Shown here: piece after piece, positions 1 through 64,000 of the stretch
Layout: the number at the start of each line of letters is the position of its first letter
Position numbering within the stretch: position 1 is the first letter of the stretch
Source: a phage
Assembly (NCBI GenBank): GCA_025829515.1
Contig: GCA_025829515.1_4865.1
Direction: 5' to 3' (one strand)
Length of the DNA: 64,000 nt
The notes under the pieces: generated by a model
Databases searched by the model: none
Told to the model about the DNA's origin: nothing
What the model saw: the letters and a program-made list of their open reading frames with translations, nothing else
Position numbers and translations under genes: made by a program

Positions 1-208
1 TTACTTATCTCCATTAACAAATGATAGCAGAAGAACCCTATGTCCAACTACTTGTACTTCGAGGCATATTAACTGCCCCGTCTCGTAAATTAGTTGACAA
101 TAAACCGGCTTTTGTGCGAAAAAAGTGGCTAACCGTGTACAAGCGATTTGGGTTATCGTTACAGTTAGGAGGTTTATTGTCACAATATACAGCTCACACG
201 TAATTAAA

Positions 209-1141
209 TTAGTGCGGTGTGCTAGTGTCGTTGCCCGGACCATGGCCAGTATGCAAGTGAAGACTAAAGGTAATGCCGCCGATAACCGATTCGGTAACTG
301 TGAATGTGCCCTTACCTTCACCCTTGCCGTTATAGAGGAAATCCTTACCTACTTCCAGGTTACCGGTAAATAGATTCGTTGGGCATGTGGTCTTCCAGTC
401 TTCAGTCGTCCATGCCATGTTTTTCGACGCTGTAGAGTTGCGAGTTTCGCACTTCTCGTTAATCGTCTTTGTCTCGAGATTAATAGAACGTTTAGCATAA
501 ATGAAAGCGTCCTCTTTATTAATATTAATCTTCGACCGGCAGGCGTTTTCAAACCCTAAGTCATCCTCTGGGGAGTTAAGGTAGAACTTACGCCCTTCGT
601 CATCTACTAACTGGAAAAACCCATCGCGCGTGTTCAATTGAAATAGATACGCATTTTTCTCACCGTTAGTCATACTGGTACGTAAAGTAACGTGACCATC
701 CATCGGGGAGATATTCAGTACGTAGGCGTTAGAGAGGTCATCGGCCATCTGGTTTACTGGGTCAGCAGACCAGGCGTATACCCCATCTTCCAGTCGCTTA
801 ACGTTACTGTTGTTTAAATCTTCCCAGAAGTACATATCGGTTTCACCGATACGCCAGATTCTTACGTAATCTTCTTTTTTCACATCCGGAGGGTTAACCC
901 GGTTGCTGTTGGACTTCATCCATTTTGCAGTGATGGCATTACCTTGCTTTACAGTAAGGTTGTCAGTACCACTTAAACTGTTGTGTTGCTTCTCTACAGG
1001 TGTCTCTGTTGCATCGACAGCTGTTGGATTAATAAAGTTAACTTCGATAGGGATGACTTTAACTCGAGTGGCACCACGAGGTTTATCTTCCGCGACGATA
1101 CCTATCGAGAAGATGTGCAACCCTGACTTAGATTTATTCAT
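209..1141 (-). CDS. hypothetical protein (310 aa), possibly virion-associated
   Basis: Long ORF on minus strand; strong RBS (GAGGAGGG) upstream of ATG at 1141; no recognisable motif. Confidence 0.55.
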   Translation of the reverse strand: MNKSKSGLHIFSIGIVAEDKPRGATRVKVIPIEVNFINPTAVDATETPVEKQHNSLSGTDNLTVKQGNAITAKWMKSNSNRVNPPDVKKEDYVRIWRIGETDMYFWEDLNNSNVKRLEDGVYAWSADPVNQMADDLSNAYVLNISPMDGHVTLRTSMTNGEKNAYLFQLNTRDGFFQLVDDEGRKFYLNSPEDDLGFENACRSKININKEDAFIYAKRSINLETKTINEKCETRNSTASKNMAWTTEDWKTTCPTNLFTGNLEVGKDFLYNGKGEGKGTFTVTESVIGGITFSLHLHTGHGPGNDTSTPH

Positions 1142-1321
1142 ACCACCCTCCTCTCATACTACACTTTTTTACGTTTCGATCTCATCGTTTGACAATCGAG
1201 GAGTGTACGGGGGTAAGGGGGTTTATGTATTGGATGCGAACATAAACGGAGGTATCCGTAGGATACCGACATCCTTTTTGTAGTTGACCTTGACTTTTAA
1301 CCTAACGAGGAGTGCAGTACC

Positions 1322-1639
1322 ATGTCTTTATTTCAAACCATTAAAAGTGCATTAGAGCGTAATGATGCAGACAGTGCCTTTACTGCGTTGCAGAAAGCCA
1401 GTAACGGGAAGCTAGACAGCGTCTTTGCTAACAATCAAAGAATGCGCTTTTACAAAGTCGGGGAAGTAGACCAGTTCTACGACGAACTGTTTACGGGGGT
1501 AGTGCAAAGCGCGGTATACGCCATGCCGACTGAACAATTAAGTCAGTTTGAAAAAGGGATGCGTTACCAGCGGTTAAGTAACGACTACGCATTACTGAAT
1601 CTGGCTATCGATGACTGCATCGTACTGGTTGTATACTAA
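1322..1639 (+). CDS. hypothetical protein (105 aa)
   Basis: ORF with GAGGAG RBS upstream of ATG. Confidence 0.5.
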   Translation: MSLFQTIKSALERNDADSAFTALQKASNGKLDSVFANNQRMRFYKVGEVDQFYDELFTGVVQSAVYAMPTEQLSQFEKGMRYQRLSNDYALLNLAIDDCIVLVVY

Positions 1640-1645
1640 GTTTTT

Positions 1646-1669
1646 ACAGATAGATGTCATCTTAGTGAG
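1646..1669 (+). promoter_or_regulatory. putative phage promoter motif copy (acagatagatgtcatcttagtgag)
   Basis: Intergenic copy of the conserved motif family cAGAtAGATaTTAtC...GTGAG, upstream of gene 1760. Confidence 0.4.
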
Positions 1670-1759
1670 CATTGTGTATAAACCCACAGTCGCTTAAACA
1701 CCAACTGTTCTTTAGTAACAGTTTTTGGTCACTTTAGTGTACTTTAAAGGAAATACCGA

Positions 1760-2998
1760 ATGTATAACGAATACGAATTAGTTTACCAGACACCGAAAGA
1801 AGCATTCTTTAATGCAGTAATTACTAACTCAATTGTACTGTTGGGAATGCAGTTCAGTGTTCGGAGTATGGCTTACAGCGATGTAACGTGGCAGGATTGT
1901 GCGTACCTGCCACAAAAGCTCTCAACCGTTGTCGAAAAGCGGCTGCTTGACAAAGGGGAAGTAAAGTGCCGTTTAGGCCACCACGTCTCTGACTTAGCGC
2001 CGTGGGTTGAGTTAACCATGACGTTCGAAGGGGATTCGCGGGTAGTTTACCTATCAGGTAATCAAAACATCGGACGCGCCATTGCTGAGGGTAACACAAT
2101 GTGGGTGCACTACATTCTTACTCTGCTGACCGGTAAACCGGTGTTCGAGTTAACACCTGACATGCCGGCACTAAGCGATAGCAATTGGTGGACTGGCGGA
2201 GAGCTGAATACAGGGTTTAATGAGAAATTACAAAACTTTAATTCAGAGCGACTCGATGTTGATGCGGAAGTGTTGGTGCAGCAGTTCCCCGAATTCACTG
2301 CGTACCAAATTACTACCGTATGGAATAGAGCGGTAAGCAAGCGCAGATTCTACACAAAAAATGCACCGCGTGAAGCAGCCAAACCTGTGGAAATTGACGA
2401 AGACACCAAAGAAGCACTGCGTGATCTAGCCACCATAGCCAATGATGGCAATACGATGTTCTGGACATCTGATGAAAACGCTAACCGTTATTTCGGTGAG
2501 ATGTTAGACGCCGATGTTTGGTCAGTAATGCCGATAGCAGAGCCTGGAAACCTTAAAGATTACTATAAGGTCGAAAAGGATGAGGTGGTTAATGAGAAAG
2601 TCGTCGCTCTTCTTGCTGTTTTCCGCGAAGTTATCCAGTCAGAAATACTGTTAAGCATCTATAAACGCAAGACCCCGGCCAGTGAAAATGACACGGCGTG
2701 GGTATTTGACTGTCGACCAACAAATACAACATCGCCCGCGTTCTGGATACAGGTGTCAGGAACGCTGCAGCGCGTGAACAGTTCCGTTGTTTCTCGCCTG
2801 CCGGATTCTGAAATGCGCTCCGTTGCCGAACCTGCTTATTTGATGTCGGCGAAGGCGGTACGGGACGCGTGGGGTACCAGCGAACTGAAACAGTGGCACT
2901 ACGACGCCATCATCAAATGGGGTGTTAACAATGGCTGGAAAGAAGTGACTAAGTACGGCCGTCAACTGTTGTTTGTCGCAGATTTGCGTTTACTGTAA
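1760..2998 (+). CDS. hypothetical protein (412 aa)
   Basis: Long ORF, AAAGGA RBS, followed by intrinsic terminator. Confidence 0.6.
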   Translation: MYNEYELVYQTPKEAFFNAVITNSIVLLGMQFSVRSMAYSDVTWQDCAYLPQKLSTVVEKRLLDKGEVKCRLGHHVSDLAPWVELTMTFEGDSRVVYLSGNQNIGRAIAEGNTMWVHYILTLLTGKPVFELTPDMPALSDSNWWTGGELNTGFNEKLQNFNSERLDVDAEVLVQQFPEFTAYQITTVWNRAVSKRRFYTKNAPREAAKPVEIDEDTKEALRDLATIANDGNTMFWTSDENANRYFGEMLDADVWSVMPIAEPGNLKDYYKVEKDEVVNEKVVALLAVFREVIQSEILLSIYKRKTPASENDTAWVFDCRPTNTTSPAFWIQVSGTLQRVNSSVVSRLPDSEMRSVAEPAYLMSAKAVRDAWGTSELKQWHYDAIIKWGVNNGWKEVTKYGRQLLFVADLRLL

Positions 2999-3008
2999 TC
3001 TCGTCATC

Positions 3009-3037
3009 GGGGGTCTTGTACCCCCTTCTTATTTTTT
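3009..3037 (+). terminator. rho-independent terminator
   Basis: GC hairpin gggggtcttgtaccccc followed by T-run. Confidence 0.6.
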
Positions 3038-3058
3038 AACCGTAAAGAGTATTTAACC

Positions 3059-3640
3059 ATGCCACAACCAATTATTGAACAACATGAAATGAACTACGAA
3101 GAACTGACCCGCCGCTATCGCGTGAAAGCCCCACGGGTAGTAGAAGGTTGCGAGAAATACAAAGAAGCAGACTTCGTGGTATTCCAACGCGAAGGTGTTC
3201 CGATGATGGTGTTCGTAAAACACGTCACCACCGATAACGACGCCCGTCTAGTGATGTTGTATAACGTAATGGCTACCGTACTAGATACCGATATTGGACT
3301 GTTACGTCGTTATAAATCATCCTACGAACAGAAAGCGAAGGTAGTTGCTTTTGACTTACCACGCACGGTACTAGTAGATGGTTCCCGTCCGGCTATTCTT
3401 CGTTTTACGAAAAGCGAAGACGACAGTAACCCAGCGCATATTGTTCAGCCACTAACGCTGTCGCAAGATACGTTACAGCAGAACGGCGGGATGGATTGGC
3501 TAAACGTCATGTTACCGGGCCTAGCTGAAGGTCAGGAATTGCATCTGGTTTGCTACACCCCATCCGTCGAGCACACCTATGCGCGTTACCTTACCGAAGA
3601 ACACGGTTTCCGTAACCACCGCGGTATTTACATTGCGTAA
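3059..3640 (+). CDS. hypothetical protein (193 aa)
   Basis: ORF in tightly packed rightward operon. Confidence 0.55.
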   Translation: MPQPIIEQHEMNYEELTRRYRVKAPRVVEGCEKYKEADFVVFQREGVPMMVFVKHVTTDNDARLVMLYNVMATVLDTDIGLLRRYKSSYEQKAKVVAFDLPRTVLVDGSRPAILRFTKSEDDSNPAHIVQPLTLSQDTLQQNGGMDWLNVMLPGLAEGQELHLVCYTPSVEHTYARYLTEEHGFRNHRGIYIA

Positions 3641-3649
3641 GGTGAATGT

Positions 3650-4213
3650 ATGTTCCGTTTACTAGAAATTCGAAACGATATCTGGCAAGAGCACATCCGC
3701 AACGATCCGGAGTGGGAAGGAGTTGAACGTGATTTACCGGATAACCCCGACCAGCTGCTGGTATTCCTTTATAGCGATAAGGCTAAACAGATCAAGGGGA
3801 TATTTGAACGTAAAACGACAAGCTTGTCGACCTTACTGAGCTGCATTTGCTGCGGCGTCAGTGAGCTTGATCCCAATCTATTCACCAACTATCTTGCGCG
3901 TAAAGTCCGTACACCGCTACTGGAGGTTACACTCCCGCCAGATATTCGTATCAGTAAAACCGTACCGACCGTTTTGCGTTTACAGGATGTGTCTGGTAGT
4001 AGCGACGACGGGGAAACAACGATTACCCTTTCCTCGTCAGAGAGTGAACTCGCAACCGAATCGTTTCTTAGCGAAGTCGAGGCCGGATTAAAGCAGGACG
4101 TAATCGTCTATAATCTCGGCGGTGTGCCCATTGATCCCATTTTACACTTCTTTGAAAGCCAAACCTGCCATCTCGTAGAAAGCTTAACATACCACTTTAA
4201 AGGAGCTTTATGA
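3650..4213 (+). CDS. hypothetical protein (187 aa)
   Basis: ORF, AAGGTGA RBS; stop overlaps next start (ATGA). Confidence 0.55.
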   Translation: MFRLLEIRNDIWQEHIRNDPEWEGVERDLPDNPDQLLVFLYSDKAKQIKGIFERKTTSLSTLLSCICCGVSELDPNLFTNYLARKVRTPLLEVTLPPDIRISKTVPTVLRLQDVSGSSDDGETTITLSSSESELATESFLSEVEAGLKQDVIVYNLGGVPIDPILHFFESQTCHLVESLTYHFKGAL

Positions 4214-4740
4214 TGAAACTCGAAGGCTACGTTGTTACTGATAAACCTTTTGCTGAAGCCAACCTGTCGCGTTCACAGGTTGTTTATAAAGACATCGATG
4301 TGCCTGCCGAAATCGTTAAAGCGAATCCCAGCTGGCTAATCAACCACGTTTCTTTGGAAATCACCAATCCGTTTATCAACGATCCAACCGACCCATTTGT
4401 CGACATGGGTAATTTCCGCGATATTCTTTCCCCACATCAATACCAGACAGTGGCACAGAAGAAAGGGAAGCTGCTCACTGAAACGAATGAGTGGGAGCGT
4501 ATCCAAGAGCGTCATCCTGAAAAGGGTTTGATGGAAATTTATCACCAACACCCTAAAGAGTTTGACAAATTACCTCTGTGGGCATCGGTGGCGTATAACT
4601 GCAGTGGGATATATGACCATCTGTTGCTGAGCGGATACGATGGCGCAATACACGCAGCCGAAGGCCCGCACACGCCGGTAACTGTTTATCACACATTTCA
4701 CCCAGCGCGCATCACTTTCATCGAAACGTTGAGTGTGTAG
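4210..4740 (+). CDS. hypothetical protein (176 aa)
   Basis: ORF, AAAGGAG RBS, followed by terminator. Confidence 0.55.
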   Translation: MMKLEGYVVTDKPFAEANLSRSQVVYKDIDVPAEIVKANPSWLINHVSLEITNPFINDPTDPFVDMGNFRDILSPHQYQTVAQKKGKLLTETNEWERIQERHPEKGLMEIYHQHPKEFDKLPLWASVAYNCSGIYDHLLLSGYDGAIHAAEGPHTPVTVYHTFHPARITFIETLSV

Positions 4741-4747
4741 TTTATCT

Positions 4748-4786
4748 CCAGTAACCACGAGGGTTACTGGAGTCCTCTTATTTTTT
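4748..4786 (+). terminator. rho-independent terminator
   Basis: Hairpin ccagtaaccacgagggttactgg followed by T-run. Confidence 0.6.
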
Positions 4787-4819
4787 ACACTTAACTCAAA
4801 TTAATTTGAGGTGTGGTAT

Positions 4820-5407
4820 ATGACAGAACGTATTTTACGACTGCAAGAGAACAGGTTAGAAGACCTGCACGTAATGCGTAGTCGTGGCTTGTTCCCAGTG
4901 GGGCTTGACGTAAGTGGGTTAATAACTTCTGCGCAGCACGGGGACAAGGTCATTACAATGCATTCACGTGGGAACGAAGTGGTCTCTGCGATTTTCATCG
5001 ATAAGGTTATTCCGGACTCGGAAAGTGGTAAGGCGGCGGGACACATCATTTACGAATACTTTCGCAGCATTCTATACGAGGAAAAGATAAACGTCAAAAC
5101 GTTTATGGAATACGCTAAGCGAAATAACTACATCGATGCGCGGCTGATGGTCACGGAAGGCACTCCAACTATAAACGGTAAAGTCCACCATCGTTTACTT
5201 GGAGCACAGTTGCCGAGACTAGGCGAGATACCAACGACGATAGAGCTGCACCAAAAAACAGATTGGCGACACAAAATCGAAGTGCTTCACAAGCTTTACG
5301 ATTTATCGATCGTTCAAATCAAACTGGTGGACTTTACGCCTGCAAATATGCAAATCGCTAAGCGCGCGTTGGGTTTTCGTATTCTTAACACAACCTTCAC
5401 ATTGTAA
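4820..5407 (+). CDS. hypothetical protein (195 aa)
   Basis: ORF; start moved to ATG 4820 which has GAGGTG RBS (track start 4811 is GTG). Confidence 0.55.
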   Translation: MTERILRLQENRLEDLHVMRSRGLFPVGLDVSGLITSAQHGDKVITMHSRGNEVVSAIFIDKVIPDSESGKAAGHIIYEYFRSILYEEKINVKTFMEYAKRNNYIDARLMVTEGTPTINGKVHHRLLGAQLPRLGEIPTTIELHQKTDWRHKIEVLHKLYDLSIVQIKLVDFTPANMQIAKRALGFRILNTTFTL

Positions 5408-5412
5408 AATAT

Positions 5413-5437
5413 CTCAGATATATATTACCTAGGTGAG
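5413..5437 (+). promoter_or_regulatory. putative phage promoter motif copy (ctcagatatatattacctaggtgag)
   Basis: Contains TATATTAC; near-identical to copy at 62824-62848. Confidence 0.5.
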
Positions 5438-5457
5438 AGTTAAGAGATTAACTCAAT

Positions 5458-5487
5458 GGCTACCTTCGGGTAGCCTATTCTTTTTTA
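5458..5487 (+). terminator. rho-independent terminator-like hairpin
   Basis: ggctaccttcgggtagcc hairpin + T-run; lies downstream of motif copy and upstream of gene 5512. Confidence 0.5.
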
Positions 5488-5511
5488 AACCAATCGACTA
5501 TAGAGCAAAAC

Positions 5512-5913
5512 ATGACTATCAAGAAGTTCTTACAAACAGTAGTAGTTCTGGCCGCATGTGGTATCGCAGCAACTTATGCTTTCGATAAGCCAGACGTGAC
5601 TGAATACACATCAGCTGATTCGGATTATGGCATTGCGCCGAATGAAAAACCGGAACTGATGCGTGAGGTCGAACAGTTACAAATCTACAGACTGACGGAC
5701 GGTAAGAACTGCACAGGGCTGGTTATCGCTGATAAGAAATTGAAAATGTATCAGCGGTTAATCGACATATCGTGCAATCAACCAAAAGTCACCTCGGTCA
5801 GTGTATCGCCACTGGAATTACCGAATTTGGTTGCTGTGAGCTTTTATCACAACGATGTGCTCGTCGGTCGCATCACCCTCAATCGTGGAGATATCAAAAA
5901 TGAAATGCAATAA
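5512..5913 (+). CDS. putative lipoprotein (133 aa)
   Basis: N-terminal signal peptide with lipobox-like LAAC; first of four consecutive signal-peptide ORFs. Confidence 0.5.
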   Translation: MTIKKFLQTVVVLAACGIAATYAFDKPDVTEYTSADSDYGIAPNEKPELMREVEQLQIYRLTDGKNCTGLVIADKKLKMYQRLIDISCNQPKVTSVSVSPLELPNLVAVSFYHNDVLVGRITLNRGDIKNEMQ

Positions 5914-6391
5914 CGTTAATCGCCACTTGGCCAAAGTGGTGCTTTTTACTGTGCTGTTGATGGCAGTTGTTGTTGGGCTACGGATTTCTAAGGCGCACGC
6001 TGACGAATTCAGCGGGTTCCAGGGCAGTATTAACGGCAGCATTCCAGCATATACCCGCACCATCAATCTTAATGATAAGCCGTTCTGGTGCAATGCGCGT
6101 AAGCTGCTTAAGAAACAGTGTCGTGTAGTTGACATATCCTTCAACGGACGTGTCGCTATCGTACACCGTCCGGGCGATAAAGATTGCCCAGGTGGTTGGT
6201 GGGGTGCAGTCGACCGTCACAACGGTGACGCGTTATGGCTTATCCCTAATCGTGATGAACTATCAGTGGAGAAAATTTGCAGCAAAGATTTCAGGGCCGG
6301 TTTTGTACAGCGACCGGATACCAAAACTCTGGCATCCATCGCTATGTACTACGGTATGGAAACCATCAAAACAATCGACTATTCAGAATAA
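5900..6391 (+). CDS. putative secreted protein (163 aa)
   Basis: Start placed at ATG 5900 (GGAG RBS); predicted signal peptide ending AHA; several Cys. Confidence 0.5.
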   Translation: MKCNNVNRHLAKVVLFTVLLMAVVVGLRISKAHADEFSGFQGSINGSIPAYTRTINLNDKPFWCNARKLLKKQCRVVDISFNGRVAIVHRPGDKDCPGGWWGAVDRHNGDALWLIPNRDELSVEKICSKDFRAGFVQRPDTKTLASIAMYYGMETIKTIDYSE

Positions 6392-6413
6392 CTCAAAAAA
6401 TTGAGGTACTATT

Positions 6414-6824
6414 ATGAAACATTTTTTATTACCAGTTTTACTTGCTACTCTGGCCATTAGCTTCTTCGCTCGCGCTGGAAGTATCGAGTTACCAAAAGTT
6501 GTTAACGATCACGAATACGGCGGGCCGTTCTGGTGCCAGAACTCTGACGTACAAGGCGGTAGCTGTCAGATCGTTGCGATGTCCGATAACAACCGTTACC
6601 TGTTAGTGAAAACGATGGGCGGTGTCGCATGTGGCGACCCTGAATACGGGGTTATTAACATGGCAACAGGTCAGGCCGAATCCATGAACTACAATGATAA
6701 CCAAGCCTGTAGCGGTGAAGCCGTTGCTGAGTTTACTCGCGACCCAGGTGATAATGCCCTGACGGTTATCATGTACGACCCTACGATTAAGAAAAACGTA
6801 GGCATCAATAAACTCGACTTTTAA
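6414..6824 (+). CDS. putative secreted Cys-containing protein (136 aa)
   Basis: Signal peptide MKHFLLPVLLATLAISFFARA; GAGG RBS. Confidence 0.5.
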   Translation: MKHFLLPVLLATLAISFFARAGSIELPKVVNDHEYGGPFWCQNSDVQGGSCQIVAMSDNNRYLLVKTMGGVACGDPEYGVINMATGQAESMNYNDNQACSGEAVAEFTRDPGDNALTVIMYDPTIKKNVGINKLDF

Positions 6825-6837
6825 GTAAGGAAACAAC

Positions 6838-7221
6838 ATGCGTGGATTTATGGGTATTATCGCGGCGGTGTTCTTGACCGCTTCTGCTTCAGCTACAACC
6901 AGCGTAGAAGATTTACTGCCAGGCACACCGTATCAGTACAACCCGCCTTCATTCGAAGTCTGTACTGGCGACGATGGCAGATGTGAAGAAGTCAGCCGTC
7001 ACGACGAGTATATCCTGGTCCACGCAAAGGGCGAGGAAACTTGTCCGGCTGGTTACTACTTCTTGTTGAACTCAAAGGCACAAGAGATTGTGCCGGTAGA
7101 GACAATAACGTGCGACCCGACGCTTCGCGCGTCGCTCGCTTACAATACGAAAACCAAACAACGCCTCCTGGTTATTGAACAGCAAGGGGTGGTGCGTGGT
7201 TCAGTAGCGCTCGACCAGTAA
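6838..7221 (+). CDS. putative secreted Cys-containing protein (127 aa)
   Basis: Signal peptide; AAGGA RBS. Confidence 0.5.
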   Translation: MRGFMGIIAAVFLTASASATTSVEDLLPGTPYQYNPPSFEVCTGDDGRCEEVSRHDEYILVHAKGEETCPAGYYFLLNSKAQEIVPVETITCDPTLRASLAYNTKTKQRLLVIEQQGVVRGSVALDQ

Positions 7222-7232
7222 CCGAAAAGTTT

Positions 7233-7255
7233 TCAGACAGATGTTATAACGTGAG
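7233..7255 (+). promoter_or_regulatory. putative phage promoter motif copy (tcagacagatgttataacgtgag)
   Basis: Intergenic copy of conserved motif upstream of gene 7351. Confidence 0.4.
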
Positions 7256-7350
7256 ATGACGACCCATCTCACTTTGGCCCTGCGGTGATTTCCCCAACAC
7301 TTAGCCGCAGGGTCCTTTTTAATCGACTATTACTCGTAAGGATTAAGCAA

Positions 7351-7851
7351 ATGAACATGAACATTCTCGACGATACCCGTTCTTCTTTCTTTACTCAGAT
7401 GAACGTCAATCCCGAACGTACCCGTGCCATTCTTTCCACTGGCTGGAAGTTAAAGCTGTTAGGCGAGTTAACCCTAAACCGCACCGACTGGCCAGAAGAA
7501 GCGACCGTATTGATTAACAGCATTCACAGCGAGTGGCTAGATGCTGCGTTGAATGCCCCACAACTACGTCCGTACTATCGGATGCTTCATGCGGGTTATG
7601 AAGTATACCGCAAAGGTTGGTACGCTGCAGCCACTTATTGCAAAACCCCTGAAGGTCGTGAAGACAACACTGTCGACCACGTATTAGTAAACAATTTCTG
7701 GGGCGACCAAATCGAAGTCTTACAACTTTCCACCGGTGACCGTATTCCGGCCTGTGAGTTATTCGAAACTAACGCACAAATGTACGAACCATATGCAATG
7801 ATTCGTGGCCGTAAGGTCCCAATCATTTCCCTTATGCATATGGGGCTGTAA
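7351..7851 (+). CDS. hypothetical protein (166 aa)
   Basis: Start placed at ATG 7351 with AAGGA RBS; followed by terminator. Confidence 0.5.
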   Translation: MNMNILDDTRSSFFTQMNVNPERTRAILSTGWKLKLLGELTLNRTDWPEEATVLINSIHSEWLDAALNAPQLRPYYRMLHAGYEVYRKGWYAAATYCKTPEGREDNTVDHVLVNNFWGDQIEVLQLSTGDRIPACELFETNAQMYEPYAMIRGRKVPIISLMHMGL

Positions 7852-7859
7852 ATACGAGA

Positions 7860-7889
7860 GGTAGCCTACGGGCTACCTTCTTTTTTTGT
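7860..7889 (+). terminator. rho-independent terminator
   Basis: ggtagcctacgggctacc hairpin + T-run. Confidence 0.6.
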
Positions 7890-7905
7890 TGAAGAAGGAT
7901 TAAAC

Positions 7906-8532
7906 ATGAACGAGATTACCCTGATTCGTTTCATCGACGACATGGTGACGTGTCAGAAAGCGAATCGTCAGGATACCAAACTACGTATCAATCTGATGGA
8001 AGAAGAGGTAGAAGGGTTTCTGGAATACCCGCGATTGGTGAAGTGGTTTAAAGAAGCACTGCCGCGTAGCTGGGAACAGCTCGAAGCGTGGTTTGCTCTA
8101 CCTATTGCAGAACGTAATCCCAATAATACGATCTTCACCGGAACTACTGCATTAGATTTGGCTGGTTCGGTGGAGCAACCTAAACGTTTAGTTTTCTTCT
8201 ACGTCAATGGCGATTCAATAATGGCTGATACAGTTAACTGGATTTCCGATGAGTTAACTGTAAACACCACTTTGGTCGGTAGCGCTGCTGATGCCTGGGT
8301 TGTTGGTCAGCACCAATCGCAACCGTACGAAGAAATCAAAACCGGTTATTTAATCCCGATATATCTCGACGGCGTGGCACCCGGTCGTAGTGCCGAACTG
8401 TTCAAATTCCTGCTTACTGAAACGTTAAAGGTTGTCGATTCTGATGCCGGACGTGCGTGGTACGAATTAACCAAAGAGCGCACCGATAGTTTTTGGGAAT
8501 CACTCGGACACCGTAAGTTTATTCCGCAATAA
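7906..8532 (+). CDS. hypothetical protein (208 aa)
   Basis: ORF with GAAGAAGGA RBS; followed by terminator. Confidence 0.55.
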   Translation: MNEITLIRFIDDMVTCQKANRQDTKLRINLMEEEVEGFLEYPRLVKWFKEALPRSWEQLEAWFALPIAERNPNNTIFTGTTALDLAGSVEQPKRLVFFYVNGDSIMADTVNWISDELTVNTTLVGSAADAWVVGQHQSQPYEEIKTGYLIPIYLDGVAPGRSAELFKFLLTETLKVVDSDAGRAWYELTKERTDSFWESLGHRKFIPQ

Positions 8533-8543
8533 CTCTCCTCTCT

Positions 8544-8575
8544 GGAACCCTTCGGGGTTCCATTTCTTCTTTTTT
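8544..8575 (+). terminator. rho-independent terminator
   Basis: ggaacccttcggggttcc hairpin + T-run. Confidence 0.6.
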
Positions 8576-8628
8576 ACGCATGACCTTTTGGATATGAACG
8601 ACTAATACTTTCTCATTAGAAGGCAAAC

Positions 8629-11139
8629 ATGCTCAAGGTCGAACGTATCATTTTGAAAGGATTTACCGGCATGGGGTTACATGAAATCGAAACGTTTGAT
8701 TTCACCCTTAAGTCAACCGTTACCATCATCCTCGGTGGCAACGGCTGCGGTAAAACAAGCCTCCTATCTGTTTTTCTCCCCTTAGCTCCAGCAAAATCTG
8801 AATTCCGTGAAGGTGGTTCTTACACTAACTACGCGTTAGTCGGGGACGACCGTCTTAAGTTTGAAGTCCTGCGACGTGGGTCTTCTTTGTCTTGTAGTAT
8901 TTTCAATATCACTAAAGGTGTCTCCATCGTAGACTCGGTAAACGCCAAAGTTTACAACTCCATGGTGGAGCAATTAACCGGAATCACCAAAGAAATCAAA
9001 GAGTTAATTAATGGTGAGACCTTATTAACTGACGCCACTACCGAAGTTCGTCGTAAATGGTTTACGTTAATGTCAGAATCTGATCTGACGTACGTTGTTG
9101 GTTGCTATCGACGTTTGCGTAAACTCGCTTCCAGTTTAAGTGGGGCCATTGAGCACACCGGCCGTAAAATCGGTGAGGCAAAAATGCGCGTGGTGGACGA
9201 TGAAGAAGATCGTGCACGTTTGGAAGTTCGTTTGAAAGAACTCGATGCTGAGCTTCAGGAATTAAACCGCACAATTGAAGCGAGACCCGGTTTAGATAAT
9301 GCCGTTTCGGTTGATAGTATCCGGAAACGCATTGCTTCGTTGCAACCGGCTGTAAAACTCATTATGGAACGTTATGGCGTTCTGCCTTCTGACGAACTGA
9401 TTAACGAGTTTCAAAGTCGTGTGGTTGCCTGGCGTGAGCAAGCTGCCTCTGCTGAAACTGAATGCAACATGTACAATAAAGAGTTGTCACAGCTACTGGA
9501 TGAGGAGTCGCGTCAAGCGTATCTGATGCGCAACCATACCGGTCTAAAACAAACAATCGACAGCTTAAAACAGGAACTGGCAACGTTCCAACAGAACTGG
9601 ATGTTCCCGGCTCTGTTTGAAGGTACCCGCATTGATGTGGATAGCATTCAGAACGCGTTAAACGATGCCTGTAACTGGAATTTACCGTTGTCCATGCATC
9701 TGGACCAGTTAAAGACAACAGATCGCCTGGGAGCGTTAGAGAAGCGTTTACAGGGTATGGATTTAACCTCTGCGGGTCTATCTGAAAAGCTGCAACGTTG
9801 TGAGAATGTGCTACACGGTTTATACCACGACCGTCAACACTTCTTAGAAACTGCAGAAGTTGATTGTCCACAGTGTAACCACCGTTTCCGTCCTGGGATT
9901 CGTAAGTCGTTACCTGAAATTGAAAAGGCCATCAACGATAATGAAGGTTGGAAGAAGCAGCTGAAAGACGAAATGGATAGTCTTTTGCGTGACCGCAAAG
10001 AGATTGAAGAGGACGTCCGTAGCTTACGTACGATTCGCGAAATCGTCATGTCGTATTCCAACCATCCTGTTGTCGGTTTGTTTTTCCGTAAACTGCAGGA
10101 GCTGGATATCTTCACCACGGCGCGGGATCGTTATGGTGCCATTGCACGTGCCTTTACCGAAGAGTTAGATTCGGCCATGATGTATCTGCGTCAATCAGCG
10201 AAGCTTGCAACAGCGGAACGGGAATGGCAAGAGGCTGTTGCCGCAGTAGGTAATGTTGATGGTGCGCTGAGCCAGAAAATTGAACATATCCGTTCACAAC
10301 TGGACGGGGCTAACCGTCGACTGATAGAATACCGCAGACAAGCCAATGAGCTGGAACGCGAAACCACCCAACTGCAACAAACCAAAGAAGCAATCGAACG
10401 TTTCCAAAAAGGCTACGAACATCTGGTATCGGAAATGAACATCTCCGTTAACAACGTCGTGGTTCGCGAGTTGTTAAACCGACGCGAAGCGAAGCTCGAT
10501 GCGTACACTTCCGCTCGTGAACGGTTTCGTCAAATGGAAGGGGCTATTGCACGTTTAGCGGAATTGGAAAAAGAGCAAGCTGAGTTGCTCAAAGAACACC
10601 ATCATGCCAGATTGATTATCAATGCCGTCTCACCCGAAAAAGGATTATTGCGTCGTTACTTTTATGCTGCGATTACCCGCATCATGGATTTAATGAATCG
10701 GTATATCGAAATGGTGTGGGCATATCCGATGCAGGTTATTCCATGCGATCTAACCGACGGGGATTTGGATTATACTTTCCCGGTGCGATTAAAAGACCAT
10801 GAAGAACTGGTGCCGGATGTGAAGAAAGGTTCAAAAGCACAGCGTATCATTTTCAACATGATGTTTCGTTTAACGGCGTATAAAGCACTTGGTTTACAAA
10901 ATTATCCTTTGTTATTGGATGAACCATCTGAAGGCATGGATGAAGAACACAAAAACCGATTAGTTAACTTCATTAAATCGTTGGCGTTGTCGGGAGAGTT
11001 TTCTCAATTGCTGGTCGTTTCGCATGAAGCGGAAGTTCATTCTAAACTTAACGAAGCCACCTACTGTGTCGTAGAACCAGAAGGTGTAACGCTTCCACCG
11101 GTGTATAACGAAGGGGTAATAATCAAATATGCATCATAA
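8629..11139 (+). CDS. Rad50/SbcC-like SMC-family ATPase (836 aa)
   Basis: N-terminal Walker A ILGGNGCGKTSLL, long central coiled-coil-like region with CPQC zinc-hook-like motif, C-terminal Walker B LLLDEPSEGMDE. Confidence 0.75.
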   Translation: MLKVERIILKGFTGMGLHEIETFDFTLKSTVTIILGGNGCGKTSLLSVFLPLAPAKSEFREGGSYTNYALVGDDRLKFEVLRRGSSLSCSIFNITKGVSIVDSVNAKVYNSMVEQLTGITKEIKELINGETLLTDATTEVRRKWFTLMSESDLTYVVGCYRRLRKLASSLSGAIEHTGRKIGEAKMRVVDDEEDRARLEVRLKELDAELQELNRTIEARPGLDNAVSVDSIRKRIASLQPAVKLIMERYGVLPSDELINEFQSRVVAWREQAASAETECNMYNKELSQLLDEESRQAYLMRNHTGLKQTIDSLKQELATFQQNWMFPALFEGTRIDVDSIQNALNDACNWNLPLSMHLDQLKTTDRLGALEKRLQGMDLTSAGLSEKLQRCENVLHGLYHDRQHFLETAEVDCPQCNHRFRPGIRKSLPEIEKAINDNEGWKKQLKDEMDSLLRDRKEIEEDVRSLRTIREIVMSYSNHPVVGLFFRKLQELDIFTTARDRYGAIARAFTEELDSAMMYLRQSAKLATAEREWQEAVAAVGNVDGALSQKIEHIRSQLDGANRRLIEYRRQANELERETTQLQQTKEAIERFQKGYEHLVSEMNISVNNVVVRELLNRREAKLDAYTSARERFRQMEGAIARLAELEKEQAELLKEHHHARLIINAVSPEKGLLRRYFYAAITRIMDLMNRYIEMVWAYPMQVIPCDLTDGDLDYTFPVRLKDHEELVPDVKKGSKAQRIIFNMMFRLTAYKALGLQNYPLLLDEPSEGMDEEHKNRLVNFIKSLALSGEFSQLLVVSHEAEVHSKLNEATYCVVEPEGVTLPPVYNEGVIIKYAS

Positions 11140-11320
11140 AGGTTGGCGCTTATGGGCTTGGTGGGGTTTTCAGTTCCTTCAGTTTGTTGTGATGGTACTG
11201 TACCTCTCCTTTTGTGCAACCGTAGTGGTTATCGCTGCGGTCGTTTATTTAGCTGCTGCTCTTAAAGAACGTCTGTTCGACACGCGTTGTGAGTGGCGAG
11301 ATATAGGGGAACGGACATGA
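11129..11320 (+). CDS. small hydrophobic/membrane protein (63 aa)
   Basis: Trp-rich hydrophobic ORF; first of five overlapping small membrane-type ORFs. Confidence 0.35.
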   Translation: MHHKGWRLWAWWGFQFLQFVVMVLYLSFCATVVVIAAVVYLAAALKERLFDTRCEWRDIGERT

Positions 11321-11421
11321 TTGAAGGTATCGTATTAACCGGTATTGCACTGTGGTTGATTCGTGGTGCCTGGGGTTGGATTATCCGCACGAAAGGATGG
11401 GCGTTCCATGGCAACACGTAA
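11317..11421 (+). CDS. small membrane peptide (34 aa)
   Basis: ATGA overlap with preceding ORF; hydrophobic MIEGIVLTGIALWLIRGAWGW. Confidence 0.35.
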   Translation: MIEGIVLTGIALWLIRGAWGWIIRTKGWAFHGNT

Positions 11422-11611
11422 ACCACGTCGCTTAAAATCTTGGGCGGTTGTGATAATGCACACTGTAGTGTTGCTGGGTATTTTCTTGTCTCGTGCCACG
11501 CCTGCCTTTTGGGGCTTAGTTGTTTTGGTGTTCTTAGAAGGGGTTTACTTCGGTAATCTGTGGAGCAAGCCCCCGCGTTTAAGGGACCCGGCTTATGACA
11601 GTCGTGAATAG
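11408..11611 (+). CDS. small membrane protein (67 aa)
   Basis: AAGGA RBS; N-terminal basic stretch then TM segment. Confidence 0.4.
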   Translation: MATRKPRRLKSWAVVIMHTVVLLGIFLSRATPAFWGLVVLVFLEGVYFGNLWSKPPRLRDPAYDSRE

Positions 11612-11726
11612 TGTCAACGCGGCGATGATTGCAACGGGTGCGTATGACGGTGCCACATGGACAGATGTTGGTATCACGCTTATCATTTGCGCAATCGGAG
11701 CGTTTGTAGCAACATGGTTATTTTAG
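11595..11726 (+). CDS. small membrane peptide (43 aa)
   Basis: Overlapping start; hydrophobic ...GITLIICAIGAFVATWLF. Confidence 0.35.
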   Translation: MTVVNSVNAAMIATGAYDGATWTDVGITLIICAIGAFVATWLF

Positions 11727-11821
11727 TGAAATGGGTTGGGTGTATCGTCTGTAGCCTGATACTAGGAGCGGGCGCATACGCCCTAGGCGCAATCCTTGCA
11801 TTGACGCAAGGTTGGTTTTAA
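11726..11821 (+). CDS. small membrane peptide (31 aa, GTG start)
   Basis: GTG overlapping previous stop by 1 nt; hydrophobic CIVCSLILGAGAYALGAILAL. Confidence 0.3.
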   Translation: MKWVGCIVCSLILGAGAYALGAILALTQGWF

Positions 11822-11839
11822 CAGGAGGGTAATTACGAA

Positions 11840-12118
11840 GTGGGAGAAACGTCATGTAACAGTGAAACAGTCTCTGATCCCGTGGTCGTGGGTTCAGGGG
11901 CGGCCGAGCCAACCCGGCGTATCGTTCTTTCGGGCGTGGGGATGGCTATAGGGTCTTCAAAGAACCTTCTAGCAGACATCGCGGAAGTCTGCGGGCCGGA
12001 TGATTTTGCAGTTTCACGTACAGTCGGGGAAGACTGGCGTGGTAATCAGAAGCGCCATGAGCGAATGTGGCGACGGAAGGTTACCTCAGCATCGCAGCGT
12101 TTTCAACGACGTTGTTGA
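11840..12118 (+). CDS. hypothetical protein (92 aa, GTG start)
   Basis: Strong AGGAGGG RBS before GTG; coding status uncertain. Confidence 0.3.
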   Translation: MGETSCNSETVSDPVVVGSGAAEPTRRIVLSGVGMAIGSSKNLLADIAEVCGPDDFAVSRTVGEDWRGNQKRHERMWRRKVTSASQRFQRRC

Positions 12119-12237
12119 TCAAAGACACGGTTCCGATAGAGAACTGGTCTTTACCTGCAGCGGTATACACCGCTAAGCTTTACCGGTAAACTTAAGAAAA
12201 CACAAACGCAATTCTTCGTTACTCGCTTTCATCGCAG

Positions 12238-12753
12238 GTGAAAGCTCACTTAGGAATTCAGCTCATGGCCGAAATTGTCATTCTTTCCTCATCCTCAGAT
12301 TTAACGGAAGCACAAAATAAACAGCTGTTGGGGCTGCATTATAAATTTCTGAACCACCAACGTACCATACTCCATATCGAAAAAGGTGAGATTCCGAACC
12401 TCACTCTGGAGAAACTGTTGGCGGGGAACCGTGCCTGCGTTGCTCTGGAAGGGGGCACCCCTGTTGGTTACTGTTTGTATCGCGTAATCGCTGGGGTTCT
12501 GAAGATTCGTACGATGTTCGTGTCCGAAATGGCACGCCGTCGCAAAACGATGACGCAGATTTTTGATGCGCTTGATGTGAATGAGCAGTTCACCAGTGCG
12601 CATGGGGGAATATACGCTTGCCAGGAAGCTGGTATTGCGTTCTTTACCGCTCGCGGTTTTGACAAGACCGTCTCTACAGACGGACAATGGCTTGAATTTA
12701 AGAAGCAGGTTCCTGCGGAAGCAGATGAACCTTTAAGGACTGCGGTAGCATAG
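12238..12753 (+). CDS. putative GNAT-family acetyltransferase-like protein
   Basis: Weak resemblance to GNAT acetyl-CoA binding region; start uncertain (GTG 12238 or ATG 12265). Confidence 0.35.
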   Translation: MKAHLGIQLMAEIVILSSSSDLTEAQNKQLLGLHYKFLNHQRTILHIEKGEIPNLTLEKLLAGNRACVALEGGTPVGYCLYRVIAGVLKIRTMFVSEMARRRKTMTQIFDALDVNEQFTSAHGGIYACQEAGIAFFTARGFDKTVSTDGQWLEFKKQVPAEADEPLRTAVA

Positions 12754-12823
12754 TCCTGTTTTAGCACTCCTTACGATTATGCCTCACTATGAGTGGGGTA
12801 TTTTTACGCGAGGAGTGCTATTT

Positions 12824-13042
12824 ATGTTTCACCGTCCTGGGTTTTCAGCTTTAAACACCGATGTCTGTTGGGCTGAGTACGAGCGGGTGAAGGAGTTCTT
12901 ACCCGTAAATCCTAAACACATCAACGTGGGTACTATCGGGCGTGTTGCGTTCGATGATACTCCGCTGAGTACGTGTATTAAAGCAGCGCTTGGTACGCTG
13001 CCTGAGCCTCACCACCACGACTGGGAGGCAACTTTACCCTAA
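12824..13042 (+). CDS. hypothetical protein (72 aa)
   Basis: GAGGAG RBS upstream of ATG 12824. Confidence 0.35.
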   Translation: MFHRPGFSALNTDVCWAEYERVKEFLPVNPKHINVGTIGRVAFDDTPLSTCIKAALGTLPEPHHHDWEATLP

Positions 13043-13053
13043 GGAGCATTAAA

Positions 13054-13476
13054 ATGGTTACCGCTATTCGCGAAACAAAATCACTATACGATCATTTATC
13101 AGAAGAAGAAACAGCCTTATTCTACGACCTGTTACCTGAAACCAAAGCAAACGTTCAGTGGTGGTTACGTTTAGCGCTACGTGATAAAGTTGGGGAAACG
13201 CCGGTTAGTATTCTCGCGCACACGTTGGACATGACGCCCATGATTGAAATCGCGATTACCCGCCCTAAATTCTGGCGGCCTGGTATGGTGCGTGAGGCGT
13301 ATCTACTCCAACGCTTAGGTGTTGACCCGGAGAAGTGTTGGCGTAAGATGGACGACCATCGCTACCGTGAAGAAATTACGAATAGCCTCAACACTATGTT
13401 GGCAATGAAACGGCTCGGTATCGAACACGAAGGTTTCGAGTCAGCGGTAAAAGCCTGGGTGAAAAGGAATAGCTAA
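13054..13476 (+). CDS. hypothetical protein (140 aa)
   Basis: AAGGAG RBS; ORF. Confidence 0.55.
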   Translation: MVTAIRETKSLYDHLSEEETALFYDLLPETKANVQWWLRLALRDKVGETPVSILAHTLDMTPMIEIAITRPKFWRPGMVREAYLLQRLGVDPEKCWRKMDDHRYREEITNSLNTMLAMKRLGIEHEGFESAVKAWVKRNS

Positions 13477-13725
13477 ATGCAAAAAACAATCATCGGAATA
13501 ACGGTTGGTTCTTTCTGTGGCTTCCCTACCCCACAAACAGAACCCCAATATTTGGGCGCAGGCAAACCTGACCCGGAAGTCCGTAAGTTGCGCGAAGAAG
13601 CAAAAGCCAGAGTTCTTACTGAGCTGGAATCGTTGCTTCAGTCTCCGGTTATTTCACAATGGGGTATGGCAATAGATGTCACTCGAACTGATCGACGAGG
13701 CCGTTATCTCCCACGACTTGTTTAA
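13477..13725 (+). CDS. hypothetical protein (82 aa)
   Basis: AAGGA RBS; abuts previous stop. Confidence 0.45.
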   Translation: MQKTIIGITVGSFCGFPTPQTEPQYLGAGKPDPEVRKLREEAKARVLTELESLLQSPVISQWGMAIDVTRTDRRGRYLPRLV

Positions 13726-14176
13726 CGCGCCTGAGCGCTTCAAGGTCGTTACAGTTAACTGCGTTGGTGCAATGGGAAGGGGCATTGCCTTGGCGTGCCG
13801 AGAACGCTTCCCATCGCTTTATAATGACTATCGCCAGAAATGCCGTAAAGAGCAAATCGTTATCGGTGAGGTCTATTGTTATCCTGAGGAAGGGGTAATA
13901 CTCCTTCCTACTAAAACCCATTTTCGCTATAAATCGCAGATTTACTATGTCACGTCCGGCATTGATGCGCTGGCGCGACTAGGGGAAGACTTAGAAGGAG
14001 GGATTGCGATACCACCCCTAGGGATGGCTAACGGTTGGTTACGTTACCATGAGCGATTGGAAATCTTTATACACTTACAGAAACGACTACAGCACACGGA
14101 GCAGACTTATCGATTCTATTTACCGGACACCTTGCTGAGGGAAGCAGAGAAAATCATCCCAAATAGTTTCAAATAG
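13676..14176 (+). CDS. macro-domain (ADP-ribose binding/processing) protein (166 aa)
   Basis: VVTVNCVGAMGRGIALAC and GIAIPPLGMANGW resemble macro-domain Gly-rich loop and second conserved loop. Confidence 0.55.
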   Translation: MSLELIDEAVISHDLFNAPERFKVVTVNCVGAMGRGIALACRERFPSLYNDYRQKCRKEQIVIGEVYCYPEEGVILLPTKTHFRYKSQIYYVTSGIDALARLGEDLEGGIAIPPLGMANGWLRYHERLEIFIHLQKRLQHTEQTYRFYLPDTLLREAEKIIPNSFK

Positions 14177-14191
14177 ATATTATCATCAGGG
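14171..14191 (+). promoter_or_regulatory. putative phage promoter motif copy (aaatagatattatcatcaggg)
   Basis: Conserved motif copy upstream of gene 14276. Confidence 0.45.
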
Positions 14192-14275
14192 CACATTACA
14201 AAGGAGCACAATGCCGTCCGCGCCGTCTTCCCGGATTGGGAACGGAAAAGTATAAATCCGTTTGGAGATACATCC

Positions 14276-14998
14276 ATGTTTCGCACCATTTTATTTCTTC
14301 TGGTAGCAATGACTACGTTCAACAGCAACGCTTCTTACCAGACCACCAGTAACAAACACCAAAAAGAATTCGTCCTTATCCAGGACCAGTTCAATGAGAT
14401 TAAACCTCTCATCGTCACCGCATCTCGAAAACAAGGCGTACATGCCGGGATGCTCGCGACCACCATTTATCGTGAATCCCGTTTTAATAAAAACGTGGGT
14501 AAGAATAAATCGAGCAGTGCTAGTAGTGTTGTCCAAATGACGACAGGCACTAAACGCTCCATGATACGTCTGTATGGGAAACAACTTAACATCCCAAAGA
14601 ATGCGGACCTTAATAAACCGAAGTATGCTGTACAGCTTGCTGCCGTTTACATGAAACACATCGAGGATCATCTGACAAAACAACTCAAACGCAAGCCGAG
14701 CACAGCCGAAATCGCTTTAGGCTACCGCTTCGGTGAGGGTGCTGCTGTTGCGATGATTAAAAAGAAATCACCGGTCGGGAAACGCTGGATGGCCAGCTAC
14801 CGAAAAGACGCAGCATTCTACGGTGCGAAAATGACACCACCGAAAGCTGAAACACGTCAGCTTGCTTTTGCGAAGGAAGACCGCGACCAACGCGTCGCTG
14901 AGCTTCAGAAAATCTGGGATACGCTGTACACCAAAATATCACCTGCGGCCGGTACATTACTGGCAAATAACACTATCATGAAAGGAGCATTGCTTTGA
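14276..14998 (+). CDS. secreted lytic transglycosylase-like protein (240 aa)
   Basis: N-terminal signal peptide; TIYRESRFN...SSVVQMTTGT resembles SLT catalytic E-S and GLMQ motifs. Confidence 0.55.
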   Translation: MFRTILFLLVAMTTFNSNASYQTTSNKHQKEFVLIQDQFNEIKPLIVTASRKQGVHAGMLATTIYRESRFNKNVGKNKSSSASSVVQMTTGTKRSMIRLYGKQLNIPKNADLNKPKYAVQLAAVYMKHIEDHLTKQLKRKPSTAEIALGYRFGEGAAVAMIKKKSPVGKRWMASYRKDAAFYGAKMTPPKAETRQLAFAKEDRDQRVAELQKIWDTLYTKISPAAGTLLANNTIMKGALL

Positions 14999-15588
14999 CA
15001 CTCGTAACACGCCCCTGGTATCCAGGTCTTAAAACAGCCGCACAAATCACCGCCAAAGACGTTTACGAACTGATTCGCGCGGGTGCGGAACACGTTCAAA
15101 CCAATCCGAACTACGTTGAGCGTCCTATCGGTGAAGTCGATGGGGAAGCTGTCGAAGCACCTGTCTACGTTGAGTACGGCGAATGGTTCGCAGAGAACCA
15201 CGGTTTCTACGACGCGTTAAACGCGGCGTTTGGTGATGACGAAGACGAAGGTATCGAATTCGACTGGAACGTTAATCTGGCGCTGATGTGGATTTGTGGT
15301 TTACGTCCAGCAATTAACGAAACCGAAGCAGGCTTCGTGCTGACGTGGCGACAGTCGGCGGGTTACGATAAAGAACTCGACTTCAAACAGGCGTATATGG
15401 ATGTGTCGATTGCACTGCAGAAACTGTTCTTCGGCGATCGTGCTTTCTGCCAGCTCAGCTGGTTGACCATCCTGGAAAAACTGGCAACGTGCCACAAACT
15501 GTGGCGAGCAGAAGATGCCCCAGAACATCTTTTCGTGCTCGAATATGCAGTGGTACCGAACCAGCCGTTCTTTGAGGCCGAAGCGTAA
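14995..15588 (+). CDS. hypothetical acidic protein (197 aa, TTG start)
   Basis: AAAGGAG RBS 6 nt upstream of TTG; followed by terminator. Confidence 0.5.
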   Translation: MTLVTRPWYPGLKTAAQITAKDVYELIRAGAEHVQTNPNYVERPIGEVDGEAVEAPVYVEYGEWFAENHGFYDALNAAFGDDEDEGIEFDWNVNLALMWICGLRPAINETEAGFVLTWRQSAGYDKELDFKQAYMDVSIALQKLFFGDRAFCQLSWLTILEKLATCHKLWRAEDAPEHLFVLEYAVVPNQPFFEAEA

Positions 15589-15593
15589 TTAAC

Positions 15594-15626
15594 GGTCAGA
15601 CCTTCGGGTCTGACCACCTTTTATTT
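15594..15626 (+). terminator. rho-independent terminator
   Basis: ggtcagaccttcgggtctgacc hairpin + T-run. Confidence 0.6.
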
Positions 15627-15639
15627 AATTCTTGGGTGT

Positions 15640-15906
15640 GTGTTCGTGAAACGTTTAATAAATTTTCTCTACTGGATGGAGAAACGCTATAGCCACAACA
15701 TTCCGATGATGTATAGTTTGTTATTCTCCACGGTAATGTTGGTAATCGGTGCGATCGTCGCACATCTGATGGAACTCACGTCCCCATGGGCGCAACTCTT
15801 TCTTACCATCTGGATGTTGTTCTCAGGCTACCACATACGTGGTTTCATAACCCGATTCTTTCGCTGGCGGAGTACCTGGCACGTCTTTAATTCCGACCGT
15901 AACTAG
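15640..15906 (+). CDS. small membrane protein, holin-like (88 aa)
   Basis: Two predicted TM segments, basic C-terminus; weak RBS, GTG start. Confidence 0.35.
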   Translation: MFVKRLINFLYWMEKRYSHNIPMMYSLLFSTVMLVIGAIVAHLMELTSPWAQLFLTIWMLFSGYHIRGFITRFFRWRSTWHVFNSDRN

Positions 15907-15966
15907 TTTTTTACAGCAGTAACTAATCATCTGAAAATACCATTGACTTTTATAAGGACTATTAAC

Positions 15967-17100
15967 ATGCAATTTCCAATTTCCGTAATCGAAGATATGG
16001 CTCGTGTAGTACGTGACCGTGCGTATGTGCTTAGCTACGAAGGTATTCGTGCATATTCAGAAGCTCTGATTGCACAACACGTCACTGGCACCGGTGTTAT
16101 CAACCCGGATCTTTACAATGCGCTGGTCGATAACAATGTGGAGGCTTATCTGCCGCTGCCGCACCTGCGTAATAAGTTGTGCCTTTCTTCTCAAACTCTT
16201 CAGTTTGATAACCTGCCGCCACTGAAATATTCGCCAGATGACCGTTGGGGAAGTATGCTGGGCGTAGCTTTCCAAAATTGCCACGCGCCTTATAACTGGT
16301 CTATTCTCGTTGAAGGTGTTGATGGCGTCTGGTATGCCATTGCACATTCTGACGGATTCTTCTTCGAACCAGGTGAGTTGATTAAACCAGTAAGTGCCCC
16401 ACAAGGCCGTGCTAAGGTTGGGCATTGTTACATTGAATTGACTCATGTCCAGTGGACTATCGAAGACTGGCGTGCTGCCTCCGTTATCTTCGGTGACGGT
16501 AAACCACACTCAGTTACTTTCGAGCGTTGTGAAGCAGAGCATGTTGAAGAGACTGACAATGACGAAGTGGGAGATCGTTACGCGCCGCTGGAAGAGTGCC
16601 GTAACATCGCGAACATCGACTGGGTGAAAGTCTTTACGGCCAACCCCGGTTTCCGTGGCCAGACTATCAACCCCGGCGAAGTAACCTGGGAAGGTTTCGT
16701 ACAACTCGCAGATAAACTCGGTTATGACGTGTGGGATTACACCTACAAACGTCCATACCCGAATGCGTCGGAAGATGAAGACCACGATGAAATCATTCTG
16801 GAAAACCTGGCTGATATCGAAAACGTGTTCATCGATGATGAAATCTTCATCACCCTCGGCATTGAGCGTCCGAAATCAACCGCATATCCGGTATCGGTTG
16901 CCAACGTTATTCAGGAACTGGGCAAGATGCAGGAGCAGACCGTCGAAGTGAAAATCGACGAAGAGCAAATGCATATCGCTGCACAGGTACAGAAAACTCT
17001 GAACCTGGATAAGCTGTACGCGGAAATCCGCAAGCAGCCGAAAAAGAAACGTACTGCTGCCACAATCAAAGCAATGATGCGTGAAATTATCGGCAAGTAA
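15967..17100 (+). CDS. hypothetical protein (377 aa)
   Basis: ATG 15967 with AAGGA RBS; followed by bidirectional terminator. Confidence 0.6.
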   Translation: MQFPISVIEDMARVVRDRAYVLSYEGIRAYSEALIAQHVTGTGVINPDLYNALVDNNVEAYLPLPHLRNKLCLSSQTLQFDNLPPLKYSPDDRWGSMLGVAFQNCHAPYNWSILVEGVDGVWYAIAHSDGFFFEPGELIKPVSAPQGRAKVGHCYIELTHVQWTIEDWRAASVIFGDGKPHSVTFERCEAEHVEETDNDEVGDRYAPLEECRNIANIDWVKVFTANPGFRGQTINPGEVTWEGFVQLADKLGYDVWDYTYKRPYPNASEDEDHDEIILENLADIENVFIDDEIFITLGIERPKSTAYPVSVANVIQELGKMQEQTVEVKIDEEQMHIAAQVQKTLNLDKLYAEIRKQPKKKRTAATIKAMMREIIGK

Positions 17101-17106
17101 TGCGAT

Positions 17107-17157
17107 AAAAAATAAAAGCCTACCTACTCCCTTGGGAGTAGGTAGTTCTTTTTTTCT
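17107..17157. terminator. bidirectional intrinsic terminator
   Basis: A-run, hairpin cctacctactcccttgggagtaggtag, T-run; between convergent genes. Confidence 0.65.
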
Positions 17158-17781
17158 TTAATTTGTTAACCCGTTATCTTTCAGGATTTTCAACATCGCA
17201 TCATTCAACGCCTGCAGTTCTTGATTCTGCTTAGTGAGTGTTGCAACTTGTTCTGTCAGAGGAACCTGCTCACGGATTTTGGCTTTACGCACCGCTTCCA
17301 TTTGCAAGTGTTCTTCTTCCGTCACCGTCCCTTCGTAATCCATCGATGTGATGTCCACACGTGCATCGATTCCTAAACCGCGTTCTAAGATGCTTTTCAG
17401 GTCGTTCGTTAGCAGTGTGACATCGACGTATTCGGGTATTAATGCCAGGTCAATAACCACCACATTGCGTCTATAATTTAACCCATTCAGTCCAGGATAC
17501 GTCTCAATGTACGTATCAGGCAACTCGTAGACTTGACCGTCCCTCGACTTTAATGTTACAATCGAGGCTTCGACATTAGCGTCGCTGATATAGTCGTCAC
17601 GAGTTAGGCCGACAGGTTTATAATACTTGTTATAAACGTCAATATTATTACGTTGGAGTTTCGGAAAGTTCTGTACCGCGTCAACACGGTAAATCACTTT
17701 ATCTGGCAACGTATAAGGTGCCTTAACCTTGAACAACCCCTCAAGGTTAACCTGAGGCGTGTTAGGCAACAGTTGTGCCAT
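17158..17781 (-). CDS. hypothetical protein, possibly structural (207 aa)
   Basis: Minus-strand ORF with AAGGAGGG RBS; operon with next gene. Confidence 0.6.
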   Translation of the reverse strand: MAQLLPNTPQVNLEGLFKVKAPYTLPDKVIYRVDAVQNFPKLQRNNIDVYNKYYKPVGLTRDDYISDANVEASIVTLKSRDGQVYELPDTYIETYPGLNGLNYRRNVVVIDLALIPEYVDVTLLTNDLKSILERGLGIDARVDITSMDYEGTVTEEEHLQMEAVRKAKIREQVPLTEQVATLTKQNQELQALNDAMLKILKDNGLTN

Positions 17782-17791
17782 TTAACCCTCC

Positions 17792-19171
17792 TTAGGCTTC
17801 TGGCTCTGCCGCAGGGACATCCCAAACAGCTTTGCGGGCCAAGACACGATACTCCACGTTATCGAATTCGAAGACGTAGAAGTAAACGTTAGGATCGACG
17901 TCGTCTACGAGCTTCACGATATCCAGCGGGGTGGAATGTGGGTGATACTCTTCCGCTGCGATTAACGCCTGGAAGAACAAGTCCAGCCACTCGGTGGTTT
18001 TCTTCGACATTCTCGCAATATCTGCATTGTTAGTGCCGATTAATGCGTAGTCGGGAATCGTATCGTGCAGGGTCGTTTTGCGTGAATCGTTTTCAGGGCC
18101 TGCGATAACTACAGCGTTTAGTGATTTATAGATGGACGGTAAATCCGTTACATCGGTAGTTGGAGTTGAGATTGCTCCACTATTTTTTTCCGTAATGGTT
18201 TGAACAGTCCACTCCCCAAATCGGGAGATTGCTTTGACCCAGAAATCATATGGGAGAATCGGCGAGTATAATGCCGCAACGTCTTCCTCATTTGGAATCC
18301 CACGAATTGACCAACCGGGAACAATTGTGAACTTGGTGGTCGTAAAGATTTCTGGGAACACCTTGACACCCAACGCCACAGTAAAACTGGAGTTTGCCAA
18401 AATGTAATCACGCAACGCTTGTTTAATCCTGCTCGGGTTACGACCCGCGCGTCCGTAGATGATAGCCGACATCGGTATCGGTAAGGTGGAATCAAAGTCT
18501 TCCTGGTCGTGCCAAGTATAGATGTTAGTAATCAGGCTAGTGTACGGATAACCGTCAGCTAATTCGTTAATCTTATTATGGTGATCCGGAAGGTTGAACC
18601 CTTCCATTGCCTTTTCGACTACAGATTTCACAGCCAAGAAAGTATCAACCGGTAATATCGGCATTTGGACTTCAATTTCAAATCCGGTATAGTCCTGATT
18701 GAAATCTTCATCAGCAAACCAGAGAATAATCTGGTTATTCACATCAGATGGGTCTTCGACTTTATCTGCTGTGGTTTCAAGTTTCCAACTGACCCAACGT
18801 GGGAACCAGTTACTGTTAGTCTGAATCATCGCGCCAGACTGAACACCGCTGATGACACTATTAAATTGCCCCAACAGCAAACGCTGGAATTCAACTTCGT
18901 CGTTTCTTAAGTTGCCCAGGATAGACTGTTGGTAGATCCATTGGGAAACAGTAAGAACGTGGTCGCTAAAGACGGCCGGGGTCTTAATAGGCAACTCGTC
19001 ACGTTTAGAAGTAAAAGCAACCAGTTCCACCTGCAGATTTTCTTTAGTAAAATACTGCTTGCTTTTAGCGAACGAATATGACAGCTCAGACAACTCACCT
19101 ACCGGAGCGGTGTTGCCAGGGCCATTATCAATCAGAGCCGCTATTTGAATAAAGCCTTGTAAATCATACAT
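17792..19171 (-). CDS. hypothetical protein, possibly structural (459 aa)
   Basis: Long minus-strand ORF with GGAGAG RBS. Confidence 0.65.
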   Translation of the reverse strand: MYDLQGFIQIAALIDNGPGNTAPVGELSELSYSFAKSKQYFTKENLQVELVAFTSKRDELPIKTPAVFSDHVLTVSQWIYQQSILGNLRNDEVEFQRLLLGQFNSVISGVQSGAMIQTNSNWFPRWVSWKLETTADKVEDPSDVNNQIILWFADEDFNQDYTGFEIEVQMPILPVDTFLAVKSVVEKAMEGFNLPDHHNKINELADGYPYTSLITNIYTWHDQEDFDSTLPIPMSAIIYGRAGRNPSRIKQALRDYILANSSFTVALGVKVFPEIFTTTKFTIVPGWSIRGIPNEEDVAALYSPILPYDFWVKAISRFGEWTVQTITEKNSGAISTPTTDVTDLPSIYKSLNAVVIAGPENDSRKTTLHDTIPDYALIGTNNADIARMSKKTTEWLDLFFQALIAAEEYHPHSTPLDIVKLVDDVDPNVYFYVFEFDNVEYRVLARKAVWDVPAAEPEA

Positions 19172-19189
19172 AATTAAAAACTCTCCGAG

Positions 19190-19705
19190 GTGAGCATGAT
19201 AGCATCAGTTTTCAAACTGCTTCCATTCTTACAGATGCTGTGGGAAGCATTTAAACCGGGCGAGGGGGAGAAAGTAACACGAGCCGGGAAAATAGTGACA
19301 CTAGTGATAGTGGCACTGATCGCGTTCTCTGCATTTGTCTCATATGCCTATATTGTTCAATACCACACACTGGTTAGCGTTCAATCGCGTACTCAGTATC
19401 TGGAGATATCCTATAAGGAGCTAAAAGAGAAGTCCGATCATAGCGAAGTGGAGAACAATAAGTTGTACGATCGTCTCTTCACGTGCCTGGGTTCTCGACC
19501 GCCATATGATGGTACCAAATCTCCAACAGGAACAGGCACTGAGGCCGCGGTTCCGCCTGTAGATCTCAAGCCGGTAACACCGCCGGCACCGTTAAATCCG
19601 TCTAGCCCACCTGCCAAGAAATACCAGGCCGCTTCTCGCCCGGTAGGGTCGCAGGAGGCAAATGATTTCCGACAGGAGATTATCAGTACGCTTAATAATC
19701 CATGA
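19190..19705 (+). CDS. membrane-anchored coiled-coil/Pro-rich protein, i-spanin-like (171 aa)
   Basis: N-terminal TM segment, charged coiled-coil-like region, Pro-rich tail. Confidence 0.4.
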   Translation: MSMIASVFKLLPFLQMLWEAFKPGEGEKVTRAGKIVTLVIVALIAFSAFVSYAYIVQYHTLVSVQSRTQYLEISYKELKEKSDHSEVENNKLYDRLFTCLGSRPPYDGTKSPTGTGTEAAVPPVDLKPVTPPAPLNPSSPPAKKYQAASRPVGSQEANDFRQEIISTLNNP

Positions 19706-19714
19706 GGAGTATAC

Positions 19715-20194
19715 ATGAAGTTATTTTTGGTGGCGATACTGGTGCTATTGTTGACAGGATGCCCTGGAGCCATCCGTCACGTAGACCCAGATTACTCCTC
19801 AACCGGAGATTGGCCTTTTCGTCCTTTAGAACACCCACCAGTTTATGCTGGTGGGAACAGTCCTGAGGTGAAAAAGCTGGCAGGGAAAATGTTTGTTGCG
19901 GATGTGAACGCTTATGCTTATTACGTTTATCTGTACGCTAAGTCGTTGAACAATTACGCAGAAGCTAAGGGGTGGCGCACCCCGATGGCCGCACCGCTTT
20001 GTGAAGAGTTTATTCGCCCCACTCTTCATGATATACCCTCCGGGATATATCTCGACCCTGGTTCTCGTAGCCCTCAAGACATTAGTCGTGATTTGTCACG
20101 ACAGATTAAGTCTCTCATTCGCAGCTATCGCGAAGACAGAGAGTCTTTTAATCATGCCTACGAACGGCACAAAAGTAGTTGCCTTGTGCAATGA
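19715..20194 (+). CDS. putative lipoprotein, o-spanin-like (159 aa)
   Basis: Signal peptide with lipobox LLTGC; GAGGAG RBS; followed by terminator. Confidence 0.45.
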   Translation: MKLFLVAILVLLLTGCPGAIRHVDPDYSSTGDWPFRPLEHPPVYAGGNSPEVKKLAGKMFVADVNAYAYYVYLYAKSLNNYAEAKGWRTPMAAPLCEEFIRPTLHDIPSGIYLDPGSRSPQDISRDLSRQIKSLIRSYREDRESFNHAYERHKSSCLVQ

Positions 20195-20198
20195 AAAC

Positions 20199-20237
20199 TC
20201 CCTCTTACCTTCGGGTAAGAGGGGATTTCCTTTTTTT
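20199..20237 (+). terminator. rho-independent terminator
   Basis: Hairpin tcccctcttaccttcgggtaagagggga + T-run. Confidence 0.6.
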
Positions 20238-20255
20238 ACGTTAATAGTCAATAGT

Positions 20256-20276
20256 GTGATATATAATCTCGTGGAG
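20256..20276 (+). promoter_or_regulatory. putative phage promoter motif copy (gtgatatataatctcgtggag)
   Basis: Divergent copy of motif family upstream of gene 20284. Confidence 0.35.
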
Positions 20277-20283
20277 AGTTGAA

Positions 20284-21003
20284 ATGACATATCCTAAAAT
20301 TCTGCCTGTTTTAACACCAACCGTGGTTGTTGGGACGGACTTAGAAACTCTGGCCTTGCGTCCAGATGCCTACATCTTAACGTTGGCAAACGTGGCATTC
20401 GATGTTCCGACAATGAAAATGATCGGTTCATGTTACCACAAAATCGACCCCAACGATGCAAAAGCAAAAGAAATCTTCTACATCGATCCACAAACGGTCG
20501 GTTATTGGGAAGGTAAAGGCGACCCCGAATACGCACCGAGCGAGAAAGCACGTATTGAAGCGTTTTCTGGGACCACTCCACTGCCAGAAGCACTGTGGGC
20601 GGCCAAAAAATGGTTGGATGATCTGGGCAACGTGAAAATGGTTATCACCATGCGCGGTCCCGATTTCGATGCTCCAATTCTGATGAACGCATTCGCGCAG
20701 TGCGATATCCCGCCGGGCAAGTACCGCAAGTTTTCTATATTGGACTCTGACCGGACTGCAGAACGTATTGCATATGCGTTTGGCCTGGAACCGAACTGGC
20801 ACGCAGAAGCGCACCACTGGACCCGTGGCAAAGAAGCGTACGAGCATAACGCTAACTTTGATGCTGCGAAGGAAGCGTATTCTACGGCACGCATCTATCA
20901 TTTGGCCCTGGTCGCGCGTACGTACGGCTTCGAACGCATGTTAGAAGCCCACCGCGAAATGTGCACAGGTGAATACATTCCACCGCAGTTGCGAGGAGAA
21001 TAA
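20284..21003 (+). CDS. DnaQ-like DEDD 3'-5' exonuclease (239 aa)
   Basis: VVGTDLETLAL (Exo I D-x-E), PDFDAPIL (Exo II), HNANFDAAKEAY (Exo III-like). Confidence 0.6.
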   Translation: MTYPKILPVLTPTVVVGTDLETLALRPDAYILTLANVAFDVPTMKMIGSCYHKIDPNDAKAKEIFYIDPQTVGYWEGKGDPEYAPSEKARIEAFSGTTPLPEALWAAKKWLDDLGNVKMVITMRGPDFDAPILMNAFAQCDIPPGKYRKFSILDSDRTAERIAYAFGLEPNWHAEAHHWTRGKEAYEHNANFDAAKEAYSTARIYHLALVARTYGFERMLEAHREMCTGEYIPPQLRGE

Positions 21004-22517
21004 TGAAAGACGTCGACGTAGCGGTTATTTATACCGATGGTAGTCATACTGAGTCCCCGAAAGGTTCGGGGGCTGGTATTCATGGTTATTTATTCAACAA
21101 CGGAGATTTGGAAGACAGTCAGGCTTATAGCCATCCGGGTGTTTCAGAACGGATTACCACTGTTGGATACAAAAAAGTGCCGCAGGATGTGAAGTGTCCG
21201 GAGTTGCCGGACACCGTTCAATTTGTCGACGCCGTTATTCCCGTTCCGAAAGAGTTCTACTCAGATGTGGGCGAGTTAATCGCCTTCATCACGTTGTTTG
21301 AGAACGCGCCCTTCCGCGCGAAGAACTATATCATCTACGTGGATGCCAGTTACGTTGTAAACACTTTTAACGAGTGGATAGACGGGTGGCATAAACGTGG
21401 TTGGGTTCGTGCTGACGGTACTCCGCTGGCGAACAAAGAACTTATTGTTCGTATCTGGGAAATCAAACAGCAGATGAAAAAAGAAGGACGGGGTGTTAAG
21501 GTTATCAAAATCAAAGGACACTCCGGCCACTACGGTAACGACCGGGCGGACGAATTGGCTAGAAAAGGTTCAGCCATCACAGCGACCAACGACGGCGTTC
21601 CATATCAGCCGTACTGGTCGAAGGATGAGTTGCCTGCATCCGCGGAACCCGAGCCCATCGCCGCTGGGATGAACCTTGCGGCATATCCGCCGGTTTGTAC
21701 GGTTAAATATTGCTATCCGTTGGTGAACGAGGACCATCCTACTGTAAAAGTGAAAGATGAAACTTTCTATTACATGTTTGGTGGCAACCATGCAAAGAAC
21801 AAGGACGACTTGGTGTTTATTGGGAAAATGATTCCTGATGCACACTTTTCCGTAATGTTCACTAAACAACCGTGGGATAACATCTACACGATTGTAAACA
21901 ACCACGCCGCCCTGGCATGGAAAGATACACCGAAGATGCGGCAGTATGATCCAATCGGTGTTGTTAACAATGAGTTCGTTAAACGTAAGAAGTTCGTTGA
22001 CGTGGCAGGTGATGGATTACCGGCAGACAAGATGCATTTCAGTGGAGAAGATTCCAATGTCTGGTTCTTTGAAGACCTGGCCATCTCCAGAATGCTTCGC
22101 CCGCCCTTATTGTCGTACCGTGCGCTGGATATTCGTGACGAACTCGCTACAACGTTGAGAGATGTTCTGCATCAGGAAAAGGGTTATGTCTTAAATGATA
22201 TTACTGACTTGTTGTTCGATGACAAAGGTAAGCCTGTTAAGGAATACTACCGTAGCGTCGATAAGTCAATAACGTTAAAGATTGACTTTCCGATGGGTAA
22301 ACGACCTGTCTCGGTTATTTTGACGCGTGGTATTGATATTCCATCGCGTACGGAAATCAACCGTATTAAAGAACCCGAAGGCCGTTATTACATCGCGGTG
22401 TGTCGTCCTGAAAAATACTACATCCGTTACTTCTTAATCTATATCGGTAAAGAGTATCATGGGTTGTGGTGTGCGTATTACGCAAACCGTCGCATACTGC
22501 GAGAAGAAGAGGTGTAA
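21003..22517 (+). CDS. RNase HI-domain protein with ~300-aa C-terminal extension (504 aa)
   Basis: VIYTDGS, ELIAF, YVDASYV, WHKRGW, KGHSGHYGNDRADELARKG match RNase HI catalytic motifs; TAATG overlap with upstream exonuclease. Confidence 0.85.
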   Translation: MKDVDVAVIYTDGSHTESPKGSGAGIHGYLFNNGDLEDSQAYSHPGVSERITTVGYKKVPQDVKCPELPDTVQFVDAVIPVPKEFYSDVGELIAFITLFENAPFRAKNYIIYVDASYVVNTFNEWIDGWHKRGWVRADGTPLANKELIVRIWEIKQQMKKEGRGVKVIKIKGHSGHYGNDRADELARKGSAITATNDGVPYQPYWSKDELPASAEPEPIAAGMNLAAYPPVCTVKYCYPLVNEDHPTVKVKDETFYYMFGGNHAKNKDDLVFIGKMIPDAHFSVMFTKQPWDNIYTIVNNHAALAWKDTPKMRQYDPIGVVNNEFVKRKKFVDVAGDGLPADKMHFSGEDSNVWFFEDLAISRMLRPPLLSYRALDIRDELATTLRDVLHQEKGYVLNDITDLLFDDKGKPVKEYYRSVDKSITLKIDFPMGKRPVSVILTRGIDIPSRTEINRIKEPEGRYYIAVCRPEKYYIRYFLIYIGKEYHGLWCAYYANRRILREEEV

Positions 22518-22518
22518 C

Positions 22519-23259
22519 ATGTTGCGAGTCGTGAGTGAATCGCTCACGCTCCACACACAAAGTCTGATTAACTGTGTGGAGCAATACGGATGGATGTCGT
22601 GGATGGCAACGAACCGTGAGTTTGGTGCTGCGCCCATGGAAGATTACGACGTGTTGTACAAGTGGGGATTTGAAGCGGCTTGTGATGTTGTGGCAGAGCT
22701 GGTTACCGAAACAATTGCGCGTTACAACGCAAGATGTGATGAACCGATGCCTAAACAAGTCCCGCCGCAAATACCTCCGCTACCGACAATCGATCGTGAG
22801 CATTGTCGAATCTGGACAATGGAAGAGTTGTACGACGAACACGTTAGAATGCTGAAACCGAACGAGCTAATAACCGGTGCGTTGAACTGGTTCTTACATC
22901 GGTTCTGGACAGAGTTGGTCGATGTGGCGGGTGACGAAGATAATTGTTCTCAGGTTATTTGGTACGATCGAGCGATGTTTCATCGCAGTCTTAAAGATCG
23001 TAGTCTCTGCAACCTGTATATTGTTGACCCGTGTGAAGACATTGTAAAGGTAGCAGAAGGTAACTCTTATTCCGACTTGGTGATGCCCGTGGTAGAAAAA
23101 CCGATGGGTATTTTCCTGCAGGGAGACGCTTGGGTTTTAACGGATGATATCTCGGGCTACCTGCTGGACCCGGATGACATTCACTCGGACGAACCTGATA
23201 CCATCGAGTATTTTCACTTTACAGAACAGGCAGCACGCTTCTTGCATCTCTTAAAGTAA
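22519..23259 (+). CDS. hypothetical protein (246 aa)
   Basis: ATG 22519 with GAGGTG RBS immediately after previous stop. Confidence 0.55.
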   Translation: MLRVVSESLTLHTQSLINCVEQYGWMSWMATNREFGAAPMEDYDVLYKWGFEAACDVVAELVTETIARYNARCDEPMPKQVPPQIPPLPTIDREHCRIWTMEELYDEHVRMLKPNELITGALNWFLHRFWTELVDVAGDEDNCSQVIWYDRAMFHRSLKDRSLCNLYIVDPCEDIVKVAEGNSYSDLVMPVVEKPMGIFLQGDAWVLTDDISGYLLDPDDIHSDEPDTIEYFHFTEQAARFLHLLK

Positions 23260-23260
23260 T

Positions 23261-23285
23261 CTGAGATAGATATTATCTACAGGGA
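23261..23285 (+). promoter_or_regulatory. putative phage promoter motif copy (ctgagatagatattatctacaggga)
   Basis: Conserved motif copy upstream of gene 23313. Confidence 0.5.
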
Positions 23286-23312
23286 CGTAACCTTAAGGAG
23301 AATTTATTCACG

Positions 23313-24047
23313 ATGCTTAAAGTCGAAGTGCCAGTGCTTTTAAACCTCACGCCCCAGTTCTTTGAAGCGTTGTTCGAAAAGCATTGGCCCGCGTTCGCGA
23401 AGAACGAACTAAAGGATAACCCACAGTGGTATCCACTGCGCGATGAATTCAAGTACACAGCCATCAACGTCTGTATAGAAGTCTTCACTGCGTGGTTACA
23501 AGAGATGTACGACTGCATCAACACCGAACGGTTGTTCACGCTAGAACATGTAGAGATTAATGTTGTTGACGTCTACGAAGGTTACACCTACGAAGAAGGC
23601 ATTACTGCCACGGGGTTAAGCCAACAAGACGTTGAAGAACAAATCTTTGCGTGGATCGAGTGGTTTACGGAAAAGTTGATGCTGGCTGATTTTGTCACGC
23701 AGGTGGAAGATGTATTCATCCCAATGTACGAGCGGTTAGCTGAGATACGTCGTAACCATCGTCTGCTCGGTTACTGGTATGACACTTATACCACCTCCTC
23801 AACACTGTGGTCTTCCGCTACTGCCGCATTTGGCATAACTGATGGCGATTACGATGTCGTTCATTCCGGCCCTTGGCAGTATGGTTTCGGCACCCTGTGG
23901 CACGAGCTGACCGATGCCATGTGTCTGGACTTTTATCTGTGTGAAGGTAAGTTTTACACGGATAACTGCGTGAGCCAAATTCCGAATGGTGCGATGGTGG
24001 TGATGTGTCGCATCCGTAAAGAAGTCGCTGAGAAACTAAACTACTGA
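23313..24047 (+). CDS. hypothetical protein (244 aa)
   Basis: AAGGAG RBS; ORF. Confidence 0.55.
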   Translation: MLKVEVPVLLNLTPQFFEALFEKHWPAFAKNELKDNPQWYPLRDEFKYTAINVCIEVFTAWLQEMYDCINTERLFTLEHVEINVVDVYEGYTYEEGITATGLSQQDVEEQIFAWIEWFTEKLMLADFVTQVEDVFIPMYERLAEIRRNHRLLGYWYDTYTTSSTLWSSATAAFGITDGDYDVVHSGPWQYGFGTLWHELTDAMCLDFYLCEGKFYTDNCVSQIPNGAMVVMCRIRKEVAEKLNY

Positions 24048-24060
24048 AGGAGTATTTAAA

Positions 24061-24438
24061 ATGACGCAAGACGAATTTGAAACGATGGTAAAACAGTATT
24101 ACAAAGAAGGTGTGATTCTCTATATTGTCGAACCGGGACAAGAAGCCTGGTTAAATAAAGCAACGCTGAGTGTCGCTATTCGTGGAGAAGTGACAGTAGA
24201 GATGCGCAATATGGCACGTCTTATTCGCGATACTGCGATTACTGGCGGTAAACTGGTGTCTCTTGCGCATTTCAGAACACAGGGTCGCGATCAGGTATCG
24301 CTGGATGCTGAAGTTGATGTCGTTGCTACTGTTGGTTTTGATTTAGATGGTCTTCCAGGCTCGAACCTTGTCACGATTAAGAAATGGCGTGGATACGATG
24401 CAATCCCATCGCCAGGGGTGTGGCCGGCAACCAACTAG
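24061..24438 (+). CDS. hypothetical protein (125 aa)
   Basis: AAGGAG RBS. Confidence 0.5.
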   Translation: MTQDEFETMVKQYYKEGVILYIVEPGQEAWLNKATLSVAIRGEVTVEMRNMARLIRDTAITGGKLVSLAHFRTQGRDQVSLDAEVDVVATVGFDLDGLPGSNLVTIKKWRGYDAIPSPGVWPATN

Positions 24439-24449
24439 AGGTGGTCGCT

Positions 24450-24857
24450 ATGTTAAAGGTGTATAGCGAGTCATTGATGGACTTGCAAGAGTATCTAAAG
24501 CATGTGGAAATTAACGGCAACCGTGGAATGATATACTCCATGGTTGTCGAGATTTTAATTAAAATCGTGCTTGTTTCATTCCACGTAGCAGAAAACGGCA
24601 CTGCTGTACCAGGAGATGTTTATAAAGGCGTTATTAAGCATCTTAGCGAGCGCTACAGTTGTTTACGTGAACCGGATATCTTTAATGAGGTGCAGCGTGT
24701 TGTGTTGCTTATCCTCGACAACCGTGAAGACTTGGCGTACAAACTTGCGCATGAATTGGCAGACACGTCACAGCACGGTGGACAACTGAAATATAACGTT
24801 GTGGATCTCGTAGCGTGCAGATACTGGTATACGCAGCCCGAGGTAAGTAACTTTTAA
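24450..24857 (+). CDS. hypothetical protein (135 aa)
   Basis: ATG 24450 with GAGGTGG RBS. Confidence 0.5.
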   Translation: MLKVYSESLMDLQEYLKHVEINGNRGMIYSMVVEILIKIVLVSFHVAENGTAVPGDVYKGVIKHLSERYSCLREPDIFNEVQRVVLLILDNREDLAYKLAHELADTSQHGGQLKYNVVDLVACRYWYTQPEVSNF

Positions 24858-24867
24858 GGAGCATTAG

Positions 24868-25407
24868 ATGCAAATCGTAATTGACTTCGCTCTGTCGGAG
24901 TCGAGACGTCAGCTGGATGAAATTCTGTTAGGATTAAAACGTGACGTGGAATTTGAACTTCACGATGCGTTGGCCGTCCACGAAAATCGTTTGTCTGACG
25001 AAATAGGTTCGGGTGTAGATGTGGCTATCTGTGACACTGGGGATATGGTAAATCAGCTTATTGAACGTATGTTCACGCGGCTGCGTAACATTCTGAACTA
25101 TCCCCATCGTTTTGAACTGGTAGAAGGGACGGACCAAATCACCGACTTATTGAGTGAAGCCTTTGATAAGGTTGGTGAATCTCTGGCGGGGTTACATCAA
25201 GAGAACCTGGGCGAGACATATGTTGCTGTGGTCATTAACGGGCAAACGTCGAACGTTACGGACACGGTAACATGGTCCGATATCGTTGACCAGCCAATCA
25301 TTGACAAAATCACCAAGTTGTATCGTGAAGCAGAAATGAAAGTGCTGGCTATCTGTCGCCGTGAGTTGTTATACCTCGGTGAGAAATACGGGAAACCTAT
25401 TGAATGA
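24868..25407 (+). CDS. hypothetical protein (179 aa)
   Basis: AAGGAG RBS. Confidence 0.55.
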   Translation: MQIVIDFALSESRRQLDEILLGLKRDVEFELHDALAVHENRLSDEIGSGVDVAICDTGDMVNQLIERMFTRLRNILNYPHRFELVEGTDQITDLLSEAFDKVGESLAGLHQENLGETYVAVVINGQTSNVTDTVTWSDIVDQPIIDKITKLYREAEMKVLAICRRELLYLGEKYGKPIE

Positions 25408-25946
25408 AAATATTCATTGATTTACTCGATGACGAATTTCGTGAAATATTTCCAGCGGCGTTGTTCGAGTTTAAACGCAAGTGTGAAGACTATCTGATAC
25501 CGAAGAATATCGATCGTCAGCACCTCGCTGGGCTTATCTCTGCAGCGTATGTCAATATCGCGGTAAATGAAGTTCATCAACTCGCGCAACGTATTGCGTG
25601 TTTCGAATACAACGACGAAGACATTGAAGACGGTTTCCTGCAGTCTAAGATGGGTCGCTTCTCACTCGAACTCAAGACCGATGAAGTTATTGATAAGGTC
25701 GGTAAAGCGTTTGATGAAATGAAAGACATCGAAATGATGATTAAGATGTCTGGACCGGAAGCAGGCCCATTGAAAGAAGCGTGGGAACATCTCAACCGCG
25801 ACGAGTATAAAGAGATGTACATGGGTGAGTTCACCACCATGCTACGTCACCTCGAAGCACAGGTCTGGGAGCATATCGTTTCACGTCTGAAAGAAATACT
25901 GATTGTGGTCGAGCCAATGCAGCCTCTTGCTATCAGTAAATTCTAA
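25404..25946 (+). CDS. hypothetical protein (180 aa)
   Basis: ATGA overlap with previous gene; followed by bidirectional terminator. Confidence 0.55.
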   Translation: MKIFIDLLDDEFREIFPAALFEFKRKCEDYLIPKNIDRQHLAGLISAAYVNIAVNEVHQLAQRIACFEYNDEDIEDGFLQSKMGRFSLELKTDEVIDKVGKAFDEMKDIEMMIKMSGPEAGPLKEAWEHLNRDEYKEMYMGEFTTMLRHLEAQVWEHIVSRLKEILIVVEPMQPLAISKF

Positions 25947-25956
25947 ATCGGTCCGA

Positions 25957-26018
25957 AATAAAATAAAGCCTACCCACTCCCGTAAGGGGAGTGGGTACTG
26001 CTTACTTTTTATTTTTTG
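25957..26018. terminator. bidirectional intrinsic terminator
   Basis: A-run, hairpin cctacccactcccgtaaggggagtgggtag, T-run; near-identical stem sequence to terminator at 17107. Confidence 0.65.
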
Positions 26019-26764
26019 TTTGCTTTCAGGGTCTTGAGGCGATCACCGGTTACGTTCAGGCATTCTGTCAGTTCATTAATCTGTTTCATAAACAGTCCGA
26101 ACAGCTCAACCCAGTCAGCACCCATGTCAGCCATTTTCACTAACTCTGCCGCCACATTAGGATGGACTTGTGAATTAGAGATAATGTCTACAGAGACGTT
26201 GATGCTTTCAACTGTACGGTCAATACCTTTCTGGAGTTTCTTAGTCACTTCCAGGTTCAGCGCTTTGGCACGATTAAACGCAACGTCAATCTCACCTGCA
26301 CTGTGGTAGGTCTTTTCAATCGCACGCTGGTCGATCACGTTGTTGGTATACGACTTCGCCAGTTTCTCAACCAGATCTTTTGGATTGATATTTTTCAGCG
26401 GGTAGTTCAGGTCTTTGAACTTAAACCCAATCGGCAGAGTTAACATGCCCAGGTCATGGGTCATCGCACCGAAACGTTTATCGATGGGTGTTAAAACCCC
26501 TTCCTGAATCTTCTGGAGCACAGCCCATACAGATTCCAACCGTTCTATGTGGTCCATCACATACGTGTTGAAGCCCGGAGGTACGGGTACAAGCATTCCG
26601 GTAAAGTTTAAAAACTTCTCTTGCTGCATCCACTTGGACACATCAGACATGTCGTCATAGGTGGTCAGCGCGAGTTCCTGTTGAGAGCCGCTAAAGGCTT
26701 TAGGCAGAATCGTGGATGCTTTGGCAACAAAGCCCGACAACGCTGCAAGTGGATTAACATTCAT
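26009..26764 (-). CDS. hypothetical protein (251 aa)
   Basis: Minus-strand ORF with GAGGTTGA RBS. Confidence 0.6.
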   Translation of the reverse strand: MNVNPLAALSGFVAKASTILPKAFSGSQQELALTTYDDMSDVSKWMQQEKFLNFTGMLVPVPPGFNTYVMDHIERLESVWAVLQKIQEGVLTPIDKRFGAMTHDLGMLTLPIGFKFKDLNYPLKNINPKDLVEKLAKSYTNNVIDQRAIEKTYHSAGEIDVAFNRAKALNLEVTKKLQKGIDRTVESINVSVDIISNSQVHPNVAAELVKMADMGADWVELFGLFMKQINELTECLNVTGDRLKTLKANKK

Positions 26765-26862
26765 TCTATCAACCTCGAATATATAAGGGATTGGGCTACA
26801 TAGTAAGTCTTTTACGTATCACCCAAACCTTATGTACGAGAACTGCATAAAGGTAACATCTG

Positions 26863-27162
26863 ATGAGAATCAAATTACTGACTCGCGCTTTAACCTCTCG
26901 TATCGAACCTGAGATTTACACCACCCCGACGAAGAAGAATACCGATGGTAGTCCGATCGTGGTTGGTAAAATCCTGAACGTGACCACTCGTGCTGATGGT
27001 CAGCGCGTTCTGGAAATCGAAATCGACGAACGTAACCGTAACCGCTTCAAGGGCATTTCTAATATCAACCCTAAAGATGACAGTCAAGTCACCGAGTGGG
27101 CAGAAATGCATTTCGAAGTTTGGCATAAACGTCGTCTGTTACTCCCACTGAAAAAACGCTAA
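26863..27162 (+). CDS. hypothetical protein (99 aa)
   Basis: ORF immediately upstream of recombinase gene. Confidence 0.5.
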   Translation: MRIKLLTRALTSRIEPEIYTTPTKKNTDGSPIVVGKILNVTTRADGQRVLEIEIDERNRNRFKGISNINPKDDSQVTEWAEMHFEVWHKRRLLLPLKKR

Positions 27163-27177
27163 TTGACGGAGCGCTAA

Positions 27178-28671
27178 ATGGCAGGTCCAGCTAAACAAGT
27201 CATGGGTGAAGTGATTCGCCCTCGTTTTAACGTATATACCATCATGGACCACGCTCTCGGTAACTACGAGCGCGGGGAAGATGGCTTGTACTACCTCAAC
27301 GGTGGTTTTGCCCACATCATGGGCTTCGCAGGTCGTGGGAACACTTTTAAGTCTACCTTATTAGACTTCTGCATTTTCATGATTCTGCAACGTTATAATG
27401 CAGCCTGGGGATCGAAATACGATACCGAAGTTACGGCAGCATTAAGTCGTCTGGAAACAGGGTACATTTCCGCAGCGAAAGCAAACGGATTAGAAGTATC
27501 ACCAACGGGCGGCGTGCTGGACCTGATCCACGAAGGTCGTTACAACATGGTTGGCTCGGATATCATGGCAGGTGAAGAATATTACTCTGCCTATATCCGT
27601 GACGAAGTCGAAAAACGTTTCAAAGAGTATATGGCTGGTAAGGCACGCGAAACACCATTCCCTGACCCAATCCGTCGCTCTGCGAAAAAGATTCTCGACC
27701 CGTGGTTGTACTCGATTGACTCCCTGTCCGAATGGCACACTTCTTCCCTGGAAGAGAAACATGCCAAATCAGAAGTCGGTGATTCTGAACAGAACATCCT
27801 GAACGCCCACGATGCCCTGCAGAAATCGAATATGATGAGCCGTTGGCCGTCTGCGTTTGCGCGTGGTGGTTTCTATATGGGCTTCGTTGCTCAGTTGGCC
27901 GACGATGCGGGTAAAGCAATGGCGGCAGGTGGCCGTGGTGGACCGAAGGCGAACGGTAAACTGTTGGACGATGCAGGCGATGATCTGAAGTTTGCGGGTA
28001 TCCCGCGCCGTCAGTTGTCGTTCTTAACTAACTCCCTGCTGGTTGCAACCAAGTCTGGTGAGTTGAAGCAGGATCAGACTTACAACGCGAAGACCGGTGT
28101 AAACGAAGAGAAATACCCGACTGCGCGTTCGAAAGCAATGAATGCTTCGGTGAACGACCTGAAAGAAATTGTTTTCACGCAGTACCGTGCGAAGGGTGGT
28201 CACACAGGCGTTAAGTTCAAAATGGTCTTCTCGCAGGAGATGGGTCTGCTTTATCACCTCTCTCTGTGGCATTACCTGAGCGACACACTGAAAGATGAAT
28301 GGGGCTACAAACGTAGTGGTGCTAACTATACCCTCGATTTGCTACCTGGTACATCTTTCATGCGTACCACGATTCGCGACATGTGTGACAGCAACCCGCG
28401 TTTGCGCCGGGCGTTGGAAATCACCGCCGCACTAGCGTACATGCAGAATAACTACCACCGACTGGAAATGAAGTACCATCTCTCACCGGCGGAGCTTTAT
28501 AAAGTTATCGACGAAAAGTGGGACTGGAATGAAATTCTGGACAATACAGTGGAATACTGGATGTTCAAGGATCAGGAAGTCAAAGGTGGTAAGCGTTGCT
28601 TAACAGCAATGTCATTACTGGCGATGGCCGTGGATGGTCTGGAACCTAAGTTCTTGACTAAGAAGAAATAA
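27178..28671 (+). CDS. UvsX/RecA-family recombinase-like protein (497 aa)
   Basis: GFAGRGNTFKSTLLDF resembles T4 UvsX Walker A LAGPSKSFKSNFGL; LYSIDSLSEW resembles UvsX VFIDSLGNLA. Confidence 0.65.
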   Translation: MAGPAKQVMGEVIRPRFNVYTIMDHALGNYERGEDGLYYLNGGFAHIMGFAGRGNTFKSTLLDFCIFMILQRYNAAWGSKYDTEVTAALSRLETGYISAAKANGLEVSPTGGVLDLIHEGRYNMVGSDIMAGEEYYSAYIRDEVEKRFKEYMAGKARETPFPDPIRRSAKKILDPWLYSIDSLSEWHTSSLEEKHAKSEVGDSEQNILNAHDALQKSNMMSRWPSAFARGGFYMGFVAQLADDAGKAMAAGGRGGPKANGKLLDDAGDDLKFAGIPRRQLSFLTNSLLVATKSGELKQDQTYNAKTGVNEEKYPTARSKAMNASVNDLKEIVFTQYRAKGGHTGVKFKMVFSQEMGLLYHLSLWHYLSDTLKDEWGYKRSGANYTLDLLPGTSFMRTTIRDMCDSNPRLRRALEITAALAYMQNNYHRLEMKYHLSPAELYKVIDEKWDWNEILDNTVEYWMFKDQEVKGGKRCLTAMSLLAMAVDGLEPKFLTKKK

Positions 28672-28673
28672 GC

Positions 28674-28702
28674 ATGGGCGGGGCAACCCGCCTGTTTTTT
28701 CC
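28674..28702 (+). terminator. rho-independent terminator
   Basis: gggcggggcaacccgcc hairpin + T-run. Confidence 0.55.
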
Positions 28703-28716
28703 CCTGAGGATTAGCG

Positions 28717-28992
28717 ATGCGTTATCAGAAAGATATTGTAGAGCGTCTGTGTCTGGGTCTCGCTGGTATTAGCCAGGAACTTAGCACCGCGTTCCATAAC
28801 GAGTTCTCAGCACCGCGACATGCACTGTCTGAATTTAGTCATCAGGTAAATGCCCATTACGGCAACCTGATTAATGATAAACCGAAGGTTGATGCGGTCG
28901 GTGTGCCTGAACACAATGAAGATATCCCGTACTGGATTGAAGACCTGGAACGTGTGGTTCTTCCAGTGCTCCGTGAGAGGATGAAAAAATGA
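28717..28992 (+). CDS. hypothetical protein (91 aa)
   Basis: GAGG RBS. Confidence 0.5.
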   Translation: MRYQKDIVERLCLGLAGISQELSTAFHNEFSAPRHALSEFSHQVNAHYGNLINDKPKVDAVGVPEHNEDIPYWIEDLERVVLPVLRERMKK

Positions 28993-29657
28993 GATTAGAC
29001 CCGGCACGGCGAAAAAAAGCAGAAGCTTATGCTTTACAGTTACTGAACTTAGTTGACCCGACCGGGATTAACGCGGAAGCTGCCAAGCGCGCTTTCTCAC
29101 GAATGTCTGACGAAGAGTTCAATCGTCTGCGCGAAGGGTTGCCTGTTTACAACCCAACTGGTGGCAAGGTCAAAATTGACCATATGCGCAATATTAAAAT
29201 TTGCGAAGCGATGGGACTGAACTTGTGTCAGCGCCTGTGGCTCACGGAACCGAAAACCGGTATCCTACAGCGTACCCGTTACCCCCATTTAGTCTTCCGG
29301 CTACCTGCACGTCGCCAGACGCAGATGCAAGAGAAGAAAATGGCGGTGGCGAAGAACGATAAAGTCCGCGATAAACTCTCGGGTCAGGTAGTAGGGCCTT
29401 CCAAAGCTTCGGGTGTTTCGTTTCCAGAAGCGTACATCATGTACTCGGATGGACACGACTCAACGCTCCAGGAGTTCCTGTGGGCGCGTGGTGGTAACGA
29501 TACGTTACAACGTGCGTTCTATCAATCGCTACGGCAAACCGGTAAAGGTCGCATCAACCTGGAAGGGGCTGAGCGTACCAGTTCAAAAGCGCCGCGTACA
29601 TGGTCTTCGTACTTTAAAGCAATGCACATCGGTAACAACTTAGGACGCCCGGAATGA
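28989..29657 (+). CDS. hypothetical protein (222 aa)
   Basis: ATGA overlap. Confidence 0.55.
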   Translation: MRLDPARRKKAEAYALQLLNLVDPTGINAEAAKRAFSRMSDEEFNRLREGLPVYNPTGGKVKIDHMRNIKICEAMGLNLCQRLWLTEPKTGILQRTRYPHLVFRLPARRQTQMQEKKMAVAKNDKVRDKLSGQVVGPSKASGVSFPEAYIMYSDGHDSTLQEFLWARGGNDTLQRAFYQSLRQTGKGRINLEGAERTSSKAPRTWSSYFKAMHIGNNLGRPE

Positions 29658-30382
29658 GATTAGGACGCCGTTTCTTAGTCGATATCGACACAATCTTCGA
29701 TACACGAATTGGTTGGGCGAAAGTGCTGCAGCCTGATGTATTAGAGAAGCTTGATTTAGAAGTGTATCGGATGCGGTTCACAGATGCGTGGGCCGAAGTG
29801 GTAGGAATTCAGGACTGGAATAAAAAGTTCGCGGAGCGTGATAAACGCGCGTTGCAGAACGCGCAGCCAACAGAAATGTTGCTTACGCTAAAGAACGAAG
29901 TACAGGCAATGTTAATGACGATACAGATGCACGCTCCTATTGAGCGACCTGTCTTAACGTTTAACCTGTGGCCATACGCTGATCTCGATGATGAAGAACG
30001 TCATGCGTTTTTGGAAGAACTGCGTTACTACTATAACGAAGTGCAAGTAGACGTCGTTGTTATTCCTCACAGCGATCTTACACCAGGACGACTTGCTTCT
30101 GCATGGGACGGTTGGATAATGTACGATTGGTATCCGTGGATAGAACAACACGCGAACCATTTCCAGAAACCGATTCCGGATTTCACCATTACCCGACCGA
30201 GTATGCTGACCAGCGAATTAACGGAAGAAGCCATCGCGCAAATAAAAAGAGATAAGGTGAACCCCTTTAAGGAGTCCACCCGTTTTCTTGCTCAATACGT
30301 CGGTACTGACGTAAAGGACACTGCGCTGTTTAGTCTTCGTCGTCATCAGCAGGACGACGACTCGCAAACGCAGACGCCATGA
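29654..30382 (+). CDS. hypothetical protein (242 aa)
   Basis: ATGA overlap. Confidence 0.55.
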   Translation: MRLGRRFLVDIDTIFDTRIGWAKVLQPDVLEKLDLEVYRMRFTDAWAEVVGIQDWNKKFAERDKRALQNAQPTEMLLTLKNEVQAMLMTIQMHAPIERPVLTFNLWPYADLDDEERHAFLEELRYYYNEVQVDVVVIPHSDLTPGRLASAWDGWIMYDWYPWIEQHANHFQKPIPDFTITRPSMLTSELTEEAIAQIKRDKVNPFKESTRFLAQYVGTDVKDTALFSLRRHQQDDDSQTQTP

Positions 30383-30800
30383 TCTGGTCAACGTCAATCT
30401 TTTCGCCTACTGGTGCCAACTCACCTTCTTTCGGAGGCCGTACTGCGGCAATCTGTGGGACGGTGGGTTGGTATCCATTATTTAAATCTTCTTCATCGTC
30501 GTGACGTTTGATACCAACGCCAGCACGGGTCATTAAGAAGCCGTTTAAACTGTTGGCCAAATCTTGAGTCGCCTCAGCGCCTTTCTCAGCAGCTTTAATT
30601 TTCCGCTTCGTCATGACCTGTTTGTCGATGCCGTTGATTAGGCGTTCGATTCGGTCGACGGCTTTTAAGTCTTTGTGTACTTCACCGTCGTTCACCATAT
30701 CTGTGACGAGCTTAACGCGTAGCTGTTGTGTTTGGCGGAGAAGCGAATCTTCGTTGTCCACATCTCCGTCGAACGCTTGGTATTTCACTTCTTCGCTCAT
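30330..30800 (-). CDS. hypothetical acidic protein (156 aa)
   Basis: Minus-strand ORF, convergent with upstream gene, divergent from 30877. Confidence 0.5.
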   Translation of the reverse strand: MSEEVKYQAFDGDVDNEDSLLRQTQQLRVKLVTDMVNDGEVHKDLKAVDRIERLINGIDKQVMTKRKIKAAEKGAEATQDLANSLNGFLMTRAGVGIKRHDDEEDLNNGYQPTVPQIAAVRPPKEGELAPVGEKIDVDQIMASAFASRRPADDDED

Positions 30801-30824
30801 GGGATAACCTCATCTCAAAAAGAA

Positions 30825-30849
30825 CTCAGACAGATATTATCTATCCGAG
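30825..30849 (+). promoter_or_regulatory. putative phage promoter motif copy (ctcagacagatattatctatccgag)
   Basis: Conserved motif copy in divergent intergenic region, oriented toward gene 30877. Confidence 0.5.
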
Positions 30850-30876
30850 ACAACATCTCATAATAGGATAACACCT

Positions 30877-31407
30877 ATGCTTTTTAAATGGCTTTCAACA
30901 CTCCTGCGTCGTAAGGCTGTAGAAGCTCGCAGACGCTCTTTGGAGGCTGAGTTTCATAAGAATACCCATAACACCCTGCACAGAGTGATGGTGGGCTTAG
31001 AACTCATTACAGAGCCTCTGGAATATAATGGGAAAGAATACCTTCCTTTTTCATTGCGTGGACAACTCGAATTACGTATTCGAGATTTTGACACGTTGGT
31101 GGAGCGATTGGAATTCTTCATTTCTGAGTATAACCGTGTATCCAGTAGCAACATTCCCAATCAACGTTGGTTAGAGTTGCCTGAGGCAATCGATAGAAAA
31201 GGAGAGAGTTCAGAACCACGATGGCTTGATCATTATTTCGGTGCATCCGATCCTGAAGTCGCGCGCGATAAACTGCGCACAGTCTTCGCTATGTTAGAAC
31301 TGTATCAGCGTGCATTTGATAAACAAACACCCGAACAGGATACGCTGTTTAATCAAACCGCACATATCTTCCGCGAGTTAGAAGTGATAGTGGAACACTA
31401 TCTCTAA
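30877..31407 (+). CDS. hypothetical protein (176 aa)
   Basis: ORF downstream of promoter motif. Confidence 0.55.
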   Translation: MLFKWLSTLLRRKAVEARRRSLEAEFHKNTHNTLHRVMVGLELITEPLEYNGKEYLPFSLRGQLELRIRDFDTLVERLEFFISEYNRVSSSNIPNQRWLELPEAIDRKGESSEPRWLDHYFGASDPEVARDKLRTVFAMLELYQRAFDKQTPEQDTLFNQTAHIFRELEVIVEHYL

Positions 31408-31440
31408 CTTTTAATCTATTCCCTTGTAACAAGGTGATGT

Positions 31441-32319
31441 ATGGATGATGAGAAAAAGCCGCCGCTGAATAGCACACGCGAGCAAATTTGGCACGGTACG
31501 CCACCGGCGTCAGATTCCAGCTACCCGTTAAGGAAAGCTTATTGGAATCTGGTTAAGTTGATGGGTATTAGCGACGGGATATGGAAAGACCTTATCCGTC
31601 AACATGTCAACGACCCGGAGTATCTGAAACAGTTTCGTGACAGCAAACTGACCACGATGACCGACCGCGTTAACCGGCTGAACACCTCACTTACGGGTGG
31701 TTCGGTACGTAACCTGACAGTCGATTTTACGTGGAAACGTTTCATCGAGGGATTAGTTATCCTGGAGATGCAAACGCTAACAGTCACCCTGCTGACTAAG
31801 CGGGGAAGCTTTGACACGAAGTGTTTTGTATTCGACAGTACGTTTGTGCGTGAGGACTTCATTAAGAACTTACGTAATGAGAACAGGAAGAAACGTAAAG
31901 AGCGTTTCGAGCATCCTGCATCTTACGACGTTAACGAGTATGTCGCGAACATCGACCACACTATCGAACATGTGATGAAGCACATTCTCCTGCGTTTAAT
32001 CTACAAAGTTATTCGTGGGTATAAAATCGATGGTGATAAACTGGAACGGTGGACGACGAACTACGTCAACAACCCTAAGTTGTGCCCAGGCACATCATCC
32101 AAACGTGGGGACAGACGAAACAACATGAAACAGGCGATGCGTCACACCGAGGCAATCACCTGGCGTTGGTTTCTAATAATCTTACAAGCGCTGGACGTAC
32201 GTGAGTTCGAAATCACTTTCAAAGTTCGTCATCGTAGTGGTAGAGAATATGAGGTCAGCGACGACGTTCCGTTAGCGACGTATAGATTCTGGAGTTCCAA
32301 TGAAACTGAACAACCTTGA
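31441..32319 (+). CDS. hypothetical protein (292 aa)
   Basis: AAGGTGA RBS. Confidence 0.55.
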   Translation: MDDEKKPPLNSTREQIWHGTPPASDSSYPLRKAYWNLVKLMGISDGIWKDLIRQHVNDPEYLKQFRDSKLTTMTDRVNRLNTSLTGGSVRNLTVDFTWKRFIEGLVILEMQTLTVTLLTKRGSFDTKCFVFDSTFVREDFIKNLRNENRKKRKERFEHPASYDVNEYVANIDHTIEHVMKHILLRLIYKVIRGYKIDGDKLERWTTNYVNNPKLCPGTSSKRGDRRNNMKQAMRHTEAITWRWFLIILQALDVREFEITFKVRHRSGREYEVSDDVPLATYRFWSSNETEQP

Positions 32320-33574
32320 TGGGATTACCAACCAGATAAGCAGCACAACGGGCGCAATAGAGAACAAAGTTAACGATGTTCAAAACCGTGTCCAGTCAAC
32401 GATTGGTAATGCCGAGCGCGGTATTGAAAGTGCTCAAAATTTGTACAATAACGTAACCGCCAAAGCAGGGGAAACTTTCGACAAGATCTCCAACATTGGC
32501 AACACGATAAGTGAAAAATTTGGTAACGTGTTCGGGGGTGGCGACCAAGTCACGGTAGGTGGTAAAAAGGCAGCAGGTTCAGCGGCTTCCGGAGTATCGC
32601 CGCCTCAACGAGTGCCTACTTTTGCTTCCAACACGAAAGAAGCGCTGCCAGTTATCGATCCACAGAAGCGCGATGTGTCCGAACCCTTTCAGAAGGTAAA
32701 CCAGGAAGGGAAAACTGCACTGAGCTATCTCTCACCGGGTGGCGCAGGTAGTCTGTTAAGTAAGGGATGGGATACACTGACTGATCTTCGCGATAGCGCT
32801 TTAAGCGCGGTCGGGACAGATTATGCGTCAGTGAAAGCTCGCCTGGAGTCCACGATGAACATCGCGGGACAGCTTGCCAAACTGCCTGGTGAGGTACAGC
32901 GTGAAATCGGTAACTACGTCGATATGGCCAATAGCGCCAAGTGGCAAGTCACCGCACTGATTGATGATGTTACGCACACGTTTGATAGCTTTAAGGACCT
33001 GGACGACTTCTTGTCTATCGACGGGATCATTGATAGCTTTACGGGCGGGAGTGGGAATTTCTCCTCGCTGGATATCAACACCTCGTCTGCGTTGATATAC
33101 GGTATGTCCACAAAGCTCAATCAATACGGTCTGCCGAATCGCATCGATCCGATGATTCAGGCTATCACCGATCCTATTGCACAACAAGCGTTGTACGGCG
33201 AACTGATGATACAGGCTGCAGCTGCTGGCAATCTCAATTCTGTTGAGTATTACTTGCCTAAACTACAGCCAGGTCAAGGTGCTGAGATTGCAGATACTGT
33301 TATTCAGAATCTTCTGATGAACCTTAACGTTGAGCCGGGTGTGGGTTACAGCACCTACGGTCAGCGACTGTTGACGTTGTTTAATGCGCTTAATCCAAAC
33401 TGGGATATCTCTAAAACGAATCCTGGAATGGTTGAGCTTAAGCTTTACACGTACGCCAACAGTAATGCGATTCAAGCACTCCTGACCACCGAGAAACGTC
33501 CGTACGTTATCGCCGGTGGTAGTGTCCAATATCAGTCTGCCAGTACGCTGGTGCAGAGCTATTTCGCCTTGTAA
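32300..33574 (+). CDS. hypothetical protein (424 aa)
   Basis: GGAG RBS; long ORF. Confidence 0.6.
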   Translation: MKLNNLDGITNQISSTTGAIENKVNDVQNRVQSTIGNAERGIESAQNLYNNVTAKAGETFDKISNIGNTISEKFGNVFGGGDQVTVGGKKAAGSAASGVSPPQRVPTFASNTKEALPVIDPQKRDVSEPFQKVNQEGKTALSYLSPGGAGSLLSKGWDTLTDLRDSALSAVGTDYASVKARLESTMNIAGQLAKLPGEVQREIGNYVDMANSAKWQVTALIDDVTHTFDSFKDLDDFLSIDGIIDSFTGGSGNFSSLDINTSSALIYGMSTKLNQYGLPNRIDPMIQAITDPIAQQALYGELMIQAAAAGNLNSVEYYLPKLQPGQGAEIADTVIQNLLMNLNVEPGVGYSTYGQRLLTLFNALNPNWDISKTNPGMVELKLYTYANSNAIQALLTTEKRPYVIAGGSVQYQSASTLVQSYFAL

Positions 33575-33583
33575 GGTACCTCT

Positions 33584-34435
33584 ATGTCGAAAGATGAAGG
33601 TAAGTTTTTGCGTAGTGCGTTGGAACGTCTACGTGTCGATGGTGCATCGGTGGATGCTTTGGCGGCCGCTTTTGGGTTTACGTTGCCCGCCTCGGTAGAA
33701 GCCACATATCCTGTTTTACGTCCCATCCTACCACCAGAAGAAAAGGAAGCCTTTGTACGCTATTTACTGCGTATGGGTTACCAGAGTACCTTGGTGGATA
33801 TCACGCCGTCTACAGACGGTCTGAATCACTTCAACATCTATTCGCAGGGGCGAACTGAGATAGGTCGGATGGCGAGTAACTTCTATGCTCGCCCTGGTGA
33901 GTATTTTGTTACCCCCCACGGACCTTTCCGGACGCTCGAAGGTTATTATCATTACCTGCGTATTCTGGATTACTTAATGCGTGAAATTGATAACCGCACT
34001 TTGGTGATGGAATTTGATATCATGCGACAGGCAGTGAACACCTGGCCTGATATTGAGAAGTTGCGTGCACTAGATGGCACCGACTGTATCCGGTTAGGTC
34101 GTAATCTGAAAGCGGAAATCTACGGAGGAACCAGCTATAAGCCCGGTTCATTTACCCCGGTTACAGAAAGCCGTTTTATCCATGCGCTGGTAAATAAGCT
34201 CTTTATACTGTCGGTCGACGGGACTTCGTTAGGTAATGTGTTTGCGGAGATTCTGCGGGCACGTATCCCGCTTAAGCATTATTACATGATGCAAGGGCGT
34301 AAGATATTCCCGGCACACTGGGACTGGCTACCGAATCTGATTGAGATGATAGCTGAACATATCGATCCTGAGGACAGTACGTTTGATCGAACCGAACTTT
34401 TGAAGAAACTAGGAATCGATGATGGGACTATTTGA
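33584..34435 (+). CDS. hypothetical protein (283 aa)
   Basis: ORF. Confidence 0.55.
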   Translation: MSKDEGKFLRSALERLRVDGASVDALAAAFGFTLPASVEATYPVLRPILPPEEKEAFVRYLLRMGYQSTLVDITPSTDGLNHFNIYSQGRTEIGRMASNFYARPGEYFVTPHGPFRTLEGYYHYLRILDYLMREIDNRTLVMEFDIMRQAVNTWPDIEKLRALDGTDCIRLGRNLKAEIYGGTSYKPGSFTPVTESRFIHALVNKLFILSVDGTSLGNVFAEILRARIPLKHYYMMQGRKIFPAHWDWLPNLIEMIAEHIDPEDSTFDRTELLKKLGIDDGTI

Positions 34436-35081
34436 TATTCTCAAAAACTTAGACGAGCAGCAGGAAAAAGAAGTCATTACTGTTGCGCGTGAGTCCATCT
34501 CTACGGAGAAGGAACGTGAGTATTGCATGTGGGTTAAACCCACTGAAGAAGGTTGGCAATGGCTGTTTGGTCAGACAGGTGAAACGTTCCTGGATGTCAT
34601 CATGCCGGTCGTTAACGGCAAACGTCGTGTGCGGTTGTCCACCGATAAAACCGCAGTCTTAACGTTAAAACGACAAGCATCTGATGGTCGTATCGAAGAG
34701 AACTCGGATATCGGGTTTGCTTCGGGTCTGACCTTCTACGAAGATGGCAATCTTGCACATCTCGTGCGTCGTATCAAACTCGAGCCAGGCGAGCTGGCAG
34801 AGCAAGGTGCGAAGCATTGGGATATCGACTTGTTCTTTAAACTGGCAGGTCACCCAGTTATCGAATCGCAGGCAGGTTTCGAAGACCTTGTCAACGAACT
34901 GCGCGACTCCACTACATTCGGTGAGTGGGTAAAAGTCGAACTGGAAGTTGAGCGATTTGAGCTGACGTCTATCAAGGACGTATTGCCGTTTGCAGTAGAA
35001 GACGCTATTCCAGGCAATCCTTCTAACCCAGATGACCAAGAAGTCATTCGGGACTACTGGGATAATGAAACCCGCATCTAA
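34419..35081 (+). CDS. hypothetical protein (220 aa)
   Basis: ORF followed by terminator. Confidence 0.55.
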   Translation: MMGLFDILKNLDEQQEKEVITVARESISTEKEREYCMWVKPTEEGWQWLFGQTGETFLDVIMPVVNGKRRVRLSTDKTAVLTLKRQASDGRIEENSDIGFASGLTFYEDGNLAHLVRRIKLEPGELAEQGAKHWDIDLFFKLAGHPVIESQAGFEDLVNELRDSTTFGEWVKVELEVERFELTSIKDVLPFAVEDAIPGNPSNPDDQEVIRDYWDNETRI

Positions 35082-35087
35082 GTCGTG

Positions 35088-35122
35088 CCCTCTCCTTCGG
35101 GAGAGGGTATCTTTATTTTTTA
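35088..35122 (+). terminator. rho-independent terminator
   Basis: ccctctccttcgggagaggg hairpin + T-run. Confidence 0.6.
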
Positions 35123-35139
35123 TCTTAAGGAGTATGTAA

Positions 35140-35502
35140 ATGCAAATCGGCTTCTTCTTTAATCGTCACGGAATCGTGTTTGTTTGTGGTGTTCCGGATA
35201 GTGACGGGAGACGTGTACGCACGCTGGAACTCGACGAAACATCTATGGTCGAGTGGAAAGAGAAACTTGCTCCCTTCGCAGAAGGTAAGTTTCAACTATT
35301 GCGACTCTACACGCAAGCTGCGTCGCCACGCGTTGCTTTCTCCCGACATGGAGACGGCGAAGACACCACACATCTGGTTATCTTCAGTGGGCAGCCTGGT
35401 CGTGTATTGTGCGAATTATTGATGGGATTCAACCCGCCTAGCAAGCCCAGGATGAATACGTACAATGTGCATGACAGTAGTCAAATTCTTATTCTTCGAT
35501 AA
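35140..35502 (+). CDS. hypothetical protein (120 aa)
   Basis: AAGGAG RBS. Confidence 0.5.
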   Translation: MQIGFFFNRHGIVFVCGVPDSDGRRVRTLELDETSMVEWKEKLAPFAEGKFQLLRLYTQAASPRVAFSRHGDGEDTTHLVIFSGQPGRVLCELLMGFNPPSKPRMNTYNVHDSSQILILR

Positions 35503-35552
35503 TTTACGGCCGCGGCTGTACGTATGTGAATCACCCACAAGGAGTATATATC

Positions 35553-35849
35553 ATGCAGACCAACGATCCCGTTAACGATTACATCGACCAATGCATCGAT
35601 GCTGCAATCGTTTTAAAGAAACATTTTCCTGAGCAGAAAGAGCGTAATTTCTGGATGCCGTTTAAAACGCTGTACCCGAAACGTCAGCGTATCACCGAAA
35701 AGATGTGCAACGACATCATCTCTGTTCTATCGGCCCGAAAAATCGATTACAAAAGACCTGAAATTGCCGATGGTTTTATTATTACCATAAACCTAGTAAA
35801 AAACGCGTTAACCGTAAAACAGGCAACTAGTGCGCTGAAAGAGGATTAA
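35553..35849 (+). CDS. hypothetical protein (98 aa)
   Basis: ATG 35553 with AAGGAG RBS. Confidence 0.5.
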   Translation: MQTNDPVNDYIDQCIDAAIVLKKHFPEQKERNFWMPFKTLYPKRQRITEKMCNDIISVLSARKIDYKRPEIADGFIITINLVKNALTVKQATSALKED

Positions 35850-35855
35850 ACAACA

Positions 35856-36281
35856 ATGAACAATATAGCATTTACGAAAGACGTTGGCTTACTTCTGAAC
35901 AACACCATCATCGCTGGCACTAATAACGCTAACTGGGAAGCGTTAGCACAGCGTCTCAAAGACAAACCGGTGAAAATCGTGGTGACGAGCGAGTTACCGT
36001 TAAACGGCACAATGGCAAACTGTGGTCCAATGTTTGCGGCGTTTAACATCGACTACGATTGCGGCTCCGCTTTCTTACAAAACGCCGCGTTACGTAGCCG
36101 TCTGTACAGCTGGCGTTTGCTGGGTCCGGTAAGTAAGGCCGCTGGCCAGATGGTTAACCAGGGCACACCGATGTCGGGTGTAGAAGACCAGACTATCGCC
36201 GTTGTCGTTTCTCGTGCAAGCGGCCAGCTTAACTTTGCAATCTGCTACGCGTATCAGGAGGAGGAGGAAGCCTGTGTTTAG
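35856..36281 (+). CDS. hypothetical protein (141 aa)
   Basis: ORF. Confidence 0.5.
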   Translation: MNNIAFTKDVGLLLNNTIIAGTNNANWEALAQRLKDKPVKIVVTSELPLNGTMANCGPMFAAFNIDYDCGSAFLQNAALRSRLYSWRLLGPVSKAAGQMVNQGTPMSGVEDQTIAVVVSRASGQLNFAICYAYQEEEEACV

Positions 36282-37143
36282 TATCGTTCAGCAAGTTCAA
36301 GCGGTCGAAGAGTGGTTTCGCAAGACGGATATCTACCAACAGAAAGCGACTGAGCGTCAGTTGGTAAAGTATTACGTCACACTCGGCAGGATCTCGGCAG
36401 GTGTCGATGAACTGGATAACTTAAAGGTGGCTGCCGGTATCGGTGAATCGATTTGGACATTTGCCGCGCTGCTACACCTCGGTCCACATTCTAACCTCGG
36501 TGATATTGTCGTTCCGTTGAGTGATGCGGTGTCTCTTCGTACTACAACTGGCACGAAAGAAGGACAACTGCAGCAGCTCATGTTAATTGCAGTCGAGACC
36601 GTTAGTGTTGTTTTGCGTGAACCAGAACCTGACCCTAAGAGTTATAGCGCGCTGCTTCGTAAGTTGATGAGACAGTATCAATTGTTGGCGTGTCGTTGCG
36701 GGCTGGAGTTTGACCGTGTTGTTTTTAATGGCCATCGTAAGCTCGTTAAGACGCCTGAAACGACAAGCACGCTCGGCGAACTGCTCAAAGCATCGTTGCC
36801 GTTATCCGACGACGATTTGGCGAAACAAACCTATCAGGCGGTGTACAAAACCAACGAGTCAGTCCACGACATTATTGTAAATTGCCTTTTGGCCACATCG
36901 AATGATTTACAAACCGAACATAACGGTGAAGTCGCCATGCCGCAGCTATTGCTGCGGATGGAGGACATTATGAACGAAAAGCTGCAAGAGCTTCTCAAGG
37001 CGCACTTTGAACCGTGGATAGTAAGAAAACAAATGTTGTTCAATCGTAACCCTCGCGTTGATGTTAAGTTCGATGGTAACGCTGTAAACATTTGTGCGAA
37101 CGACGATTTAAGAGACATTTTGAATTTATTGAAAGGAAAATAA
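36274..37143 (+). CDS. hypothetical protein (289 aa, GTG start)
   Basis: Very strong AGGAGGAGGAGG RBS before GTG 36274. Confidence 0.55.
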
Positions 37144-37145
37144 TT

Positions 37146-38183
37146 GTGAAACAGTATCTTGAGATGATGCAGAACATTCTGGACGAGGGTCATGTTAAGG
37201 GCGATCGTACTGGGACAGGGACGCTCTCCGTCTTTGGTCGCCAAATGCGTTTTGATTTGCGCAAAGGTTTCCCGTTAGTCACGACTAAAAAACTCCACCT
37301 GCGTTCTATTATTCACGAACTGCTGTGGTTCCTTAGTGGCGATACCAACACCAAATATCTGGAAGATAACGGGGTCACAATCTGGCGTGAGTGGCAAGAT
37401 GAGAACGGTGACCTAGGTGAAATCTATGGTGCGCAATGGAGACGTTGGAAAGATGTGAAACTGGTGCCTAAGAAAAATGCAGCTTTACTCGAGAAACTGC
37501 AAGATGCAGGATACGTGGATTATGGCGACGCGGACGACGGTTCACAAATGTTCGATGCGCGTGTACTTCTGAAACTACACGACCAAATCTCTAAGGTGAT
37601 TGACCAACTGCGTAACGATCCTGACAGTCGCCGTATTATTGTCAGCGCATGGAATGTGGGTGAGTTGGATCAAATGGCGTTAGCGCCGTGTCATGCGTTC
37701 TTTCAGTTCTACACTCGTGAGCTGTCTATCGACGAGCGTCTTGATTGGTTTGAAAAGAACCTTCCAGATCAATTTAACGATTCCCGCTTTAGTAATGAAG
37801 CTGTTGCAGACGACGCAGTGTTCCACGTTGAGATGGACGCACTTGAAATACCTCGCCGCATTCTTTCATGTCAGCTCTATCAACGCAGTGCGGATTTTTT
37901 CCTCGGCGTGCCGTTCAACATCGCGTCTTACGCATTACTCGTGCACATGGTTGCCCAGCAGGTTAACATGGTGCCGGGCGATTTCATTTGGACGGGCGGT
38001 GACACACATCTCTACTCTAATCATCTGGAGCAGGCCAAGCTGCAGCTGACGCGTGAGCCGTTACCTTTACCGAAACTGATCATCAAGCGTAAACCGGAAT
38101 CTATCTTCGATTATAAATTCGAAGATTTTGAGATCGTTGGGTATCAGTCTCATGAAAAAATATCTGCGCCTGTCGCTATCTAA
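37146..38183 (+). CDS. thyA: thymidylate synthase (ThyA family) with two in-frame insertions
   Basis: Near-identity over long stretches to E. coli ThyA as recalled ([89 protein letters not shown]); GTG start. Confidence 0.95.
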
Positions 38184-38195
38184 TTAGGAGCGTTT

Positions 38196-38732
38196 ATGGT
38201 TGACAACATCGTTCCCTTCAAGCCTAAAGCGGTGGTTGCTACGGACGAACCGCCGTTTATTCCTGTCAATGGACAGAAGATCATCGAGTTTCCAGACGAA
38301 CATCGTGGACAACTGCACGTTCCACAACCGGACGGGACGATGAAAGCTATCGGTTTCCCGATAGCTGAACAAGAATGGTGGACGCTTCTGGCCATCCAGA
38401 TGATGTCGCGTGGTCTGGGTGTGTCTACGGAACCTGTCGTTCGCATTAATACCGACCCGTATATCCACGAACAAGGCAGTTGGATGGAACGACGTCGGAC
38501 AATGGAGATGCAGATTAGCAAAGAAACGCTTTTGCAAATCGCAGAATCCACACCTTTCATCCTGACCTCATCTTTTAACGGGGATATGGATGAAGACCTC
38601 TACATGCACCTTTCAGGCTTAGCAGCTGAGCACCGTATTGCAGAAGAAGAGCCTATCTATACCGAAGCGATGATTATCCATCCGACCGGCTTAGAAGGTA
38701 ATACCTTTAAACTGATTTGGGTGGAGCTATGA
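38196..38732 (+). CDS. hypothetical protein (178 aa)
   Basis: AGGAG RBS. Confidence 0.55.
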   Translation: MVDNIVPFKPKAVVATDEPPFIPVNGQKIIEFPDEHRGQLHVPQPDGTMKAIGFPIAEQEWWTLLAIQMMSRGLGVSTEPVVRINTDPYIHEQGSWMERRRTMEMQISKETLLQIAESTPFILTSSFNGDMDEDLYMHLSGLAAEHRIAEEEPIYTEAMIIHPTGLEGNTFKLIWVEL

Positions 38733-38980
38733 CTGACCGACTCAGTAAAACAATTCGACTACCACAACAGCGTAATGTTCGCAAAGGCGATGTTTTCACG
38801 GCGGAAAAATGGGTTGCATTAAAGGCCCTGTTCCCTGACGAAACCGATTCGCATGTCGTCCAAATGGCATTGAAAGAGTTTGCAAAGAACGCTCCTGAAA
38901 TGCTGCTGCGTAAGAAAGAAGAAGAACTGAATATGCTCCGTAACAGCGTAGACGTTCTCTTTAAAACAATGGAGAAATAA
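38729..38980 (+). CDS. hypothetical protein (83 aa)
   Basis: ATGA overlap with previous gene. Confidence 0.45.
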   Translation: MTDRLSKTIRLPQQRNVRKGDVFTAEKWVALKALFPDETDSHVVQMALKEFAKNAPEMLLRKKEEELNMLRNSVDVLFKTMEK

Positions 38981-38981
38981 G

Positions 38982-39749
38982 ATGATGAAGCTCTTTGCGT
39001 TCTCCGATGAATTCTACACGGTGGAATTCGACGACTACGAATACGGGTTATTAGGGGCCGTCGACATGGAAGACGCTAAACGGCAGCTTCCTACTAGCGA
39101 AATAGAAATCATTGAGATTGGGGAAACCAATCTTAGTGGGATTTTGATGCTGGGGCGGCGACCACGACCTGCGGAACCTGAGCAGGAAAGAGAGCAAGCG
39201 CAAGCGATTTGTCTGGTTTATGAGCCGATAGACCCTGCAGCGATAGCGAAGGTGGTCGATACACTACGGCCACAGATTGGCGTCGCGATTGAAAATTATC
39301 GCTGGGCTCGTTTCTCAGGCGACACGCCGATATTTTCGAATAAGCACTGGTTGCTGTGTATCAACAACGACACGATAATGGTACCGTTAACAGGGGAGAA
39401 GAATTTTGAAGATAACTTCGTCCCTGGCGAAGAGTCTGTTATCTTCGAGTATACCCATGTCATCGGAAAGCCGAGCTTCTACCAAGTTCTGATTGATGTC
39501 TTGACTCACGTCGGTCGAACCATCGAATACCACTACTGGGCACGCCAGGCGCGTTCTAAATGGTTCTCGTTGACGTACGTCGAAGGTTGGGAACGTGTTG
39601 TTGAAAAGATTGACGGGCGCTATGAGCAGATTTGGTTCCTGAACCCGGCATTCCGTGAAGAATTACCCGCATGGGTAAAAGAAGAGGCGAGCAAGCTGAC
39701 GGTTGGCTTTACTAAGCAGGGTGCGCCGTATATGGTTAACTACAAATAA
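38982..39749 (+). CDS. hypothetical protein (255 aa)
   Basis: GGAG RBS. Confidence 0.55.
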   Translation: MMKLFAFSDEFYTVEFDDYEYGLLGAVDMEDAKRQLPTSEIEIIEIGETNLSGILMLGRRPRPAEPEQEREQAQAICLVYEPIDPAAIAKVVDTLRPQIGVAIENYRWARFSGDTPIFSNKHWLLCINNDTIMVPLTGEKNFEDNFVPGEESVIFEYTHVIGKPSFYQVLIDVLTHVGRTIEYHYWARQARSKWFSLTYVEGWERVVEKIDGRYEQIWFLNPAFREELPAWVKEEASKLTVGFTKQGAPYMVNYK

Positions 39750-39760
39750 GGTGAAAACAG

Positions 39761-40240
39761 ATGTCTATAACTCGGATCGATTATCGTGCCGTAGTAAAAG
39801 AACTGTCCAAAGGTCTTATCGAACTGGACTCCGATGAAGCCCGCAGCTGTGGCTTCCTGCCACACATTGCACTGAGTGAGTTCCGTACCATCCGTTACGG
39901 TGCCGGTCGTCAGAAGGGCGTTACAACACACACCGTTGATATGTCAGCAAAGTTCCACGGCAGCGTTCTGTATCTGGTCCACAATGAATCGTTACGAAAC
40001 GAAGTAGTGGAGAAGTTCCATGAAAAGGCCGCCGGGAACGGTTGGTTGACCGTACACTGTAACTACTTGCCTGAGGGTTGGAAACGCGCGACGGGTGCTG
40101 GTATATCCGGCTACGAGAAATTCGGCTTGGTTATTGTCGACGAAGCGGGTTTCTTCTTCAACAAGTTCAGTTACGATAAAATCTATCGCAGTCTGGTCGA
40201 CGTAGTAACGCCAGACGTTGTGATACACCTGATTAATTAA
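39761..40240 (+). CDS. hypothetical protein with Walker B-like motif (159 aa)
   Basis: LVIVDEAGFF resembles Walker B/DEAD box; no canonical Walker A. Confidence 0.45.
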   Translation: MSITRIDYRAVVKELSKGLIELDSDEARSCGFLPHIALSEFRTIRYGAGRQKGVTTHTVDMSAKFHGSVLYLVHNESLRNEVVEKFHEKAAGNGWLTVHCNYLPEGWKRATGAGISGYEKFGLVIVDEAGFFFNKFSYDKIYRSLVDVVTPDVVIHLIN

Positions 40241-40252
40241 GTAGAGGAAAAT

Positions 40253-40441
40253 ATGGCTGGAGAACTCGGTCGTGGGCAAGCCACAACGTTCATGTATCGT
40301 GATGGGTTAGGTGCGGATGTAAACATGTCTCCGGATGACGAGATGGTTATCCCTGGACTTGACCCGGACGCAGGTGTGGAAGGTGGCGTTGACCCGTCGA
40401 AAGACGACGACAACTGCACTGGTGGTGCGTGCAAGATTTAA
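40253..40441 (+). CDS. hypothetical acidic protein (62 aa)
   Basis: GAGG RBS; followed by terminator. Confidence 0.4.
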   Translation: MAGELGRGQATTFMYRDGLGADVNMSPDDEMVIPGLDPDAGVEGGVDPSKDDDNCTGGACKI

Positions 40442-40450
40442 AATACGTAT

Positions 40451-40487
40451 TAGGGTGTCCATATGGACACCCTACTTATTTTTTTTG
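40451..40487 (+). terminator. rho-independent terminator
   Basis: tagggtgtccatatggacacccta hairpin + T-run. Confidence 0.65.
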
Positions 40488-40504
40488 TTTAAGGAGCTAT
40501 CAAA

Positions 40505-41461
40505 ATGGGCGAACGTTTCATTATCCAGATTCCGTATAACGTTATTGTTGAACCTAACCAGTACCTGGCACAGATTAATGAGCTTCTGGCTGGATTCTGC
40601 CAACGTCAGTTTGTTAAACCGTGGTCCTTTGAGAAACTGTACACCCTGTGCGTGAACAGTGAAACCGGTCACACTTACGTCGAAGGTAAAGTCTTCACAG
40701 GCGACCAGCGTTTGGAAATAAATGATTTCGAAATGCCGTGGACGTTGGAAGGTGTCGAGTATCGTGGTACGGTTGATCGCCCGCGTTACGTACCTTTGTA
40801 CACCATCCCACAATGTATTACTAACGTTATGGGTTGGTCTAAAGCGCGTGGTATTCTGGATAACGGCGTCTGGTATAGCCAAGCCACCAAACTCTACGAA
40901 GAAGACGGTGAAGCAGCAACCGGCATCAGCAAAACCAAAGAACGTCTTATCATGGACGGCCTAGGCGATGCAATGGTGGTACTGGTTAACGTCAACGCCT
41001 TGGTAGGTATGCCATCCAAGTTGGTTTCTGTCATGCTGTCCCGTGGGCGCGCACGTCTCGAAAAGAACGTTCCATTTGGCGATGCCCATCGCTTGTTCCA
41101 CAAAATGCGATTGGCCTTCACGTTGATGCACGATATTGTCTATCAAGGGGCCGATCGTCGTAACCAGCACCAGGGGACTTATCGTTTTACCGAGAGTGAC
41201 GACGATCTGATTATCGAATACGAAGAGCAGATGACCGTGGCACTCTATTACATGGAAGCACTGGCGCGAGCGTACAACATTACCCTGGAACAGTGCTTCT
41301 CACTGGCTTGGGATGAAATCAAAGACCGTAAGGGTTTCCTGAACGCGGACGGTATCTTCGTTAAAGAAGCAGACATGTCCGCTGCTGAAATCGAAGTAAA
41401 CGGTTCCCTTACTGTAAAAGATGAGGCGCTTACCGATGGCGAAGAAACTGTTCACGGTTGA
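40505..41461 (+). CDS. hypothetical protein (318 aa)
   Basis: AAGGAG RBS. Confidence 0.6.
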   Translation: MGERFIIQIPYNVIVEPNQYLAQINELLAGFCQRQFVKPWSFEKLYTLCVNSETGHTYVEGKVFTGDQRLEINDFEMPWTLEGVEYRGTVDRPRYVPLYTIPQCITNVMGWSKARGILDNGVWYSQATKLYEEDGEAATGISKTKERLIMDGLGDAMVVLVNVNALVGMPSKLVSVMLSRGRARLEKNVPFGDAHRLFHKMRLAFTLMHDIVYQGADRRNQHQGTYRFTESDDDLIIEYEEQMTVALYYMEALARAYNITLEQCFSLAWDEIKDRKGFLNADGIFVKEADMSAAEIEVNGSLTVKDEALTDGEETVHG

Positions 41462-41858
41462 TTACGATGAATACGTTGATCGTTTACTGGTCAACAATAT
41501 CGTCTGGGAAGACCACGGTCTAATGCCATGGCATCTGAAACTCCTAGCGGAGCGTTCAGAACAATGCGGTGGTTTGGAGTTCGTACTCACCGACACACCA
41601 ATTCCGGTACCTCACATTGCGCCGGTAGAAAATCTGTACTTCTTCGATGCTAATGTGAAGTTATTACAGCAGGTACTCTATACGCATGACTGGCGTGGTG
41701 GTTGTCAGTTCCCAGAGAACGTTCTAAAGCTCTCTGAGCGCTTCGGCACCGACATTGCATACTGTCAAACGTTCCCAAAAGACTTGGGACGAAACAGCGT
41801 GGTACTGTGGTATTACCCTCCGGTAAAAGACATCGTGAAAGTGATTATCGAACGCTAA
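41436..41858 (+). CDS. hypothetical protein (140 aa)
   Basis: Overlaps end of previous gene; start uncertain. Confidence 0.45.
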   Translation: MAKKLFTVDYDEYVDRLLVNNIVWEDHGLMPWHLKLLAERSEQCGGLEFVLTDTPIPVPHIAPVENLYFFDANVKLLQQVLYTHDWRGGCQFPENVLKLSERFGTDIAYCQTFPKDLGRNSVVLWYYPPVKDIVKVIIER

Positions 41859-41912
41859 AAATAAAAGCAAACGAGTACCCCGTTAGGGGTACTCGCGTTA
41901 CTTATTTTTTTT
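41857..41912. terminator. bidirectional intrinsic terminator
   Basis: A-run, hairpin gagtaccccgttaggggtactc, T-run; between convergent operons. Confidence 0.65.
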
Positions 41913-41913
41913 G

Positions 41914-42465
41914 TTACGCTTGAGTCATGTCGGAGATGTCATAAACCAGACCGTTCAACTCAGTAACGGTGATCAGTTTACTGATATCGACACCATCGCT
42001 CGGAACTTCGGTCAAATAAACTTCAACCGTACCCGTCCACGCCAGTGACTTTCCATTGAAACGCAAATTGTGTTTCGTGGAAGACGTCATTGACTCCGTC
42101 GCATAAATCTCGCTCGCATCAATCAACCAATTGTACTTGGCCTGTAACAACGGAACGAGGTCGGCGGCTGTATTGGCGCTACTACCGTCCACAGACAGCA
42201 CCACGTTTTCAAACAGGTGGGCTACGTCCAGTCGACGGTAAGTAAGACCCATCTTACCAAACGTACCTTTCTCAACGATACCAGAAACATCGAGACTGGT
42301 GTTCAGTCTGGTGTACTGTTCTGGGTCAGGATCGGCTGCGGTGATGTGCGACGGGTTACCGAACGACAATTTATCGATGGTCACGCCCTTACCAGTCAGT
42401 CCGGGATTCTGGGACACGATAAGATCGTAAACCAACTCTTTTGCGGTCTTTCCAAATAAACTCAT
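41914..42465 (-). CDS. hypothetical protein (183 aa), last gene of leftward giant-protein operon
   Basis: Minus-strand ORF directly downstream of 753-aa gene. Confidence 0.55.
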   Translation of the reverse strand: MSLFGKTAKELVYDLIVSQNPGLTGKGVTIDKLSFGNPSHITAADPDPEQYTRLNTSLDVSGIVEKGTFGKMGLTYRRLDVAHLFENVVLSVDGSSANTAADLVPLLQAKYNWLIDASEIYATESMTSSTKHNLRFNGKSLAWTGTVEVYLTEVPSDGVDISKLITVTELNGLVYDISDMTQA

Positions 42466-42487
42466 AATGCGCTACCTCTGTGGTGTA

Positions 42488-44749
42488 CTATCGCGCTTGT
42501 GGTAGGAAAATGTTCGCGATTTGTCGTGCCGGTATGATATCTAACGCGGCGTTGACGATGCTGCCCTGTGACCAGGCACTTGCCCAGTTCTGCGCCCAGA
42601 TAGACGCGTTGATTTTAGCCTGCGCGATACCGTTGGTACGCTCGTAAAGCGTGGCAGCACCCAACACAGACATAAATTCACTGAACTTGTTATCATCATC
42701 AAACACACCAATATCAGTTACAATCGGCATGTACATAACACGCGACAGGTCACGAATAGTTACCTGTATATCACACGACAACGGCAGACCGTCAGCACGC
42801 CACCCTAACCCACCTGTACCAAACTGGAGACTCAAGTTAGTTACCATGGCATTACGCATGGAATAACGACCACGAGAATAACACTCCAGATAGAACGGGT
42901 GCGTAAACGATTGTTTACCGGTTGCTAACGGGCAAACTGCCGCTAACCAGAACGACAACGGGACAATCAGATCCTGGAACACATCTAAGTCGTTACCCGA
43001 CCAACAGCGAAGGGGAATGCTTAGCGAGATATCGTCACCTGAGGTGTCTGAGGAGTCCCACACTTCTGGGAAGTCAATCACTGACGAGTTGTACAGCGAC
43101 ATAATCCCTGATAAATGCAAGAAATCGAGTGCGCCTGTAAAGGCGGACTTCAACCCAGTAATGAGACCATCGACTGCGTCGAAACCAGTCTTACCACCAG
43201 AGAGGTTTACTTCCAAAGAACGTGCTTTCTGTGTGGCGGAGTTAACCGTGCCAGAGATTTCAGGTTCTTTGGTGGTGTTGGAGAACGAACGCCCTACGGT
43301 ATCACGTCCATCAACACGCCAAGTAATCCACTGCGAACCATTGCGTATCTCCGAAGCGATGTTCGAAGTTAACCCATCCATAGCGCCTTCTAAAATATCG
43401 ATATAGTCTTTGAAGACGCTACCGACAGATTCTTTCTGGCCTTGGTCCATCCAGTTTTCAATCTTCCCAATGTCGAGATTATTCTCATCCATTGAGTTTG
43501 CTTCGGTCTGACTTTTAGCAACTTGAGCCTGGTTCTTTTCAACCTGTGCCATACGCTCGGCAAGCTCTTTACGTTGCGCATCACCTTCGTTTTCGAAGTT
43601 TTCAGCTTTACCTCCTTGTGACTGAGCATCCTGAATGCTTCCGTTCATCCCTGCTACCAGTTCGTCTTCTTTGTTATCGACGTTTTCAAAACCGGCATCG
43701 TACCCTTTACCGGCTTTGGCTACGTATTCAAGGTTACGTAAAGAAACCTCGTACTGCGCAGCTTTCTCCAAATGGGTTGTTGAGTACGTCGCTTCCAGAT
43801 AGAAGTTTCGCAAACGTCGAGCCATGTCCTCTTCGTTACTCGACTCTTTACGAATTTTATCGATGGTTTTCGCCTGGTAGTTGGCTAATGTTTGGTAGCG
43901 GTTAATCATTCGATAGATATCGAACTCACCATCAGCTGTCCAGATTTCTGGCAGCATGGAGTACCACTCTTTGCGGTCGCCGTTGTACTTATTAGCAGTA
44001 CCGCCTTTCTCAGACCCATCTACAGCATTAGCAAGCTGGAAAGTCCCTAACACACCCGTTGGTACCAATCGGCGATAAACTAACTGGGTGTTGACCATAT
44101 TCTGCACAGCGCGCAGATACAAGTGCATTGTCGGTTTCACGTAGTAGTAGCGAGAAGTCTGCTTGTTCAGCACCATCTTCAACATACGTGGTGTAATTAG
44201 AATAACCGCAAAGGCAACCGTACCTACTGCGGCCCATATTGCTGCGGCGGCAACATACGTCCCCATCGCACGTAACATACCTGGGTAGTCACCTGTGCGC
44301 GCCAAATACGCTAGGTTGGAATCGTACATATTCGCGAAGAATGCAGCTACCCCGATATATCGAGGTTTACCGAAACGACAATGAAGATAAAAACTGTTTT
44401 GGTTAATAGCTTCGTAATAGAAAGTCCCTAAACGATAGGAACCACGTTGGTCTTGACCTTTAACGTACTTTGAGTACGAGCCACGACCTGCATCAGGTTG
44501 TGCAAAAGCACCTGTTGAACTCGGATCAGCAAACATCGTAAACTGCGGCGGCGCATTTAACGCTTGCGAACCACCCATCGTGGTATCTTCAAACGAGAGC
44601 ATCGCGTTAGAGTAACGACGCAAACCCAGGAAGCGCTCATCGCGCTGTGCGGTTGTACCGCCAAACAGGCCGGTTACCCATCCTGAATCTTTTAGTTGTC
44701 TTGCTTCCACGTAAAACCTCTCTGTAAGATGATTAGGGGGTGTTGCCAC
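42488..44749 (-). CDS. large hypothetical virion-type protein (753 aa)
   Basis: Long ORF starting 9 nt after giant-gene stop; hydrophobic segment and coiled-coil-like region; no specific motif. Confidence 0.6.
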   Translation of the reverse strand: MATPPNHLTERFYVEARQLKDSGWVTGLFGGTTAQRDERFLGLRRYSNAMLSFEDTTMGGSQALNAPPQFTMFADPSSTGAFAQPDAGRGSYSKYVKGQDQRGSYRLGTFYYEAINQNSFYLHCRFGKPRYIGVAAFFANMYDSNLAYLARTGDYPGMLRAMGTYVAAAAIWAAVGTVAFAVILITPRMLKMVLNKQTSRYYYVKPTMHLYLRAVQNMVNTQLVYRRLVPTGVLGTFQLANAVDGSEKGGTANKYNGDRKEWYSMLPEIWTADGEFDIYRMINRYQTLANYQAKTIDKIRKESSNEEDMARRLRNFYLEATYSTTHLEKAAQYEVSLRNLEYVAKAGKGYDAGFENVDNKEDELVAGMNGSIQDAQSQGGKAENFENEGDAQRKELAERMAQVEKNQAQVAKSQTEANSMDENNLDIGKIENWMDQGQKESVGSVFKDYIDILEGAMDGLTSNIASEIRNGSQWITWRVDGRDTVGRSFSNTTKEPEISGTVNSATQKARSLEVNLSGGKTGFDAVDGLITGLKSAFTGALDFLHLSGIMSLYNSSVIDFPEVWDSSDTSGDDISLSIPLRCWSGNDLDVFQDLIVPLSFWLAAVCPLATGKQSFTHPFYLECYSRGRYSMRNAMVTNLSLQFGTGGLGWRADGLPLSCDIQVTIRDLSRVMYMPIVTDIGVFDDDNKFSEFMSVLGAATLYERTNGIAQAKINASIWAQNWASAWSQGSIVNAALDIIPARQIANIFLPQAR

Positions 44750-44758
44750 CCCCTACGA

Positions 44759-47700
44759 TTAGCTTGCTTTCCGACTTACGTTTAACGACGGTGTCGGTTG
44801 GGTTATTTCCTGCCTACGTGCAGCTGAGCCAGGAGGAGGCACATTTGCCGCTTGCTGGATACTACCACCCCGTGTGTCGTTTGCCGCTCTTGGATTTGAT
44901 TTCAAAATATCACGAATCTCTTTCAAGTAATCGCGAGACTGAATCAGTACCTTGAGCTGCTGAACATCTATCGGGTCACCATTCAGCGTTGGCGTCGATG
45001 CTGTAGCATCAGAAGTTGGAGCGGCAACTGGACGAGCTGCTGCGTTAACCTGCGCTTCCGCGCCTGCTTTCACTTTAGCAACATCCGTCGCAGACAATCC
45101 TTCTGCTGCAGCTTGCGACGCTACGGTTTCGGCCGTTGTTGAGGCATCGGATGTTCCGGTACCGCCTGTGGTTGGTGTAGGTGCTGCTGGTCCTACATTA
45201 CCTGCGGCGGTAGCCATTGCATCTTGTGCCGCCATGGCCCCTTTCTGCGTCAATACGTCATCACGACGATTAGCATTATCTGCTGGCAGGTTATCTGCCG
45301 GTGACAGACTCGGGTCATTAGCGGCCGGTGCACCCATTGCTGCTGCCGGGTTGGTTGGTGAATTAGGCGACAAGCCTGCAACCATATCCTTCGTCTTGCT
45401 CGGATCGGCAGCGACTTCGTTGGCGGAAATTGCACCCATGCGGCGGTTCAGTTCCTGAATAACCCCATCTACGCTACGTATACGACCGTTGCTGTAGAAG
45501 ACGTTGGCATTCCCTCTCAGTATTGCGGATGTAATCCCAGGAGCACTCGATGCCGCCATATTCGGATTACGCTTCCATGCTTCCAGGAATTTCTTACCGC
45601 CGCCTGCACCCAGGAAGTGGTACAGATAAGCCACGGCTGGAGGTGGTGCTTTACCACCCAGGTCACGTTGTGCTTTTTGGATGTTGTCACGAATGAACTG
45701 TACACCCAAAATAGCATTCGCCCACGGGTCCATCTGGTTAACACGCGGAATACCGAACTTCCGCGAATACCCCTTCATCATCCCGTCCCACGTACCGTTA
45801 ACAAACTGGAACAACCCAGACGCCGAAGCATACGGGTTTTTAGCGGTGTAGTTAAAACCAGACTCCGCTTTTGCCATTGCTAACGCCACAGCAGGTGGCA
45901 CGCCCATCATGTTCGCTGCATCGGTAATCAATGCTTTGATATTCGGAACGTTCAACGCACCCTTTCTACCCAACATTTCTATCGGGTATTTTTCAGCCAG
46001 TGACTTATAATCACCGTCTTTCACATCACTCAGGTTAATCGAAGACGAACCAGTGGTCATTGCAGCGTAGTTCCGCACACCGCCAACCGCATCGACGACT
46101 TGACCCAAGTTACCCGGCACACCACCACTCGTACCCGATGGAATGTAGCCTGAGGCGCGAGCACCGTCAGATGACAAAGAATCTCCCGAACTGATGTTCG
46201 AGTCTTCTTCATCTTCACCGGTAACTTCCAGAGAACTGCGGTTCTTGTTACGATCCTTCCAGCGTGCACGCTTGCCATTATTTTTAATGGCTTTAATCAT
46301 GTTACGCACGGCAAGGTCAGCTTCTTTTGACAACAGCTTCAGCGTTTCCAGCTCGGCTTTGATAGACGATGGGTTCGTGTTAGCATCGCCCCCTAATGGG
46401 TTGATATTCACTTCCCACACCGACTGTCTTATACCGCCTTTCAAGCTATAAGCTGTTGACATCATCAAACTGATTTCGTACAGGTAACCGCCGGTCAGTT
46501 TCAAGTTCAGCGGATCGGCTGTTGGCAGGTAGCGTTTCACCCCAACCAAATACGTCATGAATACCGGTAAGAAGCGGTCAAAGAACCACCGTTTCAAACG
46601 ATCTTCTTTCGGTGTGCCGATAGCGTCTGGAACCATCGAAGCGATGGCTTTCTTCCAGTCACCTTTATAACTTGCGGTTTTCACGTCGATGTCTTTGATG
46701 ACGTTCTTCTCGAATACCGTAATCAACGTGCGTGTGGCGTTGTCGATGGTGGTAAAACCATAAGTCTTCCAACGTACCGACTCCATCGCATTCATGTCTT
46801 TCTGGTCGAGCACCGCGTTCCAGTCTACCTGAATCTGAACCTGCTCTGTTCCGTCTTCCCAACCTTCTACCTTCGCCAGATTTTTATTACGTTCGTTATC
46901 CAACTGTCCAAGTTTGTTGATAGCTTCATCAACACCCGCGGACTTAATCCCCTCCACGGCCGGTGCCATTCCGTACTTACGTGCTTTCTTATCGTCCATT
47001 CTGAACTTGATTGCACGCTCGACTTCATTCTGCACTTCCATAACCTCTTCACCGCTCAAAAACTCCTTCGGTGTAAAGGTTACAACGTCCCAGGCTTTCG
47101 AGAAGAAGCCTTGGTTGACTTTGCGTGGGTCTGTTAACGAAGAGAACGCTTTTGCATCCTTAGTCATCTTCATTTTGTTGAAGAGTGTCTGCATGTCCTC
47201 TTTCGATACTTTCTTAGCATCGCCGACGTCAGCCAACTGGATACTATTCGGCATTGATTTCAGTGCCGTAATCCAGCGGAGATAAATCGGAATAAAGCGC
47301 TGAAGCATAAACGCTTGGAAGGCCAACATCTCGCCTTTTTCCTCAACGTTAATACCGAACCCTTCAGCTAACTTCTGAACGTCTTTTCCACCTAGCCCAC
47401 GGAGACTGGCTTGGCCATCTTCCGCGTAAGACACATACTCACGCAATGCGTCTTCTAAGTAACGCGCCTTCGCCCCGTCATCCGACGACCACTTATCGTA
47501 ATCACGGAAACCGTACTGAGCTAAACGCATCTTATCCAGGTACTGGGTATAGGTAGTCGTTGCGATCTTGTACGCGGCGTAACCTGCCGCGGCGATCGCA
47601 CCACCGATAAGAATTGCCGGCCAGCCCACTGCTGTCACGACGGCAGATGCCGCAGTTGCCACAGCGGACACCGCGGGTGCCGCCAAACGGGTTACTGCGA

Positions 47701-50700
47701 ACTTACCAACATTCCACGCAGCCTTACCTAAAAGACCTACGGGTTTTAACACACCCCATTTCGTGATAGAACCGAGTATATTACCCACAGTTCCCAAGAT
47801 ACTGACGATGGGACCGATGATAGGTAAGCCTTTCACCACATCCCACAGACCGCCAGATTTCCCTTTGGAGCCCTGCGCTTTCTCTTTCTTCTCCTTACGT
47901 TTCTCACGCCAACGTTTGAAGAAGTTAAAGTAGTCGCGTTTTTCATCACCTTCAGGTGGCTTGTTACGTTTACCGAACTTCGCAAACATGGTACGGATGA
48001 TGCCATCGTCACCGCCTGCGCGGGATACTGATTCGCGCATGGTGTTAAACCACGACATCTCTTGCAAGCCAATCATTCGGTCCAAGCGTTCAAACAATCT
48101 TGCACCTGCAGATTTGGCAGCGTTCTTCCCTTTGTTGATAACCCGACCTGCTGCATCGCGCGCGGTCTCAAGGTCGTCCTTCGCGTCACCGTAGACTTTA
48201 CGGCCAGAAAGACCACCTTTCGCGTTCAGATGACTGCGATAGAATTCAGCGACATCATCATCGCGTCCTGCCAATCGACGTTCAACTTCGTAGCGTGTGG
48301 CAATGTCGTGTCGTGCTCCACGATATCCGTCGAGCATATCCCCAGCCCGGCCTCGGAAACCACTGAACCAACCACGCAGGCGGTCGCGTCCACGACCAAA
48401 GAACGCTTTTGTTCTTGACCAACGTCCACCAAAACGTTCAGACAACGACGATTTCGCACGATCATACGCCCCGCGTACTGCACGACCGATCGTACTACCG
48501 CCACCCCCGACACCCTTCTCCATTTCCTCTGTCCAACTTTCGTCTTCCGGATCTCCCGGTAAACGTTGATTCAACAGTTTATAGATACGGATAAGAATGT
48601 GGTTGGTTTTCTTGCCGGTTGATGAGAAGATACTGAAACCGCCACCCCCACCATCTTTACGACCTTTCCACCAACGCGTTAGTGGGTTGTCGGTAATCAT
48701 GTCTTTCAGACGATCGACACCACGTTTCGCAAAACCGAGCACTTTACCCGGTAAGCTCGTTACGCGGTTGAACGCTTTCTGGAGACGTGTCTTTTCTTCG
48801 CCTTCCGGAATCTCGTTCAGCCAGTCCTTAATCTTACCAACGATGCTGCCCGCTTTCGGTGACAGGAAATCCAGGAACCTTTTCGGTAGCTTAGCCACCT
48901 TATTAAAGCCTAAGCCGATCTTACTGGCCAGACCTTGGGTCAGCGCTTGGATTTTCCCACCTTTATAGTAGCGGAGTTTACCGGCAGCGGCTAAGTCAGC
49001 GGCCGCTAGTACCAGGTTACCTGCGGAGTCAACAATATCACTCCCCAGTTTGATATCGTCCAGCGTTTTCAACTGAACCATTTTACCATCAATGACCTGA
49101 TAGTATTCCCCAGCTTCCAGACGTGCACCTTGTAGAACAACGTTACCGTGGTCATCGTAAACATCGCGGATACCCAGTAGTCCTTTACCGAAGGAACTTA
49201 CCGCTTCAAAACCACCACGGACACTACCACTGATAAGGCCACGCATCCGGGTTAAGAAACCAGGACCTTCGCCACCTCCCATGCCTGCGACTTTACCGCG
49301 TGCCCAACCACCGAACTGGTTCAGTTTATTCCAGGCACCCTTAACACCACGTTTCGCAAAGCCGCCGATTCCTGCTGCGGTGTCGAACAACACACCGCCC
49401 CAACGACGAATAAGCCCATCCTCACCGATGATAATACGACGGCGTCTACCGCCACCGCTACCACCGCCAGGGCGAGGCGGACCCATTTCTTCATCACCAG
49501 AACCAGCACCCCCTGCTAACGAAGCCAGGAGAACCCCTTCTTCGTCCATACTTCTGACGTGTTCCAGAATTTTCTGGAGGGTGTCACTGTTGTTGTTACC
49601 CCGAATCGCTTCGATGATACCGTCAAAGTTATTCCGTGGTGCTTCTTCGCCACGGTTACGTTGACTCAACAATTCAACAAAGTTAGTCGAAGTTTCACCG
49701 TAGAGAACTGCGGCTAGCTGCCGAGGCGACATTCCGCGGCCTTTACCACCGCCACGTAAAGCCGGCGGCAACGACGTGTCATCGGCACCACCACTTGCCC
49801 CTTGGTTCATTCGGCGCAGATAGTCGCCTAACGCCGAACCATTTTGCAGCTTACGTTGAATCTCCTGGTCACGAGTCAATGCACGCCCGCTGCGTGTCTT
49901 ACCCATTGCCAAGTCATTAAACAAGGTATAGGGATCGGACAGGTCTTTATCCACGCCGAAGGTGTCACTCTTCGCGTCGTAGTTAAAGATACCCGCATCA
50001 CGCAACGCTCGCTCGCCGTAAATATTCACCGCCTCGTCGATAATTGCCTGACGTTGGGTGATAGATGACTGCACTGTGGAGATTTTGCGAGCCAGTTCGT
50101 TACTTAATTCGTTGCTACCACCAGTAAGACTGTCTGAATGCCCCTGTAACGCTTCCTTAATGCGTTCTGCGGCGTTTCCTGGCATATACCGATGAAGATG
50201 CATCGGGTCTTTCAGAATCGCTTCTACGTCGAATGCGCGGCCCTGCGAGGCACGTGACTCGATATAGTCGGCAAGATGCTGTCGATCCTTCTGCGAGAGC
50301 GTTTTGCCACGGTCAACAAAATCCACAGTGCTGTTAATGGAATTTTGGAGACGCAGGCGCTGCTCATCGTTTGCAACCGCTTTGCGTACACGGTTACCGA
50401 CCACTTTGCGGTCCACGAAACCACGACTGGTGATGTCGTATTCCAGATCGGCATGTTCGCCATAGCCACGACGAACAGATTTGTTAATCTCTGCCAGCCA
50501 GGCAGGAATAACTTCAACCAGGCTAAGATACGCTTTACGGTCAAACTTCGCCGAGCGACTTAACGTTTCGCCATTACGCTCATCAAGGAAGGCTTTCTCA
50601 CGGTTTAACGGTTGGACAATACCGAGTTCATTCAGTACCCGGAACAAATCCGCCAACGGTCCTTGCGTTTCGCCTGCGATAGCTGAGTTCGAGATAGAGG

Positions 50701-51880
50701 AAAGATTACCAAAGGTGAACGCGCCCTTCTGCAGGCGTTTCATGACCTCTGGATTTTTCTCCATCTCCTCACGAGTCCATTTCTGGAGTTTCTCGATTTG
50801 TGGGCCGAGTAGTTTCTTCGCAAGGAATCCGCTACCCCATGCAGTTGCTTTATCGCGAGCATTTGTTTTGCGACGTTCGGCAGTCAACGAAGAGCTGTCG
50901 CTCATGCCGAAACCGTCTTCAACACCCATGCCGAGAACAGACTCTAACAAACCACGACCTTCGCCAAATATACCAGAAATTTTCTTCTTGGTATTTTCGC
51001 GAATCATGTCCATAAACCCGTCAGCATAACGCAATGGGTTCATCCATTCCGCAGCCTGGCGTTTAACGTTTGCCCAACGGACTTCTGAGAAATCTTCCTT
51101 CGCGTAGTCTGGCAGCGCCGTGTTCTTCACGATGGCTTCTAAAGCAGGCGTGTTACGATCGAACTCCGACTGCTTCATCTTCACGATGTCTTGAATGGCG
51201 AACAGGGTACGGTATTGCAATTCGAGTTTCTTACGCTCGATGTTTAAGAATACCCCACGGCTTAACCCGGTTAGCAGGTTAATGTCTTTCGCCATCCCAA
51301 TCATGGTTTGGTGCATTGCATCCGCGCGCATCTCTTTGATGCTGTCGCGGAGCTTATCCTCTACCATGCGGTCCTGCAGCTGACGTTGTTCGTCGGCGTC
51401 CTTTGGCACGCCTGAGAAAACGTCGCCCAGTTCACGATCCATCAACGCCTGATTAGGATCGTAATTTTGGTAATCCAACTGGTCAGATTTTGACCACTTG
51501 TCGAAGCGCTTAGTAACTGCATCCGGCAAGTATTTCTTCATCGTCGGACCGAGTTGGCGTGCTTGCATCTTCAGCGTGCGCTCGGTCTTCTCAAGCTCCC
51601 CTTTCGTATGGGCGTAAATGTCCTTTGCTGCAGCTGCCGCTGACTGATAGCCCTCGTATGCATCAGCTGCCGGCTTAGGCATCCCCTTGAGGATAACTTG
51701 GTCACGTTTCCCTTCTGGCCAGATAGTTGACAACGCCGACTTCCTGGCAACATTCAGGGTACTGAGTATCGGGCTTCGTTTTTTCTCGTCTTTGGGACGG
51801 GGTGGTTCACCGAAATCATCCCAGTCGTCGAGTCTATCTAAATCGATATCATCGAAACCGTCTTTGCCTCTTTTTGCCAT
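44759..51880 (-). CDS. giant virion-associated protein with internal lytic transglycosylase (SLT) domain (2373 aa)
   Basis: Uninterrupted 7.1-kb ORF; SLT motifs AESGFN...SGLFQF...YLYHFLGAGG at residues ~2005-2130; Gly-rich stretches; Ala/Thr-rich low-complexity C-terminus. Confidence 0.85.
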   Translation of the reverse strand: MAKRGKDGFDDIDLDRLDDWDDFGEPPRPKDEKKRSPILSTLNVARKSALSTIWPEGKRDQVILKGMPKPAADAYEGYQSAAAAAKDIYAHTKGELEKTERTLKMQARQLGPTMKKYLPDAVTKRFDKWSKSDQLDYQNYDPNQALMDRELGDVFSGVPKDADEQRQLQDRMVEDKLRDSIKEMRADAMHQTMIGMAKDINLLTGLSRGVFLNIERKKLELQYRTLFAIQDIVKMKQSEFDRNTPALEAIVKNTALPDYAKEDFSEVRWANVKRQAAEWMNPLRYADGFMDMIRENTKKKISGIFGEGRGLLESVLGMGVEDGFGMSDSSSLTAERRKTNARDKATAWGSGFLAKKLLGPQIEKLQKWTREEMEKNPEVMKRLQKGAFTFGNLSSISNSAIAGETQGPLADLFRVLNELGIVQPLNREKAFLDERNGETLSRSAKFDRKAYLSLVEVIPAWLAEINKSVRRGYGEHADLEYDITSRGFVDRKVVGNRVRKAVANDEQRLRLQNSINSTVDFVDRGKTLSQKDRQHLADYIESRASQGRAFDVEAILKDPMHLHRYMPGNAAERIKEALQGHSDSLTGGSNELSNELARKISTVQSSITQRQAIIDEAVNIYGERALRDAGIFNYDAKSDTFGVDKDLSDPYTLFNDLAMGKTRSGRALTRDQEIQRKLQNGSALGDYLRRMNQGASGGADDTSLPPALRGGGKGRGMSPRQLAAVLYGETSTNFVELLSQRNRGEEAPRNNFDGIIEAIRGNNNSDTLQKILEHVRSMDEEGVLLASLAGGAGSGDEEMGPPRPGGGSGGGRRRRIIIGEDGLIRRWGGVLFDTAAGIGGFAKRGVKGAWNKLNQFGGWARGKVAGMGGGEGPGFLTRMRGLISGSVRGGFEAVSSFGKGLLGIRDVYDDHGNVVLQGARLEAGEYYQVIDGKMVQLKTLDDIKLGSDIVDSAGNLVLAAADLAAAGKLRYYKGGKIQALTQGLASKIGLGFNKVAKLPKRFLDFLSPKAGSIVGKIKDWLNEIPEGEEKTRLQKAFNRVTSLPGKVLGFAKRGVDRLKDMITDNPLTRWWKGRKDGGGGGFSIFSSTGKKTNHILIRIYKLLNQRLPGDPEDESWTEEMEKGVGGGGSTIGRAVRGAYDRAKSSLSERFGGRWSRTKAFFGRGRDRLRGWFSGFRGRAGDMLDGYRGARHDIATRYEVERRLAGRDDDVAEFYRSHLNAKGGLSGRKVYGDAKDDLETARDAAGRVINKGKNAAKSAGARLFERLDRMIGLQEMSWFNTMRESVSRAGGDDGIIRTMFAKFGKRNKPPEGDEKRDYFNFFKRWREKRKEKKEKAQGSKGKSGGLWDVVKGLPIIGPIVSILGTVGNILGSITKWGVLKPVGLLGKAAWNVGKFAVTRLAAPAVSAVATAASAVVTAVGWPAILIGGAIAAAGYAAYKIATTTYTQYLDKMRLAQYGFRDYDKWSSDDGAKARYLEDALREYVSYAEDGQASLRGLGGKDVQKLAEGFGINVEEKGEMLAFQAFMLQRFIPIYLRWITALKSMPNSIQLADVGDAKKVSKEDMQTLFNKMKMTKDAKAFSSLTDPRKVNQGFFSKAWDVVTFTPKEFLSGEEVMEVQNEVERAIKFRMDDKKARKYGMAPAVEGIKSAGVDEAINKLGQLDNERNKNLAKVEGWEDGTEQVQIQVDWNAVLDQKDMNAMESVRWKTYGFTTIDNATRTLITVFEKNVIKDIDVKTASYKGDWKKAIASMVPDAIGTPKEDRLKRWFFDRFLPVFMTYLVGVKRYLPTADPLNLKLTGGYLYEISLMMSTAYSLKGGIRQSVWEVNINPLGGDANTNPSSIKAELETLKLLSKEADLAVRNMIKAIKNNGKRARWKDRNKNRSSLEVTGEDEEDSNISSGDSLSSDGARASGYIPSGTSGGVPGNLGQVVDAVGGVRNYAAMTTGSSSINLSDVKDGDYKSLAEKYPIEMLGRKGALNVPNIKALITDAANMMGVPPAVALAMAKAESGFNYTAKNPYASASGLFQFVNGTWDGMMKGYSRKFGIPRVNQMDPWANAILGVQFIRDNIQKAQRDLGGKAPPPAVAYLYHFLGAGGGKKFLEAWKRNPNMAASSAPGITSAILRGNANVFYSNGRIRSVDGVIQELNRRMGAISANEVAADPSKTKDMVAGLSPNSPTNPAAAMGAPAANDPSLSPADNLPADNANRRDDVLTQKGAMAAQDAMATAAGNVGPAAPTPTTGGTGTSDASTTAETVASQAAAEGLSATDVAKVKAGAEAQVNAAARPVAAPTSDATASTPTLNGDPIDVQQLKVLIQSRDYLKEIRDILKSNPRAANDTRGGSIQQAANVPPPGSAARRQEITQPTPSLNVSRKAS
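45460..45900 (-). other. SLT (lytic transglycosylase) domain within giant protein
   Basis: Catalytic Glu of AESGFN encoded at 45863-45865 (minus strand); GLFQ and AYxxG-like motifs downstream. Confidence 0.7.
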
Positions 51881-51910
51881 AATGTTTCTTCCAATTCAGG
51901 AGCCTAAAAA

Positions 51911-53524
51911 GTGAGAAAGCTTAACTGGGTAGATTTTTATCTACTGAACGTTAATAAGTCCCTGGTGTCGCATTTAAAACCAGTTACAACAACAGACACC
52001 TTTCAGGGACTGACGAAAAACTTTCACCCTGAAGGACTGTATTCAACCGAAATTTTTGGCCTCACAGGGAGCGAAGCACGAGACTCAACGTTCTCGTACA
52101 TTGATATCAAACTGGATATCATTTCGCCGACCGTTTGTTTGGCATTGTTCCAGCTGAAACAGCTGTACGAAGAAATCTGTTCCGGGAAGCGATTCGCTAT
52201 CTGGAATGAGAAAGAAAAAGATTTCGAGCCGGCTCTGCCCAGTGATAAAGGTGCAGACACCGGCTTCAACTTCTTCCTACGCTACTACGAACAACTGACA
52301 CCGGGACGCAACGAATCGATGCGTCGCGACGAGACAGTCGATTTCTTCAATAAGTTCCGTCCGGTCAGTCTCAGCCGCTATGTGCTGGTTCTGCCTGCGG
52401 GATTACGTGATTTGGTCATTCGTCAGGATGGCCGCGACCAAGAAGAAGAGATTGGCGGACTCTACCGCCGTCTGATTTCTCTGGCACGTGCAATCCCCGA
52501 CCGCAGTACGCGAACGGAACTGACTGACCCGGTTCGCTGGAAGCTCCAACAAACCTTTAATGATATCTGGATGTACTTCTTCAACATCCAAGACGGTAAA
52601 GGTGGTTTTGCACGTCGTAAAGTGACGTCACGTAAGTTAATGAACGGTACGCGTAACGTACTGTCTTCATTCTCAACCGGTTCCAAGGTCATGGGTCGCG
52701 AAGATGCGATTCGTCCAACGGATACCCGTATCGGTTTGTACCAAACCCTGAAGGCATTACTGCCTGTGGCTCAATACCACATCCGCGAACGTTACCTCAG
52801 TAACATCCGGGCAGGGGACGGCAACTTATACGGCGTTAACACCAAAACACTCAAGCGTGAGTTCCTGGAAGTCTCCGGGCGGGTGTATGACCTTTTCACT
52901 ACCGACGATGGCATCGAAACACTCATCAACAGAATGGAAGCGCGCGAGCTTCGACATAAACCGCTGATGATTGATCCGGACCATTACGTGGCATTAATCT
53001 ACCAGGACAAACGCAGCTTCAAAATCTTCTACGATATTGAAGACCTGCCGGAAGGACGTGACCGTAAGCTTGTCCGCGGACTGAGCTTAGCGGAACTCCT
53101 CTATTTGTCAGGTTACGATATTTGGAATGACTACTTCTCGTTCATCACGCGTTATCCGGTTACGGGACGCGGTTCGACTTACTCCTCGACCATAAGATTG
53201 GAGACCACCACCTCTTCCCTCTATTTGCATGAACTGGAAGACGATTGGGTCACGTTAAAAGAGAAGGGAGCAATTAGCTTCCCTGACCGTACCGTGAAAA
53301 CCTTTGTGGAATCCATGGCACCACATCCATCCCGATTAGGTGGGTTGGGTGGTGACTACGATGGCGACACCGGCTCAGCAAACAGCCCGATGTCAACCGA
53401 AGCGCTCGAGGAAAATCGGAAGTGGGTCAGTTCGAAAAACTACTGGTTTGCAACAGACGGCAGTTTCAAAATCAATCCGGTTAACAACGTGATTAAAAGA
53501 ACGACTGCTGCGCTGTTGAAATGA
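51911..53524 (+). CDS. multisubunit RNA polymerase beta'-like subunit, N-terminal fragment (537 aa)
   Basis: NFHPEGLYSTEIFG, VLPAGLRDLVIRQDGRD...GGLYRRLISLARAI, GKGGFARRKV and DYDGD parallel E. coli RpoC FKPERDGLFCARIFGP, VLPPDLRPLVPLDGGR...DLYRRVINRNNRL, GKQGRFRQNLLGKRV and NADFDGD (from memory). Confidence 0.8.
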   Translation: MRKLNWVDFYLLNVNKSLVSHLKPVTTTDTFQGLTKNFHPEGLYSTEIFGLTGSEARDSTFSYIDIKLDIISPTVCLALFQLKQLYEEICSGKRFAIWNEKEKDFEPALPSDKGADTGFNFFLRYYEQLTPGRNESMRRDETVDFFNKFRPVSLSRYVLVLPAGLRDLVIRQDGRDQEEEIGGLYRRLISLARAIPDRSTRTELTDPVRWKLQQTFNDIWMYFFNIQDGKGGFARRKVTSRKLMNGTRNVLSSFSTGSKVMGREDAIRPTDTRIGLYQTLKALLPVAQYHIRERYLSNIRAGDGNLYGVNTKTLKREFLEVSGRVYDLFTTDDGIETLINRMEARELRHKPLMIDPDHYVALIYQDKRSFKIFYDIEDLPEGRDRKLVRGLSLAELLYLSGYDIWNDYFSFITRYPVTGRGSTYSSTIRLETTTSSLYLHELEDDWVTLKEKGAISFPDRTVKTFVESMAPHPSRLGGLGGDYDGDTGSANSPMSTEALEENRKWVSSKNYWFATDGSFKINPVNNVIKRTTAALLK

Positions 53525-53542
53525 TACCCATAAGGCACATGT

Positions 53543-56500
53543 ATGATTTTTCTGAAACAGTTTAACCAGCGCTTTACCGTGCGCAAGACCGATGAGTTCG
53601 GTCGTCCGCGTATTATCCCGCTGGAGAAGCTCCAGCTCCCACGTGGTTCTATCTACCACACCATCGATTTAGACCAGGTGGTTTTAGCGCCACCGTTAAC
53701 TACACCGTGTTTTGGCCAGCTGGAAAAACCGGCGATGATTCGCCACCACTTCCAGCTGCCTGAAGACGGCATTATTGGCCATCCGCGTAAGAAACCGGTT
53801 GTTGGTCAAGAGCGCCAAATCTTCCAGTACCATCGTAACAACCGTCGTATTCGTCGCATGATTGAAGACGGCGTGGTACGTTCCGATCCGAAAGTGCTGC
53901 TCATCGAAAACTACACCCCGATGCTGCCGCATTATTTCTACCCTGATACTCTGATGTCCTGGTACGAACGTCTGCACAACATTCAGCTGCTGATAACTAA
54001 CCAGATGAAAACTGACTCACGTGAGTACATGCGTCAGAACTACTACATCATCGAACTGGGTAACGTACTGCCTTCTTTCGATCGTTTTAAAATGACGTAT
54101 AACGATCGTGTTAAAACCAAACTGGAGCGCTTTAAAGACTTTAACCTGCTGTGGTTACTGGAGTTGTTCGGTTGGGTGTACGGAGATCAGCAAGCAACAC
54201 TGTTTGACGGTATGGACATGAACCAGCTGTCACGTGTGAACTTTATCTTCACACACAACGGTGGTTTTACATCCATGAACATGGGTGTAATTGAAAGAAT
54301 GCGTAAGTCTGCCGGTGGTCGTTTGACTGACGTGCAGATGGGCAGAATGTTCTACCGTACACTGACTACGGTGATGACCACACCGCCGTCTACCGACTAC
54401 GAAGATGACGAGTTCGTTACACCGGAAGGGGATGAACGCGTACATCTGGGAGAGGACGACGATGCTGTTGAAACCGTTGCCAGTAAACCGGAAGAAAGCC
54501 TCGATATCGTCGACGATGAAGCAACACAAAGCGACAACGTTGACGATACACTGAACGATCATGAGTTCGATGAGAAAGAAGATCTGGTCATCGAAGCGCC
54601 GAAAGAAGATGTCAAACCAACCACCATCGTCGTAGAACGCACCATCCCACACGATGCTGTGATTAAACAGGAAGTTGAGCGCCTGGCAGAAGCGGGCCGC
54701 GTCACCGCCAAAGCGTATCAGTTCCTGAACGAATCTTCTAAACGTTTCGTAAACTTACCCAACCCGTACAATCCTAAAGAGACGTACGGCGAAGGTCTGA
54801 CCATCGATCCGAAGAAACTCGAAGTTAAAGCCGAGCCTAAGAAGATTGAACGCTTAGTTACGGATGAAGCCTGGGCGGAAAATACCACCGACCAAATCAT
54901 TCGTCAGTACAACCAGGAAATCTTCCCGAAAGATATTCTGGGGGCAGTAGCGTCATCCCAACGTCTTGGTTTAGCGATTCACAATCACACTGTTGAGAAA
55001 GAGATTTCCGTTACCGGGAATATCGAACACCACACGTTGCGTATTCAGCCGATTGGCGGAGAACCAACCACGGTACGTTTCTCAATTCCTGCATTAACCG
55101 AAGACGGTACTTGGGTTGCAAATGGTGTGGAATATACAATGCGTCGTCAGCGTGTTGATCTTCCTATCCGTAAAGTGTCCCACGATACTGTAGCGTTAAC
55201 CACTGCCTACGGGAAGAACTTTGTCCGTCGCAGTGATAAAGTCGTCAATGATTACGGACGTTGGCTCACTAACGCGATTATTACTCGCGCGGTCGATCCA
55301 AAGAACACCGAAATCACTGATGCAAAACTGGCGAATGTGTTCGATCCGCTGTCTAAACTGCCGCGCCAATATACCGAAGTGGCGCGTCGTGTAGCAGCGT
55401 TCAACGCAATTGGGTACCAATGGAGCTTTGACATTAAACAGAAAGCGGCATTCTTTAACGAAGGGCAACTGGCAGACGCGGACCGTGTCGAGCTGGTACC
55501 TGTGGCGAAGAAACCGCGGAGCCATGTCATCGTCGGTATGGATAAAAACTCCCAGCTTTATCGAGTGGATAAGGATAAGACCGAACCACTGGGTACACTC
55601 GCCGAGGTCTTTGGCGTGGACACCTCTAAGGCTCCACGTGAAATGACCGAACTGTCACTGATGGGCAAATCAATCTCGCTGGGCTTTGTGTTTGCGTACT
55701 ATCTCGGATTAACCGGGATGTTGAAACACTTTGGTATCAGTTACGAGGTTCTCTCTGTCGGACAACGTATCGATAAAGGTCAGTTCGACTCCATTATTCG
55801 TCTCCAGGATGCGAAAATTGCAATTGTCTGCGAGAACGATCAACAGAGGATGATTGTCAACGGCTTAGACCGTTACATTAAACACTTTACCACGTATACC
55901 GAGTCGGAAGTTGACCGGGAAGACATTTATCTGAACCTGTTACGCGATGCAGATGGGCTAACACCACGCTACATCAAAGAGCTGAAACTGATGCGGACCG
56001 CATTTGTTGACGACATGCACGCGCGTATCCTCAGGAAAATGGGCGAGCCGGAAACCTTTATCGGCTTACTGGAGCGTTCTAACGAACTGCTGCAGACGGA
56101 CCACACGTTACCGGAAATTAACGGTGACGAAATGATGTTCATCGGGAACCAACGTATTTCGTATCACATCTACACCGCGATGGTGCGGGCGATGCGTAAC
56201 TACAACAACGCGCCTAACTCGAATCGTAAGTTTGAGTTGACGCAGGACATGGTGTGGGGTGCAATTAACTCCGACCCGTCTGTTCTGCTGGCACCTGGCG
56301 CAAACCCGGTACAGAACATCAAAGAAAAGGATGTCGTTACCATGGGCGGTACAGGCGGTCGTAACCGCAAAACCATGGTATACAGTACCCGTGAATTCCA
56401 ACCGAGCGACCTGGGGATTGTCTCCGGTAACACGGTCGATAACGGCGACGTAGGTATCACCGCCTTTGCAACAAACAATCCGCGTTACGACACCGTGGAC

Positions 56501-57745
56501 GGCACGACCTTTAAAAAGGACCTCGATAAACTGAAGCCAGGTGAGGCACTGTCATTTATTGATGGCTTAGTGCCGGATACCCTGATGGACGATGCTAAGC
56601 GTCAGAACTTCGTTGGGATTCAATTCGGTTCTGCGACCAGTTGTGTTGGCGCAACCACCACACCGTATCGTACCGAGCAAGAAAAGTTCGTGGCACACCG
56701 TACTTCTGTGAAGCACGCACGCGTAATCGATAAACCTGGCAAGATTGTGGAGGTTCTTAACGACCACGTTAAAATCAAATACGACGGAGAGGAAGAAGCT
56801 TTCCCACTGGGCCGTTGGTTCGGTCCGCACGAAGGGACTTACTACCCACACACCCTGGTAACGAAATGGAAGCGCGGAGATAAACTCCCTGCCGGTGCCG
56901 TTATCACGTACAACGAACAACACTTTGAACCAGACATCTACGATCCAACGCAGGTCAGCTTTAAAAACGGGATACTGGCAACTGTCGCTTTGATTGAAGG
57001 GGAAGAAGTAATTGAGGACTCCAACGCCATTAGTGAGCGGTTCGCTGCTAAGGCTGAAGCCGATGTTACCAAACTCAAAGAAGTCACAATGACGTTTACC
57101 CAGAACCTGTTGGAGATGGTAAAAGAAGGGGACCACGTAGACGTGGATTCAATTCTATGCACCTTCACCGACAACCTGACCGGCGATATGAGCGGGTTCA
57201 GTAAAGAAGCAGCGGAAACGCTGCGTGAGTTAAGCTCCTTTGCACCACGCTCTGGTGTTCGTGGGTTTATCGACAAAATCGAAGTGGTTTACCACGGCGA
57301 GGTGGAAGATATGACCCCGTCTTTGGCGGAGATGGTTCGTAAATACGACCGTATACGTCGGAAGACTGCGCTGGCTCTCAAACGTGACGAGCCGAAGGAC
57401 GGTCGAGTCAACGGTGATTTTCGTGTTGAGGGGGTGCCGTTAGCGTACAATAGCCTGTGTGTCCGATTCTACATCACACACCGGGTAGAGATGGCAGCAG
57501 CGGATAAGATGGTTATTGCTAACCAGCTGAAAACGACGGTTCAGGAAGTGATGTATGGAACCAACAAAACGGAAGACGGGCAGGAACTCGACATTATCTT
57601 TGGTCGTGATTCCGTCGACGCACGTATCGTAGGTTCTATCATGCGCATCGGAACCACCAACGCTGTCGGGTATCGTGGTGGGGAGAATATCGGACGCATC
57701 TTAGATGGTGAAGACGTCCCAGCCTTGCCGGCTAAAATCAACTAA
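53543..57745 (+). CDS. multisubunit RNA polymerase beta-like subunit (1400 aa), lacking extreme C-terminal beta region
   Basis: GTWVANGVEYT, REFQPSDLGIVSGNTVDNGDVGITAF, ADKMVIANQLKTTV and EDGQELDIIFGRDSVDARIVGSIM parallel RpoB [46 protein letters not shown] and [25 protein letters not shown] (from memory). Confidence 0.7.
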   Translation: MIFLKQFNQRFTVRKTDEFGRPRIIPLEKLQLPRGSIYHTIDLDQVVLAPPLTTPCFGQLEKPAMIRHHFQLPEDGIIGHPRKKPVVGQERQIFQYHRNNRRIRRMIEDGVVRSDPKVLLIENYTPMLPHYFYPDTLMSWYERLHNIQLLITNQMKTDSREYMRQNYYIIELGNVLPSFDRFKMTYNDRVKTKLERFKDFNLLWLLELFGWVYGDQQATLFDGMDMNQLSRVNFIFTHNGGFTSMNMGVIERMRKSAGGRLTDVQMGRMFYRTLTTVMTTPPSTDYEDDEFVTPEGDERVHLGEDDDAVETVASKPEESLDIVDDEATQSDNVDDTLNDHEFDEKEDLVIEAPKEDVKPTTIVVERTIPHDAVIKQEVERLAEAGRVTAKAYQFLNESSKRFVNLPNPYNPKETYGEGLTIDPKKLEVKAEPKKIERLVTDEAWAENTTDQIIRQYNQEIFPKDILGAVASSQRLGLAIHNHTVEKEISVTGNIEHHTLRIQPIGGEPTTVRFSIPALTEDGTWVANGVEYTMRRQRVDLPIRKVSHDTVALTTAYGKNFVRRSDKVVNDYGRWLTNAIITRAVDPKNTEITDAKLANVFDPLSKLPRQYTEVARRVAAFNAIGYQWSFDIKQKAAFFNEGQLADADRVELVPVAKKPRSHVIVGMDKNSQLYRVDKDKTEPLGTLAEVFGVDTSKAPREMTELSLMGKSISLGFVFAYYLGLTGMLKHFGISYEVLSVGQRIDKGQFDSIIRLQDAKIAIVCENDQQRMIVNGLDRYIKHFTTYTESEVDREDIYLNLLRDADGLTPRYIKELKLMRTAFVDDMHARILRKMGEPETFIGLLERSNELLQTDHTLPEINGDEMMFIGNQRISYHIYTAMVRAMRNYNNAPNSNRKFELTQDMVWGAINSDPSVLLAPGANPVQNIKEKDVVTMGGTGGRNRKTMVYSTREFQPSDLGIVSGNTVDNGDVGITAFATNNPRYDTVDGTTFKKDLDKLKPGEALSFIDGLVPDTLMDDAKRQNFVGIQFGSATSCVGATTTPYRTEQEKFVAHRTSVKHARVIDKPGKIVEVLNDHVKIKYDGEEEAFPLGRWFGPHEGTYYPHTLVTKWKRGDKLPAGAVITYNEQHFEPDIYDPTQVSFKNGILATVALIEGEEVIEDSNAISERFAAKAEADVTKLKEVTMTFTQNLLEMVKEGDHVDVDSILCTFTDNLTGDMSGFSKEAAETLRELSSFAPRSGVRGFIDKIEVVYHGEVEDMTPSLAEMVRKYDRIRRKTALALKRDEPKDGRVNGDFRVEGVPLAYNSLCVRFYITHRVEMAAADKMVIANQLKTTVQEVMYGTNKTEDGQELDIIFGRDSVDARIVGSIMRIGTTNAVGYRGGENIGRILDGEDVPALPAKIN

Positions 57746-57792
57746 TGTAGGGCGGGTCGCTCCCGCCCGGTAAATAAACTCCGGAGTTAATA

Positions 57793-58086
57793 ATGGGAAT
57801 TTTAGATACGCTCAAGCAGCAGCATGGGATTCCGGTGGGCCGTAATAGCACGAATCCGGAAACGGAAGGTTATTCCCCACAGCAACGCATGAACTTTGTT
57901 GTTCTGGGCAATGCGGTTGAATTGGCCACCGAAATTATTCACGGACTGCTGAAGGGCAGCAATGGCCTGTCTGACCGCATGGGCGATCAGCGTTTGCTGA
58001 AACGAGACATCGCTGATATGGTGGGTGCGCGTATTACTGGTCGCATCCAGGATTCTATCAGCACCAAAAACGGGGGTCAGGCATGA
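57793..58086 (+). CDS. hypothetical protein (97 aa)
   Basis: GGAG RBS. Confidence 0.5.
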   Translation: MGILDTLKQQHGIPVGRNSTNPETEGYSPQQRMNFVVLGNAVELATEIIHGLLKGSNGLSDRMGDQRLLKRDIADMVGARITGRIQDSISTKNGGQA

Positions 58087-59558
58087 TCAACTTATATTCA
58101 CTTAATGCTGTCACCAACGCAATGAAACTGGCGAAACAACACCAGGTTCGTTTGGAAGCTGACGTTGACAGTCCTGTTGGTCTACTGACAAAAGCGACTA
58201 CGCAGCAGAGCGTTTTCGATACGCAGATAACCGACGAAGAGTTCTTCCAGTCTCTGCCGGATATCACTGCACTGAAAACGCCGCAGGCCGGTACAGGCGA
58301 AGCGTCTGTAATCGCGGACACGGCAGCGGGTCCAGAAACGCTGAACGTCGAAGACCACGAACCGACACTGTTCGAACTGAAGCGTATGGCTATCCAGCGT
58401 TGTCAGGGTATGCTTGACTTTGCCCGTAACGTTATTCAGCCGTTTGTTCAACTGGTTATCCAAAACAACCAGGGTATTGAAAACCAGGCAGTTAGCGAAG
58501 AATGGGCACTTGTGCCTGCAGGTATGGACCCGGCGCTGAACTCCCCGGTGGTACAGGCATTAATTGATTCGGTAGAAAACCCGCTGGGCAATGGTACTAC
58601 GCACCCTGCAGTTAAAGCCAACGTCCCTGCTGATATCGAACTGCCAGAAACCGGCAGCAAAGCATACGACGATCTGGTTAAAGAACTGTTGAATGCGCTG
58701 GGTTGGAACATCAACGAAGCCGTTCGCAACATGCTCGAAGGGAACATGCTCTCTCCGGTAAGCGACCAGGCACCACACAACCTGAAACGCAACATTCTGT
58801 TTATGCTGCTTTCTGGCTACTACCTGGAAATGCCGTGGAAAGACTCTGGTCTGAATAGCGGGCAGTGGAAAGCACAGATGCTGCCATTGCATTACAGCTA
58901 TATCGGTTGGGTTTACGCCTACACCCAGAACATCGTTACCCGCATCAAGACCGGTAACATTGTCTTCGGATACGACAACGTTGAGAAGAAAGTGTATATC
59001 TGTCAGGAAGTGATGGACGACTATCTGGAAAAAGGCGGTAGCGTTGAAGCGTTACTGGGCGCTATTTACCAGCTGGACGAAGGTGACACCAATGTCTCCA
59101 CGCGTGTAGCTTCACTGTTGGAAAAACAGAAAGACTACATCGCTGCCTGGGGCCACCGTTCTGCGATTCAGCGTGCTAAGCTCGACAGCAATTGGGTAAC
59201 ACGCAATCGCCAGTCACTGAAACAAGCGTTTAACGTGGCCATCGATGCAACCGATCCTGAACTGTTCTGGCGTGGACAGGACGGTCAGGTAGCAACGCCG
59301 GAGTTCGTTAAGAAATCAACGGCAAGCTTCATCGATTCGTTCTTCACAACCGACACCACAGACATCACTGAGTTCGTTATCAAAGTCTCCGCGACTGAGG
59401 TCTTCGGCGAATACGAACTGTCCAAGCTGATGCTGGATATTCATCGTGGCATGATTGCTAACCGTCAACCTGACGAGGTGGCAACCGACTGGATGATTAA
59501 CTACGTCCTGGATTGGATTTGTGGCGGTGTGGTTATTTCTGTACCGAGCAAAGTTTAA
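58083..59558 (+). CDS. hypothetical protein (491 aa)
   Basis: ATGA overlap; long ORF. Confidence 0.6.
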   Translation: MINLYSLNAVTNAMKLAKQHQVRLEADVDSPVGLLTKATTQQSVFDTQITDEEFFQSLPDITALKTPQAGTGEASVIADTAAGPETLNVEDHEPTLFELKRMAIQRCQGMLDFARNVIQPFVQLVIQNNQGIENQAVSEEWALVPAGMDPALNSPVVQALIDSVENPLGNGTTHPAVKANVPADIELPETGSKAYDDLVKELLNALGWNINEAVRNMLEGNMLSPVSDQAPHNLKRNILFMLLSGYYLEMPWKDSGLNSGQWKAQMLPLHYSYIGWVYAYTQNIVTRIKTGNIVFGYDNVEKKVYICQEVMDDYLEKGGSVEALLGAIYQLDEGDTNVSTRVASLLEKQKDYIAAWGHRSAIQRAKLDSNWVTRNRQSLKQAFNVAIDATDPELFWRGQDGQVATPEFVKKSTASFIDSFFTTDTTDITEFVIKVSATEVFGEYELSKLMLDIHRGMIANRQPDEVATDWMINYVLDWICGGVVISVPSKV

Positions 59559-59567
59559 TAAAGAGAG

Positions 59568-60296
59568 GTGGTCGTGAGCGCCATTGAAACAGCACGTCGT
59601 GACGCGACGAAAATTCATGCAGATTTAGTGGACCAAGGCACGGCCACCATCACCAAAGGGGGATGTTATATTTACATCCCTGTTGGCTTCGTGGCTAAAG
59701 AGCTGGCGGTAATTTCTTCGCAAGTCGAAATCGTCGGCATTTTCGCTATCTCCACTGACCGCAAAACCTACGGGGTATCGAACGTCACGACGTTCATTGA
59801 AATTACCCCGTCGGCGTTTGAGGAAATTGATGTTCAGGGCGTGCCGTATTACGAGTTCCGTTTTGACCCCGGCACGGTGGTGTTCCCCAACCGAATGCTG
59901 CAAGTGCTCTCCTCGCCAGTCTACAACATCGCTTCGTACATCTACGACTTCGGAAACCGGCCTTTCTGGTACACCGCAGTAGATGACGCTGAGCTATTGT
60001 CTGACACTAAGACGTGGAACGGCTTTACGGTCTTTAACGACCAGATCACCGCTGACTGTTATGCTGCCCACACACAGCGTAAGGTTGGCGACCCGCGGAC
60101 GTATTTCCGCTACACCCTGAAAAAAGACAGCGATTTGATGAATCGGGTGCGGTTTATTCCGCTGCGTTCAGGTTCATTGAACAAAACTTCCCGGTTGGCC
60201 AAGATTGCAGATGTGGAACTGAAACAGGGTATCCGTTCTGCACTCCAGGTCGATCCGGTACGTGCAGAGCCACTCGAGGATTTGTATATGAGGTAA
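59568..60296 (+). CDS. hypothetical protein (242 aa)
   Basis: AGAGAGG RBS; GTG start at 59568 or 59574. Confidence 0.55.
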   Translation: MVVSAIETARRDATKIHADLVDQGTATITKGGCYIYIPVGFVAKELAVISSQVEIVGIFAISTDRKTYGVSNVTTFIEITPSAFEEIDVQGVPYYEFRFDPGTVVFPNRMLQVLSSPVYNIASYIYDFGNRPFWYTAVDDAELLSDTKTWNGFTVFNDQITADCYAAHTQRKVGDPRTYFRYTLKKDSDLMNRVRFIPLRSGSLNKTSRLAKIADVELKQGIRSALQVDPVRAEPLEDLYMR

Positions 60297-60358
60297 CTGA
60301 GGTAGGGTTATTGTACGTCCCCAATAACCCGCTTCGGTAATAACAACTGGGGAAACCA

Positions 60359-61162
60359 ATGGAAAACTTGTCACTACGTTATAACTGCGTGGCACTCGCT
60401 GGGGTCAATAAAGGGGCAACGCTAAAGAAAGATGCGGACGGGTATTACTACGTCCTGTTAGGTGCACTGAATATTTTCAACTCTGAGAATATTTACTACG
60501 CCTATAACGAGTCAAAACATGTCTTCGAGCGCTCTAACGTTTTCATGCGTAAAGTTTTAGCGGGGAATCTCTTCGGTGAAGAAGACCATCCGCAATACGA
60601 ACAAGGCATGAGCGAAGCCCAGTGGATCGAACGTAACGAATGGATCGAAACGCGTAACGTGTGTATGCACATTCGCGAAGTAGAAGTGAAGCCGACCGAC
60701 CAGATGTGTAACGGTCTGCCGGTGATGGAAATTTGGGGTTGGATTAAACCTAACCGTGAACGTGGTCCGCTTCTGGCGGAAGCACTAGAGAACCCACATC
60801 AGAACGTGTGTTTCTCACTGCGTGCTATCGTTCGCGAAGGTCGTCTGGGTACGACTATCGTACGCCGTATCGATAAACTGGTCACCTTTGACTGGGTTAT
60901 TGAAGATGGCCTGCAAATCTGTAACAAATACTCTGCGATTCAACGCGGTAGTAAAGTGGCACAGGAATCTACTCGCACTTACGTCGACCGCCCTATCAGT
61001 CGTCAAGTGTTGGAAGACATTCTGTACAATCCGACAACGACCAGCGCTGTTGCCACTGAGTCCCGTCGTGGTGCTCTCCAGCAACTCGCGCAGGAATACC
61101 TGCAGCTGGCTCCGAAAGTGTCCAATCTGCGGGTAATGGGCATGGGTGTAAGGAGCTGGTAA
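60359..61162 (+). CDS. hypothetical protein (267 aa)
   Basis: ORF. Confidence 0.55.
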   Translation: MENLSLRYNCVALAGVNKGATLKKDADGYYYVLLGALNIFNSENIYYAYNESKHVFERSNVFMRKVLAGNLFGEEDHPQYEQGMSEAQWIERNEWIETRNVCMHIREVEVKPTDQMCNGLPVMEIWGWIKPNRERGPLLAEALENPHQNVCFSLRAIVREGRLGTTIVRRIDKLVTFDWVIEDGLQICNKYSAIQRGSKVAQESTRTYVDRPISRQVLEDILYNPTTTSAVATESRRGALQQLAQEYLQLAPKVSNLRVMGMGVRSW

Positions 61163-61165
61163 AAA

Positions 61166-61795
61166 ATGGCAGAACATGTCGACCCGTCATTAGAGCGGTG
61201 GTGTGAACGCCAGATGCCGCACGTCGCCAAAAAGTTGACGCTACGTAAACTGACTGAACAGCCGCTGCATTTAAGCAAGTGTAAGATACCGACGTTTTCG
61301 CCGCGTATCCCACTTTCGTGCGCGCCAGATGAAGACAAGACCGTACCCCGGATTTGCTGCTCGGTAGATTTAGAGCGAGCGATTAAGGGTGCACGTCACA
61401 ACTTCTCTGCAATCGAAATACCCACACGATTGTATCTTTACGGTTTTGATGAACGTGATGTAGCGCAGCCTTCGGTCAACCTGACGCAGGAACCGAATCG
61501 GGCGGGTGAAGTATGGATTGTACCGCACCGCATGTCGAACTGGGATATCAAACCGATTTACCTGGGCGAGATGCGGTTGTCAGAACTTCGCAACGGCGGC
61601 CACGTTTTTGTCTATCACTTAAGTTTCGGACAAGATGTGCGCCTGTCTACCAGTCAACTGCTGAAAGCCGGCGAATTTTATCGACTGATTATCAGCGTCA
61701 ACTGGGAGCGCAGTGAAGTTAAGGTCTCGGAGGCGGTCGCCACCGCGCGTACTGCTTTTGATAACGCACTGAACGAATACGTCGTTACACCGTAG
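61166..61795 (+). CDS. hypothetical protein (209 aa)
   Basis: AAGGAG RBS. Confidence 0.55.
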   Translation: MAEHVDPSLERWCERQMPHVAKKLTLRKLTEQPLHLSKCKIPTFSPRIPLSCAPDEDKTVPRICCSVDLERAIKGARHNFSAIEIPTRLYLYGFDERDVAQPSVNLTQEPNRAGEVWIVPHRMSNWDIKPIYLGEMRLSELRNGGHVFVYHLSFGQDVRLSTSQLLKAGEFYRLIISVNWERSEVKVSEAVATARTAFDNALNEYVVTP

Positions 61796-61850
61796 TGCCT
61801 AGTTCGTGGTCTGCAAATCACAACTAAAAACCACTACAGTAGGGGGACGC

Positions 61851-62150
61851 ATGAAGGTCGTTAACATCGCAATACCTCCGACCCTTCGTTGTTTGACGCC
61901 GGAAGAACTGAAAGCGTTAGCGATCTACGCCATCCAAGGAAAGGCTGGTAAGGAAGTGCTTGCCGAAATCTTATCGGAACGTTTTGATACAAAACGCAAG
62001 GTTAATAACATTATCTCCGGAATCGCGTCGCTAGATATCATGGCACTCTATTGCGACATTAAAGAGGCTGGAGTGACAATCGACTATCGCCGTACTTACT
62101 TTCTACTCACTGAGCCATATCGTTCGAATATGGCAATAAAGCAGATGTAA
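61851..62150 (+). CDS. hypothetical protein (99 aa)
   Basis: ATG 61851 with AGGGGGA RBS. Confidence 0.5.
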   Translation: MKVVNIAIPPTLRCLTPEELKALAIYAIQGKAGKEVLAEILSERFDTKRKVNNIISGIASLDIMALYCDIKEAGVTIDYRRTYFLLTEPYRSNMAIKQM

Positions 62151-62203
62151 TTTTTTACATGACGTTGGTTTCATGTGTTGGGGAACAAAATAAGGACAAG
62201 AAA

Positions 62204-62752
62204 ATGTTTTATCTGGATAGCGATGGCGTTTTTGCACGCTGGCGTAAATACGTTTTATCCACACATTTTCCCGGAATGACGATTAAAGAGTTTAACGCAT
62301 TACCTGAACTCCGCCGTCGTAGTTTGGTTCGTTCGATGTATCAGAACGATCCTGACCTGTTTTACAAACTCGAACCAATTGAGGGTGTAGAGCGAATCCT
62401 GGAAACGGTAGATAGACTTTGCGACAGTTGGGCAATACTCACCTCTGGGTCAGAAGATCACTACGACCACCAATTGGTTGTGGATTCAAAACAACGGTGG
62501 TTCATGAAACACTTTGGGGTACCAGCTGACAAAGTCATCGTCACCGAAAGTTCAGGGCAGAAGAAAGCTTACGCCTCGCGAGGTAATTTGCTTGTCGACG
62601 ATTATGGTCGTAACTGTCGAGAATGGATTTTGCAAGGTGGCGCGGCAATATGGTCGCGAACTGAAGAACCGAACATTGATGGCATTTGCCTCCAGTGTGA
62701 AGCGTTCTACAATGACCCGATTAGTCACTCGGGGACACTACTGCAAGTCTAA
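62204..62752 (+). CDS. HAD-like 5'(3')-deoxyribonucleotidase-family protein (182 aa)
   Basis: N-terminal YLDSDGVFARW resembles HAD/NT5C motif I (DxDGV); AAGGA RBS. Confidence 0.45.
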   Translation: MFYLDSDGVFARWRKYVLSTHFPGMTIKEFNALPELRRRSLVRSMYQNDPDLFYKLEPIEGVERILETVDRLCDSWAILTSGSEDHYDHQLVVDSKQRWFMKHFGVPADKVIVTESSGQKKAYASRGNLLVDDYGRNCREWILQGGAAIWSRTEEPNIDGICLQCEAFYNDPISHSGTLLQV

Positions 62753-62761
62753 ACTCCACTA

Positions 62762-62798
62762 GGCTCATCCTATCTTCGGATACGGGTGAGCCTTTTTA
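62762..62798 (+). terminator. rho-independent terminator
   Basis: ggctcatcctatcttcggatacgggtgagcc hairpin + T-run. Confidence 0.6.
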
Positions 62799-62823
62799 AT
62801 TTATTAATTGCATTCAAAAAGAA

Positions 62824-62848
62824 CTGAGATATATATTACTTAGGTGAG
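62824..62848 (+). promoter_or_regulatory. putative phage promoter motif copy (ctgagatatatattacttaggtgag)
   Basis: Contains TATATTAC; 23/25 identical to copy at 5413-5437; upstream of gene 62899. Confidence 0.5.
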
Positions 62849-62898
62849 CGTTACACGTTAACGCTTTAATCGACTATTACCCAGAAGGAGTATTTACA

Positions 62899-63297
62899 AT
62901 GACTAACCAACTACGCCAAGACCCGTTTGTTGCCATGATGCTTTGTGCTAAAGCCGAGAGCAACGAAGCTGATTTAATTCGTCTGTTGACTGATGACGAA
63001 TACCTTATCTCCGAGCGCGATAAACGTTTAAAAGAACTCTACAAGCCAGAAACCGGTGAATCGCTCGGCAATCAAGACGCCTGGAAGTTTCTTATTCTCG
63101 TTGCTGATGAAGAGTGGCGAGCAAAAAATCCCATCGTCTGTGATATTACAGACCTACCGTACAAATACGGCGGACTCATCACTAGCGACCTGCATCTTAA
63201 ACCGTTCTTTGTTGGTAAAGCAATGCAAGAACTGCAAGATGTTCTTGTTACAGCAACGAACACTTTGAGACGTTTGCGCGCTGAGCAGCTAATCTGA
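62899..63297 (+). CDS. hypothetical protein (132 aa)
   Basis: AAGGAG RBS. Confidence 0.5.
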   Translation: MTNQLRQDPFVAMMLCAKAESNEADLIRLLTDDEYLISERDKRLKELYKPETGESLGNQDAWKFLILVADEEWRAKNPIVCDITDLPYKYGGLITSDLHLKPFFVGKAMQELQDVLVTATNTLRRLRAEQLI

Positions 63298-63351
63298 TCT
63301 CTCAAAAATCACGAATCGTACAAATCCTTTGACTGTGTAGGAAGGAATAAA

Positions 63352-63741
63352 ATGAAAATCGCAGAGGGGTTAGTAGATGCGTGCAGAGACCCATTCACGC
63401 TATGGGTTCTTTGTGGCTTACGCCGAGACGATCGTTTCGGTGAGTTTGTTCGAAATCCGGATGCTTTACTAAGCTTCGTAGAAAGCGAGGAGAAGCGTTT
63501 AGAGGAGATTAAAGAGGAAAGTAGTACCCTTACACCAGATATGGTGGTTTATAGCCGTATGACGTCACACAGGTGGCGTACGACCCATCGGCTGAAGGGA
63601 ACCTCAATGAAGGAATTGATTGAAGGGTTATCAAAGGCGCTTTCGTCTGATAACATTATCTGGCCGGTGGTGTATACCAACGAAGACCATTCTGATAACG
63701 TGAAGGTTACACTGACACGTTGTTATCACACATTCTCGTAG
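63352..63741 (+). CDS. hypothetical protein (129 aa)
   Basis: GGAAGGA RBS. Confidence 0.5.
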   Translation: MKIAEGLVDACRDPFTLWVLCGLRRDDRFGEFVRNPDALLSFVESEEKRLEEIKEESSTLTPDMVVYSRMTSHRWRTTHRLKGTSMKELIEGLSKALSSDNIIWPVVYTNEDHSDNVKVTLTRCYHTFS

Positions 63742-63775
63742 TAGTTAATCGACCATTATCGTAAGGAATATTTAC

Positions 63776-64000
63776 ATGCAGGGCACTGAACTCAACAAAC
63801 TTTGGGAAAAACTGGTTCGTCAATTCCGCGACTTCTATCGTTATACCGATAGTGCGCATCGCATGGATCACATCAACTCAGTTAAATCAAATGCGATTCG
63901 TATCGCGTATATGCTTGGGCAAACCGAACACCTGAAGCTGATACTGATTGCGGTAGCAGCTCACGATATCTTCTCTACCAAAGAAGACCGTGCGTCGCAC
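63776..64000 (+). CDS. HD-domain phosphohydrolase-like protein (partial, continues beyond window)
   Basis: AAGGA RBS; SAHRMDH ... VAAHDIF fits H...HD metal-binding motifs; truncated at window end. Confidence 0.4.
   Translation, partial: MQGTELNKLWEKLVRQFRDFYRYTDSAHRMDHINSVKSNAIRIAYMLGQTEHLKLILIAVAAHDIFSTKEDRASH

Follow-up and report, generated by a model that had tools for sequence, protein, structure and literature searches.

A stand-alone DarG2-type macrodomain of a Seoulvirus jumbo phage as a probable orthologue of the anti-DarT factor AdfM

The DarG antitoxins of DarTG2 systems are known from T. aquaticus and M. tuberculosis (structures 5M31, 5M3E and 5M3I; Jankevicius et al. 2016, PMC5179494). 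The DarG macrodomain is by itself enough for the antitoxin role, and in the T. aquaticus (Taq) protein the K80A mutation inactivates the enzyme, followed by N22A as the next most damaging mutation (PMC5179494). Stand-alone DarG2-like macrodomains of ~160 aa have been described from chimalliviruses under the name AdfM (anti-DarT factor macro), comprising PhiKZ gp104, PhiPA3 gp108, Goslar gp83 and Asesino gp217, with both PhiKZ gp104 and Asesino gp217 named by Morgan et al., Cell Rep 2026 (PMC13309987). PhiKZ AdfM strips the ADP-ribose added by DarT2 from ssDNA, rescues DarT2 toxicity and is required against DarTG2, an N23A mutation reduces its activity, and AdfM of Asesino, PhiKZ and PhiPA3 localises to the phage nucleus (PMC13309987). 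In an independent report, Tk.4 of T4, also named AdfM, was required specifically against DarTG2; this phage macrodomain is structurally like M. tuberculosis DarG and has the same predicted mechanism, but it comes from a T-even phage that forms no nucleus (HIDEN-SEQ preprint, bioRxiv 10.1101/2025.11.20.689424). The same strategy is described (PMC11825919, PMC11481870) for the orphan antitoxins that T4-like and ICP1 phages use against DarTG1, where a phage copy of the antitoxin's enzymatic domain reverses DNA ADP-ribosylation. These proteins have the unrelated NADAR fold, and their substrate is the guanosine-linked ADP-ribose that DarT1 adds, in contrast to the thymidine-linked ADP-ribose from DarT2.

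The window analysed here, a stretch of 64,000 nucleotides, belongs to a Seoulvirus, i.e. an SPN3US-like Salmonella jumbo phage, with 99.1% DNA identity to the SPFM-series phages and 96.9% to SPN3US. Seoulvirus is a member of the family Chimalliviridae, the nucleus-forming jumbo phages. Five ORFs that a sequence-only reading had placed in one part of the window were all recovered at their positions on the + strand: 12238-12753 (171 aa), 12779-13042 (87 aa), 13054-13476 (140 aa), 13477-13725 (82 aa) and 13676-14176 (166 aa). For the first two, ATG 12265 and ATG 12824 (giving 72 aa in the second case) are the most likely starts, because of their ribosome-binding sites and the starts of orthologues. 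The features of the locus are as follows.

12265..12753, + strand: divergent GNAT-superfamily protein, 162 aa (start of the listed ORF: GTG 12238)
12824..13042, + strand: conserved 72-aa protein, phrog_28329 (start of the listed ORF: 12779)
13054..13476, + strand: conserved 140-aa protein, phrog_11720, 50% identical to Asesino gp214
13477..13725, + strand: 82-aa ORF, overlapping the start of adfM by 50 nt
13676..14176, + strand: AdfM orthologue, stand-alone DarG2-type macrodomain (166 aa), catalysis predicted for N28 and K80, loops for ADP-ribose in residues 26-38 and 113-120
14276..14998, + strand: SLT-type lytic transglycosylase, conserved in four lineages as the gene downstream of adfM (context)

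The 166-aa protein had been proposed to be a macro-domain protein on the strength of two loop motifs, KVVTVNCVGAMGRGIALACRE and GGIAIPPLGMANGWLRY. Both are found in its translation, and the assignment is borne out far beyond chance by matches to phrog_335 (1.3e-29), PDB chains, NCBIfam and PADLOC, with the Pfam Macro model giving a borderline score (21.7 bits against a cut-off of 22, i.e. 0.3 bits under the gathering score). The best PDB sequence matches in phmmer are the DarG macrodomains of M. tuberculosis and T. aquaticus (5M3I at 1.9e-20, 5M31 and 5M3E at 8.7e-19). NCBIfam and PADLOC returned DarG models exclusively, namely antitoxin_DarG at 1e-30 over profile positions 7-150 of 338 and the PADLOC DarG model at 4.3e-32 over positions 7-147 of 329, in both cases the macrodomain part only. 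By phmmer, NCBIfam/PADLOC and Foldseek alike, the bacterial DarG2 group is nearer to the protein than any other macrodomain subfamily.

Three other identities were considered and rejected. A Poa1p/MacroD-type ADP-ribose-1''-phosphate phosphatase as closest relative does not agree with the Poa1p chains, which reached E = 0.05-0.13 over just 39 residues in the PDB search and rank 31 in Foldseek. A full-length DarG antitoxin (NCBIfam equivalog NF048014) was dismissed at 107.2 bits against a cut-off of 250, with the C-terminal DarT-binding region unmatched. A DarG antitoxin beside darT (DUF4433) was discarded as well, the neighbours of the gene being the GNAT, the small ORFs and the SLT gene.

Profile search and structure prediction, the route suggested by the sequence-only reading for checking the macro fold and catalytic residues, both came out in its favour. 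The AlphaFold2 (AF2) model (pLDDT 93.8, pTM 0.90) predicts a macrodomain fold with an ADP-ribose-binding cleft, and its top Foldseek match in the PDB is 5M3E, the DarG macrodomain with ADP-ribose (TM 0.76/0.83, rmsd 2.2 A). Ranks 1-4 are all DarG (5M3E, 5M31, 5M3I, 7OMU), followed by human TARG1 (C6orf130; 4J5Q, 4J5S; TM about 0.68-0.78), which has the catalytic lysine position in common, yet is just 16% identical. N28 and K80 are kept and invariant among 52 homologues; they align with N22 and K80 of Taq DarG, and N28 with N23 of PhiKZ AdfM. Among solved structures, DarG thus matches best in both sequence and structure, with shared macrodomain subfamily, fold and catalytic residues, whereas the phage protein differs from it in having neither the C-terminal DarT-binding half nor an adjacent or genomic darT. 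Relative to Taq DarG, four ADP-ribose-contacting positions are altered (Q34 to A40, W83 to F83, G119 to A118 and G122 to W121). The position of G119 is Ala in PhiKZ AdfM as well, and with F83 the side chain is still aromatic.

The window protein is 70% identical to Asesino gp217 (YP_009290835.1) over its full length and in a syntenic position, with the gene order SMC...GNAT...macro-SLT common to both phages. Against PhiKZ gp104 the identity is 35% (3e-25), with a reciprocal single match in SPN3US. We regard family identity, the predicted fold, conservation of the catalytic Asn and Lys known from chimallivirus AdfM, and orthology and synteny with a named AdfM as established for this protein. 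There are also differences: the genus here is Seoulvirus, with Salmonella, E. coli and Proteus as hosts, and the function is predicted from sequence and model; the loop GMANGW, specific to the clade, replaces GCANGG, residue 83 is Phe in place of Trp, and the insertion of ~14 residues before the second glycine loop of PhiKZ gp104 is absent. The identity of just 35% to the biochemically tested PhiKZ enzyme counts against the AdfM assignment. A literature search combining SPN3US with macro-domain terms found nothing specific.

A phage-encoded toxin-antitoxin pair of DarT and macrodomain was rejected, since tblastn found no DarT2 homologue in chimallivirus records, Seoulvirus included. DarT2 homologues are present on plasmids of Escherichia, Citrobacter and Klebsiella. 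Being phage-encoded, the protein would be an antitoxin mimic and not a member of such a pair. Targets of DarT2 are plentiful in the phage DNA, and the window showed no depletion of the TNTC motif (2225 sites versus 2130 +/- 40 expected).

We therefore consider it likely that the gene at 13676-14176 is the adfM of Seoulvirus and that its product, orthologous to the named AdfM proteins, is a DarG2-type DNA ADP-ribosyl glycohydrolase acting against DarT2-modified thymidine in phage ssDNA. On infection of a host with DarTG2, DarT2 uses NAD+ to ADP-ribosylate the thymidine of TNTC motifs where the phage DNA is single-stranded, and replication and packaging are blocked. The ADP-ribose would be bound in the macrodomain cleft made by two glycine-rich loops (residues 31-36 and 116-120), where N28 would position the substrate and K80, the TARG1/DarG-type catalytic lysine, would cut the ribose-thymine bond and restore unmodified DNA. 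As the phage is a chimallivirus, AdfM probably acts within the phage nucleus after selective import. Enzymatic activity, protective role and nuclear localisation of the Seoulvirus protein would follow by analogy from its published homologues, and as a DarG2-like macrodomain without the C-terminal, DarT-binding half of DarG it can be viewed as an ‘orphan antitoxin’. The sequence-only reading had suggested a reversal of host ADP-ribosylation used in anti-phage defence, and in view of the DarG2-type matches and the AdfM orthology this is most likely the job of the macrodomain. The idea is correct but already known, and nothing here is conceptually new because mechanism and family were published in 2025-2026.

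What is gained is a specific function for a gene with inconsistent labels in public records of the SPN3US group, where it appears as ‘hypothetical protein’, ‘phosphatase’, ‘putative Appr-1-p processing protein’, ‘protein-ADP-ribosylation protein’ or ‘macro domain-containing protein’. The assignment also extends AdfM to jumbo phages of Salmonella, E. coli and Proteus that are under consideration for biocontrol and therapy, and it predicts resistance of these phages to hosts carrying DarTG2.

Some of these labels bear on the choice of substrate. It seems quite improbable that the main substrate is another ADP-ribosyl conjugate, with uracil-ADP-ribosylated RNA, Glu/Asp-linked protein ADP-ribose as for TARG1, and small molecules, e.g. 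O-acetyl-ADP-ribose or ADP-ribose-1''-phosphate, as candidates. Such a role would agree with the label ‘phosphatase’ of phrog_335 and the annotation of many relatives as ‘Appr-1-p processing’, labels that go back to such small-molecule substrates, with TARG1 being the structural neighbour next after DarG, and with certain cleft residues that are unlike those of DarG. However, DarG macrodomains lie far above the Poa1p type in both sequence (1.9e-20 versus 0.05-0.13) and Foldseek rank (1-4 versus 31). TARG1 also removes Glu-linked ADP-ribose from proteins via its second catalytic residue D125, of which the window protein has no acidic equivalent; at this position we presume the Asn of the GMANGWL loop, from a hand alignment with the TARG1 sequence. 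Taq DarG and TARG1 cleave U-ADPr on RNA in vitro, although Taq DarG does so less efficiently than T-ADPr (PMC13036486), and the homologous proteins of PhiKZ and T4 have a demonstrated DarTG2 phenotype (PMC13309987; bioRxiv 10.1101/2025.11.20.689424). DNA thymidine may still not be the sole substrate of the AdfM orthologue, because macrodomains of the DarG/TARG1 type hydrolyse uracil-linked ADP-ribose on RNA in vitro (PMC13036486).

The sequence-only reading had offered, as a second option, the degradation of ADP-ribose-derived signals, and this found no support, given that the catalytic residues and nearest relatives belong to the DNA-deribosylating DarG/TARG1 branch. A role of the macrodomain in breaking down or sequestering NAD-derived immune signals, e.g. 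of the gcADPR type of Thoeris, rather than in removing a covalent modification, is barely credible to us. Phages countering NAD- and ADPr-based signalling provide a general precedent, and a comparative-genomics survey proposed variant cADPr signals as possible targets of some viral macro domains (PMC9503650). Against this, no known signal sponge or hydrolase came up as similar in profile searches with Pfam, PHROG, NCBIfam and PADLOC, and the invariant TARG1/DarG lysine together with DarG-specific best matches favours cleavage of a glycosidic bond on a macromolecule.

Upstream of adfM, the ORF described earlier as a weak GNAT-like acetyltransferase proved to be a genuine but divergent member of the superfamily, with a marginal match to Pfam Acetyltransf_1 (21.1 bits against a cut-off of 20.7; 37.6 bits for the Asesino orthologue) and a match to phrog_3810 ‘acetyltransferase’ at 4e-42. 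Distant family members found by profile search only (P0091-P0096) all have PF00583 and PF13508. A phmmer search of the protein against the PDB gave no match, a profile of its orthologues found weak matches to GNATs only, NCBIfam and PADLOC gave no match, and the AF2 model from a 7-sequence alignment reached a pLDDT of 44.9. The pyrophosphate of acetyl-CoA is bound in GNATs by motif A, R/Q-x-x-G-x-G/A. In the window GNAT this motif reads RRRKTM, which departs from the consensus and has lost the conserved glycine. Its relatives in the Salmonella branch read RRRK[T/A/V]M, and most other members retain the first glycine (RRRGFM, RR[N/D]GLM); the last position is Met in all family members.

The sequence-only reading had joined the GNAT, the three small ORFs and the macrodomain into a module centred on ADP-ribosylation, which found no support in view of the clade-limited GNAT and the variable intervening genes. 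One counter-defence unit of this kind, e.g. with acetylation coupled to ADP-ribose processing, would fit five tightly packed genes on one strand (intergenic gaps of 70, 11, 0 and -50 nt) with no strong + strand terminator between 11811 and 15594. It would also fit the order of GNAT, 140-aa gene and macro gene, which Asesino keeps, as does a metagenomic relative with a macrodomain of just 54% identity, and the unrelated Moabite-like phages, in which a different GNAT abuts and overlaps the macro gene. We nevertheless judge such a unit very improbable. The GNAT family (18 protein clusters) is limited to one clade of jumbo phages, with 64 phage records versus 274 for the macrodomain, and no Pfam GNAT adjoins the AdfM homologue in seven other lineages, PhiKZ included (PhiKZ-like fnug, Goslar, 201phi2-1, Eowyn, Vibrio pVp-JHP1101, Deimos-Minion and EarlPhillipIV). 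PhiKZ AdfM rescues DarT2 toxicity alone (PMC13309987), and Derbicusvirus retains the macro and SLT genes next to unrelated upstream genes. Genes are gained and lost between GNAT and macro even among close relatives, as seen in an extra 172-aa gene in SPN3US and the extra gp215 and gp216 in Asesino. The Moabite GNAT has no detectable similarity to that of the window (E = 4.1), which in turn is without the conserved glycine of the acetyl-CoA motif. Rfam yielded no match in 10500-16500, and a sigma-70 promoter scan performed no better than on shuffled sequence.

Alongside the likely AdfM orthologue, we regard the GNAT and the three small upstream genes as separate accessory genes to which no function is assigned. 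A broader interpretation, which we hold to be rather unlikely, is that the stretch from an SMC-like gene to adfM (about 11.1-13.7 kb) forms a hypervariable counter-defence islet anchored on adfM, with the GNAT and the 72-, 140- and 82-aa proteins as further anti-defence factors. AcrVA5 inactivates Cas12a by acylation, and one possibility within such an islet is that the GNAT might inactivate a host immune protein by acylation. The independent GNAT-macro pair of Moabite-like phages would in that case be a hint of recurrent functional pairing.

The three small ORFs are conserved at the protein level in Asesino and are therefore probably genes. The 72-aa version of the first is 52% identical there, the 82-aa ORF has an unannotated 99-aa counterpart with 43% identity, and the C-terminal part of the 140-aa protein is additionally 38% identical to a gene in the metagenomic locus L013. 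NCBIfam and PADLOC gave no match for the 140-aa and 82-aa ORFs, a profile of the 140-aa protein found none in the PDB, and the 72-aa ORF had negligible sub-threshold EF-Tu matches only in NCBIfam. In SPN3US, the 172-aa gene is inserted right after the ‘GTLP’ residues of the 72-aa protein.

The ORF at 13676-14176 encodes a DarG-type macrodomain and is an orthologue of AdfM, a counter-defence factor already characterised by experiment. The ORF positions in the sequence-only reading were all exact, and both peptides it quoted are found in the 166-aa product. The genes concerned, with their downstream neighbour, are:

12238-12753 (+), GNAT-like acetyltransferase
12824-13042 (+), small ORF of 72 aa
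13054-13476 (+), small ORF of 140 aa
13477-13725 (+), small ORF of 82 aa
13676-14176 (+), macrodomain gene adfM, 166 aa
14276-14998 (+), lytic transglycosylase (SLT)

Absence of a macro-domain profile hit had been named as grounds for rejecting the claim, and on Pfam Macro alone the outcome was ambiguous, with 21.7 bits falling slightly below the cut-off of 22 bits. The protein also matched phrog_335 (1.3e-29), NCBIfam antitoxin_DarG (1e-30), PADLOC DarG (4.3e-32) and PDB sequences (1.9e-20, 8.7e-19 and 2e-10). An AlphaFold2 model built from 52 homologues was confident (pLDDT 93.8, pTM 0.90), and the top PDB entries in Foldseek were DarG macrodomains from M. tuberculosis (5M3I) and T. aquaticus (5M31, 5M3E), with Thermosipho DarTG (7OMU) also among the best. 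The closest was 5M3E with bound ADP-ribose (TM 0.76/0.83, rmsd 2.2 Å); below DarG, human TARG1 ranked next, followed by viral, MacroD and Poa1p-type macrodomains. The macro-domain claim thus passed the fold check by structure prediction, and the subfamily can be named.

AdfM ('anti-DarT factor macro'), a macrodomain resembling that of DarG2, occurs in about half of chimalliviruses (Morgan et al., Cell Reports 2026, PMC13309987). PhiKZ gp104 strips DarT2-installed ADP-ribose off a TNTC ssDNA substrate, fully rescues DarT2 toxicity, is required for PhiKZ growth on DarTG2-carrying P. aeruginosa and concentrates in the phage nucleus, where GFP-tagged Asesino and PhiPA3 homologues also localise (PMC13309987). 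T4 Tk.4, a DarG-like macrodomain also called AdfM, is the only T4 gene needed against DarTG2 (independent preprint, bioRxiv 10.1101/2025.11.20.689424). The window protein is 35% identical to gp104 as printed in Morgan et al. (E = 3e-25), and gp104 as query against SPN3US gives a single match site, within the macro gene. Asesino gp217 (YP_009290835.1), listed as an AdfM by Morgan et al. (PMC13309987), shares 70% identity with it along the full 166 residues (3e-90), and both phages share the gene order SMC-like, small ORFs, acetyltransferase, small ORFs, macro, transglycosylase. Identity and synteny with gp217, together with the match to gp104, therefore make the window gene an AdfM orthologue. 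The earlier core idea of a macrodomain undoing a host ADP-ribosylation defence was right, and the predicted role can be narrowed to that of an AdfM countering DarTG2 on thymidine-ADP-ribose in ssDNA. The additional suggestion that ADP-ribose-derived signals are degraded is unsupported. The family's mechanism is already known (published 2025-2026), and the window gene is an added orthologue. Public labels are inconsistent ('hypothetical protein', 'phosphatase', 'putative Appr-1-p processing protein', 'protein-ADP-ribosylation protein', 'macro domain-containing protein'), and the practical gain lies in correcting the annotation and in a host-range prediction that can be tested.

The DarG macrodomain on its own suffices as antitoxin, and in T. 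aquaticus DarG activity is abolished by K80A, with N22A second most damaging (PMC5179494). Their counterparts in the window protein, K80 and N28, are invariant in 52 homologues, as are the ADP-ribose loop residues T26, G31, M33, G34, G36, T79, G116 and G120. N28 aligns with N23 of gp104, and mutating that residue (N23A) lowers gp104 activity (PMC13309987). Differences from T. aquaticus DarG comprise Q34 to A40, W83 to F83, G119 to A118 and G122 to W121; the active gp104 likewise has Ala at the G119 position. In Vibrio phage pVp-JHP1101 (PQ451753.1), the annotated macro CDS (2579-2926, 115 aa) begins at an internal Met, leaving out the N-terminal portion where the catalytic Asn loop lies. Similarity by tblastn sets in ~78 nt upstream, at position 2501 of the locus, and the start is probably mis-annotated.

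The NCBIfam and PADLOC DarG profiles are matched over the macrodomain part only (positions 7-150 of about 330), with an NCBIfam score of 107 bits against a 250-bit cut-off for full DarG, and the window macrodomain is an orphan antitoxin, not a toxin-antitoxin pair. A tblastn search of 50,697 phage records with the DarT2 of P. aeruginosa given by Morgan et al. found no homologue in chimalliviruses and one in a single record, Thermus phage phiMa (MH673674.1, 26364-26957; 39.7% identity, 1e-33), which itself bears this putative toxin gene. The same query matched 80 plasmids, including ones from Escherichia, Citrobacter and Klebsiella, so that the toxin is available to bacteria within these phages' host range. 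Across the whole 64-kb window, the DarT2 target TNTC is slightly over-represented and not avoided (2225 sites, where shuffled sequence gives an expectation of 2130 +/- 40); the genome is thus rich in targets, and undoing the modification enzymatically makes sense as a defence.

The phages that match the window have 240-kb jumbo genomes and belong to the genus Seoulvirus, within the nucleus-forming Chimalliviridae in NCBI taxonomy. Over a 3.5-kb stretch around the macro gene, identity is 99.1% to SPFM-series Salmonella phages and 96.9-98.7% to SPLA1a, SPN3US, SEGD1 and relatives infecting Salmonella, E. coli and Proteus. SPLA1a is collinear across the ~49.6 kb compared except for one ~300 bp indel: it lacks window 35551-35848, nearly all of a 107-aa ORF (35526-35849, +) between two conserved genes, a further small accessory-gene polymorphism. 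In the assemblies of SPFM1, 5-10, 12, 14, 15 and 20 (LR535901, LR535903-LR535908, LR535911-LR535913, LR535917), the cluster region is matched only in many short pieces (up to at least 40) and the GNAT and macro products predicted from them are cut short (e.g. P0037, P0038, P0042, P0086-P0090), which looks like indel-rich assemblies and not biology.

The weak GNAT-like call upstream also proved real. The window protein, likely starting at ATG 12265 (162 aa), is marginal in Pfam (21.1 bits against a cut-off of 20.7) and clear in PHROGs (4e-42), while its Asesino orthologue (37.6 bits) and more distant members are clear in Pfam too; the family profile matches only GNATs in the PDB, all weakly. 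This tiny family (64 phage records, 18 protein clusters) is confined to the present clade of Salmonella and Erwinia jumbo phages and metagenomic relatives. The acetyl-CoA-binding motif reads RRRK[T/A/V]M in the window's branch, where its conserved glycine is replaced, and RRRGFM or RR[N/D]GLM in most other members. The protein is thus a real, if divergent, GNAT with putative acetyl-CoA binding.

The 72-, 140- and 82-aa genes are preceded by Shine-Dalgarno-like sequences and have Asesino counterparts at 52%, 50% and 43% identity, respectively; library and PDB searches returned no function for their products. The 82-aa counterpart in Asesino (NC_031107.2, 5457-5756) is an unannotated 99-aa ORF that shares 50 nt with the start of adfM, as in the window, and is probably a gene missed in the RefSeq record. 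SPN3US, SEGD1, EC001 and relatives carry an extra 172-aa gene (YP_009153487; NC_027402.1, 7531-8049; weak, sub-threshold Pfam DUF5694 match only), absent from the window, SPFM and SPLA phages. It is inserted directly behind 'GTLP' in the 72-aa ORF (window junction ~13002-13042), altering the C-terminus of that ORF, and constitutes a 512-bp presence/absence polymorphism within the cluster.

That GNAT, small ORFs and macrodomain form one functional module, as previously proposed, is unsupported. All five genes share one orientation and lie close together (gaps of 70, 11, 0 and -50 nt). No convincing terminator separates them, with terminator-like hairpins at 11794-11811 and 15594-15615, and the order GNAT, 140-aa gene, macro, SLT is kept in Asesino and in a metagenomic relative (macro 54% identical, GNAT duplicated). 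However, AdfM homologues lack a flanking GNAT in seven other lineages (PhiKZ-like fnug, Goslar, 201phi2-1, Eowyn, pVp-JHP1101, Deimos-Minion and EarlPhillipIV), and EarlPhillipIV retains macro, SLT and the downstream gene while everything upstream is unrelated. Even among close relatives the interval is plastic, with the 172-aa gene added in SPN3US and gp215 and gp216 in Asesino, and PhiKZ AdfM is active alone in vitro and in E. coli (PMC13309987). In the distant phages Moabite and Kodama, a Pfam-supported GNAT immediately adjoins the macro gene, but the Moabite GNAT has no detectable similarity to that of the window, so this adjacency would be either independent or extremely diverged. The five-gene cluster is most simply read as synteny inherited within a variable accessory region and not as a functional unit. 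The partner of adfM conserved across genera is the downstream transglycosylase, and this pairing, too, is most likely synteny. The sole route to something new here is the variable upstream gene set, odd GNAT included; that it holds uncharacterised anti-defence genes is possible but improbable.

In Serratia phage Moabite (MK994515.1, 2532-3023 and 2986-3441), the GNAT, which has a canonical RGMGIG motif, overlaps the AdfM-like macro start by 38 nt, an arrangement also seen in Kodama. A divergent relative, JGI metagenome contig Ga0397061_00008, carries two tandem GNAT genes (5614-5988 and 6001-6483; 124 and 160 aa) within the same SMC-to-macro interval where the window has one, and the arrangement recurs in a second compared locus, L014. 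Between the hairpin at 11794-11811 and the GNAT start, window 11822-12264 (~440 nt) holds weak ORFs only, one of 40 aa being annotated there in SPN3US, and has no Rfam match; this stretch may be a promoter or regulatory region of the gene string from GNAT to o197.

What the first reader, a model, noticed from the sequence alone, without database searches (positions are those of the whole stretch)
37146..38183. Thymidylate synthase nearly host-like in its core but with two in-frame insertions
Seen in sequence: long stretches are almost identical to E. coli ThyA as I recall it. Two extra segments interrupt this: about 30 aa after RRWKD ([49 protein letters not shown]) and about 45 aa between FQFY and LSCQLYQRS. 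Both are in frame with no stops, so they are protein insertions, not introns. Inference: phage-specific surface insertions, perhaps for interaction with other nucleotide-metabolism enzymes or for evading host regulation. The high core identity suggests relatively recent acquisition from an enterobacterial host.
Basis: partly seen in the sequence, partly recalled or inferred. Interest (0 to 1): 0.45.

Follow-up and report, generated by a model that had tools for sequence, protein, structure and literature searches.

The report
Jumbo-phage thymidylate synthase with two inserts
This is the thymidylate synthase gene of an SPN3US-like Salmonella jumbo phage; its two extra protein segments are real, folded and old features shared by many large-phage versions of the enzyme, not a sign of recent theft from the host, and their function is still unknown.

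Summary
The ORF at 37146-38183 (+) encodes a 345-aa ThyA with every catalytic residue intact. It is 76.5% identical to E. coli ThyA over the 264 alignable positions. Two in-frame insertions interrupt it: net +36 aa at E. coli loop 102-109, and net +45 aa in the 154-158 beta-hairpin.

The window is a Seoulvirus (Chimalliviridae), 99.6% identical in nucleotide sequence to Salmonella phage SPLA1a, where the gene is already annotated.

"Recent host acquisition" is not supported:
- Nucleotide identity to E. coli thyA is about 72%.
- In a weakly supported tree, the phage genes group outside Enterobacterales plus Aeromonas.
- Both inserts occur in all 118 aligned close homologues except one that lacks insert 1; all named ones, and most of the rest, sit on jumbo-phage-sized contigs.
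- Insert 2 is detectably homologous in a phiKZ-like phage.
- 87 of the 149 best 50%-identity cluster representatives from the metagenome library carry a hairpin insert.
- None of the 80 closest bacterial ThyAs, and none of the 60 PDB thymidylate synthases listed, has either insert.

The inserts are predicted to be folded. They are hypervariable between genera, under purifying selection within Seoulvirus, and swapped as cassettes between phages. Both insertion sites border the dimer interface, so a role in subunit pairing or communication is my best guess (unproven, about 0.3). This is a modestly interesting, apparently undescribed variant of a very well-known enzyme.

The parts
37146..38183 (+). 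thyA coding sequence (345 aa plus TAA), GTG start
   Evidence: ORF and sequence. PF00303 at 382 bits. E. coli ThyA at E=2e-126. Annotated as thymidylate synthase in SPLA1a, SPN3US and others. ATG at the same codon in SPLA3 and Lh1B.
37132..37139 (+). Shine-Dalgarno-like AAAGGAAA, about 7-9 nt upstream of the GTG; the upstream gene's stop TAA lies at 37141-37143
   Evidence: Read directly from the sequence.
37146..37448 (+). Core block 1 (aa 1-101), equivalent to E. coli 1-101; contains R21, E58, W80, W83 and Y94
   Evidence: 76/101 identical to E. coli. Catalytic residues checked.
37449..37580 (+). Insert 1 (aa 102-145; 44 aa replacing E. coli 102-109, net +36); predicted strand-helix-strand-strand module
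   Evidence: Alignments. Model secondary structure E101-108, H112-120, E124-130, E137-145, with 10-residue block mean pLDDT 76-90. Anchor residues L118, G122, Y123 and G127 are conserved. The same motif (W.DtrIV...GY...v.R.IDQ) appears in many metagenomic ThyAs.
37581..37712 (+). Core block 2 (aa 146-189), equivalent to E. coli 110-153; contains R162/R163 (=R126/R127) and the P-C182-H active-site motif (Cys codon 37689-37691)
   Evidence: 38/44 identical to E. coli. Residue check. Sequence.
37713..37862 (+). Insert 2 (aa 190-239; 50 aa replacing the E. coli 154-158 hairpin, net +45); predicted bundle of four short helices
   Evidence: Alignments. Helices 195-205, 207-212, 217-221 and 223-232, with block mean pLDDT 84-95. 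E197, P236 and R238 are invariant and R198 nearly so. An insert-only HMM finds the phiKZ-like insert at E=1.6e-5 and none of 69 bacterial controls.
37863..38180 (+). Core block 3 (aa 240-345), equivalent to E. coli 159-264; contains R247, S248, D250, N258, H288, Y290 and the C-terminal APVAI
   Evidence: 83/106 identical to E. coli. Residue check.

Best explanation
Shown: this is a working-type ThyA (dUMP + methylene-tetrahydrofolate -> dTMP) of an SPN3US-like chimallivirus. Its catalytic core is canonical and should operate as in E. coli ThyA, as an obligate homodimer with shared active sites.

Shown: the gene belongs to a large, mostly phage-borne ThyA lineage with two folded modules spliced into surface turns. 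One is a roughly 40-aa strand-helix-hairpin module in the loop equivalent to E. coli 102-109. The other is a roughly 50-aa helical module in the beta-hairpin equivalent to E. coli 154-158.

Shown: the modules are old. Insert 2 is shared with phiKZ-like phages. Both modules evolve much faster than the core, and they are exchanged between phages as cassettes. I infer that this happens by homologous recombination that uses the highly conserved core as homology arms.

Inferred (probability about 0.3): both insertion points border the dimer interface. The hairpin links two interface strands. It lies at the same end of the sheet as R126/R127, which reach into the partner's active site. The modules therefore most likely enlarge or modify the subunit interface, giving phage-specific pairing, stability or inter-subunit communication, rather than changing the chemistry.
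For: Identity and chemistry:
- PF00303 scores 382 bits, E. coli ThyA matches at E=2e-126, and the match to phrog_160 (thymidylate synthase) is strong.
- R21, E58, W80, W83, Y94, R126, R127, C146, H147, R166, S167, D169, N177, H207 and Y209 are all conserved.

Lineage:
- All 118 aligned homologues carry insert 2, and all but P0046 carry insert 1. All named members, and most of the others, are on 220-245 kb phage contigs.
- The phiKZ-like phage 30-1 ThyA (488 aa) has both inserts with the motif TRELTVDER...[14 protein letters not shown]45, pEt-SU and Aeromonas PS1 have an insertion at the insert-2 site with the ER and P-x motifs.
- The insert-2-only HMM hits phiKZ-like at E=1.6e-5 and gives 21 hits at E<1e-3, with none of 69 bacterial controls hit.
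- 87 of 149 top cluster representatives carry a hairpin insert, and the four contexts examined are phage-like.
- The best structural match is the 201phi2-1 thymidylate synthase at TMq 0.85, against 0.66 for E. coli.

Folded and constrained:
- 10-residue block mean pLDDT is 76-95 across the inserts.
- Pooled pN/pS within Seoulvirus is 0.45 for insert 1 and 0.14 for insert 2, against 0.13 for the core.

Fast and modular:
- Mean top-residue frequency is 0.35 and 0.43 in the inserts, against 0.83-0.90 in the core.
- Cassette swaps: window versus P0023 gives core 93%, insert 1 98%, insert 2 38%. P0023 versus Caitlin gives core 77%, insert 2 80%. P0028 versus Machina gives core 96%, insert 1 30%, insert 2 98%.

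Interface location:
- The human TS insertion 146-153 is at the insert-1 site, and V158 of that loop lies on the dimer interface.
- Human L198 and L212, on the two strands flanking the hairpin, are interface probes (PMC9536839).
- The residue mapping uses the established equivalences hTS C195/R215/R175 = E. coli C146/R166/R126.
Against: - No dimer model or coordinates were available, so contacts of the inserts with the partner subunit, or with each other, are not shown.
- Independent reassortment of the two inserts, and their absence in some relatives, argue against a strict shared requirement. P0046 and PCH45 lack insert 1. pEa_SNUABM_14 has only a short insert 2.
- Hypervariability fits weak constraint as well as it fits a specific role.
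- The hairpin also tolerates low-complexity insertions in unrelated ThyAs (P0155 and P0189).
- Insert 1 homology beyond the close clade rests on motif and position only.
- The model has low confidence in parts of the core (residues 50-100 and 170-182).
Confidence: 0.7

Rival explanations
1. The inserts are tolerated decorations at two permissive surface turns. They persist through structural entrenchment and drift and have no specific function.
For: - They are hypervariable in sequence and length.
- They are missing or minimal in some relatives (P0046, PCH45, pEa_SNUABM_14).
- The same hairpin carries low-complexity insertions in other lineages.
- The insert-1 site is a known indel hot-spot; the human enzyme has 8 extra residues there.
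Against: - Anchor residues (E197, R198, P236, R238; G122, Y123, G127) are conserved across dozens of 50%-identity clusters.
- The inserts are predicted to be well ordered.
- pN/pS is below 1 within Seoulvirus.
- They have been retained from Seoulvirus to Phikzvirus.
Confidence: 0.25
2. The inserts are docking surfaces for other phage nucleotide-metabolism proteins, forming a dNTP-synthesis complex.
For: - thyA sits between two MazG-like pyrophosphatase genes. The gene directly upstream (ORF 36202-37143) matches phrog_10269 with a weak MazG match, and 40505-41461 matches phrog_7855.
- A MazG-like (PRA-PH) gene also lies upstream of an insert-bearing thyA on an unrelated phage contig.
- From general knowledge, T4 Td takes part in a dNTP synthetase complex.
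Against: - Cassettes are swapped independently of the rest of the gene and genome, which would break a specific partner interface unless the partner co-varies.
- No interaction data exist.
- Synteny of metabolic genes is weak evidence for physical contact.
Confidence: 0.15
3. The inserts are arms-race surfaces. They diversify to escape a host factor, such as a defence sensor, an inhibitor or regulation that acts on ThyA.
For: - Between-genus divergence is extreme next to a nearly frozen core.
- Alternative cassettes are exchanged horizontally.
- pSal-SNUABM-04, a Machinavirus on Salmonella, carries the Seoulvirus-type insert 1 (73% identical to the window), whereas Erwinia phage Machina does not (30%).
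Against: - pN/pS is 0.14-0.45 within Seoulvirus, which is not positive selection.
- Co-infection opportunity alone explains the host-correlated swap.
- My paper searches, which were not aimed at defence systems, turned up no ThyA-targeting defence.
Confidence: 0.1
4. The inserts are relics of selfish elements (mini-inteins, in-frame introns or MITE-like palindromic elements) inserted after a recent capture of the host thyA.
For: - thyA genes are classic homes for introns and inteins.
- The related Aeromonas phage PS1 ThyA appears to carry a large intein-like insertion at the catalytic Cys.
Against: - There is no Rfam hit and no flanking repeats.
- There are no other copies in the window or in phage genomes.
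- At 44 and 50 aa they are far too short for an intein, and they lack the Cys/Ser...His-Asn splice motifs (read from the sequence).
- GC content is the same as in the core.
- Nucleotide identity to host thyA is about 72%.
Confidence: 0.02

Closest known systems
E. coli / Enterobacterales ThyA (EC 2.1.1.45; PDB 2TSC, 1TYS and others)
   Same: Same fold and the same catalytic residues. Core identity is 76.5% to E. coli and 72-76% to other Enterobacterales ThyAs. It is expected to be an obligate homodimer with shared active sites.
   Different: The window protein has 81 extra residues in two modules. None of the 80 closest bacterial ThyAs and none of the 60 solved thymidylate synthase sequences listed has either module. 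Nucleotide identity is only about 72%. The phage clade falls outside the Enterobacterales plus Aeromonas group in the tree.
Chimallivirus thymidylate synthases (phiKZ-like phage 30-1, 201phi2-1, SPN3US gp, Erwinia jumbo phages)
   Same: These are members of the same subfamily. They carry insert 2 with the motif T.EL..ER...P.R.LSC, and in many cases insert 1 too. The 201phi2-1 predicted structure is the best structural match, at TMq 0.85. A TMS-GFP fusion is reported to be excluded from the phage nucleus in PhiPA3 infections.
   Different: The phiKZ-like and 201phi2-1 enzymes are longer (488 and 457 aa). The phiKZ-like one has a third, large insertion at the small-domain site, and its core is only 55% identical to the window.
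Human thymidylate synthase insertions (residues 115-126 and 146-153)
   Same: The human 146-153 insertion is at the same loop as insert 1. That loop touches the dimer interface and has been implicated in inter-subunit dynamics and dUMP-binding cooperativity (PMC9536839).
   Different: The human insertion is 8 residues and flexible, whereas insert 1 is a net gain of 36 residues with predicted secondary structure. The human enzyme has nothing at the hairpin where insert 2 sits.
Lactobacillus casei-type ThyA small-domain insert (about 50 aa) and T4 Td
   Same: These are precedents for lineage-specific insertions that leave ThyA catalysis intact. This statement rests on my own knowledge of those sequences.
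   Different: The L. casei insert lies between the equivalents of E. coli W83 and G89, a different site. That site is used by P0046 and the phiKZ-like enzyme but not by the window protein. As I recall its sequence, T4 Td (286 aa) has no hairpin insert, and it is only about 36-39% identical to the window.

Membership tests
Thymidylate synthase ThyA (Pfam PF00303, EC 2.1.1.45) | Significant match to the family profile above the curated threshold | tested here: met
   PF00303 scores 382.4 bits against a cut-off of 24.3, and the match is split in two by insert 2. phrog_160 (thymidylate synthase) matches at E=3.7e-119.
Thymidylate synthase ThyA (Pfam PF00303, EC 2.1.1.45) | Catalytic nucleophile Cys in a P-C-H motif | tested here: met
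   P181-C182-H183, codons 37686-37694.
Thymidylate synthase ThyA (Pfam PF00303, EC 2.1.1.45) | Four arginines that bind the dUMP phosphate (E. coli R21, R166, and R126'/R127' from the partner subunit) | tested here: met
   R21, R247, R162 and R163 are all present and invariant in the 119-sequence alignment.
Thymidylate synthase ThyA (Pfam PF00303, EC 2.1.1.45) | Asn at E. coli position 177 (uracil specificity), plus E58, W80, W83, Y94, D169, H207, Y209 and the C-terminal carboxylate tail | tested here: met
   N258 and all the listed residues are conserved, and the C-terminus is APVAI as in E. coli.
Thymidylate synthase ThyA (Pfam PF00303, EC 2.1.1.45) | dTMP synthase activity and homodimeric assembly | not testable with these tools
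   This needs an enzyme assay, delta-thyA complementation, and a dimer structure or model.
dCMP hydroxymethylase (T4 gp42 type) of the thymidylate synthase superfamily | Asp in place of Asn177 (cytosine specificity) | tested here: not met
   The residue is Asn (N258). T4-type dCMP hydroxymethylase appears only as a distant structural hit, at TMq 0.45.
Intein | A module of roughly 130 aa or more, with an N-terminal Cys/Ser and a C-terminal His-Asn followed by Cys/Ser/Thr | tested here: not met
   The inserts are 44 and 50 aa. They begin KDV... and TRE... and end ...KLH and ...RRI. By contrast, Aeromonas PS1 ThyA carries a long insertion of intein-like size and ends at the catalytic Cys.
Group I/II intron or other structured RNA element | Match to an intron covariance model, or interruption of the reading frame | tested here: not met
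   There are no Rfam matches at E<=1 in 36800-38500. The frame is open throughout, and the insert codons show pN/pS below 1.
Chimallivirus / large-phage ThyA subfamily with hairpin insert (informal, defined here) | At least 20 extra residues between the catalytic Cys and the R-S-x-D motif, with the ER motif near the start and P-x-R just before L-S-C | tested here: met
   The Cys182-to-R247 spacing is 65, against 20 in E. coli. E197-R198 and P236-x-R238 are present. The motif is shared by 87 of 149 cluster representatives and by the phiKZ-like enzyme.

The most novel reading that the evidence does not exclude
The two modules form a phage-specific extension of the ThyA dimer interface. This extension would make the viral enzyme orthogonal to the 77%-identical host ThyA by preventing mixed dimers. 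It could also add inter-subunit regulation or a recognition surface. On this reading, the hypervariable, recombining cassettes reflect selection at a phage-host or phage-phage interface. That would define a previously undescribed structural class of thymidylate synthase, widespread in large phages.
Probability: 0.2. Interest if true: 0.55.

Novelty: new variant of a known kind. Interest (0 to 1): 0.3.

Why it matters
ThyA is one of the most conserved and best-studied enzymes and is a drug target. The turn between its two central interface strands is normally of fixed length. A large family of viral ThyAs carries a folded module exactly there, plus a second module at the loop that in the human enzyme is linked to subunit cooperativity. 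This family is therefore a natural experiment on how the dimer interface can be elaborated.

For phage biology, the inserts are a handy lineage marker for chimallivirus-type ThyA. They are also a clean example of cassette exchange driven by conserved flanks. Finally, the result corrects an easy misreading: high identity to a host enzyme was taken as recent capture.

The practical impact is modest unless a function for the inserts is found.

Tried and rejected
- **Host gene conversion.** I compared nucleotide identity to E. coli thyA in 45-nt bins for eight phage alleles. No bin exceeded 89% and most were 56-80%, so this was rejected. The blocky divergence among Seoulvirus alleles is phage-to-phage mosaicism.
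- **Low dS in the inserts.** The lower dS within Seoulvirus inserts at first looked like special conservation. It is better explained by the same mosaic block structure.
- **Insert-2 profile search.** A search of the 5.8-billion-protein database with an insert-2-only alignment returned nothing significant. A 50-column profile cannot reach significance at that database size, so the search was uninformative.
- **Insert peptides against phage genomes.** tblastn found only thyA genes of the close clade, so there is no stand-alone or mobile copy.
- **Structure libraries.** The afdb50 fold library was unavailable. Model coordinates are not exposed, so I could not measure insert-to-insert or insert-to-interface distances.
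- **Large site-1 insertions.** A Pfam scan of the roughly 280-aa insertions in some metagenomic ThyAs gave no domain, apart from one sub-threshold homing-endonuclease-like NUMOD match.
- **Cluster names.** A name look-up for the metagenomic representatives gave none.
- **Literature.** Four full-text searches found no description of these inserts.
Full report
**What is there.** The window matches Salmonella phage SPLA1a at 99.6% nucleotide identity over the gene, and SPN3US-type phages at 91-96%. These phages belong to the genus Seoulvirus, family Chimalliviridae.

The ORF runs from GTG 37146 to TAA 38183 on the + strand and encodes 345 aa. AAAGGAAA sits just upstream of the start. The N-terminus MKQYLE matches E. 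coli ThyA. SPLA3 and Lh1B have ATG at the same codon. The SPN3US record starts 7 codons later.

**Checking the observation.** Pfam PF00303 matches at 382 bits, in two stretches. E. coli ThyA structures are the best PDB hits (E=2e-126), and they align as three separate stretches: 1-102, 146-191 and 240-345.

A global alignment gives 202/264 identical residues, or 76.5%. The E. coli sequence was confirmed from a genome locus. Block identities are 75%, 86% and 78%, with identical runs of up to 19 aa.

- Insert 1 is aa 102-145 (37449-37580). It replaces eight E. coli residues, a net gain of 36.
- Insert 2 is aa 190-239 (37713-37862). It replaces the five-residue turn VADGK, a net gain of 45.

**It is a real ThyA.** All residues I checked are conserved: R21, E58, W80, W83, Y94, R126/R127, C146, H147, R166, S167, D169, N177, H207, Y209 and the C-terminal tail. 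Asn at the position of E. coli N177 excludes a dCMP-hydroxymethylase reading.

**The inserts are protein, not selfish DNA or RNA.**
- There is no Rfam match at E<=1.
- There are no flanking direct or terminal inverted repeats.
- GC content is the same as in the core, and there are no other copies in the window.
- The insert peptides hit only thyA genes among 50,697 phage records.
- Their size and end residues exclude inteins.

An AlphaFold2 model built with 119 homologues has mean pLDDT 80.8.
- Insert 1 is predicted as strand 101-108, helix 112-120, and strands 124-130 and 137-145.
- Insert 2 is predicted as four short helices between residues 195 and 232.
- Mean pLDDT of the 10-residue blocks across the inserts is 76-95.
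- Confidence is oddly lower in parts of the core (residues 50-100 and 170-182).

No solved structure covers the inserts. TMq is 0.66 to E. coli TS, and all 60 PDB sequence hits listed are split at the insert sites.

**Distribution.** I aligned the window protein with 118 of the 120 closest proteins in the 5.8-billion-protein database; all 120 are 59-98% identical. All 118 carry insert 2, and all but P0046 carry insert 1. All named members, and most of the others, sit on 220-245 kb phage contigs; some of those contigs are labelled as Salmonella or Shigella assemblies.

In GenBank phages the same form occurs in Seoulvirus, Machinavirus, Wellingtonvirus, Derbicusvirus and other Erwinia, Cronobacter and Salmonella jumbo phages.

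More distant chimalliviruses also carry insertions:
- A phiKZ-like ThyA (488 aa) has both inserts with recognisable motifs (D.R/K-V-I/V-P; GY/GF; TRELTVDER...[11 protein letters not shown]), plus a third insertion.
- PCH45, pEt-SU and Aeromonas PS1 have an insertion at the insert-2 site with the ER and P-x motifs.
- pEa_SNUABM_14 has insert 1 and a short insert 2.

An HMM built only from insert 2 of the SPN3US/Erwinia clade finds the phiKZ-like insert at the right place, at E=1.6e-5. It finds 21 proteins at E<1e-3 and none of 69 bacterial ThyAs. The equivalent insert-1 HMM is weak, so distant homology of insert 1 rests on motif and position only.

The best structural neighbour in BFVD is the 201phi2-1 thymidylate synthase at TMq 0.85. 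This means most insert residues superpose.

An exhaustive phmmer search of 1.84 billion cluster representatives found 16,386 ThyA-like proteins. Among the best 149 other than the close relative:
- 87 have at least 20 extra residues between the catalytic Cys and R166 (median net gain 39), with the shared pattern FQFYt.eLs..ER...v[11 protein letters not shown].
- Of 119 that my motif-anchor parsing could resolve, 47 carry both a small insert 1 and insert 2, 17 carry insert 2 only, 12 carry a small insert 1 only, and 14 carry neither. The remaining 29 carry a large insertion (more than 85 extra aa) at the insert-1 site, 17 of them together with insert 2.
- These counts rest on motif-anchor parsing and are approximate.

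Four such proteins that I looked up lie on phage-like contigs. One contig is 370 kb and encodes topoisomerase, T4-type RNA ligase and DHFR. Another has ribonucleotide reductase and a MazG-like gene next to thyA.

**Origin.** E. coli thyA is only 71.7% identical at the nucleotide level, across the three core pieces. No 45-nt bin of any of eight phage alleles exceeds 89%.

A scan of one genome per bacterial species returned 80 ThyAs, none with either insert: 75 are 262-265 aa and five are 270 or 277 aa. The best are Enterobacterales at 72-76%, then Aeromonas at 72% and Burkholderiales at 66-70%.

I built an NJ tree on the 264 core columns:
- The SPN3US/Erwinia phage ThyAs form one clade (bootstrap 50).
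- That clade lies outside the Enterobacterales plus Aeromonas clade (bootstrap 70).
- The sister relationship between the two has weak support (26).
- The phiKZ-like and PCH45 enzymes sit on long branches elsewhere.

An old Enterobacterales-like or gammaproteobacterial source for the core is therefore plausible. A recent capture is not supported. The high identity mainly reflects how slowly ThyA evolves.

One loose end remains. The window core is closer to E. coli (77%) than to the phiKZ-like core (55%), although insert 2 is shared. I attribute this to a fast phiKZ-like branch. Ancient core replacement cannot be excluded without better phylogenetics.

**Evolutionary behaviour of the inserts.** Among 34 sequences non-redundant at 90% identity, the mean frequency of the commonest residue is 0.35 in insert 1 and 0.43 in insert 2. 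It is 0.83-0.90 in the core blocks. A few anchors are conserved: L118, G122, Y123 and G127 in insert 1, and E197, R198, W201, N205, D231, P236 and R238 in insert 2.

Within Seoulvirus, pooled pN/pS is 0.45 for insert 1, 0.14 for insert 2 and 0.13 for the core. This indicates purifying selection on the inserts in the short term.

The gene is a mosaic of blocks among Seoulvirus alleles, and the inserts reassort as cassettes:
- Window versus the Lh1B-like P0023: core 93%, insert 1 98%, insert 2 38%.
- P0023 versus Erwinia phage Caitlin: core 77%, insert 2 80%.
- pSal-SNUABM-04-like P0028 versus Machina: core 96%, insert 2 98%, insert 1 30%. Its insert 1 is 73% identical to the window's.

I infer that the very conserved core segments act as homology arms for recombination between co-infecting phages.

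**How it most likely works.** The catalytic mechanism should be that of E. coli ThyA (shown by residue conservation; activity not tested).

For the inserts, the firmest structural statement is where they are spliced. The numbering below uses the standard equivalences hTS R50/C195/R215/R175 = E. coli R21/C146/R166/R126.

- Insert 1 occupies the loop where human TS has its 146-153 insertion. In the human enzyme V158 of that loop lies on the dimer interface. The authors implicate the three human insertions, including that loop, in inter-subunit dynamics and dUMP-binding cooperativity (PMC9536839).
- Insert 2 is in the turn joining the strands that carry hTS L198 and L212. The same paper lists both as interface-sheet probes.
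- From the antiparallel topology (inference from the known fold), this turn is at the same end of the sheet as R126/R127, which reach into the partner's active site.

I therefore favour a role in the subunit interface: pairing specificity against the 77%-identical host enzyme, stability, or communication. I put this at about 0.3.

The rivals are neutral decoration (about 0.25), partner docking (about 0.15), an arms-race surface (about 0.1) and selfish-element relics (about 0.02). No dimer model could be made here.

**Context and literature.** thyA lies between two MazG-like pyrophosphatase genes. The gene directly upstream (ORF 36202-37143) matches phrog_10269 with a weak MazG match. The gene at 40505-41461 matches phrog_7855.

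A thymidylate synthase-GFP fusion is reported to be excluded from the phage nucleus in PhiPA3 infections. Knock-down of the phiKZ thymidylate synthase gene had a weak effect in an antisense screen. Traces of SPN3US thymidylate synthase were seen in one mutant virion preparation and judged non-specific. Four full-text searches found no description of these insertions.

**Verdict.** This is a known, annotated gene of a known phage group. The inserts are real and define an apparently undescribed, widespread viral variant of ThyA. The function of the inserts is unknown, and recent host capture is not supported.

Noticed in passing
L006:46-2304 (Aeromonas phage PS1, NC_070998.1): The PS1 ThyA is 752 aa. 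A long insertion of about 350 aa sits exactly at the catalytic Cys (...LTP | CFVAGTPVL...VVHNYATHN | CHFSF...). It has the size and end residues of an intein whose +1 residue would be the active-site Cys. The protein also has a hairpin insert.
   Followed up: no
window 37731-37865 vs L011 (Escherichia phage Lh1B) and P0057 (Erwinia phage Caitlin): There is a clean cassette replacement. Lh1B is 91-100% identical in nucleotide sequence to the window on both sides of insert 2, but only 36-58% identical inside it. Its insert 2 is 80% identical in protein sequence to that of an Erwinia phage whose core is only 77% identical.
   Followed up: yes
window 37866-37910 (gene nt 721-765): Two sharply different alleles exist among Seoulvirus phages for the segment encoding the [19 protein letters not shown] region. 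The alternative allele reads LYARSQDFFLGTPFN. Nucleotide identity is 58-62% over 45 nt although the protein is nearly the same. This is a small mosaic block from a divergent source.
   Followed up: partly
window 36202-37143 and 40505-41461: thyA is bracketed by two MazG-like nucleotide pyrophosphatase genes (phrog_10269 with a weak MazG match, and phrog_7855 at E=3.6e-127). A PRA-PH/MazG-like gene also sits upstream of an insert-bearing thyA on an unrelated 127-kb phage contig (L095), separated from it only by a 33-aa ORF.
   Followed up: partly
L001:8022-9038 (SPN3US_0229, JN641803.1): The SPN3US reference record, and several others, start thyA at a downstream ATG. This removes the conserved N-terminal residues MKQYLEM. 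The GTG, which is ATG in SPLA3 and Lh1B, at the position of window 37146 is the likely true start.
   Followed up: yes
GenBank LR535901, LR535903-LR535908, LR535911-LR535913, LR535917 (SPFM phages): In these records the thyA match breaks into 13-15 BLAST pieces, or into frame-shifted tblastn pieces. This suggests many indel errors in those assemblies rather than biology.
   Followed up: no
P0121, P0130, P0147, P0160, P0171, P0177, P0203, P0213 (metagenomic ThyA representatives): Many metagenomic ThyAs have a roughly 250-270-aa insertion at the insert-1 site (R99-to-R126 spacing of 277-299 instead of 27) with no Pfam domain. One shorter case (P0140) has a sub-threshold homing-endonuclease NUMOD-like match. 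These could be read-through introns with endonuclease genes, or a genuine inserted domain.
   Followed up: partly
P0046 (363 aa; alignment A1): One member of the SPN3US/Erwinia clade lacks insert 1. Instead it carries a 53-aa insertion at the small-domain site (between the equivalents of E. coli W83 and G89). The L. casei enzyme and the phiKZ-like enzyme use the same site.
   Followed up: no

Follow-up and report, generated by a model that had tools for sequence, protein, structure and literature searches.

What is the giant protein that is encoded leftward beside the virion RNA polymerase genes of this phage, and what might it do in the virion? The window analysed here, 64,000 nt of phage DNA, carries on its minus strand an uninterrupted ORF of 7122 nt (44759..51880, from an ATG start to a TAA stop) that encodes 2373 aa, just as an initial reading of the sequence alone (hereafter the sequence-only reading) had described this 7.1-kb frame. 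A chance origin is excluded by this length and by the existence of hundreds of full-length homologues. The DNA of the window is 96.5–99% identical at the nucleotide level to SPN3US and the SPFM phages, an identity that places the source among the SPN3US-like jumbo phages (Seoulvirus, Chimalliviridae). Among database records, those of the SPFM phages are nearest (99.0% DNA identity), and the giant protein is 99.7% identical to those of SPFM4 and SPFM22.

The protein has a predicted mass of 259 kDa and a pI of 9.5, and it contains no Cys where 21.6 would be expected (P = 4e-10); Cys is also rare family-wide (0.068% in 207 representatives). In the same 207 representatives, length is 2369 +/- 172 aa, while identity goes down to about 22%. 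Two AF2 models, with a mean pLDDT of 59 and 68 and low confidence across much of the protein, predict a helix content of 58%, with individual helices of 35–49 residues; 53 of the 2373 residues are predicted to be in strands. The acidic N-terminus and the three Gly-rich tracts picked out from the sequence are all present, the latter at aa 804 (PGGGSGGGRRRR), 1077 (GGGGGFSIFS) and 1125 (GGGGSTIGRA), and so is the Ala/Thr/Pro-rich tail, whose aa 2201–2300 consist of 28% Ala and 21% Ser plus Thr. The features of the protein and of its neighbourhood are collected in Table 1.

Table 1. Features of the giant protein and of the surrounding locus, with positions in the window.
Feature	Residues	Position	Strand	Remarks
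Terminator hairpin		41871..41896	both	10–11 bp, 7 G-C pairs; T-rich tails on both strands
DUF7941 virion protein gene		41914..42465	-	183 aa; N-terminal module only; 22 nt after preceding gene
Homologue of SPN3US gp238 / phiKZ gp182 (spacer ring) / Goslar gp203 (tail tube initiator complex)		42488..44710	-	740 aa
Hairpin GGGGGTG-GCAA-CACCCCC		44736..44753	-	Directly after giant ORF stop; without T-run
C-terminal amphipathic helix (QQLxVL...L..I) and terminal peptide ...PTPSLNVSRKAS		44762..44974	-	Conserved
Ala/Thr/Pro-rich linker	2150-2300	44981..45433	-	Poorly conserved
SLT / GH23 lytic transglycosylase domain	1984-2139	45464..45931	-	
Middle domain	1441-1853	46322..47560	-	Conserved, mostly helical; without known fold
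Basic stretch, then Gly/Ala-rich hydrophobic segments	1301-1343; 1344-1373 and 1399-1440	47561..47980	-	
Two ~42-aa beta-hairpin repeats	906-985	48926..49165	-	Motif D[IV]xDxxGNxVL...G..YY
IVKNTALPDYAKE motif	250-262	51095-51133	-	Family's most conserved N-terminal motif
Long-alpha-helix region	37-420	50621..51772	-	Predicted single helices of 35–49 residues
Acidic N-terminus	1-37	51770..51880	-	Family-conserved; predicted disordered, pLDDT <50
Virion RNA polymerase beta-subunit genes (SPN3US gp240, gp241)		51911..57745	+	537 and 1400 aa; divergent

Several of these features recur throughout the family. The hydrophobic segment is present in 194 of 207 homologues, at 0.60 +/- 0.06 of the length, and together with the preceding basic stretch it forms a putative membrane-inserting hairpin. 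A marginal match of this segment to the AopB T3SS translocator (E 0.024) was treated as compositional. The middle domain that follows is restricted to the giant-protein family, and at the very C-terminus Arg2370 is invariant within the terminal peptide, the helix and peptide together being a candidate anchor to the hub/spacer ring. The beta-hairpin repeat occurs in additional copies in longer homologues, and self-BLAST revealed no long internal repeats apart from these two short units. Beyond the SLT domain, searches for further domains in Pfam (E up to 5, four segments), in NCBIfam and with the family profile against PDB sequences returned noise only (Gp-FAR-1, ComX, Mre11_C and haemagglutinin HA2 were discarded as such), and a structural search with the N-terminal half gave no match.

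The SLT-type domain itself had been read at about residues 2005–2130; it is real, but sits slightly upstream. PF01464 matches aa 1984–2072 (E 3.6e-9, 36.7 bits against a Pfam gathering cut-off of 21.3 bits), and phmmer aligns aa 1987–2139 with phiKZ gp144 (E 2e-15), the family profile reaching E 3e-58 against the same protein. The Glu2006-Ser2007 pair, which matches the 'IES' motif of gp144, is invariant in all 36 aligned sequences, as are Q2025 and other SLT positions; the GLxQ and T-W motifs are present, and the codon of the catalytic Glu2006 is GAG (45863-45865). A lysozyme-like alpha-helical fold is predicted for the domain by AF2 with a pLDDT of 85–95. Both an SLT profile match and a catalytic Glu within a lysozyme-like fold, on which the sequence-only reading had staked its assignment beforehand, were therefore found, and by alignment and predicted structure the active-site motif and the fold are intact. 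The likeness to gp144 (PDB 3bkh, 9xps_S), an endolysin and neck 'wedge' lytic transglycosylase, is limited to aa ~1987–2139, gp144 being a stand-alone enzyme of 260 aa with an N-terminal peptidoglycan-binding domain. The hydrolase module varies across the family, where SLT, GH19, M23 or VanY is found. Experimental activity is on record only for the corresponding domain of phiKZ gp181, which is muralytic according to a review that does not decide between a lysozyme and a transglycosylase (PMC5380687, citing Briers 2008).

The resemblance to phiKZ gp181, pointed out in the sequence-only reading, extends over the full length of the protein and to an identical synteny beside the virion RNA polymerase genes. 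The giant protein scores 2456.7 bits against PHROG 3201, and the family profile aligns collinearly with phiKZ-type gp181 over 1821 columns (hhalign probability 100%, E 7.6e-99). Divergent polymerase beta genes, the giant gene and a gp182-type ring gene follow each other in the same order in the window, SPN3US, Goslar and the phiKZ-type phage KTN4. On these sequence grounds, the giant protein is a member of the SPN3US gp239 / phiKZ gp181 orthologous group. SPN3US gp239 (YP_009153533) is the same gene: the locus is 96.5% identical at the nucleotide level, the neighbouring genes agree, the predicted mass is likewise 259 kDa, and the substitutions are of strain level only. In phiKZ gp181, the SLT domain occupies an equivalent relative position, and ~0.58 of the way along the chain there is again a hydrophobic segment rich in Gly and Ala, albeit a weaker one. 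The phiKZ protein is 136 aa shorter (2237 aa), differs in its C-terminal peptide and is only ~21–24% identical in BLASTP segments.

This orthology links the protein to an existing literature, and it is not new: earlier work on phiKZ-like phages already treats it as their tape measure and as a peptidoglycan hydrolase of the virion. Publications on SPN3US (PMC5105663, PMC5694885, PMC10052503) present gp239 as a 259-kDa tail tape measure protein; virions contain it, whereas tailless particles lack it or carry less of it. The mass spectrometry of this 96.5%-identical protein places it in the tail and bears out the earlier assignment to the virion. In phiKZ, orf181 is devoid of transposon insertions and was called 'likely the tape measure' (PMC12676376), and in Goslar the 249-kDa homologue is listed as 'Tail protein', with 3.4–8.0 copies per virion estimated by label-free quantification. 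For orthologues, then, the literature demonstrates the location in the tail, the low copy number, the essential nature of the gene and the muralytic activity of the gp181 domain. The ~1900 residues outside the SLT domain, which the sequence-only reading had left as uncharacterised, are not entirely so, since the literature already names a tail tape measure protein.

These data bear on three other assignments. The protein could be an internal head (inner-body/core) ejection protein that is packaged with the DNA beside the virion RNA polymerase, ejected through the tail and able to cut the wall, in the manner of T7 gp16. This is highly improbable: DNA-filled tailless heads of SPN3US contain no gp239, and tailless particles retain strongly reduced amounts of it; in Goslar, the homologue is listed as a 'Tail protein' and occurs in few copies. 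Nor does the similarity to gp16, a podophage head-internal core protein that carries its SLT domain N-terminally, extend beyond that domain. An older assignment makes phiKZ gp181 the baseplate spike, and reviews carry the entry 'needle-like cell-puncturing device, putative trimer' for it (PMC5380687). In the phiKZ virion atlas, however, gp164, gp163.1 and gp101 account for the spike, tip and hub and gp182 for the spacer ring under the tube, the Goslar spike is likewise assigned to other proteins, and the AF2 models of the giant protein, 58% helical, contain neither an OB-fold nor a beta-helix, which leaves the spike extremely improbable. RefSeq, GenBank and PHROG 3201 present the protein as a tail fibre, a reading that has the database labels alone in its favour and a practically negligible probability, as the protein has no fibre-like beta-structure, receptor-binding domain or Pfam fibre domain, combines a hydrophobic hairpin with an internal enzyme domain, and is present in ~3–8 copies per virion in Goslar; in the SPN3US literature, it is the gp168-170 paralogues that are cast as fibre and baseplate proteins. 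The head-internal, spike and tail fibre readings were accordingly rejected on the structure models, copy number and tailless-particle proteomics. SPN3US gp239 carries the RefSeq label 'tail fiber protein', and the SPN3US papers call it tape measure.

The genes around the giant ORF are informative as well. The next ORF had been taken to encode 753 aa and to begin after 9 nt, which is correct when starts are read mechanically (GTG 44749), but this GTG is buried in a hairpin and lacks a spaced RBS. A GAGAGG RBS precedes the second in-frame GTG (44710), from which translation gives the product of 740 aa annotated in SPN3US; the spacer to the giant ORF is therefore probably 48 nt. The downstream protein shows no homology to T4 gp48 and matches phiKZ gp182 (9xqs_K, E 2.4e-62) and Goslar gp203 of the 'tail tube initiator complex' (E 5.9e-57). 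Its identity as a tail-tube-initiator or spacer ring protein was missing from the sequence-only reading. The third ORF, of 183 aa, was confirmed, and belongs to DUF7941, a chimallivirus-specific family proposed to build baseplate-associated filaments. The bidirectional terminator noted at the end of the operon is also there, and separates it from a convergent plus-strand gene ending at 41858. On the other side, the start codons of the giant gene and of the divergent polymerase gene are 30 nt apart, and no frameshifted tail-chaperone pair lies upstream of the giant gene. A scan for sigma-70 promoters gave fewer sites than in shuffled sequences, a result that is irrelevant to transcription by a phage polymerase.

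We consider it probable that the giant protein is a tail tape-measure-type protein that acts as a ruler in the tail lumen, is ejected, cuts the cell wall and inserts into the membrane. Its elongated, mostly helical build and its internal hydrophobic hairpin (aa 1344–1440) fit this class of proteins, as does the position of its gene next to a tube-initiator gene (the phiKZ gp182 / Goslar gp203 homologue), and six copies would occupy ~26% of a lumen of 68 Å x 2000 Å. The ruler role, location in the lumen, orientation, ejection and channel formation are what we infer for it, ejection by likeness to other tape measure proteins.

The T4 system offers a parallel for this arrangement. The order of the T4 genes is 29 (tail length), 48 (tube cap) and 54, and the T4 tape measure protein has been modelled bound to gp48 and forms a membrane channel (preprint 10.64898/2026.03.06.709160). 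T4 gp29 (590 aa) would be functionally alike, as its gene immediately precedes that of the tube cap/initiator, and it is also helical, with an internal hydrophobic segment, no Cys and 2 His; it differs in being four times shorter and in having no enzyme domain, the T4 lysozyme being on the spike protein gp5. Homology to gp29 was not detected (hhalign probability 0.1%), and the T4 parallel is one of position and function only. T5 Pb2, a siphophage protein that is much shorter, can be likened to the giant protein by design. In 2008, Boulanger (listed in PMC6116005 and PMC5380687) reportedly ascribed fusogenic and muralytic activities to this tape measure. The design idea would be the same, a single tail-lumen protein in which a ruler is united with a membrane-active hydrophobic segment and, close to its C-terminus, a cell-wall hydrolase. 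The hydrolase of Pb2 is a peptidase-type domain, unlike the SLT domain.

Other observations fit the ruler less well. Searches of Pfam, NCBIfam and PHROGs matched no tape-measure model, the matches being of SLT type only; tape measure proteins do not make up a single sequence family, and the missing match therefore weakens membership in a family rather than tape-measure function. Each residue would contribute a rise of just ~0.7–0.9 Å (1622–2000 Å for the 2237 aa of phiKZ), against ~1.6 Å in T4. In addition, the Goslar tube (1801 Å, 46 x 39.16 Å) is 11% longer than that of phiKZ (1622 Å, 43 x 37.73 Å), while the Goslar protein, at 2252 aa, exceeds the phiKZ one by merely 0.7% and has a shorter part before its hydrophobic segment (~1254 versus ~1296 aa). 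Tube length and protein length thus show no simple scaling in this single comparison of two phages. The product of 1343 residues and 1.5 Å, 201 nm, was dismissed as a coincidence that the phiKZ-Goslar comparison does not support. The giant protein is not modelled in the phiKZ atlas or in the Goslar structure, and a tape measure is mentioned in neither.

The lack of scaling, the rise far below that of canonical rulers, the missing tape-measure profile and the absence of the protein from both virion models would all suit a lumen or baseplate 'pilot' protein, which would be ejected, digest peptidoglycan and aid membrane passage, tail length being fixed otherwise, for example by intrinsic properties of tube and sheath or by a terminator. 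We regard this as unlikely, since the contractile and long non-contractile tails studied to date require a ruler, and no rival candidate for that role is named in the SPN3US, phiKZ or Goslar literature examined. Moreover, the tight conservation of length at 22–25% identity is hard to reconcile with a mere cargo enzyme, and the giant gene adjoins a tube-initiator gene as gene 29 does in T4.

Under the preferred tape-measure reading, three to six copies of the giant protein would lie within the wide lumen of the tail tube, their conserved C-terminal peptide gripped at the hub-proximal spacer/tube-initiator ring formed by the product of the next gene, and their helical N-terminal two-thirds reaching toward the neck and scaffolding tube polymerisation. 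Once the sheath has contracted and the spike is gone, the protein would leave the tube C-terminus first, and its SLT domain (Glu2006) could cut the peptidoglycan locally. The basic-plus-hydrophobic hairpin (aa 1301–1440) might then enter the inner membrane and form or line a conduit for DNA, a step of the kind described for T4 gp29 and T5 Pb2. A further proposal, which we hold to be quite unlikely, is that the giant size reflects additional infection modules beyond ruler length, the hairpin and middle domain being delivered into the inner membrane and the interchangeable hydrolase fitting the machine to differing cell walls.

As an annotation, this assignment is of small importance, the protein and its orthologues having been described previously, and its practical gain is that the common label 'tail fiber protein' can be corrected. 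It also provides handles for experiments, namely the conservation of length, the near-zero Cys content, the hydrophobic hairpin, the private middle domain, the swappable hydrolase and the C-terminal peptide.

As had been read from the sequence alone, the giant gene is a single uninterrupted ORF whose product carries an acidic N-terminus, three Gly-rich tracts (at aa 804, 1077, and 1125) and an Ala/Thr/Pro-rich tail; two further ORFs follow downstream in the same direction, and the three-gene unit ends at the proposed bidirectional terminator. GC skew is negative over 42-54 kb of the window, as expected from minus-strand coding. The 9-nt spacer claimed between the giant gene and the next ORF holds if the latter starts at the GTG at 44749. 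However, this codon sits within a hairpin, and translation from a second in-frame GTG (44710), which has a GAGAGG RBS, would yield 740 aa, the length annotated in SPN3US. Lacking a T-run, this hairpin may serve mRNA stability or translational coupling rather than termination. At the other end of the giant gene, the divergent start codons are so close that both promoters must lie within adjoining coding sequences or farther upstream.

Coordinates of the features of the giant gene, its product, and its surroundings
Feature	Window position (strand)	Residues (aa)	Remarks
Giant ORF	44759-51880 (-)	1-2373	2373 codons, ATG start, TAA stop
Tube-initiator/spacer protein ORF	42488-44749 (-)
DUF7941 ORF	41914-42465 (-)		183 aa
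Terminator hairpin	41871-41896		10-11 bp, 7 G-C pairs, T-rich tails on either strand
Intergenic hairpin	44736-44753 (-)		Directly after giant ORF stop codon; 7-bp G+C stem, GCAA loop; MFE -21.4 kcal/mol, z = -2.0; overlaps first possible GTG of next ORF
Divergent gap	51881-51910		30 nt, to virion RNA polymerase beta gene
Acidic N-terminus		1-37	Disordered
Long helices		37-420	Include most conserved motif
Motif IVKNTALPDYAKE	51095-51133 (-)	250-262	Invariant K252, N253, T254, L256, P257, K261
Helical region		360-690	Better predicted
Gly/Arg-rich zone		693-905	Low confidence
Two beta-hairpin repeats	48926-49165 (-)	906-985	~42 aa each, D[IV]xDxxGNxVL...G..YY, well predicted
Basic helical segments		973-1343
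Hydrophobic segments		1344-1373, 1399-1440	Gly/Ala-rich, preceded by highly basic stretch
Middle domain		1441-1853	Conserved, helical
Linker		1854-1922
SLT domain		~1923-2183
Ala/Thr/Pro linker		2150-2300	Variable
C-terminal helix and terminal peptide		2303-2373	Conserved, Arg2370 invariant

The lytic transglycosylase (SLT) domain proposed within the giant protein is genuine, as several observations concur; the outcome that the sequence-only reading had named as refuting it (no SLT profile hit, no catalytic Glu in a lysozyme-like fold) did not arise. Pfam PF01464 matches aa 1984-2072 with 36.7 bits (cut-off 21.3 bits), and among solved structures the lytic transglycosylase gp144 of phiKZ is nearest (phmmer E 2e-15 over aa 1987-2139; family profile E 3e-58). 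Glu2006-Ser2007, which supplies the catalytic Glu, aligns with the Glu-Ser motif of gp144 and is invariant in 36/36 aligned family members, as are the GLFQ and T-W motifs. The AlphaFold2 model of aa 1174-2373 is moreover confident over the domain (pLDDT 85-95).

The locus shares 99.0% DNA identity with Salmonella SPFM phages and 96.5% with SPN3US (Seoulvirus), where the same gene has a 740-aa gene on one side and, on the other, two beta-subunit genes of the virion RNA polymerase. Of note, the orthologue aligns only as 7-11 separate fragments or with very little coverage in SPFM1 (LR535901), SPFM15 (LR535913), and SPFM20 (homologue P0051), which looks like frameshift-type sequence errors in the deposits, not biology. 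The protein, with a computed mass of 259.04 kDa, is already described in the literature, as SPN3US gp239 or phiKZ gp181. SPN3US gp239 was seen in virions by mass spectrometry; DNA-filled tailless particles from a gp64 mutant lack it, and it is depleted when the tail tube (gp255) is mutated (PMC5105663, PMC5694885, PMC10052503). The sequence-only finding is thus correct, and the interpretation given with it is supported.

Kinship with phiKZ gp181, invoked in that reading, is borne out by comparison of the family profile with a 2237-aa phiKZ-type protein (1821 columns, probability 100%, E 7.6e-99); tblastn alone linked phiKZ-type phages by the SLT domain only, and pairwise BLASTP gives collinear segments of 21-24% identity. 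The position beside virion polymerase genes is likewise shared: in the phiKZ-type phage KTN4 and in Goslar, divergent virion RNA polymerase genes are followed by the giant gene and then by a 664-713-aa gene. A passage of a review citing Briers 2008 reports measured muralytic activity for the C-terminal domain of phiKZ gp181 (PMC5380687).

The product of the next gene matches phiKZ gp182 (PDB 9xqs_K, E 2.4e-62) and Goslar gp203, a "tail tube initiator complex protein" (11lx_H, E 5.9e-57); its SPN3US counterpart, gp238, is tail-associated and essential according to the SPN3US literature. It also matches PDB chain 36za_rp (648 aa, E 6e-56), whose name, "Capsid decorator gp77," is at odds with the baseplate role of these homologues. 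In the phiKZ virion atlas, gp182 is a hexamer that forms the spacer ring separating the tube initiator gp88 from the hub gp101, and the spike consists of gp164 and gp163.1 (PMC13250141), which rules out the older idea of gp181 as a puncturing needle. The third gene encodes a DUF7941 protein (Pfam E 1e-26) without cysteine. Only the N-terminal 178 of 276 DUF7941 positions are covered, i.e., the N-terminal module, as in Goslar gp23-type members of the proposed baseplate "fiber cloud" family; DUF7941 is a chimallivirus-specific family proposed in the literature to form baseplate-attached filaments. The order of the giant gene and the tube-initiator/spacer gene after it is the same in T4, where gene 29, the tail length determinator, precedes 48, the tube cap, and then 54. 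No sequence homology to T4 gp29 or gp48 is detectable, and the parallel is therefore positional and functional.

Outside the SLT domain, the layout was drawn from conservation profiles and AlphaFold2 models, whose mean pLDDT of 59 and 68 makes them secondary-structure guides. The protein is 58% helix, and neither its N-terminal half nor its middle domain matches any known fold. Within the N-terminal half, conservation peaks at IVKNTALPDYAKE, a motif that phiKZ gp181 still carries in recognisable form (VRNTGIPDHKK). Length varies within the family chiefly in the beta-hairpin repeat zone, since homologues of ~2450 aa contain extra copies of the repeat.

When 1.84 billion representatives were searched exhaustively by HMMER, the middle domain matched 342 proteins (E <= 1e-3); among the 150 matches listed, nearly all are 2000-2700 aa long with the domain in the same place relative to their length. 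The 207 full-length family representatives measure 2369 +/- 172 aa (5th-95th percentile 2158-2596) despite identities down to ~22%, and 194 of them have a hydrophobic segment at 0.60 +/- 0.06 of their length. The hydrolase module is exchangeable in this otherwise collinear family (homologues P0041, P0043, P0044, P0084, P0086, and P0094; homologue-bearing locus L002, 3824-10582): most members carry SLT, others GH19 (PF00182, chitinase-like), SLT plus M23 peptidase, or SLT plus VanY; the Goslar homologue has a COG3179 chitinase-like domain, and in some members no enzyme domain is detectable. Relative to the other ORFs of the window, the giant protein has no Cys against 21.6 expected (Poisson P = 4e-10) and is four-fold depleted in His (13 against 50); Cys makes up 0.068% of residues across the 207 representatives. 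T4 gp29 is alike, with 0 Cys, 2 His, and an internal hydrophobic segment. Together, these data suggest that selection disfavours disulfide bonds or metal binding while the protein passes through the periplasm.

All this fits a low-copy tail-lumen protein, given that the Goslar literature labels the homologue "Tail protein" and puts it at ~3-8 copies in each virion, and that six copies would fill ~26% of a 68 A x 2000 A lumen. For the steps from "ruler" onwards, we infer that the giant protein would scaffold tube assembly, starting at the spacer ring, and be expelled on contraction, whereupon its SLT domain would cut peptidoglycan and its hydrophobic hairpin would enter the inner membrane. Several points argue against a simple ruler: the protein is absent from both published virion structure models (phiKZ and Goslar), and each residue would apparently span ~0.7-0.9 A of tube length, vs. 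~1.6 A in T4. Furthermore, the tube is 11% longer in Goslar than in phiKZ (46 x 39.16 A vs. 43 x 37.73 A), whereas the Goslar protein is only 0.7% longer, its pre-hydrophobic part being slightly shorter. If the protein is a ruler at all, measuring would be confined to part of it. The "tail fiber" database label should be corrected, and with the family features compiled here, the ruler, ejection, and membrane-channel roles, still unproven, can be put to direct test.
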